DNA of 64,000 nt, taken from assembly GCA_049967655.1 (NCBI GenBank), contig JBMFSH010000003.1, positions 32,001 through 96,000 on the forward strand, given 5' to 3'. Made by a program: the position numbers and the translations under genes. Shown piece by piece: positions 1-64,000 of the stretch. The DNA is from Acidobacteriota bacterium. GTDB lineage: Bacteria; Acidobacteriota; UBA4820; DSQY01. Numbering within the stretch: the first letter of the stretch is position 1; each line of letters begins with the position of its first letter. The notes below the pieces were generated by a model. That model saw only the letters and a program-made list of their open reading frames with translations, had not been told where the DNA came from and made no database searches.

Positions 1-1
1 G

Positions 2-316
2 GCCTCTTCGCTCGCCGCGGTCTCCAAGAGCGCCGCCCTTCTTCTCAAGGGTTACGTGGACCTGGAGCCCTTCGTGGCCGAGGTGGACGAGGCTCTCTGC
101 ACCTGGTGCGGAAAGTGCCTGGAAGCCTGCCCCTACGAGGCCATCGAGAAGGTGGCCGTGGGAGGCAAGGAGGTGGCTCGGGTCATCCCCTCGCTCTGCA
201 AGGGGTGCGGCGCCTGCGCCGTGCCTTGCGCGGCCAACGCCATCAACGTGAGAGGGTACACCGACGAGCAGGTGCTCGGCATGATCGACGCCCTGCTGAA
301 GGAGGCGGTGGGATGA
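2..316 (+). CDS. hdrA: Heterodisulfide reductase subunit A-like protein, C-terminal fragment (5' end outside window)
   Basis: Open frame from nt 2: ASSLAAVSKSAALLLKGYVDLEPFVAEVD, then a 2x[4Fe-4S] ferredoxin domain (CTWCGKCLEACP; CKGCGACAVPC) and GYTDEQVLGMIDAL tail typical of HdrA C-termini. Confidence 0.85.
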   Translation, partial: ASSLAAVSKSAALLLKGYVDLEPFVAEVDEALCTWCGKCLEACPYEAIEKVAVGGKEVARVIPSLCKGCGACAVPCAANAINVRGYTDEQVLGMIDALLKEAVG

Positions 317-552
317 GCACCTCGGCGCTGCGCGACAAGCGGGAGATCTTCCGTGATGAACTGGTGATGAGAGACAGCATCGCCGCCCTGCTCGCGGATG
401 GCCCCAAGACGGTTCCCGATCTGGCCCGCGCCCTGGGGTGCCCCGCCTACGAAGTGATGGCCTGGGTGGCCGCCATGCGCCGGTACGGCCGCGTCGAGGA
501 GCGGGGCAAGGCCGACGAGGAAGGCTACTTCGCTTACGCCCTGAAGGGCTGA
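313..552 (+). CDS. Small winged-helix (MarR-like) protein, 79 aa
   Basis: ATGA overlap with hdrA stop; MSTSALRDKRE...GPKTVPDLARALG...VAAMRRYGRVEE is an HTH plus wing pattern. Confidence 0.7.
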   Translation: MSTSALRDKREIFRDELVMRDSIAALLADGPKTVPDLARALGCPAYEVMAWVAAMRRYGRVEERGKADEEGYFAYALKG

Positions 553-581
553 CGGCTTCGGCCGCGAAAGGAGACGACACC

Positions 582-1742
582 GTGGCGACGCGCGTCAATC
601 TGGACCTGCACGACGAGCTCAAGGCCTTCGGCGCGAAGGACCTCGACCTCTGCTACAACTGCGGCAACTGCACCGCCGTCTGCTCCCTCGCCGACGAGGG
701 AAGCGCCTTCCCTCGCCGGATCATGCACCTCATCCAGGTGGGAGCGTCGGACCGGCTCAAACAGAGCGTGGACCCCTGGCTCTGCTACTACTGCGGGGAC
801 TGCTCGGCGCAGTGCCCCCGGGGAGCCAACCCGGGCGAGGCCATGATGGCCGCCCGCCGCTACCTCACCTCCCGCTACGACTGGACGGGGCTCTCCAGGC
901 GCATCTACCTCTCCAAGGCCTGGGACGTGGCGGCCGTCCTCGTGGTGGCCCTCTTCGTTATCGGCCTCTTCGCCCTCTTCCACGGCCCCGTGGTTCTTAG
1001 CCACGTGGAGCTGAACACCTTCGCCCCGGTCCGAGCCGTGGAGGCGGGCGACCTGTTCATGGCGGGCGTGCTCTCCTTCTTCCTGCTGACCAACGCAGCC
1101 CGTATGGCCTTCTGGATTCTCAAGGAGGATGGGGCGCCGCCTCTCCCGGTGGGAGCCTTCGCGAAAGCCCTCCCCGAGTTCGTGGTGAACTTTGCCACGC
1201 AGAAGCGCTGGCGCCGCTGCGGAACGGCGCAGGGTAAGCCGAAGGAGAATCGGCGCTGGCTCACACACCTGATCCTCGTTTCGGGCTACCTGACCATGCT
1301 CACCCTCATCGTCGTCTTCCTGCGCTGGTTCCAGACCGACGTGGTCCATCCCTTCTATCACCCCCAGCGGCTGCTCGGCTATTACGCCACCGCGGCGCTT
1401 CTGTATGGCACCGTGGCGTTCATGTTGGGACGCTGGAAGAAGCGGGACGAGATCCACAAGTTTTCCGAGGCCACCGACTGGATGTTCCTGGTCCTCCTCT
1501 TCTTGACCACCCTCACGGGGCTGTGCGTGAACGTCTTCCGGCTGGCCGATTGGCCTTTGGCCACGTACCTCATCTACGTCGTGCACCTGGCCGTGGCGGT
1601 GCCCATGCTCGTGGTGGAGGTGCCCTTTGGCAAGTGGTCCCACCTCTTCTACCGGCCCTGGGCGCTCTACCTCGTCAAGGTGAGAGAGATCGCCCAGAGG
1701 GCGGAACGGGTTCGGGCCGAAGGGATTCCCGCCACAGCCTGA
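582..1742 (+). CDS. qmoC: QmoC-like membrane protein (HdrC-type 4Fe-4S dicluster + cytochrome b-type TM domain)
   Basis: GTG with AAAGGAG SD; CYNCGNCTAVC and CYYCGDCSAQCP motifs, ~6 TM helices with His residues, PFGKWSHLFYRP motif. Confidence 0.8.
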   Translation: MATRVNLDLHDELKAFGAKDLDLCYNCGNCTAVCSLADEGSAFPRRIMHLIQVGASDRLKQSVDPWLCYYCGDCSAQCPRGANPGEAMMAARRYLTSRYDWTGLSRRIYLSKAWDVAAVLVVALFVIGLFALFHGPVVLSHVELNTFAPVRAVEAGDLFMAGVLSFFLLTNAARMAFWILKEDGAPPLPVGAFAKALPEFVVNFATQKRWRRCGTAQGKPKENRRWLTHLILVSGYLTMLTLIVVFLRWFQTDVVHPFYHPQRLLGYYATAALLYGTVAFMLGRWKKRDEIHKFSEATDWMFLVLLFLTTLTGLCVNVFRLADWPLATYLIYVVHLAVAVPMLVVEVPFGKWSHLFYRPWALYLVKVREIAQRAERVRAEGIPATA

Positions 1743-1769
1743 GGCTTTCTTATTGGAAAGGACGATCGT

Positions 1770-2156
1770 ATGACCTCGAATGCGGAACAACCCGTCGAAA
1801 AGTTGACCTTCATCGGCCTGCACGGGCCCGACGACCCCGAGATCGCCATCCTGCCCTTCATGCTGGGCGTGGCGGCGCTGGCGATGGAGGTGCAGGTGAG
1901 CATCCTCCTCCAGGGCCCCGCCGTCCTCTTGGCGCACAAGGGCATCGCCGAGCACGTCTTCTCGGGCTGCGAGGGTACCTCGCTGCGCAAGCTCATGGAC
2001 CAGTTCTTCGAGCTCGGCGGCAAGCTCTACATCTGCACGCCCTGCGTCGAATCCCGCAAAATCAGTAAGAACATTCTTATCCAGGGCGCGCAACTGGTGA
2101 AAGCCGGCAAGGTCGTTTCGGACCTGCTGGAGTCCAAGACCGCGCTCACCTTCTGA
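1770..2156 (+). CDS. DsrE family sulfur-relay protein
   Basis: HGPDDPE..LPF, LQGPAV, LYICTPC..SR motifs. Confidence 0.85.
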   Translation: MTSNAEQPVEKLTFIGLHGPDDPEIAILPFMLGVAALAMEVQVSILLQGPAVLLAHKGIAEHVFSGCEGTSLRKLMDQFFELGGKLYICTPCVESRKISKNILIQGAQLVKAGKVVSDLLESKTALTF

Positions 2157-2188
2157 GGCGCCGGAGACGGCGCTTGAGGAAACAGGCC

Positions 2189-2563
2189 ATGAGTGAAGAG
2201 AAGCCCGAGAAGATCACGATCGTCTCGACCTACGGGGGCGAAGACCCGGAGCGCGCCACCTATCCCTTCTTGACGGGCAACGCGGCCCTGGCCATGGAGG
2301 TGGCCGCCACCATCGTCCTCCAGGGCAACGGCGTCACCGCCGCGACGAAGGGGATCTACGAACACGTCCACGCGCCCGGCCAGGCTCCCCTCAAGCAGCT
2401 CGTGGACCAATTCGTGGAGCTGGGCGGCACCCTGCTGGTGTGCATCCCCTGCATGGAGGCGCGAAGCATCACGAAAGACCATCTGGTGGAGGGCGCCCAG
2501 CCCGTGAAGTCGGCCCGGCTGGTCACGGAAATCCTGGAATCGCGGGGCTCGGTTACTTACTGA
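2189..2563 (+). CDS. DsrE family protein (tandem paralog)
   Basis: GGEDPERATYPF, LQGNGV, LLVCIPCMEAR; visibly similar to the upstream gene; ATG 2189 after GAGG. Confidence 0.85.
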   Translation: MSEEKPEKITIVSTYGGEDPERATYPFLTGNAALAMEVAATIVLQGNGVTAATKGIYEHVHAPGQAPLKQLVDQFVELGGTLLVCIPCMEARSITKDHLVEGAQPVKSARLVTEILESRGSVTY

Positions 2564-2579
2564 GCCCCAAGGAGGCGGC

Positions 2580-3401
2580 ATGTCCGTCATCGCCATATCA
2601 CGGGGTTCCCTGCGGGCCGCAACGCAGCTCGCCCAAGGCCTGGGGAGCCGGCTCGGCAGCAGGGTAGTGGACCGAGAGGAGATCCTCGCCGCGGCCGAAC
2701 GCTACGGCATCGGCGAGACGGGTTTGGAGATGCGGCACATCCTGGCCAAACATCCGCCCGGCTTTTGGGAACGCTACGCCGAGGCCCGCCGCCACTACCT
2801 CGCCTGTTTCAAGGCGGCGCTGCTGGACGCGGTCCTGGAGGGGCCGCTCGTCTATCACGGGAACCTGGCCCACCTCCTCCTGAAGGACGTCCCCTTCGTC
2901 TTGCGCGTCCGGGTCAACGCCCCCATGGAAAACCGGGTGGAGGCCATGATGGCCGAGCAGGGGCTCTCGCGGTACGAGACGACCCGCCGAATCGAGGCCA
3001 TCGACAACGAGCGGAAACGGTGGACGGAGTTCTTATACGACGCGGATATCATGAGTGCCTCCCAGTATGACGTGGTCTTGAACCTGAACCGGGTCAGCGT
3101 CGGCGACGGTATCGAGATGGTCGCGTCGGCAGTCCAGAAGGAGGCCTTTCAGCGCACGCCGGACGCCATCCGCCGGGTGCGGGACCTGCGCCTGGCCACC
3201 GTGGCGGAGGTGCTGCTGATGAGCCATCCGGACACCTACGGGTTGCCCGTCCAGATTTCCGCCGATGCCGAGGGGGGCAGGATAGCGATCGAGCTTTCCG
3301 TCGAAGCGGGCGACAAGCGGTTGATCGAGGGGCAGATCCAGTCGGCGCTTCAAGATCTGGATGGGGTTCGCCATCTCGACGTCTCGGTCACGGTTGGGTA
3401 G
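2580..3401 (+). CDS. Cytidylate kinase-like family protein with C-terminal BON-like region
   Basis: AAGGAGG SD; MSVIAISRGS, VYHGNLAHLLL, LRVRVNAPME, YDVVLNL motifs. Confidence 0.8.
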   Translation: MSVIAISRGSLRAATQLAQGLGSRLGSRVVDREEILAAAERYGIGETGLEMRHILAKHPPGFWERYAEARRHYLACFKAALLDAVLEGPLVYHGNLAHLLLKDVPFVLRVRVNAPMENRVEAMMAEQGLSRYETTRRIEAIDNERKRWTEFLYDADIMSASQYDVVLNLNRVSVGDGIEMVASAVQKEAFQRTPDAIRRVRDLRLATVAEVLLMSHPDTYGLPVQISADAEGGRIAIELSVEAGDKRLIEGQIQSALQDLDGVRHLDVSVTVG

Positions 3402-3425
3402 AAGACCGGCGAATAGGAGTCGGCC

Positions 3426-3881
3426 ATGCGGCAGTGGACATCCCTAGAAGAAGTGTTGGACTTCGCCATAGGCGAAGAGGAGAAAGCAGCGGCCTTTTAC
3501 GATGAATTGTCGGCCCTTGCGACGGGCTCCGACCGAAAAGCTATCTTCGCCGCCTTCGCCAACGAGGAAAGAGCCCACAAGGCCCGTCTTTTGGAAGTGA
3601 AGCGAGGCGGGGCCACGCTCGCCCCGCAAAAGCGAGTGGCTGACCTCAAGATCGGCGATTACCTGGTGGAGGTAGAACCCTCGCCGGAGATGGATTACCC
3701 CAATGCGCTCAGGGTAGCCATGGCTAAGGAGAGGGCTGCGTTCCAACTCTACAGCGACCTCGCCGCACAGATCGGCCGTAGAGAGCTTCGGGAGGTCTTT
3801 CAGGGGCTCGCTCAAGAGGAGGCCCAGCACAAGCTCCGCTTCGAATCGGAATACGACCAAGAGATTTTGAAGGAGAACTAG
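3426..3881 (+). CDS. Rubrerythrin / ferritin-like di-iron protein (no rubredoxin domain)
   Basis: Duplicated E..A..FY / EExxH motifs (EERAH, EEAQH). Confidence 0.9.
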   Translation: MRQWTSLEEVLDFAIGEEEKAAAFYDELSALATGSDRKAIFAAFANEERAHKARLLEVKRGGATLAPQKRVADLKIGDYLVEVEPSPEMDYPNALRVAMAKERAAFQLYSDLAAQIGRRELREVFQGLAQEEAQHKLRFESEYDQEILKEN

Positions 3882-3922
3882 CTTGCCCTTCTGGATCATG
3901 CGGGCGCCAACAGCAGAGGGAG

Positions 3923-4516
3923 ATGGTCATGGAATCCACTGAGAGAGCATCCTCGCTCGCGGGCCCGCCGGCCGCGGCGTTGCAGGAGCGCCTGAACGAA
4001 CTGGAAGAGAGAGTGGCATTGCTGGCGGCCAACGCCGCGGAAGACAATCTTTCCATGGTGGTCATGAGCGGGGACCTGGACCACATCCTGGCCGCCTTCG
4101 TGATCGCCACGGGCGCCTCGGCCATGTACGAGAAGGTCACCATGTTTTTCACCTTCTGGTCCATCCAGGCCCTCCGCGATCCGAACAAGAGTTCGCCCCC
4201 CAAAGACCTGGTGGGACGGCTCTTTTCCAAGTTGCTCCCCAAAGGCGCTCCCGGTCTCAAGCTGTCGAGGATGAACATGGGCGGTCTGGGAACGGGAATG
4301 CTCAAGCGGTTGATGAAGAGGAACCATGTGCTGGGGCTGGAGGAACTGCTCCACCGCGCCGCCGACGCCGGAATCCAGATCTTCATCTGCCAGATGAGCA
4401 TGGATCTCATGGGCTTCAAGCTCGAAGAGATGATCGATTACCCGAACCTCAAGCTCGCCGGGGTGGCCACCTTCTTGGCCGAAGCCGGCACGAGCAAGGT
4501 GTCACTCTTCATTTGA
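3923..4516 (+). CDS. DsrE2/DrsH-like (YrkE-type) sulfurtransferase
   Basis: SGDLD..LAAFVIATGA, TMFFTFW, LSRMNMGGLG, ICQMSMDLMG, GVATFL. Confidence 0.9.
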   Translation: MVMESTERASSLAGPPAAALQERLNELEERVALLAANAAEDNLSMVVMSGDLDHILAAFVIATGASAMYEKVTMFFTFWSIQALRDPNKSSPPKDLVGRLFSKLLPKGAPGLKLSRMNMGGLGTGMLKRLMKRNHVLGLEELLHRAADAGIQIFICQMSMDLMGFKLEEMIDYPNLKLAGVATFLAEAGTSKVSLFI

Positions 4517-4532
4517 CGGGAGGAAATCTCGC

Positions 4533-6428
4533 GTGGAGCGGCTCTTCAGACCCCTGGAGCTGGGTCCCCTCAAGCTCAAGAACCGCTTCGTCCTGGCCCC
4601 TATCCTGGCCGGTTTGGGGGAGGCCGGCGGAGGGGTGACGAGGCGGCAGCAGCGCTTCTACGAAGCCATCGCCGAGGGCGGCGCGGGCCTGCTCATCCTC
4701 GAACCGGTGGCCGTCGCCCCCGGAGGGCGTGAACACCCCAACCAGCTCCTGGCTACCAGCGATGAAAGCATGGAAGGGTTGAGCCGGCTGATACGGGCCA
4801 TTCATGACCGCGGCGCGAAGGCCGCGGTCCAGATTACCCACGCTGGAGCCGCCGCCGATCCGAGAGCCGCGGGCTCTCAGCCCATCGCCCCGTCCGGCTG
4901 CCTCTGTCCCTCTCGGGGCACCTTCGCTGCGGAGATGCGAATCGAGGAGGCCGAGGCGCTCGTGCGGGCCTACGGACGGGCGGCGGCGAAAGCCGCGGCG
5001 GCGGGTGCCGACGCCGTGGAAATCCAGGCGGGGCAGGGCCACCTCGTGGCGCAGTTCCTCTGCCCTCAGACCAACCTCCGGACGGACGCCTACGGCAGCG
5101 ACCGCCTTCTGTTCGTGCGACGAGTGGTTCACGAGGTGCTCGAGGCCACGGAACTCCCGATCATACTGAGGGTATCGTGCAGCCGGCCCGCAGAGGGCGA
5201 CAAGCGGAGAGGGATCCTGAGTCTGGCCGAACTTGCCGGACAGACGGGTCTCGCGGCGCTGGACGTGGCCTTCGGTGACGCGTGCCATTCGCGTCCGTGG
5301 TTTTATCTCCACTCGAGTCTGCCTCGGGAGCCCCAGGAGGCGCTCTTCGCGACGCTCCGGCGCGCTACGAAGTTGCCCCTCCTGGTGGGAGGGCGCATGG
5401 GAAACCGTGCGGCCCTCCAGCGTCTCTTGGAGGAGGACTGGGGAGACGCCGTGACGCTCGCCCGGCCGCTCATTGCCGATCCGAACCTCGTCGAAAAATG
5501 GCGGCGGCACACGGACGGAGAGGTGAGGGAGTGCGGGGGCTGCCTCCAGGGGTGTCTGCGCCACCTGCCCGAGGGGAGGGGACTGCGCTGCACGCTCAAC
5601 CCCTTCCTTGCGGAGGAGCCGCCGCCGCCCGCATCGAGCGCCAAGACCTTTCTCGTGGCGGGAGGTGGCCCGTCCGGTATGGCCGCGGCAGCCCTTCTCG
5701 CCGAGCGCGGCCACCGCGTGACGCTCGCCGATCCGGCTCCGAACCTGGGGGGCATGCTGCGCACTGCCGCCGAATTCAAACCCGCTCTCTTTCACCCCCT
5801 CCTGACACTGGTCCGCCGCCTGGATGCTTCGGGGGTCACCGTACTGCTGGGGCAGAAGGTGGATGAGGCCGCCCTCGCGCGGCTCTCGCCCGAGGTGCTG
5901 ATCTGGGCCGTGGGAGCCGCTCAGGTTCTCCCTCCCATTCCCGGCCTGCGAGGGCAGAAGCGCTTGACGGCCGCGGAGTTCTTTTCCCGCCGCCCTTACC
6001 CGCAGGGGCGCCGTGTGCTCGTGCTAGGAGCCACGAGGCTGGGGCTGGAGGCGGCCGAGAGACTGGCCGACGGCGGATGCCGCGTCACCCTCATCGAGAC
6101 GGGCAGCACGGCCGGGTGGGACATGGAAGGCGTCGGCCGTGAGGTGGCCTTGGCGCGGTTGGCTTCGCTAACGGGAATCACGCTCTTTGCCGGTACGCAG
6201 GTTGAACGGTTCGAAAGAGAGTGGGTTCTCCTCTCGGTGGGTGGGCAACCGGTGCGCGTCCCGCGCTTCGATTGGATCCTGATCGCCGGAGGTTTTCGCG
6301 CCAAGAGCGGCCCACCTCCCGTCCTGCGAAAGGCCGTACGCGCGGTGCACATCCTGGGCGGCCCGCAAGCGGCCACGGACCTTCTGGATGCGATCCACTC
6401 CGCCCAGGCCCTCGCCGCAAGACTCTAA
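4533..6428 (+). CDS. NADH:flavin oxidoreductase (old yellow enzyme barrel + 4Fe-4S + FAD/NAD domain; FadH-like)
   Basis: LKNRFVLAP, TNLRTDAYG, ARPLIADP, CGGCLQGC-x12-C, VAGGGPSG. Confidence 0.85.
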   Translation: MERLFRPLELGPLKLKNRFVLAPILAGLGEAGGGVTRRQQRFYEAIAEGGAGLLILEPVAVAPGGREHPNQLLATSDESMEGLSRLIRAIHDRGAKAAVQITHAGAAADPRAAGSQPIAPSGCLCPSRGTFAAEMRIEEAEALVRAYGRAAAKAAAAGADAVEIQAGQGHLVAQFLCPQTNLRTDAYGSDRLLFVRRVVHEVLEATELPIILRVSCSRPAEGDKRRGILSLAELAGQTGLAALDVAFGDACHSRPWFYLHSSLPREPQEALFATLRRATKLPLLVGGRMGNRAALQRLLEEDWGDAVTLARPLIADPNLVEKWRRHTDGEVRECGGCLQGCLRHLPEGRGLRCTLNPFLAEEPPPPASSAKTFLVAGGGPSGMAAAALLAERGHRVTLADPAPNLGGMLRTAAEFKPALFHPLLTLVRRLDASGVTVLLGQKVDEAALARLSPEVLIWAVGAAQVLPPIPGLRGQKRLTAAEFFSRRPYPQGRRVLVLGATRLGLEAAERLADGGCRVTLIETGSTAGWDMEGVGREVALARLASLTGITLFAGTQVERFEREWVLLSVGGQPVRVPRFDWILIAGGFRAKSGPPPVLRKAVRAVHILGGPQAATDLLDAIHSAQALAARL

Positions 6429-6548
6429 GCCCACTCGCGACGCCCGAAGCCGAACATCGGCGTGGGAGAGGAACCATTCGTTCGACGGCGCCCTCGGCCC
6501 AGGGCCGATCCGGTGGCTGGACGCCGAATCCGAGAGCACTGCTTGGTT

Positions 6549-7376
6549 CTATCCCACGAGATTCTTGAGGAACTGGGCCTTCTCCATGCGGCGGAGGATG
6601 AGGCCCACGCGCCAGCGGTAGGTCCGGTTGGAGCTTCCTGGGTGCCAGGCGTCGGGCGCGGGGAGACCGGCGGCGAGCTGGGCGGCCTCCCATTCGGTCA
6701 GGACCGACGCGGGCTCGTGAAAATAGACCTCGCTGGCCGCCTCGGCGCCGAAGACCCCGGGGCCGAACTGGGCCACGTTCAGGTAGATCTCCAGGACTCT
6801 TCGCTTGTCCAGCTCCCGGTCGAGCTGCACCGTCAGCGCGGCCTCCTTCAGCTTGCGCAGGGGGTTGTAGGAGGGATTCAGCCAGAGGTTCTTGGCCACC
6901 TGCTGGGTGATGGTCGAGGCCCCTCTCGGCAGCCTCTTCTCCTGCCATGCCTCCTTGAGCGAGTCCTCGATCTCGCGGACGTCGAACCCGTTGTCCGAGA
7001 AGAAGTCGATGTTCTCCGAGACGAGGACGGCCCGCTTGAGGTTGGGCGAGATGGCGCTGTAGGGGACCCAGCGCCACGCCACCACGGGCGGCTTGCCCTC
7101 ACGCCGGAGGCGCGCCTTGTACCGCTCGATGAAGGCCGTGGTGGCGGGATTGTGATGGGCCAGACGGGCCACGTCGGGCCAAGTCGCCAGTTCGAAGGCG
7201 GCGAAGGCCAGCAGGAGCAGGCCGCAGAGGAGAATCAGGGCGAGAAGCCGCAGGAAGAGACGGCGGCAGCCCGAGGGCCCCGCGGGTTCCCCTCGGACGG
7301 TCTCTTCTGGGGGCGCCGTCGCCCTCCCCTTGTCGGCATAAGCTACTCCCGTGGTTGGTGGCGACCCGGACGGCAT
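6549..7376 (-). CDS. mtgA: Monofunctional peptidoglycan transglycosylase (start uncertain)
   Basis: TM anchor; SENIDFF, RGASTITQQVAKNLWL, RKLKEA, LEIYLNVAQFG GT51 motifs. Confidence 0.9.
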   Translation of the reverse strand: MPSGSPPTTGVAYADKGRATAPPEETVRGEPAGPSGCRRLFLRLLALILLCGLLLLAFAAFELATWPDVARLAHHNPATTAFIERYKARLRREGKPPVVAWRWVPYSAISPNLKRAVLVSENIDFFSDNGFDVREIEDSLKEAWQEKRLPRGASTITQQVAKNLWLNPSYNPLRKLKEAALTVQLDRELDKRRVLEIYLNVAQFGPGVFGAEAASEVYFHEPASVLTEWEAAQLAAGLPAPDAWHPGSSNRTYRWRVGLILRRMEKAQFLKNLVG

Positions 7377-7487
7377 GGCCCGGGACCCTCGGTTCGGTTC
7401 CAGGGCGAGGCTCACCAGAAAATGAAGTGGCGCCACCAAAGGGCTCCTTGGCCGGCCTTCGGTTGGGAACCGCCGGCGGTCATCCTC

Positions 7488-7841
7488 TCATGGGGCCGGC
7501 GCGGCCTCGCCGGCCACGTGGAGGGTTTCCGGGTCATCCTCCACAACCAGGACCAGGGGACGCGTCACGGACTCGGGGGATGGCTGGGCCCGGAGCTCAA
7601 TCTGCGCCCCGTGGCGCTGCAGCGTCTTTCGGTGCCAGAGGCTGGCGGGGGCGGCGGTCCAAAAGGCCTTCTGATGCGTTTGCGGGGCCTTGCAGAAACA
7701 CTGGCCGCAGTGGGGGCAGACGAAGGTGCGGGCCGGACTCAGGCAGGTGCAGAAGGGGGCCTGAAGGGCGTCGAAGGTCCGGCCGCAGTGGTTGCACGCA
7801 ATCTCGTAGGTTTCTGGTGGGTCCTCTTTCAGGTTGGCCAT
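7488..7841 (-). pseudogene. Cys-rich zinc-binding domain fused to a truncated receiver domain
   Basis: CNHC, CTC, CPHCGQCFC, then PLVLVVEDDPETLHVA (REC beta1-alpha1) followed shortly by TGA; TTGACA upstream at 7912-7917. Confidence 0.55.
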
Positions 7842-8322
7842 CTCACGGCTCTCCGGCGATGAAGGGCGACGGTGTCTGATCCCATGGCAATAGAACTCCT
7901 CCATACGAAAATGTCAAGGGAAAGGTTCATCGCATGGGGAAGGCGGACACCTTCCCCGCCGCCTCGCCTTCCCGTCCGTGGGCCCTTATCGCCGCTCCGA
8001 TCATCTGGGCCCACCGGGCTTTGGAGGTGGTCTGGTAGACCGTAGCCCCGCGGCGGGGGGAGCGGGCCTAAGCGGGCGCCCATTGTCGACAAAAGCTCTC
8101 TAAAGTGCTCCGTCATCCACCACTCCATCTCACTGGCGGGGACCGTCGCTCGCGGCCCCTGTAGAGACACACAGCGTTCGGGGGGCGGCTATTCCAGAAC
8201 GCCAGGGCTGCAGAGGCCTTTGGAGCACGGCCTCCACCGTTCCTATTGCGCGGCTCTGCTCCGCTGTATAGCATGACTGGGGGCCACGCCGTAGGGTGGC
8301 GCCGATCAGGAGGAGCCAAGCC

Positions 8323-9441
8323 ATGGAAATCTTGCGTCTGTGTTGGCTGGTGTGGGCGTGCGCCCTCGCCGGGCTGGTTCTGGGGCAGGACGTGCGGGGA
8401 GAGGGGCCCGCTGCCCCGGCCGGAGTACGCCCCGCCGCGGAGGGCCGCGGTTTCGCGACAACGGCCCAGCAGATGGAGGTGGTGGTCCCCTACTGCGAGA
8501 GGATGGCGGCCGAACACCCGGCCGGGCCCGGCGAGGGCAAGGGCGCGCGCCCCGACACCCGCTGGGTGGCCTCGATCTGCCCCCACGATGATTACGTCTA
8601 CGCGGGGCCCGTTTACGCCGACGCGCTTCGCAACCTCAGGGCGAAGACGGTGATCCTGTTCGGCGTCTGCCACCAGGCCAAGAAGTGGGGCCTCAAGGAC
8701 CAGCTCGTCTTCGACGACTTCACCTCGTGGCAGGAGCCCTTCGGCCCCGTCAAGGTGTCGTCACTGCGCGATGAGATCGTGAGAGAGCTTCCGAAAGGGG
8801 ACGTCGTGGTCCACGACGAGGCCCAGGCCTCTGAGTGGTCCGTGGAGGGCATCGTGCCCTGGTTGCAGTACGCCGACCGCGACGTGGAGATCGTCTCCAT
8901 CCTCGTGCCCTACATGGACTGGAACCGGACGGACGCCCTGGCCAGGGAGCTGGCCGATGTGCTGGCGGGCATCGTGAAGACCCGCCATCTAGAGCTGGGG
9001 AAGGACCTCGCCTTCGTCATGAGCTCCGACGGCGTCCACTACGGAGACCAGTGGGCCGACGGCTGGAGCTACGCCCCCTTCGGGGTGGGGGCCGACGGCT
9101 ACCTCAAGGCCACGGCCCAGGATCAGTGCCTGATCCAGTGGTACCTCGACGGCAGGCTGGAGCGCGGGCGCATCGAGCGCCTGGCCGAAACGCTCGTGGA
9201 TCAGAGGGACGTGACGCGCTACAAGGTCACCTGGTGCGGCCGGTTCTCCATCACCCTCGGCCTGGACGTGCTCTCCTACCTCACCGAGAAGCTGGCGCGG
9301 CCGGCGCTGGAGGGGCTTCAGGTCGGGTACGGAACGAGCATCGGAACGGGGTTCCTGCCCTTCGAGGAGGTGGGGCTCTCCGCCACGGCGCACGAGAACC
9401 TGCACCACTGGGTGAGCTACATCGCGGAGGGCTACCGCTAG
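8323..9441 (+). CDS. MEMO1/AmmeMemoRadiSam protein B family protein with signal peptide
   Basis: AGGAG SD; hydrophobic N-terminus; ICPHDDYVYAG, GVCH, EWSVEGIVPWLQ, SSDGVHYG, TWCG, VSY motifs. Confidence 0.85.
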   Translation: MEILRLCWLVWACALAGLVLGQDVRGEGPAAPAGVRPAAEGRGFATTAQQMEVVVPYCERMAAEHPAGPGEGKGARPDTRWVASICPHDDYVYAGPVYADALRNLRAKTVILFGVCHQAKKWGLKDQLVFDDFTSWQEPFGPVKVSSLRDEIVRELPKGDVVVHDEAQASEWSVEGIVPWLQYADRDVEIVSILVPYMDWNRTDALARELADVLAGIVKTRHLELGKDLAFVMSSDGVHYGDQWADGWSYAPFGVGADGYLKATAQDQCLIQWYLDGRLERGRIERLAETLVDQRDVTRYKVTWCGRFSITLGLDVLSYLTEKLARPALEGLQVGYGTSIGTGFLPFEEVGLSATAHENLHHWVSYIAEGYR

Positions 9442-9534
9442 TGTGCCCTCCCAACGACGGGTTCACGTGCAGACCCAAGGGGGGGGACGCAACCCCACTC
9501 CCCGGCGCCTGGGGGCCGCGAGCCGAGGCGGGAG

Positions 9535-10077
9535 ATGGAGCGCAGGGAGCGCGGTGAGCGGCTGAAAGAGCTTCTGGAGGCCCGCGATTGGGTCGGCGTG
9601 GCGGCCTTCCCAGCTCCCTCCGGCTGGCTTCTGCGGCGGCTCCTGGGCTTCCTGCAGGGCACCTCGCCGGGCCTTCGTTGGCGGGCCGTTCTGGGGCTGG
9701 GGCACGTGGCGGCGGGGCTGCCGTCCGGAGATCCGGCCCTCGCCGAGTTCATCCGCACCCTCTTCTGGTCCATGAACGACGAATCGGGCAACCTCTGCCG
9801 CATGGCGCCGGAGGCCCTGGGAGAGATCCTGAAAGCCAGGCCCGACCTCCGTTCCGGCTACGCTCCCCTGCTGCCGCAATTCCTGGCCGAGGAGCCCTTC
9901 GAAACGGGGACCCTCTGGGCACTGTGCCGCCTCACCGAGGCCGGCTGGCCAGCCAACCCTGGCCTCCGCCATCTCCTGCAGGCCTCCCTCCGCCACCCAG
10001 ACCCGCGCCGCCGCGGTCTCGCGCGAAGACTGGAGAGGCTGGCGAGCGCGGATCGGGTCCCTCGGCCAGAACACTGA
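9535..10077 (+). CDS. HEAT-repeat protein (DVU0298-like)
   Basis: RWRAVLGLG, RTLFWSMNDESGN...APEALGEI motif. Confidence 0.7.
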   Translation: MERRERGERLKELLEARDWVGVAAFPAPSGWLLRRLLGFLQGTSPGLRWRAVLGLGHVAAGLPSGDPALAEFIRTLFWSMNDESGNLCRMAPEALGEILKARPDLRSGYAPLLPQFLAEEPFETGTLWALCRLTEAGWPANPGLRHLLQASLRHPDPRRRGLARRLERLASADRVPRPEH

Positions 10078-10274
10078 ACTCCTCAACGTGAAGGGCTCGG
10101 CGGATCTCTCCACCGGGCCCGTGTGCCGCTGCACTGCTTGCTCCCGTCAGTTTTTCACGGGGATGGGCTTGACCTTGACTTCCTTACTAGTAAAGCTTTA
10201 TCACAGCTGGCGGGAGTGTGGGGGAGAGCCCGGGGGTGCAGGCTGCACCCCCAGGCCGATGGCGGGACCCGAGC

Positions 10275-12677
10275 CTACTGGAAGAGCGGGAAGGGTCTAG
10301 GCGTAAAGGGATCGTAGACCGGCGCCATGCTAAAGAAGTTGGGGTCGAAGGAGGGGTTGCCGGAGGCGTCCAATCCGATGAAGCCGGACTCGCCCAGCGG
10401 GAACATGCTTTCGATCCGGCTGGGACCGGTGGAATCGAACTCCACGCAGTGGGCGTAGGTCGAGCGGTTGGAGTAAGGGGCCTGGTGGATGAGGCCCAAA
10501 AAGTCGTCCGTGAAGTTGATGGTTCCGCGAGGTTGGTTCCAAGGGCCGGGCCCGAGCTGGTTCAGGGCCTGGTCCAGCGCCAGAACGATGAGCTGCTGAG
10601 GGTCAGTGGGCAGACCCTGCCCCGAGGTGTCCTGGAACCAGTTGTACTCATTCACGATGCCGGAGCTGCTTCCCTCCAGGGAGTGCAGGAGCACGTTGAA
10701 GAGCTGCATGGAGGGAGCGGCGCCAGTGGTGCCCAGCTTGTCCGCGAAGGTGAGCTGGAGCATCTGGTCGACCCATGCCTCCTCCAGCACCCAGGCGTCG
10801 GCGCGTGTTGTGCCCATGGCCCACTGGGTGGGGCCGCCCGCCACGAAGTGGCCGTCCCAGTTCTGGAGCATCTGGAGCGCGGCGGTGCGGGCAGGCGTGG
10901 GGTAGGCCTCTACGGCCGCGGTGAAGTAGGGGGCGACGAACTTCCACGGCACGCCGCCCGGCACGTCGAAGTCGGTCGTCGTGGTGGCGATGTTCACCGC
11001 CAGGTCGCGCACCTCCTCGAAGGTCAGGTTGTTGTGGGTGGAGAGGTAGTCGGCGATGACGTGGGCGCGGTCGAAGGGTCCGAAGCCGTAGCCGATGTTG
11101 TTCGGCGCGTTGTCGTAGTTCACGTTGGACTTGTTGTTCCAGCCGGCGTAGAAGCCCTGGGCAGTGTTGCGGTCGGTGGAGCGGGGCTTTAGGGTGACGG
11201 GAGTGGGCCAGTTGTGCTTGCCGTCGCCCGGGACGGGCAGGCGCGGGTCCACGTTGGAGGCCCGCACGGGGTCGCGGCCGGCCATCCAGTAGGCGATGTT
11301 GCCGTCCTTGTCCGCGTAACAGAAGTGCTGACACACGGCGACCTGTTCGATACCCTTGCCGAAGTCGTCCATGCTCTGGGCGCGGGCGAGCTGGAGAAAG
11401 CCGTCCAGGGTGTCCAGCTCGTAGCCGCGCTGGGCGTAGTCCCAGGTGATGACGGGGCCGGTGATGTTCTTGGGATCGTAGGGCATGGGATTGATGACGG
11501 GGCCGTGGCTGGTCTTGTAGAGCTTGAGCTTCACGTCTGCCTGCCCCGCGACCTTGATGATCGCGGTGCCATTTTTCTTGACGGCCCGGGGGCTCTCGAC
11601 GAAGTAATCCAAGGTATGGCAGTGGCCCACCTGCATGGACCAGGCGTGGTGGGGTGTGCGGCCGATGATGATGCCCGGGACGCCGGGAACCGTCATGCCG
11701 GAGACGTCGTATCCGGGAACCTCGATGGAGCCCTCCAGCACGATCGAGGGGACGGAGAAGCCCATCTGGGGACCCGAGTAGAGGATGGGGTTGCCGTCCG
11801 CCGTCTTGCTCCCCGCCACCGCCCAGGCGTAGCTGCCCATGTGCACGTAGGCGTTGATCTTCTTCAGATTGTCGAGGACGCCCTGGATGGTATTGTGCAC
11901 CGAGAGCGCCTGGGCGCGAAGGTCCGGCGGCAGCGCCCGCTGCTGGTCCGCCAGCCGGTTGGTGAGCGCCTGCTCGTCGACCTGGGGCGCCACGGCTCCC
12001 TGCGGCGCGGGAATGTAGGTGAGGGCCGAGGGGTCGTTGAGCCAGCGGAGGTCCTGGAACATGGCGAGGTAATCGTGGGGGAAGGTCGCTTGGAGCGTTT
12101 CGAGCAGGACCTCGTTGTCGAGCTGGCCCGTGGAGAGGGCCTCGGGGTCGAACTCCCGCTGCATCAGGGCCACCCAGGCCAGCACGTCGTACACGGTCCA
12201 GTGCTGGGGGCGCACCGTGGTTCCGAGCTGATGGCTGATGGCCAGGTACTCGAACGGCATGAGGGCGGGATTGGCGTTCACCTCATCCACGCGGCGGTTG
12301 AAGCCGGCGATGTAGGACTTGACCGCCGTCTGTCCGTCCTTGCTGAGCTTCTTGAACCCCTGCTTCAGCTCCTTCTTGCTGTAGCCGATCGTGCGCATGA
12401 ACATGTCGGTGGGGAGCTGGCTGGGTCCGAAGATCTCGGCGAGGCGCCCCGTGGCCGAGCGGAAGTAGAGCTCGGTCTGCCACAGGCGGTCGGTGGCCAC
12501 GGCGTAGCCCATGGCGTCGAAGGCATCGCCCAGGTTGTTGGCCGTGATGAACCAGACGTCGTTGTCCGCCCTCGTGGTCTGGGCCGTGGAGGCCTGCGCA
12601 TTGGGAGGAGGGGAGGCCTGCCAGGGGAGCGCGGCCATCACCACGAGCGCGCACAACATCGAACCCAATCTCTTCAT
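10275..12677 (-). CDS. Penicillin acylase family (S45 Ntn-hydrolase), secreted
   Basis: Signal peptide MKRLGSML; GYAVATDRLWQ, GRLAEIFG, MG/SYAW cleavage site, GWNNK. Confidence 0.92.
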   Translation of the reverse strand: MKRLGSMLCALVVMAALPWQASPPPNAQASTAQTTRADNDVWFITANNLGDAFDAMGYAVATDRLWQTELYFRSATGRLAEIFGPSQLPTDMFMRTIGYSKKELKQGFKKLSKDGQTAVKSYIAGFNRRVDEVNANPALMPFEYLAISHQLGTTVRPQHWTVYDVLAWVALMQREFDPEALSTGQLDNEVLLETLQATFPHDYLAMFQDLRWLNDPSALTYIPAPQGAVAPQVDEQALTNRLADQQRALPPDLRAQALSVHNTIQGVLDNLKKINAYVHMGSYAWAVAGSKTADGNPILYSGPQMGFSVPSIVLEGSIEVPGYDVSGMTVPGVPGIIIGRTPHHAWSMQVGHCHTLDYFVESPRAVKKNGTAIIKVAGQADVKLKLYKTSHGPVINPMPYDPKNITGPVITWDYAQRGYELDTLDGFLQLARAQSMDDFGKGIEQVAVCQHFCYADKDGNIAYWMAGRDPVRASNVDPRLPVPGDGKHNWPTPVTLKPRSTDRNTAQGFYAGWNNKSNVNYDNAPNNIGYGFGPFDRAHVIADYLSTHNNLTFEEVRDLAVNIATTTTDFDVPGGVPWKFVAPYFTAAVEAYPTPARTAALQMLQNWDGHFVAGGPTQWAMGTTRADAWVLEEAWVDQMLQLTFADKLGTTGAAPSMQLFNVLLHSLEGSSSGIVNEYNWFQDTSGQGLPTDPQQLIVLALDQALNQLGPGPWNQPRGTINFTDDFLGLIHQAPYSNRSTYAHCVEFDSTGPSRIESMFPLGESGFIGLDASGNPSFDPNFFSMAPVYDPFTPRPFPLFQ

Positions 12678-12833
12678 AGACCTCTCCTTCCAGAGCAAAC
12701 CATGGCGTTTCAGGTGGCGTAGTCAGAAATCCTGTCCTGGGAATGCGTGGGTCAGTGCTTGTCGGCCGTCCTCCTCTAGAAATGGCAATTTGGCGTGTCG
12801 CAACCTCCCGGAGGGGAGGTCCCCGGTGACACG

Positions 12834-14351
12834 TCACTGCTCCGTGTCCCTCGATCCGTCGAAGGTGTAGGTTTTTGGCTGTCCCTGGAACACGGTTTGA
12901 AGATTCACGGGGCGGCGCCAGACTCGGTGGAGGGCGTGGAGGGTCTGGCGCGCTTCGCCGACTTTGAGGTCCACCCCGTCGTGCAGGTGCCTGAGCAGCA
13001 GCTCGGAACGGTTGGCGTGGTTGGCGTCCACCACCTCGAGAACGGGTTCGCCCCCGTTGGTCATGTGGGCCAGAAGCGTGTTCTTGACCTTCTGGAACTC
13101 CCGGCTCTCAAGGACATAGGCCCCCTGGCGGGGGTTGAGGCGGAAGGTGAAGAGGCGCGACTTGATCACGAACTCGGGGGTGAGGAAGGCATCGAGGAAC
13201 TGGGCATCGTCAAAGGCGGAGCGGACCTCGAAGACCTTTTCCATGCCGTGCCGCTCGCGGGTGTCCCACCGTTCGCGCTTGGCCCTGTCCTGGCAAGTCT
13301 CCCACTCCGGGCCGTGGCGGCCCTTATCCCAGCGGTCCCGGATGTCCTCGAAAAGGAGGTAGCCGAGCCGGTAAGGATTGAGCCTGCCGGGCCAGGCGGC
13401 GATGATCTTGGAGTTCTCATCCGAGTACTCCACGAGCTCCGAGGGCCGGAGTCCCTTGGCCACCATGATCCGCGTGTGCCAGAAGACCGCCCACCCCTCG
13501 TTCATGATCTTGGTGAGGCGCTGCGGCAGGAAATAGTAGGCCTCCTCGCGTACAATCTCCAGGATGTCCCGCTCCCAGTCCTCCAGCGGGGCCTGGTCCA
13601 CCAGGAAGTCCAGAACTCCCCGCAGGGGCCGTTCGGGAAAGGCCTTCAGAGGAGGGCTTTCGGGCTCCGCTTTGCGTTCCTTCGCCGCCGAGGGGGTCTT
13701 GGCGCTGCGGTAGTAGGAGGTGAGGTAGGTGCTCGAGAATCTCGGCCCGACCTGTCTCGCGGCGTCGCCACCCGGCGGTTCCAAGGGCTCCTTGTCCCGG
13801 GCCCGCCAGAACAGCAGGTTGGGATCCACGAGATTCTCCAGAGAGAGGCAGGTGTCCAGGAAGCGTTCCACCCGTTCGAATCCGTGCCTGTTCTGGTAGC
13901 GCTTCACGCGCGCCGCGTGGTTGGCCATCTCGTTCAGCATGTTTCTGTTGGTACCCAGAAAGAAGGCGTTGTGCCGGAAGAAGTCGCAGTGGCCCATGAC
14001 GTGGGCCATCACCATTCGGACGACCACCGGCGTGGAGCCCTCCAGGAGGTAGGCGTAGGCCGGCTGGTTGTTGATCACCATTTCGTAGATCGTGGAGAGG
14101 CCCCAGCTCCGGCTCTTGTCGAGCTGGTCGAAGGCCATGCCGAACCGCCAGTGGGGGTACCGGCCCGGGAAGCCGTCGTAGGAGGCGGCCTCGCTGATCT
14201 GGGAGGGCGAGAGGAAGTCGAAGACGATCTCCCCGGGATCGAGGCCCATCTTGCGGGCGTAGGCCATGAACTCGCGCTTGACCTGCACGAGCTCCTCCGG
14301 GAAGGGGATGAAGTTGAGGCGCCTCAGCGCCTGCGCATCGGGATGCCTCAT
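12834..14351 (-). CDS. spoVR: SpoVR family protein
   Basis: GFPGRYPHWRFG, IYEMVIN, AHVMGHCDFF, YFLPQ..TKIMNEGWA. Confidence 0.95.
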   Translation of the reverse strand: MRHPDAQALRRLNFIPFPEELVQVKREFMAYARKMGLDPGEIVFDFLSPSQISEAASYDGFPGRYPHWRFGMAFDQLDKSRSWGLSTIYEMVINNQPAYAYLLEGSTPVVVRMVMAHVMGHCDFFRHNAFFLGTNRNMLNEMANHAARVKRYQNRHGFERVERFLDTCLSLENLVDPNLLFWRARDKEPLEPPGGDAARQVGPRFSSTYLTSYYRSAKTPSAAKERKAEPESPPLKAFPERPLRGVLDFLVDQAPLEDWERDILEIVREEAYYFLPQRLTKIMNEGWAVFWHTRIMVAKGLRPSELVEYSDENSKIIAAWPGRLNPYRLGYLLFEDIRDRWDKGRHGPEWETCQDRAKRERWDTRERHGMEKVFEVRSAFDDAQFLDAFLTPEFVIKSRLFTFRLNPRQGAYVLESREFQKVKNTLLAHMTNGGEPVLEVVDANHANRSELLLRHLHDGVDLKVGEARQTLHALHRVWRRPVNLQTVFQGQPKTYTFDGSRDTEQ

Positions 14352-14514
14352 GGCTTGCCTTCGAAGGAGGCCGCTGGGGGCCGAGATGAGGAGATGAGGG
14401 GATGAGGGGATGGGGGCGGGGCCGTGCCTTCGCGGGAGGGGAGTCCCGCCGCCCGTGGCGGAAGTGGGAGGCCCCCCATCACTTCCTTTCTCTCTGCCTC
14501 GGTGCCTCTGTGGT

Positions 14515-15627
14515 TCATCGTCCTTTCCCCAGGAATTCGCGGATCGAGTCCAGGATGTGCTCCTTGTCGTCGATCTTGCTCAGCGCCACGTTCTCCTGCT
14601 CGGGGAAGGCCTTCTCCAGGATGGGGTAGAAGGCGCCGGAGCCGTAGGCGCTCTTGACCTGCCCGTAGGCGAAGAGGTTGGCCACCGGCAGGAGCCTCTG
14701 GTTCATGATGTCCACGCAGTGGGCCGAGTCCTCGTCGCTCCAGTTGTCCCCGTCCGAGAAGTGGAAGAGGTAGAGGTTCCAGTCGTCCGGCGGATAGTCC
14801 TGCTTGATCATGTCCGCCGCCAGGGTGTAGGCGGAGGAGATGAGGGTGCCGCCCGACTCCATGCTCTTGAAAAAGGTGTCCCGGTCCACCTCGCGCGCCT
14901 CCGCGTCGTGGGTGATGTAGCGGATCTGGAGGTTCTTGTAGTGAGAGCGCAGCCAGAGGTCGATCCAGAAGGCCTCGATCCGCACGATCTCCTTCTGCTC
15001 CTCCCCCATGCTGCCCGACACGTCCATCATGTACAGGATGGCCGCCGCGGACTGGGGCAGCAGCACCTCCTTCCGGGCCCGGTAGCGCTTGTCCTCCCTC
15101 ACCGGCACCACCAGGGGGTCGCCGGGGTTGTACTCCCCGCTGGAGATGGTGCGTTTCAGGGCCGCCTTGAAGGTCCGTTTGAAGTGCACCAGGGATTCTG
15201 GGCCCGTCCTGCGGATGCCGGTGAAGCGGCCGGTGTAGCTCGTCAGGACCTTCTGGCCCCGGGGCTGGATGCGGGGGAGTTCGAGCTCCTCGCCCAGGAT
15301 CTGGGCCAGCTCCTCCAGGGTAAGTTCAACCTCCAGGGCGTGCTCTCCCGGCTGGTCGCCCGCTTCGCCAGCGCCCTCTCCCTCGCCCGGCTGCCCCTTG
15401 CCCAGGACGTCCCCCTCCTTGCCCTCGCCTTGGCCCGCCTGGGACTGGTCCTCCCAGGAGTACTCGAACTTGGGCAGGCGGATCTCCTTGAGGGGGATGG
15501 CCACCTTCTTGCGGCCGTGCTGGGCCACGAGGTCTCCCTGCACAATGAAGCGCCGGAGGTTCTCGCGCACCCTCCCCTTCACGATGGAGCGAAATCTCGC
15601 GTGGTCGGAGTGGATCCTTAGGGGCAT
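14515..15627 (-). CDS. yeaH: YeaH/YhbH (DUF444) vWA-like protein
   Basis: MMDVSGSM MIDAS, ESGGT..SSAY, HFSDGDNW. Confidence 0.95.
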   Translation of the reverse strand: MPLRIHSDHARFRSIVKGRVRENLRRFIVQGDLVAQHGRKKVAIPLKEIRLPKFEYSWEDQSQAGQGEGKEGDVLGKGQPGEGEGAGEAGDQPGEHALEVELTLEELAQILGEELELPRIQPRGQKVLTSYTGRFTGIRRTGPESLVHFKRTFKAALKRTISSGEYNPGDPLVVPVREDKRYRARKEVLLPQSAAAILYMMDVSGSMGEEQKEIVRIEAFWIDLWLRSHYKNLQIRYITHDAEAREVDRDTFFKSMESGGTLISSAYTLAADMIKQDYPPDDWNLYLFHFSDGDNWSDEDSAHCVDIMNQRLLPVANLFAYGQVKSAYGSGAFYPILEKAFPEQENVALSKIDDKEHILDSIREFLGKGR

Positions 15628-15784
15628 GTCATCTCACCACAGAGACACGGAGGCACAGAGGAACCTGGATTCGAAAGGAAAGAGAACGGGGGCTCCTTCT
15701 CCGATGGCCTTGCCTGTCTCTCCCACAAAGGGCTTCATTCTCAGCAGCCTCGACTATTTCTCGGCGCCTCTGCGCCTCTGTGGT

Positions 15785-17854
<2,070 letters not shown>

Positions 17855-17927
17855 GGGAGCCTCCCTGCGGATGCATCTGAACTGAGTATAGGGTCCGCGC
17901 CCGCCGCGCGTCCACCACCGCGATCCA

Positions 17928-18130
17928 CGCAAATTCCGCGATGCAATTCCCGCCGGTGTGGGAGCCTTCGCCTGACAGCGAATTCCCCATCGCGATTAAG
18001 CGAGTAAGCAATTAAGCCTAAGCGGGATGTGATGAAAGGCCGACCCCTTTCAGGTGAGCTGCCCTAGCTTGCGATCCATGGCTGGATTAGCCTTGCCCCG
18101 CCTTCTCTTTGCTGCATCGCGGAGTCTGGG
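17928..18130 (+). mobile_element. MITE family 1, copy A
   Basis: Imperfect TIRs (CGCAAATTCCGCGATGC / GCATCGCGGAGTCTGGG); interior homologous to copies at 37073 and 48977; flanks ATCCA/AGCCA. Confidence 0.75.
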
Positions 18131-18219
18131 AGCCACCTTCCTGCGGGCCCCGGCCCGATGCCGGGGGGCTTTTATCCCCCGGAGGATTCCTTTACACTAA
18201 CGGCCGCGAGGAGGTTGGC

Positions 18220-18702
18220 ATGCCCGAATCCAAGGGTCTGGAGGCCACGCGCAAGGCTCTCGAGGCCGACCTGAAGAAGTTGGACCACGAACTGCGGATC
18301 GACCTCCCCAAGGAGATCGATCGCGCCCGGCAGTTGGGTGACCTGAGCGAAAACGCCGAGTACCACATGGCTCTCCAGCGACAGCAGTACGTGAAGGCGC
18401 GGGTCATGGAGCTTCAGAAGCGGATCGCCGCTCTGGCCACCGTGAACCTCTCCTCCGTTCCGAAGGACAGGGCGGCCTACGGCAGCCTCCTCAAACTCTA
18501 CGACGTGGAGAAGGAGGAGGAGTTGGAGGTCCGCCTTGTCACCCACGAGGAGGCGGACATCCAGAACGGCTGCTACTCCGTGCAGTCGCCCATCGGCAAG
18601 GCTCTCCTGGGCAAGCGGGAGGGGGATGAGGTGACCGTGGAGACCCCCGGCGGCCGCCGGACCTTCGAGGTCCTCAGCCTCAAGACCATCCACGACCTGT
18701 GA
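18220..18702 (+). CDS. greA: Transcription elongation factor GreA
   Basis: GAGGAGG SD; ARQLGDLSENAEY, SVQSPIGKALLGK. Confidence 0.95.
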   Translation: MPESKGLEATRKALEADLKKLDHELRIDLPKEIDRARQLGDLSENAEYHMALQRQQYVKARVMELQKRIAALATVNLSSVPKDRAAYGSLLKLYDVEKEEELEVRLVTHEEADIQNGCYSVQSPIGKALLGKREGDEVTVETPGGRRTFEVLSLKTIHDL

Positions 18703-18995
18703 GGGCCTTGGGCGGAAGGCGGATAGCGGAAGGAAAGAAGACGCCACAGAGGCAGTGAGGCACAGAGGGGAATGGGGGACTTGGGGTTGTTACGTCTCAC
18801 GACTAGCCCCTAACGTCTCGCTCCCCGCCGCCCTTCCCAATCCTCCCGCCGTGCCCTGATTCGCCGTCCCCGCGTGTCCCCGACTCCACTTCCTCCGTCC
18901 CCCTTTTCGGACGGGCTTCCGGCATGGAGCACAGAGACGGGCGCCCGTCCCAACCTGAACGCAGTAGACGCGGCCCTTTTGCCGGCCCTTTCTGT

Positions 18996-19011
18996 TGGCA
19001 TCGGCCTTGCT
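18996..19011 (+). promoter_or_regulatory. Sigma-54 (-24/-12) promoter
   Basis: TGGCATCGGCCTTGCT = GG-N10-GC; predicted TSS ~19022, just before GGAGG SD of 19037. Confidence 0.7.
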
Positions 19012-19036
19012 GTCACCGTCCCTGGAGGGAATACCC

Positions 19037-20536
19037 ATGAACCAGAGAATCCTGATCGTGAGCGCGATCCTCATGGTAGTGGCGGTGGCGGGCTGGCCGG
19101 CGGCGAGCGGTGGGCCCGCCACGGAGGTGGTGGTCTTCCCCAACCTCACCCCCGCCCAGGCCTCGACGGTCCTTTCGGCTGCCCAGCGCCTCGTCTGGGA
19201 CCGCCAGACGGGTATCGCCGTGGCCGAGGTACCCACCGCCTGGGACACCAAGCTCGCGTCGGTGCGGCTGGAGGACCTCGGTCCCGTCACCGGCCCCCAG
19301 GACTTCGACGCGGCTCTTCGGATCTATCTTCCCGGCTACCTGAATGCCCCTCGCGAGGAGGCCTCCTCGGCGACTCCGCGCTACGCCGTCAAGGCGCCCG
19401 TGCATCTCGTGAAGCCCCCGGCGGAGGTGGCCAGAATGGCCCAAGCGCGAGCTTCGAGAAAGGAAGACGCGACCTGTCTGTATGAAGGGTTCGAAACGAA
19501 CGAACTGCCGATCTGGTATGAGGATGGCGGCAATTGGTGGCATTACCAGGGTGGATATCCGAACGACCAAGGCGACTACTTCTGGCTCGACGACAACTGC
19601 GACGCCCACAGCGGACAGTGGGAGGCCAGCGCTACCCTGGGGGGCACCCTCGGGCAGTACCTCTCCTGCAACTCCACCTACGCCAGCAACACCGACTCCT
19701 GGATGGAATACGTGCCCGAGATCACCTGCGCGTCGGGCGTGCCGGAGGCCTCGCTCAACTTCTATCTCAAAGTGCAGAGTGAGCCGAACTACGACCTCTT
19801 CTACTACCTCGTCTCGGTGGACGGCACCAACTACTACGGGTACAGCCTCTCGGGAGACTGGTCCGACCAGTGGTACCTCAACGACCCGTACGACCTGAGG
19901 AACTGGACCGGCCTCGGCGACCTGACGCAGTACCCCTATTTCTACCTCGCCTTCGCCTTCCAGTCGGACAACCAGATCAACGAGGGCTTTGGGGCGGCGG
20001 TGGACGACATCTCCATCTCGGCCACCTCCTTCTCGGTGGCGGCGCAAGCCGATACCCAGTCGGGGCTGGTTCCCCTCACGGTCCACTTCACGGCTACTCC
20101 CCTGGGCGGACAGGCTCCCTTCACCTATGCGTGGGACTTCGGGGACGGCAGCCCGCGCTCGGCCGACCAGAACCCCGTCCATACCTATTCGGCCGCCGGG
20201 ACTTATTCCGTCCAGCTAACGGCGCAGGATGCCACTGGCGCGGTGTCGACGGGAGGCCTGACGATCACCGTGAGCGTGCCCACTCCTCCGGTCATCAACT
20301 CCATGGCCAAGAAGGGCAATCCCTTCCGAATCGTGGCCTTCGGAACCAACTTCATGCAGAGCATCCAGGTCTACATCAACGGGAACCAGTGGCCCAACGT
20401 GAAGGTCAAGAGTTCCGGAAAGCTCGTGATCGCAGGCGGGGCCGGACTCAAGGCGGCGGTGCCCAGGGGCGTGCCGACCCTCTTTCTCTTCAAGAATCCC
20501 GACACGACGACGGCCACCTATACCTTCAGCTGGTAG
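19037..20536 (+). CDS. Secreted PKD-domain protein with a beta-sandwich middle domain
   Basis: Signal peptide; YLKVQSEPNYDLFY..VSVDG; PKD motif YAWDFGDG..S..QNPVHTY; C-terminal Ig-like domain. Confidence 0.85.
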   Translation: MNQRILIVSAILMVVAVAGWPAASGGPATEVVVFPNLTPAQASTVLSAAQRLVWDRQTGIAVAEVPTAWDTKLASVRLEDLGPVTGPQDFDAALRIYLPGYLNAPREEASSATPRYAVKAPVHLVKPPAEVARMAQARASRKEDATCLYEGFETNELPIWYEDGGNWWHYQGGYPNDQGDYFWLDDNCDAHSGQWEASATLGGTLGQYLSCNSTYASNTDSWMEYVPEITCASGVPEASLNFYLKVQSEPNYDLFYYLVSVDGTNYYGYSLSGDWSDQWYLNDPYDLRNWTGLGDLTQYPYFYLAFAFQSDNQINEGFGAAVDDISISATSFSVAAQADTQSGLVPLTVHFTATPLGGQAPFTYAWDFGDGSPRSADQNPVHTYSAAGTYSVQLTAQDATGAVSTGGLTITVSVPTPPVINSMAKKGNPFRIVAFGTNFMQSIQVYINGNQWPNVKVKSSGKLVIAGGAGLKAAVPRGVPTLFLFKNPDTTTATYTFSW

Positions 20537-20639
20537 CGTCAAATGCTCGGCTGGCCCTCCACCCTCCACCGCTCCCATCCGGACCTTTCGGACGGGAACA
20601 GGGCAGGATCACTCCGGCTAACAGATTTCCTTCTCTCAC

Positions 20640-20670
20640 GGCCGGGGGCTTCGGCTCCCGGCCTCCTTTT
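20640..20670 (+). terminator. Intrinsic terminator between convergent genes
   Basis: GGCCGGGGGC-TTCG-GCTCCCGGCC followed by TCCTTTT. Confidence 0.65.
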
Positions 20671-20760
20671 CTTGAGGATGCCTGCAAAGCCGCCCTGAGC
20701 GAAACAGGCGGGGCGCCTCCGCCGGAGGCGCCCCAGGTAGAGCCGGCAGGAGAGAGCGGG

Positions 20761-22011
20761 TTAGGGAGCCGGCACTGGGTGCTTGCTCGGAAGAGCCGGA
20801 GCGGGCGCTGGAGGGGGCAACTCGGCGAGGGTGAAGCCCGCCACCCGCCCCAGCCGCGGTGCTTGGGCGGCTACCCGGATGGCCTCGATGTCGAGGAGAG
20901 AAGCGTCTCGGACAAGGTAAGGAGGGTCCACGTCCGCGCGGGAGAGGTCCTGGCCGGCGAAGCGCAGGGTCATCGTCCGTTCTCCCGCCTCCAGCGAGGC
21001 CTCCACCGAGGCGTAGGCCACCTCGACCTCCGCGCCCGAAGGCGACCGCCCCGTCAGGGTGGCCTGGAGCCGGTACGTTCCTGCCTTGGGCAGCTTGACG
21101 CGGACGGGCACCTCCACGGCCGAGACCCCCGTCGGATCGCGGAGGACCTGGCAAGGCCGGGCCCCGAGGATGCGGAAGCCACCCTCCGAAAGGGCCAGCG
21201 CGGCATGGCCGACGCGGTGGAGCGGTAGGCCATCGGCGGTGCCCGAAGCGTCCACCTTGACGTCCTCCATGCCGCCTCCCGGCTCCACCGGCAGGAAGCA
21301 GGAGTAAACGCCGTCACCGGCGGTGGCGTCGGGTGCAACGCCGTCATCGCGCAGGATCACGCGGACGGGCGAACCCGCCGAGGTGCTTCGGACCATGGCC
21401 GTCACGCGGAACCCGGGCAGGGGAGCCCCGCTATTCTGGTTGAACAGCTTGGCGTAGAGGACTGGATGGCCGCCGGGCGAGGAGACCATCTCCGAAAGGC
21501 TCACCCGCATCCGGTAGCCCGAGCCGTCCTGGACGGCCACCATGAAGGCCTTGGCTCCGCTCTGGGCGTGGCTGAAGTCGAGCGTGTAACGCCCCGGTGC
21601 GGCGGGGGAGATTTTCAGAAGGGTGGCCGTGGGCGGAAGATCCACAAGTCCCGACAGCTCAGCCGAAGAACCCGCTGCGAAAGCGGCCTCGGTCCGGCCG
21701 TCGGGCGCGAAGGGAGTCCCCTGCGGGTCCAGCAGTCGCAGGCCAGTTTCCGCCGTCGGGACGCCCACGGGCCACACCACGACCCTGGCGTCCGGGCCGC
21801 GGAGCACCACGGAGGCGCTGCTGTGGCGGGTGGCATCCACGACGAAGGCGTCGAGCGACGAGGTGCTGGCGAAGGGTCTCGGGGCCACGTAGGGAGTCTG
21901 GGGAGCGAAGCCCTGGCTCATCTGAGTGGCGGAGCCCGCGGCGAACAGGGAGAGCACGGGGAGGAGCGCCGCGAGGAGGACGGGTGTGCGATGGCTCTTG
22001 AACGGTCTCAT
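20761..22011 (-). CDS. Secreted DUF4785-like / choice-of-anchor X protein
   Basis: Signal peptide MRPFKSHRTPVLLAALL; LRDDGVAPDATAGDGVYS Ca-binding-like motif; C-terminal GTYRLQATL..PPYLVRD Ig-like domain. Confidence 0.75.
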   Translation of the reverse strand: MRPFKSHRTPVLLAALLPVLSLFAAGSATQMSQGFAPQTPYVAPRPFASTSSLDAFVVDATRHSSASVVLRGPDARVVVWPVGVPTAETGLRLLDPQGTPFAPDGRTEAAFAAGSSAELSGLVDLPPTATLLKISPAAPGRYTLDFSHAQSGAKAFMVAVQDGSGYRMRVSLSEMVSSPGGHPVLYAKLFNQNSGAPLPGFRVTAMVRSTSAGSPVRVILRDDGVAPDATAGDGVYSCFLPVEPGGGMEDVKVDASGTADGLPLHRVGHAALALSEGGFRILGARPCQVLRDPTGVSAVEVPVRVKLPKAGTYRLQATLTGRSPSGAEVEVAYASVEASLEAGERTMTLRFAGQDLSRADVDPPYLVRDASLLDIEAIRVAAQAPRLGRVAGFTLAELPPPAPAPALPSKHPVPAP

Positions 22012-22022
22012 GGGTTCCCCCC

Positions 22023-22865
22023 TCAAAAGTCGTACGACAGATAGGTGCCGATCGGCCGAAAATCGTTGCGGCGGTTGTGGTGGTGGTTGGCATCGGTCTC
22101 GAACCAGAGGGTACCCACCGCCTCCGCCGAATACTGGGCCACCATGCCGTCGTTGGCGCCGGGGAAGCCGCTCACCGAGGCGAGCGCCGCCAGGCCGTAG
22201 TCTTCCGCGTGGGCCCAGTCGTTGAAGATGGCCAGCCCGGTGTCCACCCCGGCGATGCAGTAGAAGCTCTTGGGGAGGGCGGGCCTGCCCGCCGTGCCGA
22301 AGAGCCAGTACTGGTTGTAATAGGCCATCCAGTCGGTGCGGCAATTATAGGTGGAGTTCGTGTTCTCGCCCACGAGGTCCACCAGCCAGCCCGTGAGCCA
22401 GGAGCCCGACAGCGTGCCTGCGAGGTCGGCCGCCTCGGAGCCGTCCTGCGGGGCGGCGATGGTGTTCACCCACCGCGTGGCGTTCACCACCGTCTGGTAG
22501 TCCGAGTTCCGGTTCGGGTTCGAGAAGATCCACCGCACAACCACTCCGCCGAAGGAGTGGGTGTCGATGACGAGGTCCGTAATTCCCTGCGTATTGACGA
22601 AGGAGGCGATCTGAGAGGCCACCTGGTCGCCCGCCACCCACATGTACTGGGTGCCGTCGTAGTGGCAGACGATGTAGGGCACGCTGTAGTTCTTGGTGAC
22701 CGCCGCGATCATGGGCGAAGTCCAGTAGGCGAGCGCCGTGGAGACATTCTGGAGATCCGCCCCACCCTTGCCGTGAACTAGGGCCACCCCCGTTTTGGCC
22801 CAGAGGTTCAGGGCGCACAACAGTAAAACCGAGACCAACAGGACGGTACGAGCTCTTCTTCTCAT
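22023..22865 (-). CDS. Secreted alpha/beta-hydrolase (lipase-like)
   Basis: AGGAGG SD; signal peptide; VALVHG, THSFGG nucleophile elbow, GSEAAD, NDGMV, NHHH. Confidence 0.85.
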   Translation of the reverse strand: MRRRARTVLLVSVLLLCALNLWAKTGVALVHGKGGADLQNVSTALAYWTSPMIAAVTKNYSVPYIVCHYDGTQYMWVAGDQVASQIASFVNTQGITDLVIDTHSFGGVVVRWIFSNPNRNSDYQTVVNATRWVNTIAAPQDGSEAADLAGTLSGSWLTGWLVDLVGENTNSTYNCRTDWMAYYNQYWLFGTAGRPALPKSFYCIAGVDTGLAIFNDWAHAEDYGLAALASVSGFPGANDGMVAQYSAEAVGTLWFETDANHHHNRRNDFRPIGTYLSYDF

Positions 22866-22894
22866 CCCGCTCCTCCTTGAGAGATCCATCCTTT

Positions 22895-22910
22895 AGCAAT
22901 GATCGTACCA
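22895..22910 (-). promoter_or_regulatory. Sigma-54 promoter of the hydrolase/partner operon
   Basis: Minus strand TGGTACGATCATTGCT (GG-N10-GC), 30 nt upstream of ATG; AT-rich tract at 23000-23065 further upstream. Confidence 0.65.
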
Positions 22911-23106
22911 ACGCCCGCGTGCAGAGGGTGGAAACACCGCTGCAACGGGCATTGCGAGGAGGCCCTCCGGGGCGGCCCTCGCCGCCAAAACGTGAACCAA
23001 GTATCATGAAATGGCATGGAGACTTGTCTAGTATCCAGTAAATAAAATAGATAGGCAATGCATTCTCGGTTCACGGCGGTTCGTGAACGCAAGCCTCACT
23101 CTAGAG

Positions 23107-23369
23107 CCACAATCCCGCGATGGAACGGGGGAAAGAGCATGGAAAGCGGGCGGAACAAGCCATTGAAGAAGAGGCCCTTGTCACCTATCAAGGGATTGGG
23201 GCGCCCTCGAGCCGAAGGCGAAGAGGGCGCCAAGGGAGAGGTGGGGCCCCATCGGGCTTTGCCCGTGGGGCGGGGAGGAAATGGCCCTCCCCGTCCAGGA
23301 GACAACGCCTTTCCCCCGTGAACCCGAGCCGTAGCCGAAGGCACCCGCGTCTCCATCGCGGAATTTGGG
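23107..23369. mobile_element. MITE with family-1 TIRs but a different, hairpin-rich interior (copy D)
   Basis: Ends CAATCCCGCGATGGA ... TCCATCGCGGAATTTGGG. Confidence 0.6.
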
Positions 23370-23382
23370 CGGAGCGGACCCC

Positions 23383-23412
23383 TTGACCGAGGCCCGTACC
23401 GGAGGGTATGCT
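23383..23412 (+). promoter_or_regulatory. Sigma-70 promoter of the tyrA leader
   Basis: TTGACC-N18-TATGCT. Confidence 0.6.
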
Positions 23413-23438
23413 CGGGGAGAACCTGGAGGGAGCTGAAG

Positions 23439-23534
23439 GTGGATGACGGGTCGGACCGGATGAACAGGATCGGGCGCTGGGGCGTCGCGTACGCCTACTA
23501 TTACGCCTTCGACCCGTCGTGTCCGGCGCCCTGA
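23439..23534 (+). CDS. Tyr-rich attenuator leader peptide (MDDGSDR)MNRIGRWGVAYAYYYAFDPSCPAP
   Basis: GTG 23439 (GGAGG SD at 23425) or in-frame ATG 23460; TAC GCC TAC TAT TAC at 23490-23504; stop 23532-23534; precedes terminator and tyrA. Confidence 0.85.
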   Translation: MDDGSDRMNRIGRWGVAYAYYYAFDPSCPAP

Positions 23535-23555
23535 GGGTCCCGTTGGATCGCGATC

Positions 23556-23583
23556 AGGCCCGCCGGAGACGGCGGGCCTTTTT
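23556..23583 (+). terminator. Attenuator terminator upstream of tyrA
   Basis: AGGCCCGCCG-GAGA-CGGCGGGCCT-TTTT: perfect 10-bp stem, GNRA loop, U-tract. Confidence 0.88.
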
Positions 23584-23624
23584 CATGCCCCGAGGAGCAT
23601 CCGCACCTGACGATGGAGGAGATC

Positions 23625-24785
23625 ATGCCGAAACGGCCCAAACCGAAGGCGAAGGCGGCGATGGCGGAGGCGGCGCCGACGGGAGACCTGGAGCAGCACC
23701 GGCGCACCATCGAGGAGTTGGATGCCCGCATCCTCGACCTCGCCGCGCAGCGGATGGAGACGGCCCAGAAGATCGCCCGCTTCAAGATCGCGCGGCGCAT
23801 CCCGCTGCGCAACTTCGAGGTGGAGGCCCAGGTGCGCTCACGCATGGAGCGGCGATGCCTGGAGCGGGGGATTGATCCCGCTCTCGGACGGGAGCTGGCC
23901 TTGCTCCTCATCGGACATTCGCTCCTGGCCCAATCTCCCATTGTGGAGAGCAGCTACGAGGGCTCACTCCTTCGGGTCCTGGTGGTGGGCGGCATGGGCG
24001 GCATGGGCGGCTGGATGGCCCGCTTCCTGTCAGGACAAGGACATCAAGTGACCATCTTTGACATAGCCGGCGGCGACTCGTCCTTCCCTCGCGCCCAGAG
24101 CTTTGAGGATGGCCTGGAGAACGCCGATCTCGTCGTCCTGGCCGTCCCCATGAGCGCCTGCGCGGAGCTCCTGCGCCGACTCGGGCGCCTGCCCGCCCGC
24201 CCGGTCGTTGCCGAACTGTGCAGCCTCAAGCTCCACCTGCGCCCGGCCCTGGAGGCGGCCCGGTCCGTGGGGCTGCGCGTGGTCTCCTTCCACCCCATGT
24301 GGGGCCCGGAGGCGAGGCTCCTGAGCGGCAAGCGGCTCCTTCTGGTGCGTTCGGGCAACGAACGGGAGGAGGAGCTCGTAAGGGGCCTCTTCGCGCCCAC
24401 CAGCGTGACCATCCATGATCTCTCGCTGGAGGAGCACGACCGGAGGATGGCCGTGGTGCTGGGGCTTGCGCACTTGGTCAACCTCGGTTTCGCCAGGGCC
24501 CTGGCCCTGTGCGGATTGTCCCCGGAGGCGCTCCGGGAGGCTGCCGGCGTGACCTTCGGCAAGCAGCTCCGGACCACGCTGGAGGTGGTTTCGGAGAACC
24601 CCGATCTCTACTTCGAGATTCAGCGCCTGAGCGGTTCCACGTCGGAGCCCTTGGAGCGGCTTCATGAGGCCCTTGGAGACTTCAAGAGAGCGGTGGAGGC
24701 CGGCGACGCCGCGGCCTTTTCCGCCTACATGGAGGAGGCAAAGGCCCGACTGTCCCATGCGGGGGCGTTCGAGGAGTGGGTCTGA
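23625..24785 (+). CDS. tyrA: Bifunctional chorismate mutase / prephenate dehydrogenase
   Basis: GGAGGAG SD; AroQ domain (RRTIEELDARILDLAAQR); GGMGGMG Rossmann motif, HPMWGP, EEHDRRMA..LGLAH. Confidence 0.9.
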   Translation: MPKRPKPKAKAAMAEAAPTGDLEQHRRTIEELDARILDLAAQRMETAQKIARFKIARRIPLRNFEVEAQVRSRMERRCLERGIDPALGRELALLLIGHSLLAQSPIVESSYEGSLLRVLVVGGMGGMGGWMARFLSGQGHQVTIFDIAGGDSSFPRAQSFEDGLENADLVVLAVPMSACAELLRRLGRLPARPVVAELCSLKLHLRPALEAARSVGLRVVSFHPMWGPEARLLSGKRLLLVRSGNEREEELVRGLFAPTSVTIHDLSLEEHDRRMAVVLGLAHLVNLGFARALALCGLSPEALREAAGVTFGKQLRTTLEVVSENPDLYFEIQRLSGSTSEPLERLHEALGDFKRAVEAGDAAAFSAYMEEAKARLSHAGAFEEWV

Positions 24786-24809
24786 ACGGCGAAGCAGACC
24801 GAGGAGCAC

Positions 24810-24843
24810 AAAAGAGCCCGGGCGGAGGTGGCGCCCGCCCGGG
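24810..24843 (-). terminator. Intrinsic terminator between tyrA and the spy-like gene
   Basis: CCCGGGCGG...CCGCCCGGG stem followed by CTCTTTT on the minus strand. Confidence 0.6.
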
Positions 24844-24882
24844 TAAGGGGGAAGGAAAGGAAGCTGGTGCTGAGAAGGCTCT

Positions 24883-25419
24883 TCAGGGAGCGGGCTGGTC
24901 CTGCGGGGGCGGGGCGTCCGGGCCCTGACCGTAGCCGTCGGGAGGAGGGGCCAAGGGCCGTCCCATCCCCTGTCCGCGGCCCTGGCGCCAGGCCCCGCGG
25001 CCCTGCCCCATCCGGTGGGCGCGGCGTTCCATCATGCGCTCGCGGAAGAGCTGGCGGGCCTGCTGCCACTGCTCCGGGGTGAGGATCTTGCGGACCTGCT
25101 GCATGTGGCCGAAGCGGAGCTTCGCCACCTGGGCCTTGGCCAGGGCCAAGTCATCGATGGCCTTGTCCACTTTGGCCGGGTCTGGGTTGTCCTTGCTCAT
25201 CTCTTCGCGCAGGGAGAGCTGCTGAAGCTCCACGTTTCTTCGCAGATCGATCATCTTTCGCGCCTGCTCGAAGCGGAGCTGCCGGAGCTGGTCCTGTTGC
25301 TGCTGCGTCAGGTTGAGCTCCTGGGCCATCCTCATGGGGTTGCCGGGCATTTGGGCGAAGAGGGCGGCGCCGGCGGCGATCACCCCAGCGGCCAGTGCAA
25401 CTTTTGTCCACGTCTTCAT
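24883..25419 (-). CDS. Spy/CpxP-family periplasmic protein
   Basis: Signal peptide MKTWTKVALAAG; ELNLTQQQ and KILTPEQ LTxxQ motifs. Confidence 0.85.
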   Translation of the reverse strand: MKTWTKVALAAGVIAAGAALFAQMPGNPMRMAQELNLTQQQQDQLRQLRFEQARKMIDLRRNVELQQLSLREEMSKDNPDPAKVDKAIDDLALAKAQVAKLRFGHMQQVRKILTPEQWQQARQLFRERMMERRAHRMGQGRGAWRQGRGQGMGRPLAPPPDGYGQGPDAPPPQDQPAP

Positions 25420-25467
25420 GGGTGTTCCTCCTTCAGGTTGCATGGACAGAGTGCGCACCGGGGTGGT

Positions 25468-25716
25468 TTAGTCCTTTCGGGAAGGCGCGCCGTCGCCGTC
25501 CGCCGACGGCCGTCGGGAGGAGAGGAGCCCTTCCAGGTCCAGGGTCCTGATGGCGTCCATGGCGGCCTCCCAGGCCCCCTCGTGACAGAGGCCGGCGGTG
25601 GCCGCATCCTCGTAGGCCCGCACGGCGGTTTCCCGGCAGAGGTCGCGAACCCGCTCCGCCAGGCTCCGCAACTCCTCGGGAAGAGACCTAAAACCCGAAT
25701 TCTCCATCATGCTCAT
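25468..25716 (-). CDS. Small conserved hypothetical protein
   Basis: LAERVRDLC..AVRAYEDA..AGLCHEGAWEAAMDAIR helical motif; start uncertain (25707-25716). Confidence 0.65.
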   Translation of the reverse strand: MSMMENSGFRSLPEELRSLAERVRDLCRETAVRAYEDAATAGLCHEGAWEAAMDAIRTLDLEGLLSSRRPSADGDGAPSRKD

Positions 25717-25861
25717 GAAACACCCCACATCCCATGAACCGCATGCATTGGGCAGGTATTGCGCGTTCAGCCGGGAAAGCCAAGCGGTGCCCTGCCCCGA
25801 CAGCCATCCGTGCGCTTGGCGGTACAGTGGGGCCGTGGTATGGTTCCCTCCTGGAGGAGCC

Positions 25862-26338
25862 ATGGAGCCCTTCGTTCGAGAGTATGAAGCCTGCGAGAGG
25901 GGTCTGGCGGAAGCCCTTCCGGCCCACCTCGGCCGGGAAGGGCGTCTGCGGGCCTGCGTGGAGCTTCTCTGGGAGCACCTGCGGAGCCGCGGTGTGGACT
26001 GGCTGGGCGTCTACCTCATCAACGATGCACGGGACGCCATGCTTCTTCACGAGTGCCGGCCCAGACCCGCCTGCTCGCCCATTCCCCTGCACGGCGTCTG
26101 CGGACGGGCCTGGAAGGAGGGGAGGCCCCAGGTAGTGCCGGATGTGACCGCGCTGGGCGAAGCGCACATCGTCTGCGACCCCGCCAACCTCTCCGAGGTG
26201 GTGGTGCCCCTTTTCGAGCCGGACGGCACCTGTTACGGAGTGCTCGATCTCGACAGCCGCACGAAGGCAGCCTTCACCGATGCCGACGCCGAGGGTCTCC
26301 GCCGCGCCTTGCAAGCCGCCGGCCTCACCGCGCGATGA
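25862..26338 (+). CDS. msrC: GAF-domain free methionine-R-sulfoxide reductase-like protein
   Basis: GGAGGAG SD; W.GVY, ACSPI..GVCG, HIVCD, SEVVVP, VLDLDS. Confidence 0.75.
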   Translation: MEPFVREYEACERGLAEALPAHLGREGRLRACVELLWEHLRSRGVDWLGVYLINDARDAMLLHECRPRPACSPIPLHGVCGRAWKEGRPQVVPDVTALGEAHIVCDPANLSEVVVPLFEPDGTCYGVLDLDSRTKAAFTDADAEGLRRALQAAGLTAR

Positions 26339-26368
26339 TGGATGAAAGGCGCGGCTCCACCACCGCCC

Positions 26369-27862
26369 CTAGCGTCCCGCGTCCCGCCTCTCGCTCTCAT
26401 TCAGATGCGGCAGGAAGAAGATCAGCGCCATGCCTGGAATGGTGGCGATGAAGGTGAAGCCGAAGAAGGCGGCGTAGCCGAGCCAGTGGGCGAGGAAGCC
26501 CGAGAGGACGCCGGAGAGGCTGGAGGCCACGTTCATGACGCTCGTGGCGAGGGACATGTGGGCCGCCTTGTAGGCCGGCTTGCAGGTCCGCATGATGAAG
26601 ACCAGGAAGACCGCCGTGCCGTTCCCCGCGCCGAAGGCCTCCAAGACCACGAAGAGCGCCACCACCGTGAGGTTGGCCGTGCCCCGCTCGGGATGGCCGA
26701 TGATCCCCCCGTAGATCAGCGCGAGCAGCATGTAGAAGAGGTTCGGCAGGTTCTGGGCGAGGACCAGCGGCCAAATCACCCGCTTGAGCCCGAAGCGTCC
26801 GATGAGGTGGCCGCCGAGAATCCCCCCCGCGATGGAGGCGCCGATGCCGAGGGTCCCGTAGATGAGCCCGTACTGGGCCCTGTCCACGCCGATGTCCTTC
26901 AGCATGGGGTAGACCATGGCCAGCAGGAAGGCCTCCCCCGAGCGGTAGAGAACCAGGAAGGCCAGGATGACGCCGATGCGCGGCTGGTCCAGGTAGTCGA
27001 TGAAGGCCCTGGCGTAGAAGGAATCGGAGGCGGCCAGGTGGCGGCGAAGGCGCGGCAGGTTGGCCAGGAGCAGCAGAAGCGCGGATAAAAGGCCGAGGGT
27101 GATCCAGCCGGGAACCCCCACCCTGGCCAGGTAGGGCTGGAGGTCCTTCCTGGCCGCCGCCACCGGCGCCAGTAGCCACAGCGCCCGGAGGGCCAGGAGG
27201 AGCAGGGCCGTTCCGGCCACCCAAAGCAGTCGCCTGGGCGAGGCCGCCCACCGGGCCAGATCGGAGATGGGCCGCCTGGGCTCCTCCACCTTCGGAAGGA
27301 AGAGGAGGTGGTAGACCATGAGGCCGGCCAGCAGCGCCGCCGAGAGGAGGAAGGCAGGGCTCCAGCCGGCGACCCCAGAGAGCCAGACGATGCCGCCGCC
27401 GCCCGCGATGAGGGCCAGGCGGTAGGCCATGGCCTGGTAGCCGACGTACCGGGCCTGCCCCTCCCGGTCCAGCGCCTCCAGGTAGTAACCGTCGATGGCG
27501 ATGTCGTGGCTGGCCGAGAGGAAGGCCGTGATCAGGAAGAGCACCGAGGCCACCGCCAGGGGGTCGGCGAGGGCGGAGCCGGCGGCCAGGGCCAGCGCCG
27601 CCGCCGCGAGCGCGGCCTCCGCCGCCAGGAGCCACCTCCGCTTGGTGGCGAAGGCGTCGGCCAGGGGCGCCCAGAGGAACTTGAGGACCCACGGCAGGCC
27701 GTAGAGCGAGGTCATGCCCACGGCCTCCAGGCTGGCGCCGTGGTCCCTGAAGAAGACGGTGGAGATCTGGCGGACGAGGCTGTAGGGGAAGCCTTCGGCG
27801 AAGTAGGTCGAGAGCACCCAGAAGGGAGGGGCCTTCTTGCGGGGGGCCGTTTCCGCGTTCAT
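26369..27862 (-). CDS. ampG: AmpG-family MFS muropeptide permease
   Basis: YFAEGFP, LPWVLKFLWAP, SASHDIAIDGYY. Confidence 0.85.
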   Translation of the reverse strand: MNAETAPRKKAPPFWVLSTYFAEGFPYSLVRQISTVFFRDHGASLEAVGMTSLYGLPWVLKFLWAPLADAFATKRRWLLAAEAALAAAALALAAGSALADPLAVASVLFLITAFLSASHDIAIDGYYLEALDREGQARYVGYQAMAYRLALIAGGGGIVWLSGVAGWSPAFLLSAALLAGLMVYHLLFLPKVEEPRRPISDLARWAASPRRLLWVAGTALLLLALRALWLLAPVAAARKDLQPYLARVGVPGWITLGLLSALLLLLANLPRLRRHLAASDSFYARAFIDYLDQPRIGVILAFLVLYRSGEAFLLAMVYPMLKDIGVDRAQYGLIYGTLGIGASIAGGILGGHLIGRFGLKRVIWPLVLAQNLPNLFYMLLALIYGGIIGHPERGTANLTVVALFVVLEAFGAGNGTAVFLVFIMRTCKPAYKAAHMSLATSVMNVASSLSGVLSGFLAHWLGYAAFFGFTFIATIPGMALIFFLPHLNESERRDAGR

Positions 27863-27946
27863 GGGAGCTGCCGGCCCGCGCCGAAAACCGGGCGCGGCGG
27901 GGGGCGGCGCCGTCCACCGCTCTGATCGGGGAGGCCGAGACCCCCC

Positions 27947-29848
<1,902 letters not shown>

Positions 29849-30146
29849 CCGCAACCTCCTCCGGAGCGGGATTGTAACGGAGAAAGGCGGGATGCGAAAG
29901 GCGGAGGGCGGAAGAAGAGGGGCAAACCACAGAGCCACAGAGACACAAAGGAGTGACGAAGGGCTAAAGAAGGGGCCAAACCACAGAGGCGCAGAGACAC
30001 GGAGGAACGATGAAGGGCTGAGGGAGGATGCGGCCGCCGACCGCCGTCTCGCTTTTCGCCTCTCACGCCTCGCGGCTAAATTTCCGCCGCCTTGCCGCTC
30101 CGGCGGCCGCGTGCCATGCTGGGGGCTGACTCGGCGGAGGTGGATC

Positions 30147-30521
30147 ATGAGGCTCCTGCACACGATGCTGAGGGTGCGAGATCTCGAGAAAAGCCTGGCC
30201 TTCTACTGCGGCTTCATCGGCCTGCACGAGGTCCGGCGCACGCCCGTGGGCGATGAGGCCACCCTCGTCTTCCTCACGGACGAGGAGGAGCGGTACTTCC
30301 TGGAGCTGACCTACAACCACGACAACCCGGACTACACGCTGGGGGACCAGTACGGCCACCTCGCCTTCGGGACGCCCGACCTGGATGCGGTGGAGGCGGA
30401 GGTGAAGCGCCGCGGCTGGGAGTTCTGGCCGAGCCGGCCCGAGCTGAAGAGCCGCTACCTCTTCGTCTGCGACCCCGACGGGTACGACGTGGAGATCATT
30501 GAGACGAGGGGGCGTGGTTAG
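30147..30521 (+). CDS. gloA: Lactoylglutathione lyase (glyoxalase I)
   Basis: MRLLHTMLRV, LELTYN, YGHLAF, DPDGY.VE. Confidence 0.9.
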   Translation: MRLLHTMLRVRDLEKSLAFYCGFIGLHEVRRTPVGDEATLVFLTDEEERYFLELTYNHDNPDYTLGDQYGHLAFGTPDLDAVEAEVKRRGWEFWPSRPELKSRYLFVCDPDGYDVEIIETRGRG

Positions 30522-30606
30522 GTAATTAGGCGATTCAGCGATTAAGCGAGTAAGCGATTAGGCAAGTAAGCGATTCGGCGAGTGGGCTGTTAGGCGAATG
30601 GGGCAA
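30522..30606 (+). repeat. Degenerate octamer tandem repeat (GCRAKTAR), about 10 units
   Basis: gcgattca gcgattaa gcgagtaa gcgattag gcaagtaa gcgattcg, directly after the gloA stop. Confidence 0.85.
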
Positions 30607-30656
30607 GAGATCGGGTCAGCATCTCGCGTCTCACGTTTCGCTTTGCGGAGGTTGTC

Positions 30657-31013
30657 ATGCCGCACCTGAAAGAGTTCCGCGAATTCCGCGAAAAGATGAA
30701 CGGGCGCATCCTGGCCGAGGGCCACAAGGGGATCCAGCGCTTCTTCGCGCTGGATTCGCAGGCCTACGCCGAAGGGGCCCTGCCGCCCAAGACCAAGGAG
30801 CTCATGGGGCTGACGGCCTCCATGGTGCTCCGCTGCGACGACTGCATCGCCTACCACGTGATCCGGTGCAGGGAGGAGGGGTGCAGCCGGGCCGAGCTCT
30901 TCGAGGCCTTCAACGTGGCCCTCGTGGTGGGCGGCTCCATCGTCATTCCCCACCTCCGTCGGGCCGTGGCCCTCCTGGATGAAATGGAGGCGCAGGGAGG
31001 GGAGGCGCCGTGA
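30657..31013 (+). CDS. Carboxymuconolactone decarboxylase / AhpD-like protein
   Basis: GAL..KTKELMGL, RCDDCIAYH. Confidence 0.9.
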   Translation: MPHLKEFREFREKMNGRILAEGHKGIQRFFALDSQAYAEGALPPKTKELMGLTASMVLRCDDCIAYHVIRCREEGCSRAELFEAFNVALVVGGSIVIPHLRRAVALLDEMEAQGGEAP

Positions 31014-31078
31014 ACCGCTTCGCCGCCGTGGGTTGGGCCGAGGGAGGCCCGGCCGGAAGCGCCGGGAGGAGGTGAGCT

Positions 31079-31429
31079 GTGCTTGGCCGGCGATGGTTTC
31101 CGGGACTCTTGTGGGGCGGCGCGGCGGCTTCGGGCGCGGCGGCCTGGCTCTTCGAGGGCTGGCGCTGGGAGGGACGCCTCACGGCTCTGCTGCTCCTGGG
31201 AGGGGCCGTGGTCGTGGGCTACCTTCGCCCCCGGATCATGTGGGCGGCCGCCGGCCTGGTTCTGGCCTCGGTTCTGGCCGCGCGCTGGCTGGGCGGGCTG
31301 GTGGGGTTCACGCCCTCGCCGGCCTTCTCGCCGTGGACCGTTCTGGTGCCCCTCGTTCCCCTGCTGGCCGGCGCGTGGCTGGGCGCCTCGCTGAGGCCGC
31401 GGGGAAAGCCCCGAAAGTCAGCCTCTTAA
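31079..31429 (+). CDS. Small membrane protein, about 4 TM
   Basis: GGAGGAGG SD before GTG; hydrophobic segments with basic tail. Confidence 0.55.
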   Translation: MLGRRWFPGLLWGGAAASGAAAWLFEGWRWEGRLTALLLLGGAVVVGYLRPRIMWAAAGLVLASVLAARWLGGLVGFTPSPAFSPWTVLVPLVPLLAGAWLGASLRPRGKPRKSAS

Positions 31430-31437
31430 CGAACCTG

Positions 31438-31466
31438 AAAAAATGAGGGCCCCGTCGCCGGGGCCC
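31438..31466 (-). terminator. sodA terminator
   Basis: GGGCCCCG-4 nt-CGGGGCCC stem followed by TCATTTTTT on the minus strand. Confidence 0.65.
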
Positions 31467-31505
31467 GTGGCTGGACTGCCTGCCGTGTGGTGTGGCGGTT
31501 CGGGA

Positions 31506-32114
31506 TCAGCCGCGCGCCTTCTGGTAGCGCTGGTTGATGACGTCCCACCGGAGCGTGTTCCACCACGCCTTGATGTAATCGGCGCGACGGTTCTGGTACT
31601 TGAGGTAGTAGGCGTGCTCCCAGACGTCCACGCCCATCACGGGGAACTTGCCCTGCATGAAGGGGCTGTCCTGGTTGGGGGTGGAGATGACCTCCAGCTT
31701 GCCGTCGCTCAAGACGAGCCAACCCCACCCAGAGCCGAAGTGGCCGCCGGCGATGGCGTTGAGCCTCTCCTGGAAGGCGGTGAAGCTGCCGAAGGTCTTG
31801 TCGATGGCGCCGGCCAGATCGCCGGTGGGAGTGCCGCCGGCGTTGGGGCCCATGATCTCCCAGAACATGGTGTGGTTGGCGTGACCGCCGCCGTGGTTGC
31901 GGACGGCCGTGCGGATGGCCTCGGGCACCTTGTCGATGGCACGAAGAAGATCCTGAACCGGCTTGCCCTGCAAGTCGGGGTGCCCCTCCAGGGCCTTGTT
32001 CAGGTTGGCGACGTAGCCGCCGTGGTGCTTGTCGTGGTGGATCTCCATGGTCGTGGCGTCGATGTGGGGCTCCAACGCGCTGAGGGCGTAGGGAAGCTTG
32101 GGAAGCTCGTACAT
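31506..32114 (-). CDS. sodA: Superoxide dismutase, Mn-type signature
   Basis: [44 protein letters not shown]. Confidence 0.95.
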
Positions 32115-32239
32115 CTTTTGTTCCTCCTTGCAAGTGGCGCCCAATGAGAGACAGGCGCCGTTTCTCCCCGCCTGGCCAACCGGGCGGGACCTCGGTTCGA
32201 GTCGTTCACAGGGACTGATTAACGAAGGCGGAGAGGGCT

Positions 32240-33265
32240 TTATTGCGGCAGGCCGCCGGCCGTGGCGGGGGAACCCGCCGGTTGGAGCCCAAAGCGGCGG
32301 CCCTGCCAGCTCCGCCGCCGGGCGAGCTCCTTCCGGATGGCGCCGAGGGTGGCCCGCTTGTCGGCGCACCAGTCGGGGGCCAGGAGGAGTCCGCCGGGCC
32401 GTTCGCCGGTGAGCCGGTGGATGGTCACCTCGGGGGACAGCGCCTCGATGGCGTCGGCGGCCAGGCCGGCGTAGGCCTCCCTGGAGAGGAGGGGGAGCCC
32501 GCCGGCCTTCCACGGCCCCTCCAGCGCCGAGCCCCTGACCACGTGCAGGGGGTGCAGCTTCACCCCCCAGGGCCTCAGCCGCGCGGCCTCGGCCAGCGAT
32601 TCCCGCACGGCGCCTTCGCCCTCGCCCGGAAGGCCCAGAATGAGGTGGAGGACCACCGGGACACGGCGCGCCCGCAGGGCCTCCACGGCGGCGACCGTGG
32701 AGGCGTGGTCGTGGCCCCGGTTCAGCGCGCGAAGCGTGGCGTCGTGGCGGCTCTGCATGCCCAACTCCACCCAGAGCAGGCGCCCCCCCGCCCACCGTTC
32801 GAGAACGGCCAGGAGCTCCGCCGGGAGGCAGTCGGGCCGAGCGCCCAGGGCGAGGCCGATCACCCCCGGCACGGCGAAGGCCGCCGCGAGCATAGCCTCC
32901 AGCTTCCCGGCCGCCACGCCGTAGGTGGCGGTGTAGGCCTGGAAGTAGGCGATGACGCCCCTCTCGCCGCGGGCGAGGCCCCGAGCGGCCAGCCGGCGAA
33001 GCCTGTGGGCCCAGGGTTCGCCCGGGAGGAGGTCGCCCGGGCCGCTCCCGCTCGGGTCGCAGTAGGCGCAGCCGCCCACGCCGAGCGTGCCGTCACGGTT
33101 GGGGCAGGTGGCCCCGGTGTCCAGGCTGGCTTTGCGGACACGGCCGCCGAATCGGGCCTTCAGCTCCTTCGAGATCCAGTGGATGGGGTCGGCGGCGTTC
33201 GGAAGAAAAGGGGGGGCGGAAATGGTGGATTGGGGACTTGGGATCAGGGAATTCGGCCTGCCCAT
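32240..33265 (-). CDS. TIGR01212 (YhcC/YtqA-like) radical SAM protein (start uncertain)
   Basis: TCPNRDG..G.GGCAYC, YFQAYT.TY, RPDC, ELGMQS, VKLHPLH, HRLTGE. Confidence 0.9.
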
Positions 33266-33279
33266 CCTTCATCCCTCAT

Positions 33280-33673
33280 CATGCCTGTCCAAAATAGATC
33301 GCCCTGCCGGCTCCGGACCACGGCTGGGTCTAGGCCGCGCCTTCAGCGCGGCGCTGGGGGCTTGGTCCGGGCGCGTCCACGCGAGCGTGGCCGCGCTCCG
33401 GCCGCAGGCCCTCAGCCGCCCTTCGGGCGCCAGCCCCAGCTGATCTAATACGAACCGTCCCCCCACCCTCCACGGGTGCGCCGGCGGCGACGGACCTCCT
33501 GCTGCGTCAAGCTTCGGCGTCCGCATCCTCAGCGTACAGGGAGTACGCTTGCGGTGCGGCCGCCTCGCTTTCCTGGCATGAGGCCCATCGGCGCCGGGAC
33601 GCCGCTTTTCGCTTCCAGCGAAAAGCGAAGCCAACTGCTCAACCGTAAGCTGAAATTATTTTGGACAGCCATG
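33280..33673. mobile_element. MITE family 2 (IS4-like ends), 394 bp
   Basis: 17-bp TIRs CATGCCTGTCCAAAATA / TATTTTGGACAGCCATG (1 mismatch); 9-bp direct repeat ATCCCTCAT at 33271-33279 and 33674-33682. Confidence 0.88.
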
Positions 33674-33685
33674 ATCCCTCATCTA

Positions 33686-34456
33686 TCACCCCTCATCCTT
33701 GAAGACAATCGGCGTGGCATCGACGCCTGAGGGCGGGGCGTCGTCGATGTGCCGGATCCCCTGGGCGTCGATGTACATGTAGAGGACCCGCAGGACGGGC
33801 TTCTGGAAGCGCCGGGCCAGGTAGTAGCGGTCGTAGTCTCCGGGCGAGGCCAGAAGGGTCTTGGCTTCCTGCACCAGGTGCGGCCGGCCGTAGTCGGCGA
33901 GGATCTGGAAGACGTAGCGGACCGTCTCGGCGTAGGGGGGGATCTTCATGCCGTACTGCTGCACCGCGTTCTCGCCCGAATTGTAGGCCGCCAGCATGAG
34001 GGGCAGGTTGTCGCCGAAGAGCCCCTTGAGGTAGGCCAGGTAGGCCGTTCCGCCCTTGATGTTCTGGTCTAGATCCCAGGGGTTGTTCACGCCGAACCGC
34101 TTGGCCGTGGCGGGCATGAGCTGCATGAGGCCCACGGCCCCCTTCTTGGAGAGAACGTTGGGCCGGAAGTCCGACTCGGCCCGCACGAGGGAGGCCACGA
34201 GGTTGTAGTCCAGCCCCTCGCTGCGGCAGGCGCTTTCGAGCTTGGTTCTGATCTCGCGGCGCTCCCTGCTGCTGATGGGAGGCAGCGGCGCCGAGCGCGA
34301 GGGGGAGCCGCGAAGGGCCTCCGCCGAGGCCGAACCGCGGTTGGTGATGACGATCTGCCCGTTGCTGTCGTGCTCGATGCGGATCTGGGCGCGGGCCGGC
34401 AGGGCCGCGCCCGCCAGGGCGGCGCAGAGTAGCAGGAGGGACGCCGGGTGCCTCAT
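33686..34456 (-). CDS. Soluble lytic transglycosylase (SLT domain)
   Basis: Signal peptide; AESDF, GAVGLMQLMP.TA, AAYNSGE, PPYAET. Confidence 0.92.
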   Translation of the reverse strand: MRHPASLLLLCAALAGAALPARAQIRIEHDSNGQIVITNRGSASAEALRGSPSRSAPLPPISSRERREIRTKLESACRSEGLDYNLVASLVRAESDFRPNVLSKKGAVGLMQLMPATAKRFGVNNPWDLDQNIKGGTAYLAYLKGLFGDNLPLMLAAYNSGENAVQQYGMKIPPYAETVRYVFQILADYGRPHLVQEAKTLLASPGDYDRYYLARRFQKPVLRVLYMYIDAQGIRHIDDAPPSGVDATPIVFKDEG

Positions 34457-35529
34457 GCGTCGCCTCCCGGCCAGTTGTTTCGGGCGAGCTGGCCGCAGGC
34501 CGCCAGGATGTCCCGCCCCCGGCTCTTGCGGATGCTCGTGGGCACGCCGTGGCGCAGGAGCACCGCCTGGAACGTGCGGGTCCTCTCCCCGTCCGAGGGT
34601 ACGAAGGGGAGGCCCTCCGCTGCGTTGAACTGGATCAGGTTGACCTTCACCTTCAGCCCCTTGGCGAACCGAGCCACTCCCTCCGCATCCTCAGGTCCGT
34701 CGTTCACGCCTCCGAGCAGGACGTATTCCAGCGAGATGCGCTCCCGGTTCCGCCGCGAGAGGTCCTGCAGGAGGGCGCGCAAGCGCTTGAGGTCGTACCG
34801 GGCGTTGATCGGCATGAGGCGCGTGCGCAGGCCGTCCAACGGGGCATTGAGCGAGAGGGAGAGCCTCGGGCAGACGGTGCTCTTGGCGAAGGCCTCCATC
34901 TGGTCCGCGAGGCCGGAGGTGGAGACGGTGATCCGCCGCCAGGAGATGGCCAGACCCTCCTCGTCCTCCAGGATGGCTAGGGCCGCCTCCAGGTTGGCCC
35001 GGTTGGCCATGGGCTCGCCCATGCCCATGAAGACGACGTTGTATCCCACCTCGCGGATGTCGGTGCGCTCCTCGAGGACGAAGAACTGGCCAAGAATCTC
35101 GCCGGGGGTGAGGTTCCGCCGGAAGCCCATGCGGGCCGTGAGGCAGAAGGCGCAGCCCACGGCACAGCCGACCTGCGAGCTGACGCAGACGGTCCTTCGG
35201 TTCCCGTCGGGGATGAAGACGGCCTCGATGGCCTGGCCGTCCGAGAGGCGGAGCAGGAACTTCCGCGTGCCGTCGGATGAGAGCTGTTCGCCCGTCACCT
35301 CCGGCAGGTCGGCGCTCGTCCGGGCGGCCAGGGCGGCGCGGGCCTCCTTGGGGAGGTTGGTCCAGGCGAGGGGATCGAGCACCCGCCGGCCGTAGATCCA
35401 GCGGTAGATCTCGGAGAGCTGAAAGGGCTTGAGGCCCAGGCCGTCGCAGAGGGAGGCCAGCCCCTCCCGGTCGAGTCCGACCAGGGGCACCCTTCCCTCC
35501 TGCTCGCGGGTCGCCAGCGACAGGCTCAA
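34453..35529 (-). CDS. rlmN: 23S rRNA m2A2503 / tRNA methyltransferase
   Basis: TTG after GAGGAGG; CVSSQVGCAVGCAFC, VFMGMGEP, STSG, AACGQL. Confidence 0.95.
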   Translation of the reverse strand: MSLSLATREQEGRVPLVGLDREGLASLCDGLGLKPFQLSEIYRWIYGRRVLDPLAWTNLPKEARAALAARTSADLPEVTGEQLSSDGTRKFLLRLSDGQAIEAVFIPDGNRRTVCVSSQVGCAVGCAFCLTARMGFRRNLTPGEILGQFFVLEERTDIREVGYNVVFMGMGEPMANRANLEAALAILEDEEGLAISWRRITVSTSGLADQMEAFAKSTVCPRLSLSLNAPLDGLRTRLMPINARYDLKRLRALLQDLSRRNRERISLEYVLLGGVNDGPEDAEGVARFAKGLKVKVNLIQFNAAEGLPFVPSDGERTRTFQAVLLRHGVPTSIRKSRGRDILAACGQLARNNWPGGDA

Positions 35530-35602
35530 AGGCGCCTCCTCACCTTCCCATGTATAGCGGATGTTGACCCGGCATGGCAACGGCGAAGCCCGCTCACGCC
35601 CC

Positions 35603-36097
35603 TCACCTTCCGCCGCCGGCGCCTCCCCCCGTGCGGGGGCGCATGCGGATCTCGGTGCCGCGGCGGTTGAAGGAGACCTCGCCCATGAGATGATTGATCA
35701 GGAAGATGCCCCGGCCCCGGTCGCGGAAGAGCTGCTCGCCCACGACGGGGCTTGGGACCTTGCTCGGGTCGAAGCCGGCGCCGGGATCCCGCACGACGAT
35801 GAGCATGCCCCTCTCCGGATCGCACTCGACGCCGATCTGGACGCACTGGTTCGGATCGCCGTGGCAACCGTGCAGGACAGCGTTGGCCAGGGCCTCCGAG
35901 AGGGCAAGGCGGATCTCGTACTCCTGGTCGCGCGCGCAGCCCAGCTCCGCCACCACCTTCATGATGCGCTCCACCACCGGAGGGATGGCCGACGGCACGC
36001 CCTGGATCGTCATATCGAGCCTGAGCCTCAGCGCATCCGCGTCGAACTCGCAGGCCGGACGAGGGCTGGGTTCACCGCTTCCTTTTTTCCGTGCCAT
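35603..36097 (-). CDS. RsbW-like anti-sigma factor / HATPase_c protein
   Basis: LALSEALANAVLHG, VRDPGAGFD, GRGIFLI. Confidence 0.88.
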   Translation of the reverse strand: MARKKGSGEPSPRPACEFDADALRLRLDMTIQGVPSAIPPVVERIMKVVAELGCARDQEYEIRLALSEALANAVLHGCHGDPNQCVQIGVECDPERGMLIVVRDPGAGFDPSKVPSPVVGEQLFRDRGRGIFLINHLMGEVSFNRRGTEIRMRPRTGGGAGGGR

Positions 36098-36200
36098 GGA
36101 GCTCGCTCCTTCCTCTCATCTTAGCGCGAAGAGCGACAGCCATGAAGAGGCCCCGGCGCCTGAAGAGAGGCGAGGTGTGGGCGGGGGAGAAGAGCCGTCG

Positions 36201-36947
36201 CTAAGGGAGGTCGAGAACCGGGTCAAGGCCGGACTCGGCGGCGAGGAGGCGGTCGAGCAGGGCCGAAAGGCGCCCCTGGCCCACGAGCCTGGGCGGGGCG
36301 GCGGGCGGCTGCGCCGCCGGATTGGCAACCCACCAGGCCGGACATCCCAGGCCGGTGGCGGGCCGGATGTCGGCTCCCCAGTCGTCGCCGGCCATGAGGC
36401 ACTCCTCCGGCTCCCGGCCGAGAAGGCTGAAAATCTCCCTGTAATAGGCCGGGTGCGGTTTGCAGGCGTGCATGGTCTCGTAGGTGGTGACCAGGGCGTA
36501 TGGAAACCGCTGGACGCCCACGCCGGCCCACTCCAGCCGCTGTTCGATGGCGGTGCGCGGGAAGAGGGGGTTGGTGGCGATGGCCACCTGGAGGCCCCGG
36601 CCGAAGGCCCACTCCACGAGCCGAGGGGCTTCGGGCACGGGGCGGGTGAGGGGGCGGAGCTTGGGGAACTCCTCGGCGTAGAAGCGCCGGATGACCGGTT
36701 CGAGCTGGGCGCGCTCCCGGCCGACGGCGGGGTAGAAGGCGGAGGCGAACAGCTCCTCGTTGGTGGCCCCGGTGCCGTCGTTGGCGGCCATGACGCGGGT
36801 GGCGTTCAGCAGCTCGTTGACCAGGCGCCTGGGCGGGACGTGGTTCGAGAGGAAGCCTCCGAGCGCCTCTAGGTAGGCCGGGACGAAGAGTTCCATGCTG
36901 TTGCCGAGAAGGGTCCCATCCAGATCCAGCAGGAGGACTTTCAGCAC
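36201..36947 (-). CDS. HAD-superfamily hydrolase
   Basis: LLDLDGTLL, ATNP.FP, KPHPAYY, MAGDD; GTG after GGAGGAAGG. Confidence 0.9.
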   Translation of the reverse strand: MLKVLLLDLDGTLLGNSMELFVPAYLEALGGFLSNHVPPRRLVNELLNATRVMAANDGTGATNEELFASAFYPAVGRERAQLEPVIRRFYAEEFPKLRPLTRPVPEAPRLVEWAFGRGLQVAIATNPLFPRTAIEQRLEWAGVGVQRFPYALVTTYETMHACKPHPAYYREIFSLLGREPEECLMAGDDWGADIRPATGLGCPAWWVANPAAQPPAAPPRLVGQGRLSALLDRLLAAESGLDPVLDLP

Positions 36948-37072
36948 GATGCGCCTTCCTCCGTCCGATGGACGGTCTCGTGGCGTGGCCGCCATGGTCT
37001 GCCGTGAGCCAAGTCCGCGGGCTCTCCGGGAAGGATATCCCGAAGGGCCCTCCGCCGCCAGGCCAGCCGGGG

Positions 37073-37309
37073 GCCCAATCCCGCGATGGAGTGAGGAGAA
37101 GGCGGGGCAAGGCTCATCCGGCCATGGATCGCGAGCTAGGGCAGCTTACCTGAAAGGGGCCGGCCTTTCATCCCGTCCCACTCAATTGCTTACTCGCTTA
37201 ATCGCTTAATTGCTTAATCGCCTAATTGCTTACTCGCTTAATCGCGATGGGGAAGTCGCCGTCAGGGGACAGCTCCCACATCGACGGGAATTGCATTGCG
37301 GAATTTGGG
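37073..37309 (-). mobile_element. MITE family 1, copy B (inverted, expanded internal octamer array)
   Basis: Reverse complement begins CCCAAATTCCGCAATGCAATTCCCG and aligns with copies A and C. Confidence 0.8.
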
Positions 37310-37542
37310 GGGCAATGTGGCACGATTGGGAGAGAAGACTCGCATTTGGTCCACCGCGGCGTGAAGGCTTAAAATCATTCCCATCCGGAAAGTCCGGATG
37401 GGCGAGGTGGAGGGTTGAGCGTGGAGGGCGGAGTGCCAGCCAAGCGTTTGATTCTGCGCGGGCTGCTTTCCCCCTCCGCCCTCCATCCTCAAACGGCTTT
37501 TCTGGATGGACACTAAACTATTTCTCCGCTTGGGAGGAGACC

Positions 37543-38859
37543 ATGCGCCGTAAGACCCGTTTCCCCCGGTTCGCCCCCTTGCGTTGGGGCCTCGTCCTGG
37601 CCGCCTTTGCCGTTCTGGCCTCGGGGCCCGCGCCTTCGGCCTGCACCACCGCGGTCGTCACGGGCGCCGCCACGGCCAACGGTCGGCCCCTGCTCTGGAA
37701 GAACCGCGACTCGGACGACCTTCATAACCAGGTGGTCTACTGCGACGACGGGCGGTATCCCTACGTCGGGCTGGTGGACACGGGAGACGCGGCGGGCATG
37801 CAGATCTGGGCGGGGATCAACTCGCAGGGCTTCGCCGTCATGAACTCGGCCTCCTACAACCTGGGCAAGGGCGAGACCAACGGCGAGGGCGCCTTCATGA
37901 AGCTGGCCCTCCAATCCTGCGCCACGGTGCAGGACTTCCAGGCGCTCCTGGAGAAGACCAACCCGGGCGGCCGGGACGTCTCGGCCAATTTTGGCGTGAT
38001 CGACGCCAAGGGCGGCGCCGCCTACTTCGAGACGGGCAAGACGAGCTACAAGCGCTTCAACGCCGACGACCCGGCCATCGCTCCGCAGGGCTTCCTGGTC
38101 CGAACCAACTACAGCGAGTCGGGCGACCCCGAATCGGGCACGGGCTTCCTCCGCCACGACAGGGCGGTGAGCCTGCTGGGCGAGCTGGCGAGGGAGAGGA
38201 AGCTCGACGCCCAGTCGCTGCTGGCGACGGTGGCCCGCGACACGGCCAACGTGCGGCTGGACTCCTTCCCCGCCGAGAAGCGCAGGCGCGGGGCTCCGGA
38301 GTGGGCTTACGTGGGCGACAGCATCAACCGCGCCATCACCTCGGCCGCCGTGGTCTTCGAGGGGGTCCGGCCGGGACAGGACCCCCGGCTGGCTACGGCG
38401 TGGGTGATCCTCGGCCAGCCCGTCACCGGCGTGGCGGTTCCCCTCTGGGTGGCGGCGGGCGGCGTCCCCTCCGAGCTGGGCGTCTCGCCCGAGGCGGCCT
38501 CCCTCAACGAGGCCTTCGGCGACGTGGGCGACGTGCTCTATCCGGACCAGAGAGGGGAGCTGAAGAACTACCTCTCCGTGGATGCCCTCTCTAATCCCAA
38601 GACGGGGCTGCTGGCTGGCCTGGTCGCCACGGAGGCCCTGAACTTCCGGCAGGAGGGTGAGGCGGTGGGGCGGTGGGCCGCGAACTTCCCGGCGCCCTCC
38701 GAGGTTCTGGGCCTGGAGAAGGCCATAGCCCGCGAGAGCCTTCAGGCGGTGAAGAAGCTGCTCCAGGAGCGGCAGGAGAAGGTCCCCACCCAGCCCAGGC
38801 CCAGGCATCGCCAGCCGCCCCCGAAGCCGGCCCTCAGCGTTGCTCCGCTGGCATCGTGA
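37543..38859 (+). CDS. Secreted Cys-nucleophile Ntn-hydrolase (C45/C69-like)
   Basis: GGAGGAG SD; signal peptide ending SA/CTTAVV; GRPLLWKNRD, G.NS.GFAVMN, NFGVIDA.GGAAYFE, RTNYS. Confidence 0.8.
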   Translation: MRRKTRFPRFAPLRWGLVLAAFAVLASGPAPSACTTAVVTGAATANGRPLLWKNRDSDDLHNQVVYCDDGRYPYVGLVDTGDAAGMQIWAGINSQGFAVMNSASYNLGKGETNGEGAFMKLALQSCATVQDFQALLEKTNPGGRDVSANFGVIDAKGGAAYFETGKTSYKRFNADDPAIAPQGFLVRTNYSESGDPESGTGFLRHDRAVSLLGELARERKLDAQSLLATVARDTANVRLDSFPAEKRRRGAPEWAYVGDSINRAITSAAVVFEGVRPGQDPRLATAWVILGQPVTGVAVPLWVAAGGVPSELGVSPEAASLNEAFGDVGDVLYPDQRGELKNYLSVDALSNPKTGLLAGLVATEALNFRQEGEAVGRWAANFPAPSEVLGLEKAIARESLQAVKKLLQERQEKVPTQPRPRHRQPPPKPALSVAPLAS

Positions 38860-38971
38860 AGGGATGGAAACAGAGAGACAGGGAAACAGGGAAGAACTTC
38901 TTGCTTCTTCCCGCCCCATCTGTCTTGGTGCCTTGGTGTCTTGGTGGTGAGTCTTCTCTTTTCAGGCGGCT

Positions 38972-39682
38972 CTAGAACCCCAGGGGCTCCCGCTGCCTGG
39001 TCTTGAGGAGGCTGAGGAACTCCTTGCGGCGACGCTCGTCGCGCTGGAAATCCCCCGTGAAGGCGGTGGTGGTGGTCTGGCTGGCCTGCTTCTCGACGCC
39101 CCTCATGGCCATGCAGAGGTGGAAGCCCGTGGCCAGAACGGCCACGCCCCTGGGGCTGATGATCTCCTCCAGGCTGTCCGCGATCTGCTTGGTGAAGCGC
39201 TCCTGCACCTGAAGGCGCCGGGCGAAGGCGTCCACGAGCCTGGGGATCTTGGAGAGGCCGATGATCTTCTCCCCCGGGAGGTAGGCCACGGAGACCTTGC
39301 CGAAGAAGGGCAGCAGGTGGTGCTCGCAGAGCGAGTAGAACTCCACGTCCCGCACCAGCACCAGCTCGCGGTAGTCCTCCGCGTCGAACACGGCTCCGTT
39401 GACGATGTCGGCCAGGTCCGCGTCGTAGCCCGAGGTCAGGAAGCGCATGGACTTCGCCACGCGCTTGGGCGTCTGAACCAGCCCCTCTCGGGAGGGGTCC
39501 TCGCCCAGCTCTTCGAGCATGCCCCGACTGAGGGCCTCCAGGCGGTCCGTGTACCCCTCCGTGAGGGGAAGCCCTCCCGCCAGGGAGAGGGCCGCGGCCC
39601 CGAGCGACCGGTGTTGCGCCGCGACGTCCTCAGCGGCGAACGATGGCCGTGTTGCGATCGGTTTCTTGAAGTCGGATTTCAT
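38972..39682 (-). CDS. folE: GTP cyclohydrolase I
   Basis: [42 protein letters not shown]; overlaps the upstream gene by 53 nt. Confidence 0.95.
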
Positions 39683-40037
39683 AGAGTCTCCCGGCGGAAA
39701 TCTTGGGGTCCAAGACCTCCCAAAAGGCCACGGCCAGATTCTCGGCCGTGGGGATGACCCCCTCCAGAAAGGGGACGTCCATGTTGAGGTTCTTGTGGTC
39801 CACGCGCTCGATGATCTCCCTCTCGATCAGGGCCTTCAGCTCCTTCATGTCGAGGATCATTCCGGTCTCCGGGTCCACGGGCCCCTCCACCGTCACCTCC
39901 AACAGGTAGTTGTGTCCGTGCCCGTTGAGGTTGGAACAGAGACCGAAGATCTCCCGGTTGCGGGCAAGGGACCACTCGGGCCGGTGGAGCCTGTGGGCGG
40001 CCGAGAAGTGGCTCTTGACGGTCAACAGCGTCCGCAT
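39630..40037 (-). CDS. 6-pyruvoyl-tetrahydropterin synthase (QueD/PTPS family, Cx5HGH type)
   Basis: [34 protein letters not shown]. Confidence 0.9.
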
Positions 40038-40275
40038 GACGACCTCCATCCGCGTAGGCGAGCAAGACACATACCAACGGCCCCACCCTGGGCTCCGGGC
40101 ATTCTCCCCTTGTAACAAAGTACCGGGGGTCAGGCAAGGCGTGCGCGTTTCAGCGGGGGAGGAGAGGCCTGCGCCCGCTGCCTCCTCGGGTTCCCGCGTG
40201 CAACCTCGCCGCCTCCTGGTTTCAAGCCCGCAACGCGGAGGGGGCGGAAATCCAGCGGATGCGGGCTCCTAGCCC

Positions 40276-40291
40276 TGGCACATCGCTTGCT
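40276..40291 (+). promoter_or_regulatory. Sigma-54 promoter upstream of the peroxiredoxin
   Basis: TGGCACATCGCTTGCT, near-consensus TGGCAC-N5-TTGC. Confidence 0.75.
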
Positions 40292-40356
40292 TTGAGTTAG
40301 GCGGGGGTGGTCCCCAAGCGTACCCAAGGTCGCAACGACAGCAAGGAGGAGATGGA

Positions 40357-40944
40357 ATGAGTCTGGTTGGACAAAAAGCTCCCGAATTTACTCTGGATGC
40401 GGTGGTCAACGGCGATTTCGCCCAGGTGAAGCTCTCGGATTTCAAAGGCAAATACGTGGTCCTCTTCTTCTACCCGCTCGACTACACCTTCGTCTGCCCC
40501 ACGGAGATCACGGCCTTTGCGGATAGCTACGAGGAGTTCAAGAAGCTCGGAGCCGAGGTGCTGGCCGCATCGGTGGACAGCAAGTTCGTCCACCTGGCCT
40601 GGCAGAAGACGCCTCGCAAGCAGGGCGGCCTCGGGCCCGTGCCCTTCCCGCACCTCTCCGATCTGAACAAGAGCCTGGCGAGGGACTACGGCGTGCTGCT
40701 CGACCCCGCGGGCGTGGCTCTGCGCGGCCTCTTCGTGATCGACGAGGAGGGCGTCGTCCAGCACGCCACCGTCAACCACCTGGGCGTGGGGCGCAACGTG
40801 GAGGAGACCCTGCGCACGCTTCAGGCCATTCAGACCGTCAAGAAGACGGGCGAGGTCTGCCCGGCCAACTGGAAGCCCGGCGGCGAAACCATGAAGGGCG
40901 ACGTGAAGGGCTCCCTCGAGTACTTCGAGAAGCACTCCAAGTAA
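40357..40944 (+). CDS. Typical 2-Cys peroxiredoxin (AhpC/Prx1)
   Basis: [29 protein letters not shown]. Confidence 0.95.
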
Positions 40945-41549
40945 CCGACCGGGCGGGAGGGGAGCGCCCTTTCCGCCCGGAGCCTGCCCCCGCTGGGTTG
41001 ATGAGGGGCAATGGATGATCGGTGATGGGCGAGGCTTTCTCTCCACCTTTCTCGCTCTGACCCCTCCGGCACCCACGGAGTTGGTTCTCGGCGAAGGGCG
41101 TTAACTCCAGCTGCAGCAAGGGTTCAGGCCTTCGAGACGGGTCTCCGAGGGGGCACCGGACTCAACCGAAAGTATGAGTGTCGGACTCATACTCGAGACT
41201 GAAGACAACGGCTCGGGCGCGCCCTAATGTGATCTCATCGCCTTCGGGCGGCGGCCGGAGAGAGCCGGGGTTCTGGTGGGGTTCCCCGCTGGGTTCGGCC
41301 GAGGTGGTTTTCGCGGCGCGGGTCAAGGCTCCACCCCTCTCTCCCTGGGGACCTCCCGCACCAGCGAAAGCCGCCGCGAAGCAGGGGGACCTTTTCGGAG
41401 GTCCCCCGAGCGCGTTTAGGGGGATCTCTCCCGCAATCGCGCGCCTGCGCGCCGTGGCGGCCGCCGTCAGACGACGACCAAGCCCGCAGGACTCTCGTCC
41501 CCGGGGGTGCGGCGCGCTCTCACGATGTGTTTCGAACCCGACGAAGAGG

Positions 41550-42941
41550 CTAGGAGCTCTTCAGGGAGGGAGGCTCGGCGATGATGGCGCCCGCTTCCTG
41601 GCGGAGCGTCCAGCCGGGGCCTAGATTCAGGGTCCAGCCTTTACCCACCAGGTGAAGGGGATGGTCCAGGCTTCCGGGGGTCACCGCCTCCCGGCCGAGC
41701 GGAAGCCACAGCTCGTGCCAGTCGGAAGTCACCAGCACCGCGCCATCGGAGGTCAGGCTGCCGTCCGGCGACTGCCACGAGAAAGCGCCCGTATAGCAGG
41801 TCCCCAGCTTGCCCATGGCGATCTGGTGGTTGGGGTCGAAGACGATGCGCATGTCGCGGGGGCAGATGCGCAGGGTAGTTCCGGCCGTGAACTGCTTCTG
41901 AAGCGCCTCCCGCTCGGCGCTCATGCGGGCCCATCGCGCCTCCTCCTCCTTCTGGATCCCCTGGATGCCGAAAGAGACACCCAGCTCATCGGCCCTCGAT
42001 GTCAGGGCCTCCTTCTCCCGGGCGGTGAGGTTGCCTCCGGCCAGGGCCCTCGAGACCAGCGCCTTGGCGCCCATGATCTGGTCCGCGGCGAGGAGCTGGA
42101 GATCGGGCTCCGGCATGAGGAGGAGGCTCTGCCGCCAGCCCTTGGCCAGATCGTCCATGAGAAAGCCATAGGCCGGTCCCGTCATGTAGGCGAAGCTCCT
42201 GACGTAGGATTGGTTCGTGTCCAGCCGACCGCGAATCGTGGCCGCCAGATCGGCGCTGGGGTCCTCGATGGGGGGCAGCTTCCAGGCCATGTACTCCGCG
42301 ACTCCCTCGCGCACGTCGAGAGTCCGCTCCCACTGGCGCTCGTCGGGGTCGGCGATCTGGTAGCGCTCGGCCCGGAAGGTGAGGGCGGCCTCGAAGTCCT
42401 CCCGGCGCTGCTCTCCCGTGTGGCCGAGTCCGCGGACGAGGGCCTCCACCTCCAGCCGGAGCCACAGGCGCCCCTCGGGCTCGTCCAGCAGCTCCGTCGG
42501 CTCTCCCTGCGGGATGGAGGAGGGGAGCACCCTGTCTTCGATGCTATGCCAGCCTTCGCGGAGAAGCAGGCGCAGAGCCCGTGCCGCCTGGTGGGGAAAG
42601 TCGGATGCCAGAATCATGGCCCACGTTTTGCCGGCGAATTGGGTGGCGGTGGTGGCCACGGCCAGGGAGTGGGGCCGCGGCCCCACCCACAACCCCTTCG
42701 TACTGTGGAAGGCGGAAAGTTTGGGATCCTCGGTCAGGATGAGGTCGTTCCTCTCCACGGCCATCCAGCGGACGGCCGGCAGGGGCCGGCCCCAGAGCGC
42801 GCTTCCCTGCTCGTCGTAAAGGCTCGACGCCTGCCGCGTCAGGTCCCTGAAGTTGAAGAGAAACATCTGGGCCGACGGATTTTTGGGCCACAGGAGCGAG
42901 GCCCACAGCAGCCCAAGCACGACGAGAGCCGCTCGCTTCAA
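41550..42941 (-). CDS. Secreted hypothetical protein, degenerate zincin-like
   Basis: TTG after GGAGGGG; signal peptide; LWG, REGWH, EGVAEY, RSFAYMTGPAYG. Confidence 0.7.
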   Translation of the reverse strand: MKRAALVVLGLLWASLLWPKNPSAQMFLFNFRDLTRQASSLYDEQGSALWGRPLPAVRWMAVERNDLILTEDPKLSAFHSTKGLWVGPRPHSLAVATTATQFAGKTWAMILASDFPHQAARALRLLLREGWHSIEDRVLPSSIPQGEPTELLDEPEGRLWLRLEVEALVRGLGHTGEQRREDFEAALTFRAERYQIADPDERQWERTLDVREGVAEYMAWKLPPIEDPSADLAATIRGRLDTNQSYVRSFAYMTGPAYGFLMDDLAKGWRQSLLLMPEPDLQLLAADQIMGAKALVSRALAGGNLTAREKEALTSRADELGVSFGIQGIQKEEEARWARMSAEREALQKQFTAGTTLRICPRDMRIVFDPNHQIAMGKLGTCYTGAFSWQSPDGSLTSDGAVLVTSDWHELWLPLGREAVTPGSLDHPLHLVGKGWTLNLGPGWTLRQEAGAIIAEPPSLKSS

Positions 42942-43242
42942 GCCAATCCCCTCCGGACCCGCGGCCCCGTCTTGGATAGGCCCTGGCTCTACGCCCGGCG
43001 GCCCCGGTCCAGGCGGCCCGTGACCCACCGGAAGACCAGCAGGGCCGCGAAGGCCGCGAATCCAATCCCGGCGAAGGTATACCACAGATGGGGGGTGTGC
43101 GCATAGGCCCGCTCCATGGCGGCGGAGGAAGAGCCGCAGGCAGAAGGCTTGTGCACAAGCTGCAATCCTGGCAGGCGGAGCGCGACCAGGACCCGGAATG
43201 ATGGACCGGAACCGTGGGGCAGGCACCGAAGGGCCCCCCATG

Positions 43243-43276
43243 CCGTCATTCTGGCGAGCGGAGCGAGTCCAGAATC
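43243..43276 (+). repeat. REP-like palindrome
   Basis: CCGTCATTCTGGCGAGCGGAGCGAGTCCAGAATC; identical copy at 53232-53265, inverted copy within 49190-49249. Confidence 0.85.
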
Positions 43277-43334
43277 GCAGAGGGCCAAGGGCGACGGTGC
43301 GGCGCTCTGCCCTGTGCCCTCCCGGTCATCCTTC

Positions 43335-45176
43335 TCAGGAGCGACCCTTCGAAGCTTCCGCCAGCGGCAGTCTGACCGTGAAGGTGGCCCCCGGCGGCGG
43401 GTCGTTATTTGCGGCCTCCACGGTGCCTCCGTGGGCGGTGGCGATCTGGCGGACGATGGCGAGCCCGAGGCCGGTGCCGCCCTTGCGCCCCGTCTGGAAG
43501 GGCTGGAAGAGGCGGGGGAGCAGGTCGGCGGGAATGCCGGGACCGGCGTCGGTGACGGTGACGAGCGCTTGGGTCCCCTCGCGGCGCGCAAGCACCTGCA
43601 CCACGCCGCCCGGCGGCGTGAAGGAGAGGGCGTTCTGACCCAGGTTGGCGAAGAGTTGCTGGAGCTTTACCGCAATGCCCATCACCTCCAGGGGCTCCTG
43701 CCCGAGGTCCAAGAGGCACGCGCCGGTATCCGCTCCCCCCGCCGAGACGACCTCCTTGGCTTCCCGCAGGACCGCCCGCAGATCGAGGGGGACGAACTCC
43801 TCCGGGTTGATGGGCCGTCCCAGGGTGAGCAGGTCGTTCATCAGGGCGTTGAGCCGACGGGTCTGCTCCTGGATGTGCATGACGTACTCACCGAATTCCG
43901 GCTTATCCTTGAGCTTGCGTTCGAGGGCCGTGACGATGGTCGTGATGGCGAAGAGGGGGTTGCGCACCTCGTGGGCCACCCCACCCGCGATCATGCCCAC
44001 GGTCTCCAGCCTCTTGGCCTGTTCCAGCTTCCGCTGCAGCTCGATCTCCTGGGTCACGTCGCGCTTGGCCGCCACGAAGGCGGTAATGGTCCCGGAGGCA
44101 TCGCGCACGGGCGAGAGGATGGACTCTTCCACAAAGAGCGAGCCGTCCTTGCGCCGGTTGGTAAACCGGCCCCTCCAGGGCTGTCCGGCGAGGAGGGTGC
44201 TCCACATCCGTTCGTAGAAGGCCTTGTCGTGGAGCCCGCTCTTGAGGATTCGGGGATTCTGGCCCACGGCCTCCTGCGGCGAGTACCCGGTGATGTGTTC
44301 GAAGGCCGGGTTCACGTAGAGGATGGTCCCCTGGAGGTCGGTCATCACGATGCTCTCGTGGCTCTGTTCGATGGCGGCCGCGAGGCGGGCGCCCTCCTCC
44401 TCGGCGCGCCTCTGCTCCGTGACGTCGATGATGGTCCCCTCGATGGTCTCCTCGCCGCTCCTTCTGTCCGGGATGAGGGAGGCGTTCTCCAGAACCCAGA
44501 CCGGGCTGCCGTCCTTGCGGCGCCCTTCGGAGATGAGGTTCTTCAACAGCCGCTCGCGCCTCAGGCGCTCGACGAAGGCGGCCCTGGACTCCGGGTTCGG
44601 GTGGAAGACCTGGGCGGGCTGGGCCAGCGCCTCCTCCCGGGAGTCGTACCCGTAGATCGCCGCCAGGGCGTCGTTGCAATCCAGCAGGCGGCCGTCGGTG
44701 GTGGAGCGGTACACGCCCGCGAGGTTCCGCTCGAAGAGGAGGCGGTAGCTCTCCTCGCTCTCGCGCAGCTCCACCTCGGCCTGCCGCCTCTCGGCCAGCA
44801 GCCGCCGCTTCTCCATGGCCCCGCGAATGGCGGGCACGAGGCGCGCCAGGCGGTCCTTGAGGATGTAGTCGTCGGCGCCGGCCTTCATGCACTCCACGGC
44901 CGTCTCCTCGTTGAGGGAGCCAGTGATGATGATGAAGGGAACCTCGGGGGCGCGCTCGCCCGCGAGGCGCAGCGCCGACAGGCCGTCGAATTGGGGCAGG
45001 TTGTAGTCGGAGAGGATGAGATCGGGCTCGAACTCCTCCAGGGCGGCGAGGAACTCCTCGCGGGTTTCGACGCGCCGGGAGACGAAGTCGAGGTCCTCCT
45101 TCCGGATCTCCCGCTCCACCAGAGCCGCGTCCGTGGGCACGTCTTCCACCAGGAGAATGCGCAGGGGTTGGCTCAT
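43335..45176 (-). CDS. Hybrid histidine kinase REC-PAS-PAS-HisKA-HATPase
   Basis: ILLVED, ILSDYNLP, two PAS/PAC domains, GVAHEVRNPL, GTGLGL. Confidence 0.92.
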   Translation of the reverse strand: MSQPLRILLVEDVPTDAALVEREIRKEDLDFVSRRVETREEFLAALEEFEPDLILSDYNLPQFDGLSALRLAGERAPEVPFIIITGSLNEETAVECMKAGADDYILKDRLARLVPAIRGAMEKRRLLAERRQAEVELRESEESYRLLFERNLAGVYRSTTDGRLLDCNDALAAIYGYDSREEALAQPAQVFHPNPESRAAFVERLRRERLLKNLISEGRRKDGSPVWVLENASLIPDRRSGEETIEGTIIDVTEQRRAEEEGARLAAAIEQSHESIVMTDLQGTILYVNPAFEHITGYSPQEAVGQNPRILKSGLHDKAFYERMWSTLLAGQPWRGRFTNRRKDGSLFVEESILSPVRDASGTITAFVAAKRDVTQEIELQRKLEQAKRLETVGMIAGGVAHEVRNPLFAITTIVTALERKLKDKPEFGEYVMHIQEQTRRLNALMNDLLTLGRPINPEEFVPLDLRAVLREAKEVVSAGGADTGACLLDLGQEPLEVMGIAVKLQQLFANLGQNALSFTPPGGVVQVLARREGTQALVTVTDAGPGIPADLLPRLFQPFQTGRKGGTGLGLAIVRQIATAHGGTVEAANNDPPPGATFTVRLPLAEASKGRS

Positions 45177-45238
45177 GGTGTCCTCCTCCGCTGTCGGTTC
45201 GCGCGGCTCCGCAAGGGCGCGGTCACGGGGGGCGGCTC

Positions 45239-45682
45239 CTACCGGGGCGGCTGGTTCAACAGGAGCCAGTAGAGGCCGAGGTGGGAGACGGCCTGCACGA
45301 AGTTCTCGAAGCCCACCGGCTTGACGATGTAGCTGTTCACGCCCAGGCGGTAGCTCTCGATCACATCGCGCTCTTCGCGGGAGGAGGTGAGGACCACCAC
45401 GGGAATGATCTTCGTCCGCTCGTCGCCCTTCACCCGCCGCAGGACCTCCAGGCCGTCCACCTTGGGGAGCTTGAGGTCCAGGAGGATGACCTTGGGGATC
45501 GGGACCGTCTCCCGCCCCTCGTAGGCGCCCTCGCCGAAGAGGAAATCCAGCGCCTCGGCGCCGTCCGAAACCGAGTAGATGGGATTGACGATGTTGCCCT
45601 TCCTGAGCGCCCTGAGCGCCAGCTCCAGGTCGTTCGGGTCGTCCTCGACGATCAGGATATCCACCGGCTCATGTGCCTCCAT
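45239..45682 (-). CDS. Single-domain response regulator (Rcp1-like)
   Basis: [32 protein letters not shown]. Confidence 0.92.
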
Positions 45683-48600
45683 CGTGCTCCCCCTCGGCCT
45701 CCGGCAGGCTGAAGAAGAAGGTGGCGCCCTCTCCCAGCCGGCTCTCGGCCCAGACGCGCCCGCCGTGGCGGGTGACGATGCGCTTGACGATGGACAGCCC
45801 CACGCCCGTGCCCGGGAACTCCGCCTTGCCGTGCAGGCGCTGGAAGATTCCGAAGAGCTTGTGGGCGTACCTCTCGTCGAAGCCCACGCCGTTGTCTCTC
45901 ACCCAGTATACCACCTGTGCGCCGTCCCGCCGTCCTCCCACCTCGATGACCGCCGGCCTTCGGCCGGCCGAGAACTTGAGCGCGTTGCTCATGAGGTTGA
46001 CCCAGACCTGCCGGAGGAGGGAGGGATCGCCGGTGGCCCTCTCCAGGGGCGCCAGGTGGAGGGTGAGGCCGGGGCGGGGCTGGACGCCGGCGAGCTCCTC
46101 GAAGGCCAGACGCGCCAGCGCCGTCATGTCCACCGGGGCACGCCGCAGCTCGTGGCGCCCCGCGCGGGAGAGGTTCAGCAGGTCGTCGATGAGCTGGCCC
46201 ATCTGCCGGGTGCTGGAGCGGATGACCCCCAACAGGCGCCGGCCCTCGTCGTCGAGCCGCTCTCCGTAGTCCTCGTCCAGCGCCCGCGAAAAGCCGTCGA
46301 TGGCCCTGAGGGGCGCCCGCAGGTCGTGGGAGACGGAATAGGAAAAGGCCTCCAGCTCCTCGTTGGAGGCCTTCAGCTCGGCGGTGCGCTCTTGGACGCG
46401 CCGCTCCAGCTCCTCGTAGAGCTGCACGTTTTCGATGGCACGCGCCGTGGCGCCCGCGAGGGCCTGGAGAATGGCCACCTCGTCGTCCGTGGCCCTCCTC
46501 TTCTCGGCCCAGTAGGCGCCGATGGCACCCATGGGCTCCTCCCGCCGGACGGGCACCACGGCGAGGCTTTTGACGAAGGTGGTGCGGTAGGCGTCGTGGG
46601 GGATGCGCGGATCGGCGTAGATGTCCTCGATGACGGCCGTCTCCCCGCGCAGCATGGCCCACCCGCTGATGCACTCCTCCAGGGGAAAGCGCGTGCCCTT
46701 CCAGAGGGGGCCGATGGCGTCCTCCTCCACGTAGCGGCACTGGTCCCCCTCTCGCAGCACGAAGGTCACGCCGTCCGCTCCCACCAGCCAGCGGGCCGAC
46801 CGGCGGACCACCTCCGTCACGTCCGAAAGGCTCCGCGCCGCGGCCAGCTCCTGGACGGCCACGGCCAGCAGGCGAAGGCGCTCGTTGAGCCGGCGGACCT
46901 CCTCCTCGGCGCGCAGGCGCTCCGTGACGTCCAGGGAGACCCCGCCGAGGAGCGTCCCCGACGGACTCGGAATGGGAAATTTGATGGAGCTGAAGAGGCG
47001 CTGATCGCCGTGCAGGGGCAGCCCCTCTTGCCACCGGGTCGGCCCATTTTTCGAGAGAGCCTCGGTGTCGTGGCCACGCAGGGAGGCCCCAACCTCGGCG
47101 CCGTAGATCTCTTCGGGCGTACGGCCGATGCACTCCTCGACGGGCCGGCCCAGCGTGGAGGCCATGTACTCGTTCAAGTAGAGGTAGCGGCTCTCGGCGT
47201 CCTTGATGAAGACGCGCGCCGGGATTGCCTGCATGAAGAGCCGGAAACGCTCCTCGCTCTCCCGAAGCGCCTCCTGCGCCTTGAGGCGCTCGGCCCTCAC
47301 TTCGAGGACCTCGAGGGCGTACCCCAAGTCCCCCGCCAGCTCGTCCAGGAGGGCCACCTCCTCCTCGCCGAAGGCGTGGGGCCGCTCGGCGTAGACGGTG
47401 AGCGCGCCCACGACGGCCTCGCGCACGCGGATGGGAAAGGCCGCCGAGGAGCGGTAGCCGGCCCGAAGGGCCGCTTCCCTCCAGGGGGCCATGGCCGGGT
47501 TGGTGGTCACGTCCAGGTTGAGGACGTGGCGGTTCTCCCGGATGGCCGTGCCCGTGGGGCCGCGCCCGGCGGGGGAGTGGTCCCAGCGCACCGTCACCCC
47601 CTCGAGATAGGCCCTGGCGCCCTCGCTGGAAGCAACGGGAGCCACCGTTCCCGTGGATTCGCCCTTGAATCCGATCCAGGCCATGCGGAACAGGCCTTGC
47701 TCCGCGAGGATGCGGCAGGCCCCGGAGAGCAGGCGCTGGCGCTCCTGCTCGCGCACGATGAGCTGGTTGATCTCCGAGAGGGTCCTGAGCAGTCGGTTGA
47801 GCTGGAGGATGCGCCCCTCGGAGCGCTCCCGCTCCGCGAGGACCGCCTTCAAGGCCCCCAGCCGCTGGCGGCGCCAGAGGCCGTACCCCGCGCCCGCCAG
47901 GATCATCAGGAGAGCCAGAAGCAGCAGTCCCTGCTGGATCATGTCCCGGTGGTAGGAGGCCAGCGCCTCCGAGCGGTCCACCTTCACCACCAGGCCCCAG
48001 TTCGTCCCCCGGATTGGCCGGGTGGCCGCGAAAACCGGCACGCCGCGGTAGTCGGTGAACGCGCCGAAGGTCTTCCGGCCCTCCGCGGCGAAACGGGCGG
48101 CGAGGCCGGGGGTACTGAGCGGCAGGCGAAGCGGGAGTGGTTTGGCCGGCCAGAACCGGAGCGGGCTGATGAAGAGGATGCTCCCATCCTCTACCTCGGC
48201 CAGGACCGTCTCGCCCGTCCGGGTTGGGACGGGTTGGTGCTGGAGCAGCGGGAAGAGCCACCGGGCGGGGTCCATGATGAGCAGGACCCACCCCCTCGCC
48301 GGCACGCCCCCCTGCTGGCCCGGTGCCCTCACGAGCGCGAGAAATCCCATCCGCGTGTCACCCGTCCTCACGCCCCGATAGATCAACGCCCCCTGGTTTT
48401 GTCCGGCGCGGGCCGCACGCGCCGCCGCGGCACACGGGGGTGCGAGAGGGGGAGCGCCCTCCGTTGCGGCCACCTCCTCGCCGCTTGCGTTCAGGACGTA
48501 TGCGGCCAGGTACCCGGCGTTGGTTACGAAGCTGTCGAGGACCTGATCGACGTGCCGTTTCACCAGGGGCAGAGCGCCTCGGCCGGCCAACAGCTCATCG

Positions 48601-48860
48601 ACGCTCGGGAAGGAGGCGATCTCGCGAGCGTCGCCCCAGCGCTCGGTGAGCCACGCTTCCAGCGCCTTCTCCCGGTCGTCCGCCATGGCCGTGAGGCGTC
48701 CCCCCCACGCCTCCACGGCCTGCTCCCGCTCGGCGAGGGCGTAACGGCGGGCCCCCAGGCCGATGAGCGCGAGCAGCGCCAGGCAGAGAGCCAGGCCCAG
48801 GGCGCGGCGAAGCGAGAGGTGCCCCGGTTTCTCGGAATCGGTTGGAGCCGGGAAGCCCAT
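45669..48860 (-). CDS. Membrane sensor kinase (Cache-like-GAF-PAS-GAF-HisKA-HATPase)
   Basis: Two TMs flanking a periplasmic domain ([10 protein letters not shown]); [25 protein letters not shown]. Confidence 0.92.
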
Positions 48861-48976
48861 TCTGGTTCCCCCTCCGCGCCGCCCAACGATGATTATCCCG
48901 TTGGGTCCGCCGCCAGCTTGCTCGCGCTGATGCCACTGTAGGCCCCCCGCACCGGCCGGTCAAGCCCTCCCGCCAT

Positions 48977-49173
48977 CCCAAATTCCGCGATGCAATTCCC
49001 GCCGGCGTGGGAGCCCTCGCCTGACGGCGACTACTCCTCGCGATTAGGCAATTAAGCGATTAGGCGAGATGGGATGAAAGGTCGGCCCCCTTTCAGGCAA
49101 ACTACCCTAGCTCGCAACCCATGGCTGGATGAGCCTTGCCTCGCCATCTCCTCGCTCAATCGCGGAATCTGGG
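48977..49173 (+). mobile_element. MITE family 1, copy C
   Basis: CCCAAATTCCGCGATG...ATCGCGGAATCTGGG flanked by 5-bp direct repeat GCCAT (48972-48976; 49174-49178). Confidence 0.82.
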
Positions 49174-49189
49174 GCCATCCCCTCGTTCC

Positions 49190-49249
49190 CCGTCATTCCG
49201 GCTTGTCCGGAATCAGGTTCTGGACTCGCTCCGCTCGCCAGAATGACGG
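49190..49249. repeat. Composite REP-like palindrome
   Basis: CCGTCATTCCGG-CTTGT-CCGGAATC-AG-GTTCTGGACTCGCTCCGCTCGCCAGAATGACGG. Confidence 0.8.
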
Positions 49250-49280
49250 CATAGGAGATGTCATGGGCGAGCGCCCTTGG

Positions 49281-51668
49281 TCATCCTGACCCCTCGCTCC
49301 CCGCCGTGCCCTCCACGATCGGCAGCTTCACGGTGAAGGTGGCCCCGGGCGGGGGGGCGTTGTCGGCGGCCTCGAGGGTGCCGCCGCTGCTCTCGACGTA
49401 GTGGCGGGCGAGGGCGAGGCCGAGCCCCCTGCGGTTCGAGCTGGCGGTAACGAAGGGTTCGAAGAGGCGGTCCCGGATGGAGGGGGGCAGGCCCGGCCCC
49501 TGGTCGGAGATGCTGATGGCGCAGAGGCCATCCTTGCACACGCAGGCCAGTGTGACGGTGCCCTCGGGCGGGGAGACCTGGGCGGCGTTGTCGAGAAGGT
49601 GCAGGAGGGCCTTGACGATCTTTTGGGGGTCCGCTGCGAACGGCTGCGGGCGGTCGCAGAAGGCGGTCGCGACGCGGCCCCGGAGGCGGGGGTTGTTCTG
49701 CTCCGCCAGGGCCAGGGCCTCGGCCACGATCTGGCGCGGGTCGTTCACGAGGATCGCTTCGTGGCTGGAAACCTGGCCCAGCTCCAAAAGGCTCTGCATG
49801 AGAGAATTGAGCCGCCCGGCGTGTTCGAGCACGTTGTCCAGGAAGCTCCGGGTCTCGGCGCTGGGGCTGAAGCGCCGCGCCAGGGCCTCGAGGTTGACCT
49901 GGATGGCGAAGAGGGGGTTGCGCACCTCGTGGGCCACGCCGGCGGCGATGGTGCCGATGATCTCCAGGCCCCTGGCGCGCAGGCGCTCGCGGGCGAGGGC
50001 CTCGTGCTCGGAGAGGTCCATGAGCGTGCCCTCGATGAGCTGTTCGCCTTGCGGTCCCCTGATGAGGGCGACATTCTCAATGGCCTGAAAGAGCGAGCCG
50101 TCCTTTCGCCGGGCCATGACTTCGTGTCGCGTGAGTGCTCCCTCGCGCAGGAGCCTCTGGAGAAATCCGCCATATTGCGACGGGTCGGCCGAGAAGTGGT
50201 GGTCCCTCGCTTCCATGGCTTCCGCCGAGGAGCCAAAGCCGAACATGGCCGCAAAGGCGTGGTTGCACTCGAGGAGCCTGCCTTCCAGTGTCGTCAGATA
50301 GACCCCGGCCAGATTGTGCTCGAAGAGGGCGCGGTAGCGCTCCTCGCTTTCCGCCAGCGCCTTCTCGGCGCGCTTGCGGTCGGTGATCTCGATGGAGATC
50401 CCGCCCACCAGCGTGGTTCGGCCCTCGGCGTCTCGGACGGGGAATTTGGAGGCGATCCACCAGGTCTCACGGTCGTTGACGACCAGCCTCTCCTGATCCC
50501 AGAGGAGCTCCTCTCCCCCCAGGATCCGCGCGTCCTCCTCGAGGATGGCCTGGGCCTCGGCCGGGGGGAGGAGCTCATCCACGGGCCGCCCCAGGGCCTC
50601 CTGCGCCGTCTTGCCGGTCAGCCTTTCCCACGCCTCGTTGACGTAGACGTAGCGTCCCTCGGCGTCCCGGAGAAAGGCCAAGGCGGGAAGATAGCGCATG
50701 AAGGAGGCGAAGCGGGTCTCCGACTCCTGCCGGGCCCACAGCTCCGCCCGGAGCTCCTCGTTGAGGCGCGTGATGGTCGAGGTCTTCTCGCGGATGCCGT
50801 CTCGCAGGCGCTCGCGCCGGTTCACCAGGAGGTAGGTGAAGCAGAAGAGGAGGAGGGCGATGATCCCGCCGATGGCCCAGTGGAAGGCACTGCTTGCCTC
50901 CGTGTCTGCTCCCCAGCCGGCCGCGGGGGCGGCCCCGAACTCCCACCGGCCTCCTCCCAGCTCCAGCGACTTCAGGACCGGCCGGTCCGAGAAGAGCGAG
51001 GAGGGGCCGTAGACCACCTTGCCGTCCGGCCCGCGCACGGCGATGAGGAGGGGTGATCCCTTGGCGTCGAATCCCGCCTCCTCGAGGAGGCCGGGAAAAT
51101 CCACACAGACTCCGGCAATCCACCGGCCGCCGTCCGGGCCCTCCGCCGCCAACCTGGCCGTGATGTCCGTGCCGCCCTGGATGAGCGGGTGGGGAGGGGT
51201 GATGATGACCTGGCCCGTCCGGAGGGTCCGATCCACCGCGCCTCTCTCCTCGGGCCAGGCGTCGTGCCCCAGGTCCAGGCCGACGATCGCCTGGTTGCCC
51301 TTCTCGGGGTAGATGTAGGTGATCACTCCGTCGGGCGCGGCCCAAACGGCCTTCAGGCGGGGCGTCCGCTCGTAGATCTGTCGGAGGAAGGGGGGGAGAT
51401 CGGCGGGCAGGTCGGCGGCGGGGGTCACGCGGAGGAATGCGGCCAGGCTCTCCGCGGCCGCCAATCGCTTTTCGATGGTCAGTCGGAGCGCCAGGACACG
51501 ATCGCCTAGCCGGTCGGCCGTCTGAGCCCGCTGCAGCGCGATGACGCCCGTTCGGTGGAAGCGCGCCACCTGGGCCCAGAGGAGCACAAACAGGCCCGCG
51601 GCCAGAAGGCCGAAGGCCAGCGACCTTCGCCGCGGCTTCGTGAGGCGCCTCGCCCAGGATTCGAACAT
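49281..51668 (-). CDS. Sensor kinase CHASE-PAS-PAS-HisKA-HATPase
   Basis: APDGVITYIYP..GN..IVGLDL, LIQGG CHASE motifs; GVAHEVRNPL; GLGL. Confidence 0.9.
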   Translation of the reverse strand: MFESWARRLTKPRRRSLAFGLLAAGLFVLLWAQVARFHRTGVIALQRAQTADRLGDRVLALRLTIEKRLAAAESLAAFLRVTPAADLPADLPPFLRQIYERTPRLKAVWAAPDGVITYIYPEKGNQAIVGLDLGHDAWPEERGAVDRTLRTGQVIITPPHPLIQGGTDITARLAAEGPDGGRWIAGVCVDFPGLLEEAGFDAKGSPLLIAVRGPDGKVVYGPSSLFSDRPVLKSLELGGGRWEFGAAPAAGWGADTEASSAFHWAIGGIIALLLFCFTYLLVNRRERLRDGIREKTSTITRLNEELRAELWARQESETRFASFMRYLPALAFLRDAEGRYVYVNEAWERLTGKTAQEALGRPVDELLPPAEAQAILEEDARILGGEELLWDQERLVVNDRETWWIASKFPVRDAEGRTTLVGGISIEITDRKRAEKALAESEERYRALFEHNLAGVYLTTLEGRLLECNHAFAAMFGFGSSAEAMEARDHHFSADPSQYGGFLQRLLREGALTRHEVMARRKDGSLFQAIENVALIRGPQGEQLIEGTLMDLSEHEALARERLRARGLEIIGTIAAGVAHEVRNPLFAIQVNLEALARRFSPSAETRSFLDNVLEHAGRLNSLMQSLLELGQVSSHEAILVNDPRQIVAEALALAEQNNPRLRGRVATAFCDRPQPFAADPQKIVKALLHLLDNAAQVSPPEGTVTLACVCKDGLCAISISDQGPGLPPSIRDRLFEPFVTASSNRRGLGLALARHYVESSGGTLEAADNAPPPGATFTVKLPIVEGTAGSEGSG

Positions 51669-51755
51669 GCCCTAGCCCCTTATCCTTGGGATGCCCGATG
51701 GCATCCCCGCCACAGCGCGAACCGTATCGCGGCGGTTCGTTATGGACCGCATTGT

Positions 51756-51771
51756 TGCAAGAATAGGGCCA
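51756..51771 (-). promoter_or_regulatory. Sigma-54 promoter upstream of the CHASE kinase
   Basis: Minus strand TGGCCCTATTCTTGCA (GG-N10-GC), about 90 nt before ATG. Confidence 0.6.
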
Positions 51772-51977
51772 GTGTCCTTTCCCCTGCCGGCCCGCCCTCG
51801 GCATTGCCCCAGCTCAGGCTGGACGGGCGCTTGGGGTTGTCTCAAGGATGAGTGAGGATTCCGCGGGGGGATGGGGGGTCCTGGCCGGGTGACTAGGCTG
51901 TATAAGAACGGTGACAAAAGAGGCGGGAGGCGGCTACGCAGCTTGCTCCGGCGCCCTGTCTGCATTAGGCTGAGCCC

Positions 51978-53174
51978 ATGGAGAGGAGCGCCCCCCCCTG
52001 CGAAGGTCGGCCACGCGTGCTGCGCGAGGTTTTTCGCCAGACTATCGCCACGTGGTTTCTCGTGGGGGCCTGCGTGGCCCCATGGTGCTGCGCTATGGGA
52101 GGCCAAGCGAGGAGCGGCCGGGCCGCGCGAGGCTCGCGCACGGCCTTCTACGACCACGCCGCCTATGCGCGGGGGCGGTCGCTCTGGGCCAAGGGCGATC
52201 TGGGCGGAGCGGCGCGGGCCTTTGCCGCCATGGTCCAGACCTCCGCGGGCGCGGAGACCTGGACGTGGAGCATCGCTCTCTTGTGCGAAACCCACAGCGT
52301 GGCGGGGATGAGGGACGCCGTGCGCGCTCCGTCGCCCATCTTCATCTCCTCAATGACCTTCCAAGGGCGGACTTGCTACCGGCTCTGCGCGGGACTGGCC
52401 CCGAGCCGTGCGGCCCTGCTCAGGCAGGGGAGGCCGAGGCCGAAAGATCCGGCCCTTCGCCCCTTCCCCGTCCGGCTCGCGGCCTTTGCCGCCGGGCCGC
52501 CGCCGGCGGCGGCCGGAGCGAGTTTGGATTCCTCCGGCGCTTCGCCGCCAACCTCATCTCCTGAAGAGGTGCCGCTTCAGAAACCCTCCCCGGTGGAACA
52601 GAGCCCCTCTAACGGTGTGAAAGCGGGCCAGGGCCTGGTGGCGGCTTCGGGCGAGGCGGCGGGCCGTTCAGCGAATGCCGGCGCCGAGGCCGCTCCACGG
52701 CGGGGCGCGGTCCATCAGCCCGAAGGGGAGGTCTGGTTCCAGAAGGGGCTCCAGGCCTATCAGAACGGGCGAAGGAGCGAGGCCGACGAGGACTTCGAGC
52801 GGGCCCTCGCGGCCGACCCCGAAAGACCGGAGGTCCTGAACAACCTGGGGATCCTCCGGCTGGAAGAGAAGCGCTACGCGGAGGCCGAGGCCCTCTTCCG
52901 CAAGGCCCTGGCCGTCGATCCCGAGTACGCTCGGGCCCACCTGAACCTGGCCGGCGCCCTGTGGGGGCAGAAAAAGCAGGCGGAGGCCGTGGCCGAGGCC
53001 CGGAAGGCCGCCGAGCTCGATCCATCGGACGTCCACGCGCACCTCAGCCTGGCCTCCTTCTACCTGGCCCTGGGGCAGCGCCCGGAGGCGGAGACGGAGG
53101 CGAAGCGGGTTTTGCTGCTGGATCCTGGCAACATGCAGGCGAAGGCCTTCCTGGCTGGGGTACCGAGCCCGTAG
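51978..53174 (+). CDS. Exported TPR protein with N-terminal SPOR-like Cys-containing domain (start uncertain)
   Basis: Four C-terminal TPRs (LNNLG, AHLNLA, AHLSLA); WSIALLCE...CYRLCAG domain; Pro/Ser linker. Confidence 0.75.
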   Translation: MERSAPPCEGRPRVLREVFRQTIATWFLVGACVAPWCCAMGGQARSGRAARGSRTAFYDHAAYARGRSLWAKGDLGGAARAFAAMVQTSAGAETWTWSIALLCETHSVAGMRDAVRAPSPIFISSMTFQGRTCYRLCAGLAPSRAALLRQGRPRPKDPALRPFPVRLAAFAAGPPPAAAGASLDSSGASPPTSSPEEVPLQKPSPVEQSPSNGVKAGQGLVAASGEAAGRSANAGAEAAPRRGAVHQPEGEVWFQKGLQAYQNGRRSEADEDFERALAADPERPEVLNNLGILRLEEKRYAEAEALFRKALAVDPEYARAHLNLAGALWGQKKQAEAVAEARKAAELDPSDVHAHLSLASFYLALGQRPEAETEAKRVLLLDPGNMQAKAFLAGVPSP

Positions 53175-53231
53175 GGAGCGAGACGGGAGACGCGAGGCGC
53201 GAGGTGATGACCGGGGCGTCTCCTCCCCGCC

Positions 53232-53265
53232 CCGTCATTCTGGCGAGCGGAGCGAGTCCAGAATC
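53232..53265 (+). repeat. REP-like palindrome
   Basis: Identical to 43243-43276; lies between convergent genes. Confidence 0.85.
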
Positions 53266-53302
53266 GGATCCCTTCAACCCGCGCCCTGAACGGCCCGCGC
53301 TC

Positions 53303-53836
53303 TCAGCTCCCGGGCTTGGGAGCCCGCACGAGGTGGACGTCGTCGATCCAGACGGTGCCCTGGCCGTTGGCCACGAGGTTGAGCTTCACCACGTCGGGTT
53401 TCTGGCCGGCCTGAATGACCGTGGAGGTCTCCATGTCCACCCACCCGGTGGTGCCCCCGATGGCCTTCTGGTAGTCCATGGTGCTGAGCGAGCCGCCGTT
53501 GGCGAAGTGGACCACCATCTGCAGGTAGGCGTCACCGCCGAAATCCTTGGTCTTGACCTTGGCCTTGTAGATCAGCGACGAGCCCTCCGCGCCCGGGAAG
53601 GGGACGTCGAAGAGGGCGACGGTGGTGGGCTGATCGGCGGTGATCTTGAGGGAGCCCTTGCCGTCCGCCGAGACGGAGGGATCAAAGGTCACCAGGCCCG
53701 GCGTCTGAACGCCGTCCATGTTGTCGCAGGGGAAATACTGGATGTCCTTGGGAGGCTGCGGTCCCTTCGAACAGGCCAAGACCGCCACCATGAGCGCGGC
53801 CAGCCCCACCAGGGCGATAGTGCGAACGTCTTTCAT
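53303..53836 (-). CDS. Lipoprotein, beta-sandwich (CBM-like)
   Basis: GAGGAGG SD; lipobox VLA/C; GKGSLKI...GTVWIDDV. Confidence 0.75.
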   Translation of the reverse strand: MKDVRTIALVGLAALMVAVLACSKGPQPPKDIQYFPCDNMDGVQTPGLVTFDPSVSADGKGSLKITADQPTTVALFDVPFPGAEGSSLIYKAKVKTKDFGGDAYLQMVVHFANGGSLSTMDYQKAIGGTTGWVDMETSTVIQAGQKPDVVKLNLVANGQGTVWIDDVHLVRAPKPGS

Positions 53837-53881
53837 CGGTTCCTCCTCGGTACCTCCCATCGGAGGGATGGGCGGATCCCC

Positions 53882-54184
53882 TCAATCCAGGTCGATGTCC
53901 CGCTTGAAGGGCCCTTGCGGCCCCTCCTTGGCTTTTTCGAACAGCTCCTTGAACTTCTTTTCCAGAATGTCCTTCTTGCCCTTTTCCGACCGGATGCTCT
54001 CCTTGAACTTCTCCTCGGCCGCTCGCTTCTCCTCGTCCAGCGTCTTGAGCCTGGCCTCGAAGGAGGTCTTCTCGTGCTGGTCGGGTGGAGGCTGGTGATC
54101 GCAGACCACCCGAGATTCGCCGTCGATGGTCAGGAGCGCTCCGCAGCAGGGGCAGGTCACCGTGAAGCTGTCGCCGTCGCTCAC
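53882..54184 (-). CDS. Small conserved protein (CPCC knuckle + coiled coil)
   Basis: GTG after GGAGG; VTCPCCGALLTID, charged helix, RDIDLD C-terminus. Confidence 0.7.
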   Translation of the reverse strand: MSDGDSFTVTCPCCGALLTIDGESRVVCDHQPPPDQHEKTSFEARLKTLDEEKRAAEEKFKESIRSEKGKKDILEKKFKELFEKAKEGPQGPFKRDIDLD

Positions 54185-54270
54185 CGCAAGGTCCTCCCAT
54201 CCAGAGCATAGCAAGATGGAGGGGCCACCGCCAGGGGGGAAGCGCCGATCCCGATACCCGCCTCGCCATC

Positions 54271-54410
54271 TCGCTCCATCGCTTAATTGCTCCATCGCTC
54301 AATTGCTCAATCGCTCAATCGCCCAATTGCTCAATCGCCCAATTGCTCAATCGCCCAATCGCCCAATCGCTCAATCGCTTCATCACCTCATCCCCTCATC
54401 ACCTCATCCC
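54271..54410 (-). repeat. Octamer tandem array (TYGCYCAA grading into TCMCCTCA), about 17 units
   Basis: tcgcttaa ttgctcca tcgctcaa ttgctcaa tcgctcaa tcgcccaa...; reverse complement of the 30522 family. Confidence 0.85.
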
Positions 54411-54443
54411 GTCCCACCCCCCGCCCGTGCTATCCTCCCCGCC

Positions 54444-56006
54444 ATGGGACTGGGGGAGCGCGGCATCCTCAGGCACACCGCGAACGTGGCGGCGCTCACG
54501 CTGGTGAGCCGGATCCTGGGCTACGTGCGGGACCGGCTGCTGGCCTCGCTCCTGGGCACCTCCACCTGGGCGGACGCCTTCTACATCGCTTTCCGGATTC
54601 CCAACACCTTCCGCCGCTTCGTGGCCGAGGGGGCCATGACGGCGGCTCTCGTGCCGGTGATAACGCGCTCCATGAGGGAGGACCCCCCGGAGTCGGCCTG
54701 GCTCTTCGCCCGCCGGTTCCTGTACGGCTTCGCCCTCCTCCTGCTCCTCCTGACGGCGGCGGGAACCCTGGCGGCGCCGGTCATCGCGCGGCTCATGGCC
54801 TGGCGGTACGCCCAGGAGGCGCCCGCCGTCTTCGCCCTGACCGAGCGGTTGACGGCCCACCTCTTCCCGTACCTGCTCTTCGTCTCGCTGGCGGCCGTGG
54901 CCATGGGCATACTGAACGCGCGGGAGATCTTCGCCCCGTCGGCCCTGGCGCCGGCTCTCCTGAACGTGGCCATCATCACGGCCGCCCTGCTCTGGGGCCA
55001 CCGGAGCGGCAACCCGACGGGCATGCTGGCGTGGGCCGTCCTCGCGGGAGGGGCGCTCCAGTTCCTGATTCAGGTGCCCTTCCTGCTGAGGGAGGGGATG
55101 TCCTTCGCTCCGGCCTTCTCGCTCACGGACCCCCGCGTCCGCCGGGTCTTCCAGCTCATGGTGCCCGCGGCCATGGGAGCTGGGGTCGGGCAGATCACGC
55201 TGCTCGTGGGGACGGCGCTGGCCGGCCTGGCGGGCGAGGGGGCCGTGGCCGCCCTCTACTACGCCAACCGCGTGACCGAGCTGGCCTTCGGGATTCTGGC
55301 GGCCTCCCTGGCCACGGTGATTTTTCCCCGCCTCTCCAGCCTCGTGGCCATGGGAGACCGGAAGGAGCTGGAGGGGACCCTCTCCCGGGCGCTGGAGGCG
55401 GTCCTCTACTTCCTCCTGCCCGCCACCGCCGGCATCCTGGCCCTCTCCTCGCCCATCGTCCGCGTGCTGTTCGAGACGGGCCGCTTCTCGGCGCACTCGG
55501 TCTCCCTGACCTCGGGACCGCTCACGGCCTATGCCGCGGGCCTGGTGCTCTGGGGAGCGGCCGCGGTGCTGGTGCGGGCCTGCCACGCCCACCAGGACAT
55601 GCTCTCGCCCTTCCGGGCGGGGCTCCTCAGCCTGGCCGTCTTCGTGGCGGCGGCCCTCGGCCTGTTGAGGCACTTCGGGGCCGCGGGCATCGCGGCGGCC
55701 TCCTCCACCGCGGCGCTGGCCAACCTCCTCGCGCTCGCCCTGGCGGTCGCGCGCAGGCACCGGGTCCGCCTGCCGTGGAAGGCGCTCGCCCTGGCCCTGG
55801 CGAGGGACGGGGGTCTGGCGGCCGTCATGGGGCTGCTCTCCTTCGAAATCTGGCGCGCGCTGCCCCACGCAGGAAGGCTCGCCGCGGCGGGAGCCCTCGG
55901 CGCCGCCGTGGCCGGCGGGGCGGCGCTCTACCTCGGAGGCTCATGGCTCCTCGGCTTCCCCGAGGCCAGGCGTGTGCGGGAGATCTTTGGTAGGATGAGG
56001 CCATGA
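54444..56006 (+). CDS. murJ: Lipid II flippase
   Basis: SRILGYVRD, DAFYIAFRIPN.FRR..AEGA, LYYANR. Confidence 0.95.
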   Translation: MGLGERGILRHTANVAALTLVSRILGYVRDRLLASLLGTSTWADAFYIAFRIPNTFRRFVAEGAMTAALVPVITRSMREDPPESAWLFARRFLYGFALLLLLLTAAGTLAAPVIARLMAWRYAQEAPAVFALTERLTAHLFPYLLFVSLAAVAMGILNAREIFAPSALAPALLNVAIITAALLWGHRSGNPTGMLAWAVLAGGALQFLIQVPFLLREGMSFAPAFSLTDPRVRRVFQLMVPAAMGAGVGQITLLVGTALAGLAGEGAVAALYYANRVTELAFGILAASLATVIFPRLSSLVAMGDRKELEGTLSRALEAVLYFLLPATAGILALSSPIVRVLFETGRFSAHSVSLTSGPLTAYAAGLVLWGAAAVLVRACHAHQDMLSPFRAGLLSLAVFVAAALGLLRHFGAAGIAAASSTAALANLLALALAVARRHRVRLPWKALALALARDGGLAAVMGLLSFEIWRALPHAGRLAAAGALGAAVAGGAALYLGGSWLLGFPEARRVREIFGRMRP

Positions 56007-56524
56007 TCGTGGTGCTGCAGCGGGTGAGCCGGGCTTCGGTGAGCGTTGACGGCGAGAGGGTCGGCGCCGTGGGCCCGGGTCTCCTTTCCCTGGTGGCGGT
56101 GGAGGCGGGGGACACGGAGGCCGAGGTGGACTGGTGCGGGCGGAAGACCGCCGAGGTCCGCATCTTCTCGGACCCGGAGGGGAAGATGAACCTGGACGTC
56201 CGTCAGGCGGGCGGGTCGGTGCTGGCGGTCAGCCAGTTCACGCTCGTGGGCGATCTGAAGAAGGGGACGCGTCCCTCCTTTTCTCACGCGGCGCCGCCCC
56301 GGGAAGCCATCGTGCTTTTCGAGCGTTACGTCGAAGGCGTGCGGTCCATGGGCCTCAAGGTGGCCACCGGGGTCTTCGGGGCGATGATGGCGGTGGAGCT
56401 CGTGAACGACGGCCCCGTGACGATCATCCTCCAGCGCCGGCCCCGGGCGCTGGAACTGGAGAAAGAAAAGAGCACCACGGAGGCACAGAGGTACAGAGAA
56501 ATTGCGGATGAAGGGACACGTTAA
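56003..56524 (+). CDS. dtd: D-aminoacyl-tRNA deacylase
   Basis: QRVSRASV, VSQFTL, RPSF, GVFGAMM, NDGPVT. Confidence 0.95.
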   Translation: MIVVLQRVSRASVSVDGERVGAVGPGLLSLVAVEAGDTEAEVDWCGRKTAEVRIFSDPEGKMNLDVRQAGGSVLAVSQFTLVGDLKKGTRPSFSHAAPPREAIVLFERYVEGVRSMGLKVATGVFGAMMAVELVNDGPVTIILQRRPRALELEKEKSTTEAQRYREIADEGTR

Positions 56525-56656
56525 GGGGCAGAGGACCAGAGGTGGGGCCGCGGAAATGGGGCGCCATGAGGGTTCTGGCTAATGCGTGGCGCTCCTGCCC
56601 TCCCTTCCTTCTTGCCCCTTCCTCCTGGTCGCCGCTTCTTTTAGAGGAGTCTCACC

Positions 56657-57472
56657 TTGCCAGCACCCGAGTTGAATGCGCGCGTGGCCCAGCGCAGCGA
56701 GGTGGCCCCGGGGCTCTGCATCCTGAGGGTGGTTCCCGAGGGGTGGGAGCTGTCGGATTTCCTGCCGGGCCAGTTCGCGGTGCTGGGGCTTCCCGCCTCG
56801 GCGCCCAGGGATCCCTTCGCCGACATCGAGGAGCCGCCCAAGGAGCCGGACAAGCTCATCCGGCGCTCCTACTCCATCGCCTCCTCATCGAAGGCTAGGG
56901 AGTACCTGGAGTTCTACGTGGCCCTGGTTCATTCGGGCTCCCTGAGCCCCCGCCTCTTCATGTTGAGGCCCGGCGACCCCCTGTGGCTCGGGAAGAAGTT
57001 CACGGGCCTATTCACCCTGGCGGAGGTCCCGCCGGAGCGGAACGTGCTCCTCATCGCCACGGGCACGGGGATCGCGCCCTACATGAGCATGCTGCGCACG
57101 CACGCGCCGGGCGGAGGGGCGCGCCGCTCCGCCGTCCTGCACGGCGCCCGACACTCGTGGGATCTGGGCTACCGCTCCGAACTGCTGGCGCTCCAGAAGA
57201 GCACCGATCGCTTCACCTACCTGCCCGTGATCAGCAAGCCCGAGGAGGAGTTCGACCCCTGGCGGCAGCACACGGGCTACGTGCAGGATCTGTGGCGGTC
57301 GGGAGCCCTGGACGCGGCGTGGGGCTTCCATCCCGGGCCGGAGGACACGCACGTCTTCCTCTGCGGAAACCCCGCCATGGTGGACCAGATGTCGGCGCTC
57401 CTGCAGGCCGAGGGCTTCAGCGAGCACAGCCGGAAGGCGCCGGGCCAGATCCACGTGGAGCGGTATTGGTGA
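56657..57472 (+). CDS. fpr: Ferredoxin--NADP+ reductase
   Basis: PGQF, RRSYSIAS, ATGTGIAPY, LCGNP.M, ERYW C-terminus. Confidence 0.9.
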   Translation: MPAPELNARVAQRSEVAPGLCILRVVPEGWELSDFLPGQFAVLGLPASAPRDPFADIEEPPKEPDKLIRRSYSIASSSKAREYLEFYVALVHSGSLSPRLFMLRPGDPLWLGKKFTGLFTLAEVPPERNVLLIATGTGIAPYMSMLRTHAPGGGARRSAVLHGARHSWDLGYRSELLALQKSTDRFTYLPVISKPEEEFDPWRQHTGYVQDLWRSGALDAAWGFHPGPEDTHVFLCGNPAMVDQMSALLQAEGFSEHSRKAPGQIHVERYW

Positions 57473-57487
57473 AGTGAGGAGTGAGGA

Positions 57488-58393
57488 GTGAGGAGTGAGG
57501 AGGAGAAAAGGGGGAAGTTCCCGGAGGAGTTGGCGCTCTTCTTCGACCACCTGACCGTGGAGCGGGGGCTCTCACCCAAGACGGTGGAGGCCTACCGCAG
57601 CGACCTGCTCCGCTTCTTCGATGCGTGCCGGAAGGCCCCGGAAAAGGTGGGCCGGGAGGACGTCAGGGCCTTCCTGGGGCGGGAGCGCACCGAGGGGCAC
57701 TCGGCCAGCACGGCGGCCCGGCGCCTCGTGGCCCTGCGGACCTTCTACCGCTTCCTGATCCTGGAGCGGAAGGTGGGGGGCGATCCCACCGAGAACGTGG
57801 ACGCGCCGCGCACCCTCAAGCGGCTTCCCGAGTACCTCACCCCTGAGGAGGTGGAGCGGCTGCTGGAGGCGCCCGACGCGGGGAGCGCTACGGGGCTCCG
57901 GAACCGGGCCATGCTGGAGGTGCTCTACGCCACCGGCATCCGGGTCTCCGAGCTGACGGGACTCACGCAGGAGCGGTACAACCCCCAGGCGGGCTTCGTC
58001 CTGGTCATGGGGAAGGGGAGCAAGGAGCGCGTGGTGCCCCTCGGCGAGGTGGCGCAGGACTGGGTGGAGCGATACCGCTCCGAGTCTCGGCCCAGCCTCC
58101 TGAAGAACCGCGTCTCGTCCGCCCTCTTCGTGACGGCCAGGGGCGGGCCGCTCAGCCGGCAGATGGTCTGGATCTTGATCACCGGTTACGCCCGCCAGGC
58201 GGGCATCACCAAGCACATGAGCCCGCACACGCTCAGGCACTCCTTCGCCACGCACCTCCTGGAGCACGGCGCCGACCTCCGGGCCGTCCAGCTCCTCCTG
58301 GGCCACGCCGACATCTCGACCACTCAGATCTACACCCACGTGGAGCAGGAGAGGCTGAAGCGCATCTACCGCCAGTTCCACCCTAGGGCGTAG
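57488..58393 (+). CDS. xerD: Site-specific tyrosine recombinase XerD
   Basis: [64 protein letters not shown]. Confidence 0.93.
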
Positions 58394-58549
58394 GGCCGCT
58401 CGCCGGATGGTCCGTCCCTCTCGATGGGTGCGCCGAGGGCGGCTGGGGGTGGCAGGCAGGTTGGGGGAGCGATCGCCAGATCGAGAGACCCGGGCGGGGC
58501 CGTAGGAGGCCTCTCCAGAGGCCGATGCGCCGTGCCGCCTTCCCTACCC

Positions 58550-59002
58550 TCAAGCCCCCGGACGCAACTTGGAGAAAATAGGCGCTAGAAAGGTTGCCCC
58601 CGTAAGGCCCGCAATCAATCCAACCAGGATTAGAAGGATGATGATAAGCAAGTAGAGGCCTCCCCCGATGATGCCTGTCCAGGCGTATCCCTTTCCGCCG
58701 AGCATTCCATCGGAATGGCCGATGCGGGAGAGGGAGACTACGCCCAAAATGACGGCAAGCAGGGCCATCAGCATAAAGCAGCACGAAAGAACCGCGCTGA
58801 TGGCTTGATAGCCCGCCATCTTTGCCATAGTCCCTTGGAAGGAGCCGCCGGCACCGGTTGCAAGGGTGAGGATCATCAAAGCGGCACTCGTTCCGCAGCA
58901 GCAAAACCAGGGGGCTATGCCAAAAGCCATGGAAGCCTTCGCCATGCCACTGACTTGTGGAGGCGAAGCGGGAACCGGTTGAGCCTGATAGACGTCACTC
59001 AT
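58550..59002 (-). CDS. DUF4190-like membrane protein
   Basis: SGMAKASMAFGI ... AVILGVVSLSRI..G.LGGKGYAWTGII.G. Confidence 0.75.
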   Translation of the reverse strand: MSDVYQAQPVPASPPQVSGMAKASMAFGIAPWFCCCGTSAALMILTLATGAGGSFQGTMAKMAGYQAISAVLSCCFMLMALLAVILGVVSLSRIGHSDGMLGGKGYAWTGIIGGGLYLLIIILLILVGLIAGLTGATFLAPIFSKLRPGA

Positions 59003-59187
59003 GGCAATCCTCCCTTCCCACCTTCAGTCGGTCCGTGAGCCCGTGGAATGAGAAGAGCCTACACCCGATCGGCCAGCGGGGCAACGGGTTGGGAGCCTGC
59101 ATGGCAACGCTAGGGAGTGAAGGAAGGTGAGCTCCCCCTCCCGCCCCGCTTTTCCCTCCACCCTCCACTCTCTACCCTCCACCGCCC

Positions 59188-59700
59188 CTAAGCCAGCAGC
59201 CGCCAGACCCAGACCACGAGGATGAGCACGATGAGGGCGACGACCGTGGGCAGGAAGACGGGCAGGTCGAAGAGGTGCTCGAAGGGGCGCCTCTTCTTCC
59301 AGGCCACCGGGAGGTAGATCCAGGCGCAGAGGGCGGCGAGGAAGACGCCGACCCCGGCCGGCTGCGTCTCGATGGCCGTGATGGCGTGTCCGTGAAGCAT
59401 CCACGCGAAGGAGGTGGTCATGCCGCAGGAGGGGCAGGGCTTGTGAAAGGCCTCGTAGAAGCCGCAGGGGGGAAGGTCCAGCTCCGTGTGGGTGCCCAGC
59501 CCGGCGGGGTCCGGGCGGAGCCAGCGGGCGATCCCCAGGACGGCCAGGAAGGAGAACCAGCAGAAGCCGTACAGGAGGTGGTCCAGGAAGGCGAAGGGCC
59601 TGGGTTTCGGCGCGCCGCGGTCGGCCGCGCGGGTCGGGCCGGCGCCGGCCGGCGCTCCGGGTGGGGCTCCGGGCCCGCTGGCGGGGGGGCTCCTCTTCAC
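59188..59700 (-). CDS. DUF2752-family membrane protein
   Basis: GTHTELDLPPCGF....KPCPSCGMTTSF. Confidence 0.85.
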   Translation of the reverse strand: MKRSPPASGPGAPPGAPAGAGPTRAADRGAPKPRPFAFLDHLLYGFCWFSFLAVLGIARWLRPDPAGLGTHTELDLPPCGFYEAFHKPCPSCGMTTSFAWMLHGHAITAIETQPAGVGVFLAALCAWIYLPVAWKKRRPFEHLFDLPVFLPTVVALIVLILVVWVWRLLA

Positions 59701-60311
59701 CGGTGTCGCAGCTTCTCGATGGCGGCCAGCAGCGTCTCGATGGAGCGCGGATCGGGCAGGAAGAAGAAGTGGCCGGAGAAGGAGTGGTCGCGGGAGGCGA
59801 AATCGGTCTGGATCACGAGCGCCTGGTCGGTGACCTCGGCCAGTTCGATCAGGAGGAGGTCCACCACGGCCTGCGCCATGTCCATGGCGAAGGCCGGGAT
59901 GGAGGGGATGAGCGCGATGTTCAGCAGGGCGCTGACGGCGGTCAGGTAGGAGGAAGTGAGGATGTTCCCTACCTCCTTGAGCGCCGAGATCTCCATTTCG
60001 CCGAGGGCGCGGCGCGGCGTGGAGCCGTTGAAGAGCAGGGCCAGGAGCCCCTCCGCGGAGGACCGGGGCAGGACGAGGAGCATGTTGCCCCGGGAACCCC
60101 CGTAGATGCGGAAGAAGAGGCCGAGGACCTCTTCCTCCGGGCCGCCCAGGGCCTCCACGACGCTAGAGAAGGGCAGCACGTCGACGGCGGGCACCTCCAG
60201 GGTGACCACGCGGTGGGTCATCTGGTGGAGGGCCGTGACGGCGTTCCCTGCCCCTATGTTGCTGATCTCCTTGAGCGCGTCCAGGTCCTCATCCGTCATC
60301 TGCTTGAACAT
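59697..60311 (-). CDS. cheC: CheC phosphatase (DifG-like)
   Basis: DALKEISNIGAGNA; SALKEVGNIL; FFLPD. Confidence 0.92.
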   Translation of the reverse strand: MFKQMTDEDLDALKEISNIGAGNAVTALHQMTHRVVTLEVPAVDVLPFSSVVEALGGPEEEVLGLFFRIYGGSRGNMLLVLPRSSAEGLLALLFNGSTPRRALGEMEISALKEVGNILTSSYLTAVSALLNIALIPSIPAFAMDMAQAVVDLLLIELAEVTDQALVIQTDFASRDHSFSGHFFFLPDPRSIETLLAAIEKLRHR

Positions 60312-62208
60312 GCGCGTCCTCTCCGTCGCGCTTCACCAGCGCGCGTCCGTCCAGAATGTAGGCCAGATCCCCGGTGGAGAGAAGCGCTCCCCCCATCCAC
60401 TCGGGAACCATCTCCAGGGGTGGGCCCCAGGGGAGGATCACCACCCGCTCGCTCTGGTACACCCGCGAGACGATCAGGACGCGGTCGCGCTGGGGAGCGC
60501 CGATCCGAAGGGCGTAGCCCCCGCCGTCCTGGGGGCCGGGTCCCCAGCGCAGGACGGGAAGCAGGTCGCCGTTGTCCTCGAGGTAGCGCCTCGACCCCTG
60601 TCGGACCAGGGGATGGGCGGCCAGGTCGAGGATGGCCTGAACCTGCGAGGAGGGGAGGCCGTAACGGAGCTCGTCCCCCCATCCGAAGACCAGGACCCGG
60701 GTCAGGGTGACGGCGGAGGGGAGCACGAGGGAGAAGCGGCTGCCTGCCCCGGTCTCGGTGGCCATTTCGATGTGGCCGCCCAGGGACTCCACGGCCGCGC
60801 GGACCACGTCCAGGCCCACGCCGCGCCCGCTCACTTCGGAGACCTCCTTCCGGGTGGTGAAGGCCGGCAGGGTGAGGAGTTCGAGCAGGCGGTCCCGATC
60901 GAGCAGGGCCGCCTCCTGGGGGCTGTACAGCCCGCGCTCCGCGGCGGCCTGGCGCACCGCCTCGAGGTCGATGCCCCGGCCGTCGTCCTCCAGGGTCACG
61001 AAGAGCGCCTCCCCCTCCCGGGTGATGGAGAGCTTCAGTAGACCCACCGCCGGCTTGCCCGCCGCCGCCCGCTCCGCTGGGGCTTCGATGCCGTGGTCCA
61101 CGGCGTTGCGGGCGAGGTGCATGAGCGGATCCAGCAGCTTCTCCAGCACCGAGCGGTCCACCTGCTGGTCCGCACCCGCGTGCTCGAACCGCACGGGCTT
61201 GCCCAGGCGCCCAGAGAGCTCCCGGACGGCCCGCCCCAAGCGGTCCACCAGGGAGTCGAAGGGGACCAGGCGCACCGCCAGGACCTGATCGAAGAGTCGG
61301 TTCAGGCTGCTGCGGTGGCTTTCGAGCCAGAAGCGGTGGCGGCGGCGCTCCCGATCCGGAAGGCCGGACTGGAAGGCGTTGAGCTGGAACAGCAGGTCGG
61401 AGGTCTGGGCGAGCAGGGCGTCGAGATCTGCCGACTGGACCCGCAGGCTGCCCACCAGAACCTGGTCGGGGCGGGCGGCGGCCGGGGAGGCCTCGCGCTC
61501 CAGGCTCACACCGGACACCTCCGAGAGCCCCTGGATGCTCTTGGCCAGCTCCTTGACCTGCGGCGAATCGGGCAGGAGGAAGGCGGCGGAGCGCAGGTTG
61601 CCGGCCTGGACCTCCGCCAGTCCAGGCTCCATGACGAAATCCGGGAAGGCCCCCCGCACCTTGTTCATCACCACCGCCAGGCGCGCGGCCGGCAGCGGGG
61701 AGGCCGGATCGATGGTCACCGTGACCCTCAGGGAGGGGGCGGCCCGGCCGGAAGGTGGCACGGCGGGCGGTTGGCTGGCCGGAGGGGGCGGAGCGGGGCG
61801 GTCGGACGGCGAGGCGGGGAGGGCGGCCGGCCCCTCCGGTCCCGCGTCGAGGCCCCGGATGGCGCGCTCGACGGCGGCTTCGAGCCCCTGGTCCGCGCCC
61901 GTCGCCTGGGCCTGGTCCACGAGGGAATCGAGGGCGTCCAGGGCCGCCAGGAGGGCGGAGGATTGGCCGGCCGTCGGGGCCTCTCCGTCCCGCCAGCGGC
62001 CCAGCAGGGTCTCCATCCGGTGGGCCAGGGAGCTCGTGGCCTCGAAGCCCATGGAGGCCGCCATGCCCTTGAGCGAGTGGGCGCTGCGGAACAGCTCGGC
62101 GAGGGCGGACCTCTGCACCTCCTCTCCGGAGGGGATGCCCCGCCGCATCCGGGCGAGGTGCTCCCTGCACTCGGAGACGTACAGGTCGAGATACTTGGAG
62201 GTGTCCAT
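60289..62208 (-). CDS. cheA: Chemotaxis histidine kinase (DifE-like)
   Basis: HPt LFRSAHSLKGMA; HLARNAVDHGIE; DDGRGID; SGRGVGLDVV; CheW-like C-terminus. Confidence 0.93.
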   Translation of the reverse strand: MDTSKYLDLYVSECREHLARMRRGIPSGEEVQRSALAELFRSAHSLKGMAASMGFEATSSLAHRMETLLGRWRDGEAPTAGQSSALLAALDALDSLVDQAQATGADQGLEAAVERAIRGLDAGPEGPAALPASPSDRPAPPPPASQPPAVPPSGRAAPSLRVTVTIDPASPLPAARLAVVMNKVRGAFPDFVMEPGLAEVQAGNLRSAAFLLPDSPQVKELAKSIQGLSEVSGVSLEREASPAAARPDQVLVGSLRVQSADLDALLAQTSDLLFQLNAFQSGLPDRERRRHRFWLESHRSSLNRLFDQVLAVRLVPFDSLVDRLGRAVRELSGRLGKPVRFEHAGADQQVDRSVLEKLLDPLMHLARNAVDHGIEAPAERAAAGKPAVGLLKLSITREGEALFVTLEDDGRGIDLEAVRQAAAERGLYSPQEAALLDRDRLLELLTLPAFTTRKEVSEVSGRGVGLDVVRAAVESLGGHIEMATETGAGSRFSLVLPSAVTLTRVLVFGWGDELRYGLPSSQVQAILDLAAHPLVRQGSRRYLEDNGDLLPVLRWGPGPQDGGGYALRIGAPQRDRVLIVSRVYQSERVVILPWGPPLEMVPEWMGGALLSTGDLAYILDGRALVKRDGEDAHVQADDG

Positions 62209-62237
62209 GAGCGCCGCCCGCGGCCCGGCCCGACGGG

Positions 62238-62606
62238 TCAACCGACCATGACGGAGTCGAGCACCTTGAGCACCTTCTCCGCGGAGAAGGGCTTGACGAT
62301 GAAGTCCTTGGCCCCCGCGGCGATGGATTCGATGACCAGGGCCTCCTGGCCGAGTGCGGAGCACATGATGATCCTGGCCTTGGGCGAGGTCTTGAGGATC
62401 TCCCGGCACGCCTCGATGCCGTCCATCTGCGGCATGACGATGTCCATCGTGACCAGGTCGGGAGCGAGGGCGCGGAACTGCTCCACCGCCTCCTGGCCGT
62501 TCGAGGCCTCGCCCACCACTTCGTACCGGCCCGAGTTGACGAGGATGTCCCGGATCATGGCCCTCATGAACATGGCGTCGTCGACAATGAGAACCCTATG
62601 AGGCAT
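62238..62606 (-). CDS. cheY: CheY response regulator (DifD-like)
   Basis: VLIVDDAMFMR, VTMDIVMP, MCSALGQ, FIVKPF. Confidence 0.93.
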   Translation of the reverse strand: MPHRVLIVDDAMFMRAMIRDILVNSGRYEVVGEASNGQEAVEQFRALAPDLVTMDIVMPQMDGIEACREILKTSPKARIIMCSALGQEALVIESIAAGAKDFIVKPFSAEKVLKVLDSVMVG

Positions 62607-63051
62607 GGTCTCTCCCAGCGGTTTGGTAGTGCACGGACAGGGCCATGGCCCGACTCAGTTCGGCGGCCACGGCGGAGGGGTTGATCACGCCCACCCACTC
62701 CTGGTTCCATGGATAGAGGCCGCCCCAGATCCCCTCGTTCTTCTCCTCTCGCAGGGCGAGTTCGTCGTATGCAACCACGTCCTCCACCGTGCCCACGGTG
62801 AGCGCCAGGTGCCCCAGCGGCGAGGCGAGCCGGAGCAGAAGCTCCTGCCCCTCCGCGGCTGGAGGCTCGTCCACGAGGGCTGGCGTGTCCAGCACGGTCA
62901 CGAGCTGGCCCTTGAGGAAGGCGGCGGCCCGCAGATAGGGATAGGAGGCCGGGAGCGGGTAGAGCCTGGGAAGGGGAGAGATCTCCGCCAGGTGGTCCGT
63001 CAGAAATCCCACCGGCCGGTCCGCCACCCGTGCCACCAGCAGCTTGCGCAT
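62596..63051 (-). CDS. cheW: CheW-like coupling protein (divergent)
   Basis: YPLPAS..YLRAAAFLKGQLVTVLD, ALTVGTVEDV; located between MCP and cheY. Confidence 0.75.
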   Translation of the reverse strand: MRKLLVARVADRPVGFLTDHLAEISPLPRLYPLPASYPYLRAAAFLKGQLVTVLDTPALVDEPPAAEGQELLLRLASPLGHLALTVGTVEDVVAYDELALREEKNEGIWGGLYPWNQEWVGVINPSAVAAELSRAMALSVHYQTAGRDHAS

Positions 63052-63118
63052 TCCTCTCCCCATCCAACTCCCGGGACCTGCTCCACGGGGGCCCTTGGAA
63101 GGCCCGGGAGCCTCCCGG

Positions 63119-64000
63119 CTACAGCTTGAACCTCTCCACGAGGGACCGGAGGCGGTTCGCCTCCTCCAGCAGAGCCTTGGCCTGCTGGTCGATCTCTTCC
63201 ATGCTGGCGGTGGTCTCCTGAGTGGCGGCCGAAGCCTCCTGCGTGCCCGCGGCGTTGTCCGTGGCCACGGAGCGGATCTCCTCCATGGACTTGCTCAGGG
63301 CCGCGGCGCCCTGGGCCTGAATGGCCGCCTCTCGGGCGATGGCGCGGATGGACTCGCGCGTCTGCTCGGCGCCCGCGCTGATCCCCTCCAGGGCCCGCGC
63401 GGCCGTTTCGGTGACCTTCTGCCCCAGGCGGGCCGCGGCGCGCGTCTCCTCCATACGGCCGGCCACCTCCTGGGTGCGTCCGGTGATCTCCTGCGCGAGC
63501 CTGGCGATCTGGGCGGCGAGCTCGCGGGTGTTTTCGGCCAGCCGGCGGACCTCCTCTGCCACCACCGCGAAGCCCCGTCCCGCATCGCCCGCCCGCGCCG
63601 CCTCGATGGTGGCGTTGAGGGCGAGGATGTGGGTCTGGTGGCTGAGGGTGGTGATGGTTTCCACGAGGTTGTGAATCTCCCCGGCCTGCTCGCGGAAAGT
63701 GCCCACCAAGCCGGCGGAGCGCTCCACGTGACCCAGGATGCCGTCCATCGCCTGGGCGGCCTCGGTAGAGGCGGCCTTGCCCTCCCGGGCCTTCTCGGCC
63801 GATACCACGGCCTGCTCCTCCGTGGACCGGCTCCTCTCAGCGATGGCCGAAGCGGAGGCAGCCACGTTGTCGGTCACGCCGGCGGCCTCCTCCAGGCTGG
63901 CGGCCTGGGTTTCGGCCCCCTTGGCGATGTTCTGGATGTTGCTGGCCACCTCCGCGGTGGAGCCCGTGACCTGGGCGGTGGAGACGGTGAGGTTCTGGGC
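63119..64000 (-). CDS. Methyl-accepting chemotaxis protein, C-terminal part (5' end outside window)
   Basis: [34 protein letters not shown]; frame open to the window edge. Confidence 0.95.

Follow-up and report, generated by a model that had tools for sequence, protein, structure and literature searches.

A probable tyrosine-sensing leader-peptide attenuator upstream of aroQ-tyrA in an uncultured Acidobacteriota lineage

The window, by which we mean the whole analyzed stretch of 64,000 nucleotides of Acidobacteriota DNA, carries on its forward strand a gene for chorismate mutase fused to prephenate dehydrogenase (aroQ-tyrA), preceded by a promoter-like site, a short tyrosine-rich ORF and two overlapping predicted hairpins. 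The features of the locus are as follows:

23383..23412, + strand: promoter-like site of the sigma-70 type (TTGACC, 18 nt, TATGCT), from a motif scan
23425..23432, + strand: Shine-Dalgarno-like GGAGGGAG of the leader ORF, from the sequence
23439..23534, + strand: leader ORF of 31 aa, GTG to TGA, from ORF reading and the conserved start
23490..23504, + strand: control codons Tyr-Ala-Tyr-Tyr-Tyr (TAC GCC TAC TAT TAC), from the sequence
23523..23566, + strand: predicted antiterminator (CCGGCG/CGCCGG, CCTGA/TCAGG, GGTCC/GGATC; 17 bp; -22.4 kcal/mol), from folding
23556..23583, + strand: intrinsic terminator (10-bp stem, GAGA loop, U-tract; -23.3 kcal/mol), from scan and folding
23615..23619, + strand: Shine-Dalgarno sequence GGAGG of tyrA, from the sequence
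23625..24785, + strand: aroQ-tyrA, chorismate mutase fused to prephenate dehydrogenase, 386 aa from ATG 23625, from Pfam domains

A sequence-only reading of this DNA had already named most of these parts, and we found in place its promoter, the Shine-Dalgarno sequence ahead of the leader, the Y-A-Y-Y-Y cluster (four Tyr in five codons, at 23490, 23496, 23499 and 23502), the stop at 23534, the 10-bp GNRA terminator with its U-tract and the downstream chorismate mutase/prephenate dehydrogenase. Nine of the ten pairs of the terminator stem (23556-23579) are G-C, and TTTT follows. Sites of the TTGACC-N18-TATGCT type occur twice in 1.2 kb in the promoter scan of the window, against 0.1 in shuffles, and the predicted transcription start is at ~23419. 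The start of tyrA is likely ATG 23625; the alternative ATG 23613 is missing in the congener G002. Divergent from tyrA, the minus strand encodes a secreted-looking 288-aa protein (22023-22889) that carries a lipase-like motif of the GxSxG type (HSFGG) and matches no Pfam family; a 527-aa ORF (20761-22344) comes after it.

The leader had been given a length of 24 to 31 aa. Its longer form, led by GGAGGGAG and starting at GTG 23439, is the likely one because all four genomes of genus g1 retain a Shine-Dalgarno-led start 31 codons ahead of the stop. The shorter form did not hold: its ATG 23460 is GTG, TTG or CTG in three congeners and is not preceded by a Shine-Dalgarno sequence. All 13 leaders of the family have an in-frame start with an upstream purine run resembling a Shine-Dalgarno sequence (judged by eye), and the window's leader peptide has no match in NCBIfam. 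Stop-codon readthrough into TyrA was considered and rejected: leader and tyrA share a frame in the window and in L009, yet all three congeners have them out of frame, and a stop follows within 37 codons in 6 of the 13.

The aroQ-tyrA product scores above the Pfam cut-offs for CM_2 (46.3 bits), PDH_N (30.1) and PDH_C (25.7), matches the T-protein 2pv7 of the PDB (E 1.5e-11) and is the sole PDH_N match in a profile search of the genome. Against PRK11199, the NCBIfam equivalog for E. coli-type TyrA, it reaches 111 bits, below the cut-off of 273, and the other tyrA equivalogs also stay under their cut-offs. Because the Pfam cut-offs are passed and the equivalog cut-offs missed, the gene is, by its sequence, a divergent aroQ-tyrA fusion with predicted enzyme activity. 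A TyrA tree of 30 rows, with the partial L013 and L039 and distant matches excluded, joins genera g1, g3 and g4 and an outside clade of 7 rows in one group (100/100), within which it does not resolve the order. Genera g2, g5 and g6 and family f2 of the class gave no PDH_N match, and several of these genomes are >95% complete; those of g6 still have trpE with its leader. Tyrosine auxotrophy or another route is possible in genomes of this kind.

The class sample comprised 30 genomes, and the 14 that carry this tyrA fall in genera g1, g3 and g4. The earlier reading had proposed looking for a Tyr-rich leader ORF and a terminator before tyrA orthologs, and promoter, Tyr-cluster leader, stop and terminator were indeed found together at 13 of the 14 loci. 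These leaders were chosen by eye from three-frame translations and, stemming from three genera, are not independent of one another. Their ORFs have 23-31 codons with 2-4 clustered Tyr codons, and the stop lies 26-39 nt ahead of a GCCC(G/A)CC hairpin. A TTGAC-N17/18-TANNNT site is located 130-149 nt ahead of the stop in 13/13; the terminator hairpin is equally constant, with a short U-tract in several g4 leaders and in L011. Over the last 20 positions of the 13 leaders, Tyr makes up 40 of 260 codons vs. 33 of 2291 in control frames, i.e., an enrichment of about tenfold; 23 of these codons are TAC and 17 are TAT, and the rest of the peptide has diverged. Trp occurs once in the 260 codons, so that the Trp codon mentioned in the earlier reading is no conserved part and Trp sensing was rejected.

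At the fourteenth locus, L007 (G018:C318:1-110), which lies at a contig start, the end of an unrelated ORF takes the leader's place right at the stop codon; antiterminator and terminator are retained despite this displacement. The ORF end (31 aa) has no Pfam match, and we take it to resemble the tail of an IS transposase. In L011 (G017, about 2630-3000) an insert of ~370 nt, like a small mobile element, separates the attenuator from tyrA and is flanked by duplicated GTGCATCATG.

Among 179 strict terminators of the genome, only that of the window has a preceding short ORF with at least 3 Tyr in 7 codons. The scan as a whole returned 14 rows in which a short ORF upstream carries an amino-acid cluster, and three of the others are the His and Trp leaders listed below. 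Two Tyr within 3 codons were found in 3 of 121 frames whose end lies 15-48 nt upstream of a terminator, namely the window leader and one other site counted twice. A looser scan, over 1768 hairpin sites with Shine-Dalgarno filters, gave 22 rows; it included the same four Tyr, His, trpE and trpB2 leaders, and no Phe, Thr or branched-chain leader was found in it. Inspected by eye, pheA of this genome showed no leader. The three companions of the tyrosine leader each show a promoter-like site, a predicted antiterminator and a terminator:

G000:C1:173406-173545, + strand: His leader (HHHH) before hisD
G000:C10:56852-56710, - strand: Trp leader (YWWY) before trpE
G000:C38:12089-11940, - strand: Trp leader (WWW) before trpB2 (TrpB2-type gene)

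The leader amino acid is the pathway product in all four cases (Tyr, His and two Trp), and the four terminators have GCCC-N-CC in common, where N pairs as G-C, A-U or U-A. There are no T-box (RF00230) matches in the genome, and Rfam, including Phe_leader, Trp_leader and His_leader, gave no match in the window at the gathering threshold.

A search for the terminator-type pattern recovered trpE leaders in g1, g3, g4 and g6, and the 13 trpE leaders (L069-L112) were compared with the tyrA leaders, terminators being excluded from the alignments. The four g3 tyrA leaders (L010, L011, L012 and L014) align to the trpE leaders with a mean Z of 4.6-5.7 and to the g1 and g4 tyrA leaders with a Z of about 0. 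The tyrA leaders of g1 and g4 align to each other (Z about 2.4) and neither group aligns to the trpE leaders; homology of the window's scaffold to trpE or his leaders was not supported, with a mean Z of about 0 outside the terminator. An alignment of nine rows (four g3 tyrA and five trpE leaders) needs hardly any gaps and keeps the stop, the antiterminator strand and the terminator in register; where the trpE rows read TGG TGG, the g3 tyrA leaders have TAY CGG in 4/4. Judging from these alignments, the g3 tyrA attenuator appears to be a homologue of the trpE attenuator with its Trp codons recoded, and tyrosine sensing would therefore occur on two RNA scaffolds in one family.

Copying from trpE to tyrA is the simplest reading because the trpE scaffold is present at trpE in four genera and at tyrA only in g3, and because g1, g4 and L046, a locus from outside the class, share the other type. 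Since the TyrA tree does not fix the order of the clades, the direction of the swap is one that we infer. We consider it probable that Tyr-specific stalling attenuation operates on two unrelated scaffolds, an older one, which is that of the window, and a duplicated trpE attenuator retuned in g3, i.e., a natural specificity swap within one family. The swap concerns the g3 relatives and not the window's own leader. If this is true, attenuators evolve as portable modules that are reprogrammed by few codon changes; the g3 trpE and tyrA leaders are natural pairs with one scaffold and different control codons, on which the origin and the specificity change of attenuators can be tested. The his leader of G017 (L083) and the trpB2 leader on G000:C38 have the antiterminator strand CCGGAGGGC in common, and their terminators are nearly identical. 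This hints at another scaffold swap, between His and Trp; with the terminator excluded, their alignment reaches a Z of only 1.4-2.2.

Of the 10 bases in the terminator 5′ arm, folding places 8 within the antiterminator (23523-23566). The CCGGCG/CGCCGG pairing put forward earlier survives as part of this hairpin; with its 6 bp it was too small, the predicted hairpin having 17 bp, and CGCCGG (23561-23566) belongs mostly to the terminator 5′ arm and includes the first loop base. In our ribosome model, RNA is masked to 12 nt past the A-site, all upstream RNA is masked too, and the transcript ends in the terminator loop. Under these settings the window's antiterminator stays intact with the ribosome at any codon through 23511; from 23514 onward it is progressively lost until the stop is reached. 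To free the terminator 5′ arm takes 9-18 kcal/mol when the ribosome sits on the first Tyr and 1-6 when it is at the stop, in 13/13 leaders; the earlier expectation of an antiterminator that is free at a Tyr stall and covered at the stop is thereby borne out in silico. A previous mask model, which let RNA behind the ribosome re-pair, gave no switch. The antiterminator beats 150 shuffles (at most 7 exceedances) in 8 of the 13 leaders, and the window's own is not stronger than its shuffles (53/150). Untranslated full-length folds of the 13 leaders give a P(terminator) from 0.00 to 1.00. For the full transcript at equilibrium, the terminator prevails even when the ribosome sits on Tyr (P 0.94-0.99), and control must therefore depend on folding order, which is how trp attenuation is controlled according to the available part of PMC1183508.

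The GGCG/CGCC core of the antiterminator is present in 9/9 rows of g1 and g4. Its four pairs never vary and therefore lend no covariation support. In g1 the GGCG site falls within Pro-Ala sense codons; four g4 leaders have it spanning the stop, and in L009 it lies beyond the stop. Its distance from the last Tyr codon nevertheless stays at 22-26 nt; this constant spacing despite a shifting codon context points to a constraint at the RNA level. The window can also form a hairpin of -25.2 kcal/mol over 23472-23531, in the pause/protector position, which is not consistent in homologues, and no conserved 1:2 (I:II) pause/protector hairpin was found across the 13 leaders. Sequestration of the tyrA Shine-Dalgarno sequence by the terminator, i.e., translational control, was rejected, as that sequence lies 35 nt beyond the stem.

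From the sequence comparisons and the folding model, aroQ-tyrA is very probably controlled by a ribosome-coupled, Tyr-sensing transcription attenuator of the classical type. The recurrence of the Tyr leader and overlapping predicted hairpins in 13 of 14 related genomes suggests that the element likely switches tyrA on when tyrosine is short. When charged tRNA-Tyr is scarce, the ribosome would stay on the Tyr codons and cover the RNA to about 23515, leaving 23523 onward free; the 17-bp antiterminator could then form before the terminator 3′ arm is made, and transcription would run into aroQ-tyrA. When tyrosine is plentiful, a ribosome that has moved beyond codon 23514 or thereabouts, or has reached the stop, would cover the antiterminator 5′ strand, so that the terminator would be freed and transcription would end near 23583. 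We infer that the leader is translated, that transcription terminates near 23583, that the response is specific for Tyr and that control is kinetic, not set at equilibrium. The conserved parts, together with the matching leaders for His at hisD and for Trp at trpE and trpB2, support a classical Tyr attenuator. Apart from the pause hairpin, which is not consistent in homologues, the locus shows in sequence and folding the features of classical leader-peptide attenuators that can be tested there. The mechanism is textbook; the specificity appears to be new.

Other readings of the same leader have to be weighed against this one. The chorismate mutase domain feeds both branches, and the element could be a mixed Tyr and Phe attenuator, similar to aroR of C. 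glutamicum, in which Phe matters as much as Tyr or more. Stalling at the window's Phe codon 23508 keeps the antiterminator in the model, Phe stands directly before the Tyr pair in 4/4 g3 leaders, and no leader was seen at pheA. However, Phe contributes 10 of the 260 leader codons, so that Tyr prevails 4 to 1; L003, L004 and L005 are without Phe, and its position is not conserved, which makes such a mixed sensor unlikely in our view. Phe may contribute to stalling in a Tyr attenuator, because codon 23508 is also in the permissive zone.

It is also conceivable that the leader is translated and that control is exerted by arrest of the nascent peptide or by the Pro-rich tail (through translation speed or EF-P) instead of tRNA-Tyr charging. 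Pro accounts for 41 of the 260 codons, in the leader tails, and the g1 leaders end in CCC-TGA, like one group of E. coli pheL leaders (CCC-UGA) in the available text of PMC3082878. Tyr alone, however, is conserved at the peptide level, and the Pro codons coincide with the C-rich strand of the antiterminator and lie where stalling already favors termination in the model; we give this explanation very little weight. A constitutive, leaky leader terminator or a chance ORF that senses no amino acid would fit the shuffle result for the window's antiterminator and the missing covariation, but hardly the tenfold Tyr enrichment, conserved on two unrelated scaffolds, or the pathway-matched leaders at three other loci, and we regard it as extremely improbable. 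The Tyr-sensing attenuator is the reading that we retain in what follows.

E. coli uses TyrR for tyrosine control, and Firmicutes use T-boxes; the Tyr T-box riboswitch (RF00230) senses uncharged tRNA-Tyr via a terminator and an antiterminator. Unlike there, sensing at the window locus would be by translation. The literature comparisons below refer to the available parts of the cited papers. One close likeness is to pheL-pheA of E. coli, where a leader with cognate aromatic codons, a terminator and an antiterminator precede a chorismate mutase fusion gene (PMC3082878; PMC11802643); the window differs in having Tyr for Phe codons, in controlling aroQ-tyrA, in its lack of an Rfam match and in its phylum. 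With trpL and hisL of E. coli, it shares the order of start, control codons and region II, followed by mutually exclusive hairpins II:III and III:IV that are about equally stable (PMC1183508); it differs in that no conserved I:II pause hairpin was detected, in the amino acid and in having no match to a sequence family. The aroR leader before aroF of C. glutamicum is another leader-peptide attenuator of aromatic biosynthesis that contains a Tyr codon; it reads Phe-Tyr-Phe and responds to Phe, not Tyr (PMC11802643), whereas the leaders of the family are dominated by Tyr (2-4 per cluster) and precede tyrA.

Attenuation before a tyrA-containing operon has been predicted for Shewanella and Vibrio aroF-tyrA (PMC2659441; PMC1173090). 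The Shewanella aroF element is labelled an "attenuator sensing tyr-tRNA" (PMC2659441, Table 3), and putative attenuators before tyrA operons appear in PMC1173090 (Table 7), where the available part makes no mention of leaders; both are predictions, and, unlike at the window locus, these parts describe no Tyr-codon leader. The six Shewanella attenuators covered in the available part of PMC3223726 serve His, Thr, Trp, Phe and the branched-chain amino acids, with Tyr absent, and almost all attenuators predicted in Acidobacteria have no assigned function (PMC2965389, available part). The parts at hand of PMC4833913 and PMC3082878 contain nothing on Tyr leaders, and PMC3315439 concerns Enterococcus tyrS. 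No experimentally tested Tyr-specific leader-peptide attenuator was found in the literature searched; an earlier prediction, for instance in the main comparative surveys of attenuation, is possible. Tyr is not among the amino acids for which that literature gives an experimental demonstration of a leader-peptide attenuator; the compact, conserved Tyr leader offers a direct test and a candidate part for a Tyr biosensor, and a predicted set of His, Trp and Tyr attenuators is documented in an uncultured Acidobacteriota lineage.

Four more distant homologues in the phylum (L015-L018) showed no Tyr leader. A covariance model built on 11 leaders and run against 151 phylum genomes matched 18 genomes at E 0.001, with strong matches only at g1 and g4 tyrA; no further copies were found among these genomes, and 10 matches outside the family looked like ordinary terminators. 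We also read 31 further loci from outside the class, skipping 8 duplicates, with a placement that is rough for distant matches. Among them, L034 has a YY leader and a hairpin without a U-tract, L046 has the window-type terminator and antiterminator with one Tyr and no in-frame start, and L066:1173-1266, from an alphaproteobacterial (Microvirga) record, has a 16-codon YY ORF, a terminator and a predicted antiterminator before a prephenate dehydrogenase-like gene; no Tyr leader was seen at the remaining loci of the 31.

Two short ORFs rich in other amino acids were noticed along the way. Directly before proC (Pfam P5CR), L157 (G016:C81:4065-4154, - strand) combines a 29-codon Pro-rich ORF with a GC-rich terminator and is a candidate proline leader; it was not seen at the 2 other readable proC loci of 6. 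In another Acidobacteriota family, L027 (G034:C45) has a Phe-rich short ORF and a terminator before a chorismate mutase-like gene, a candidate Phe leader.
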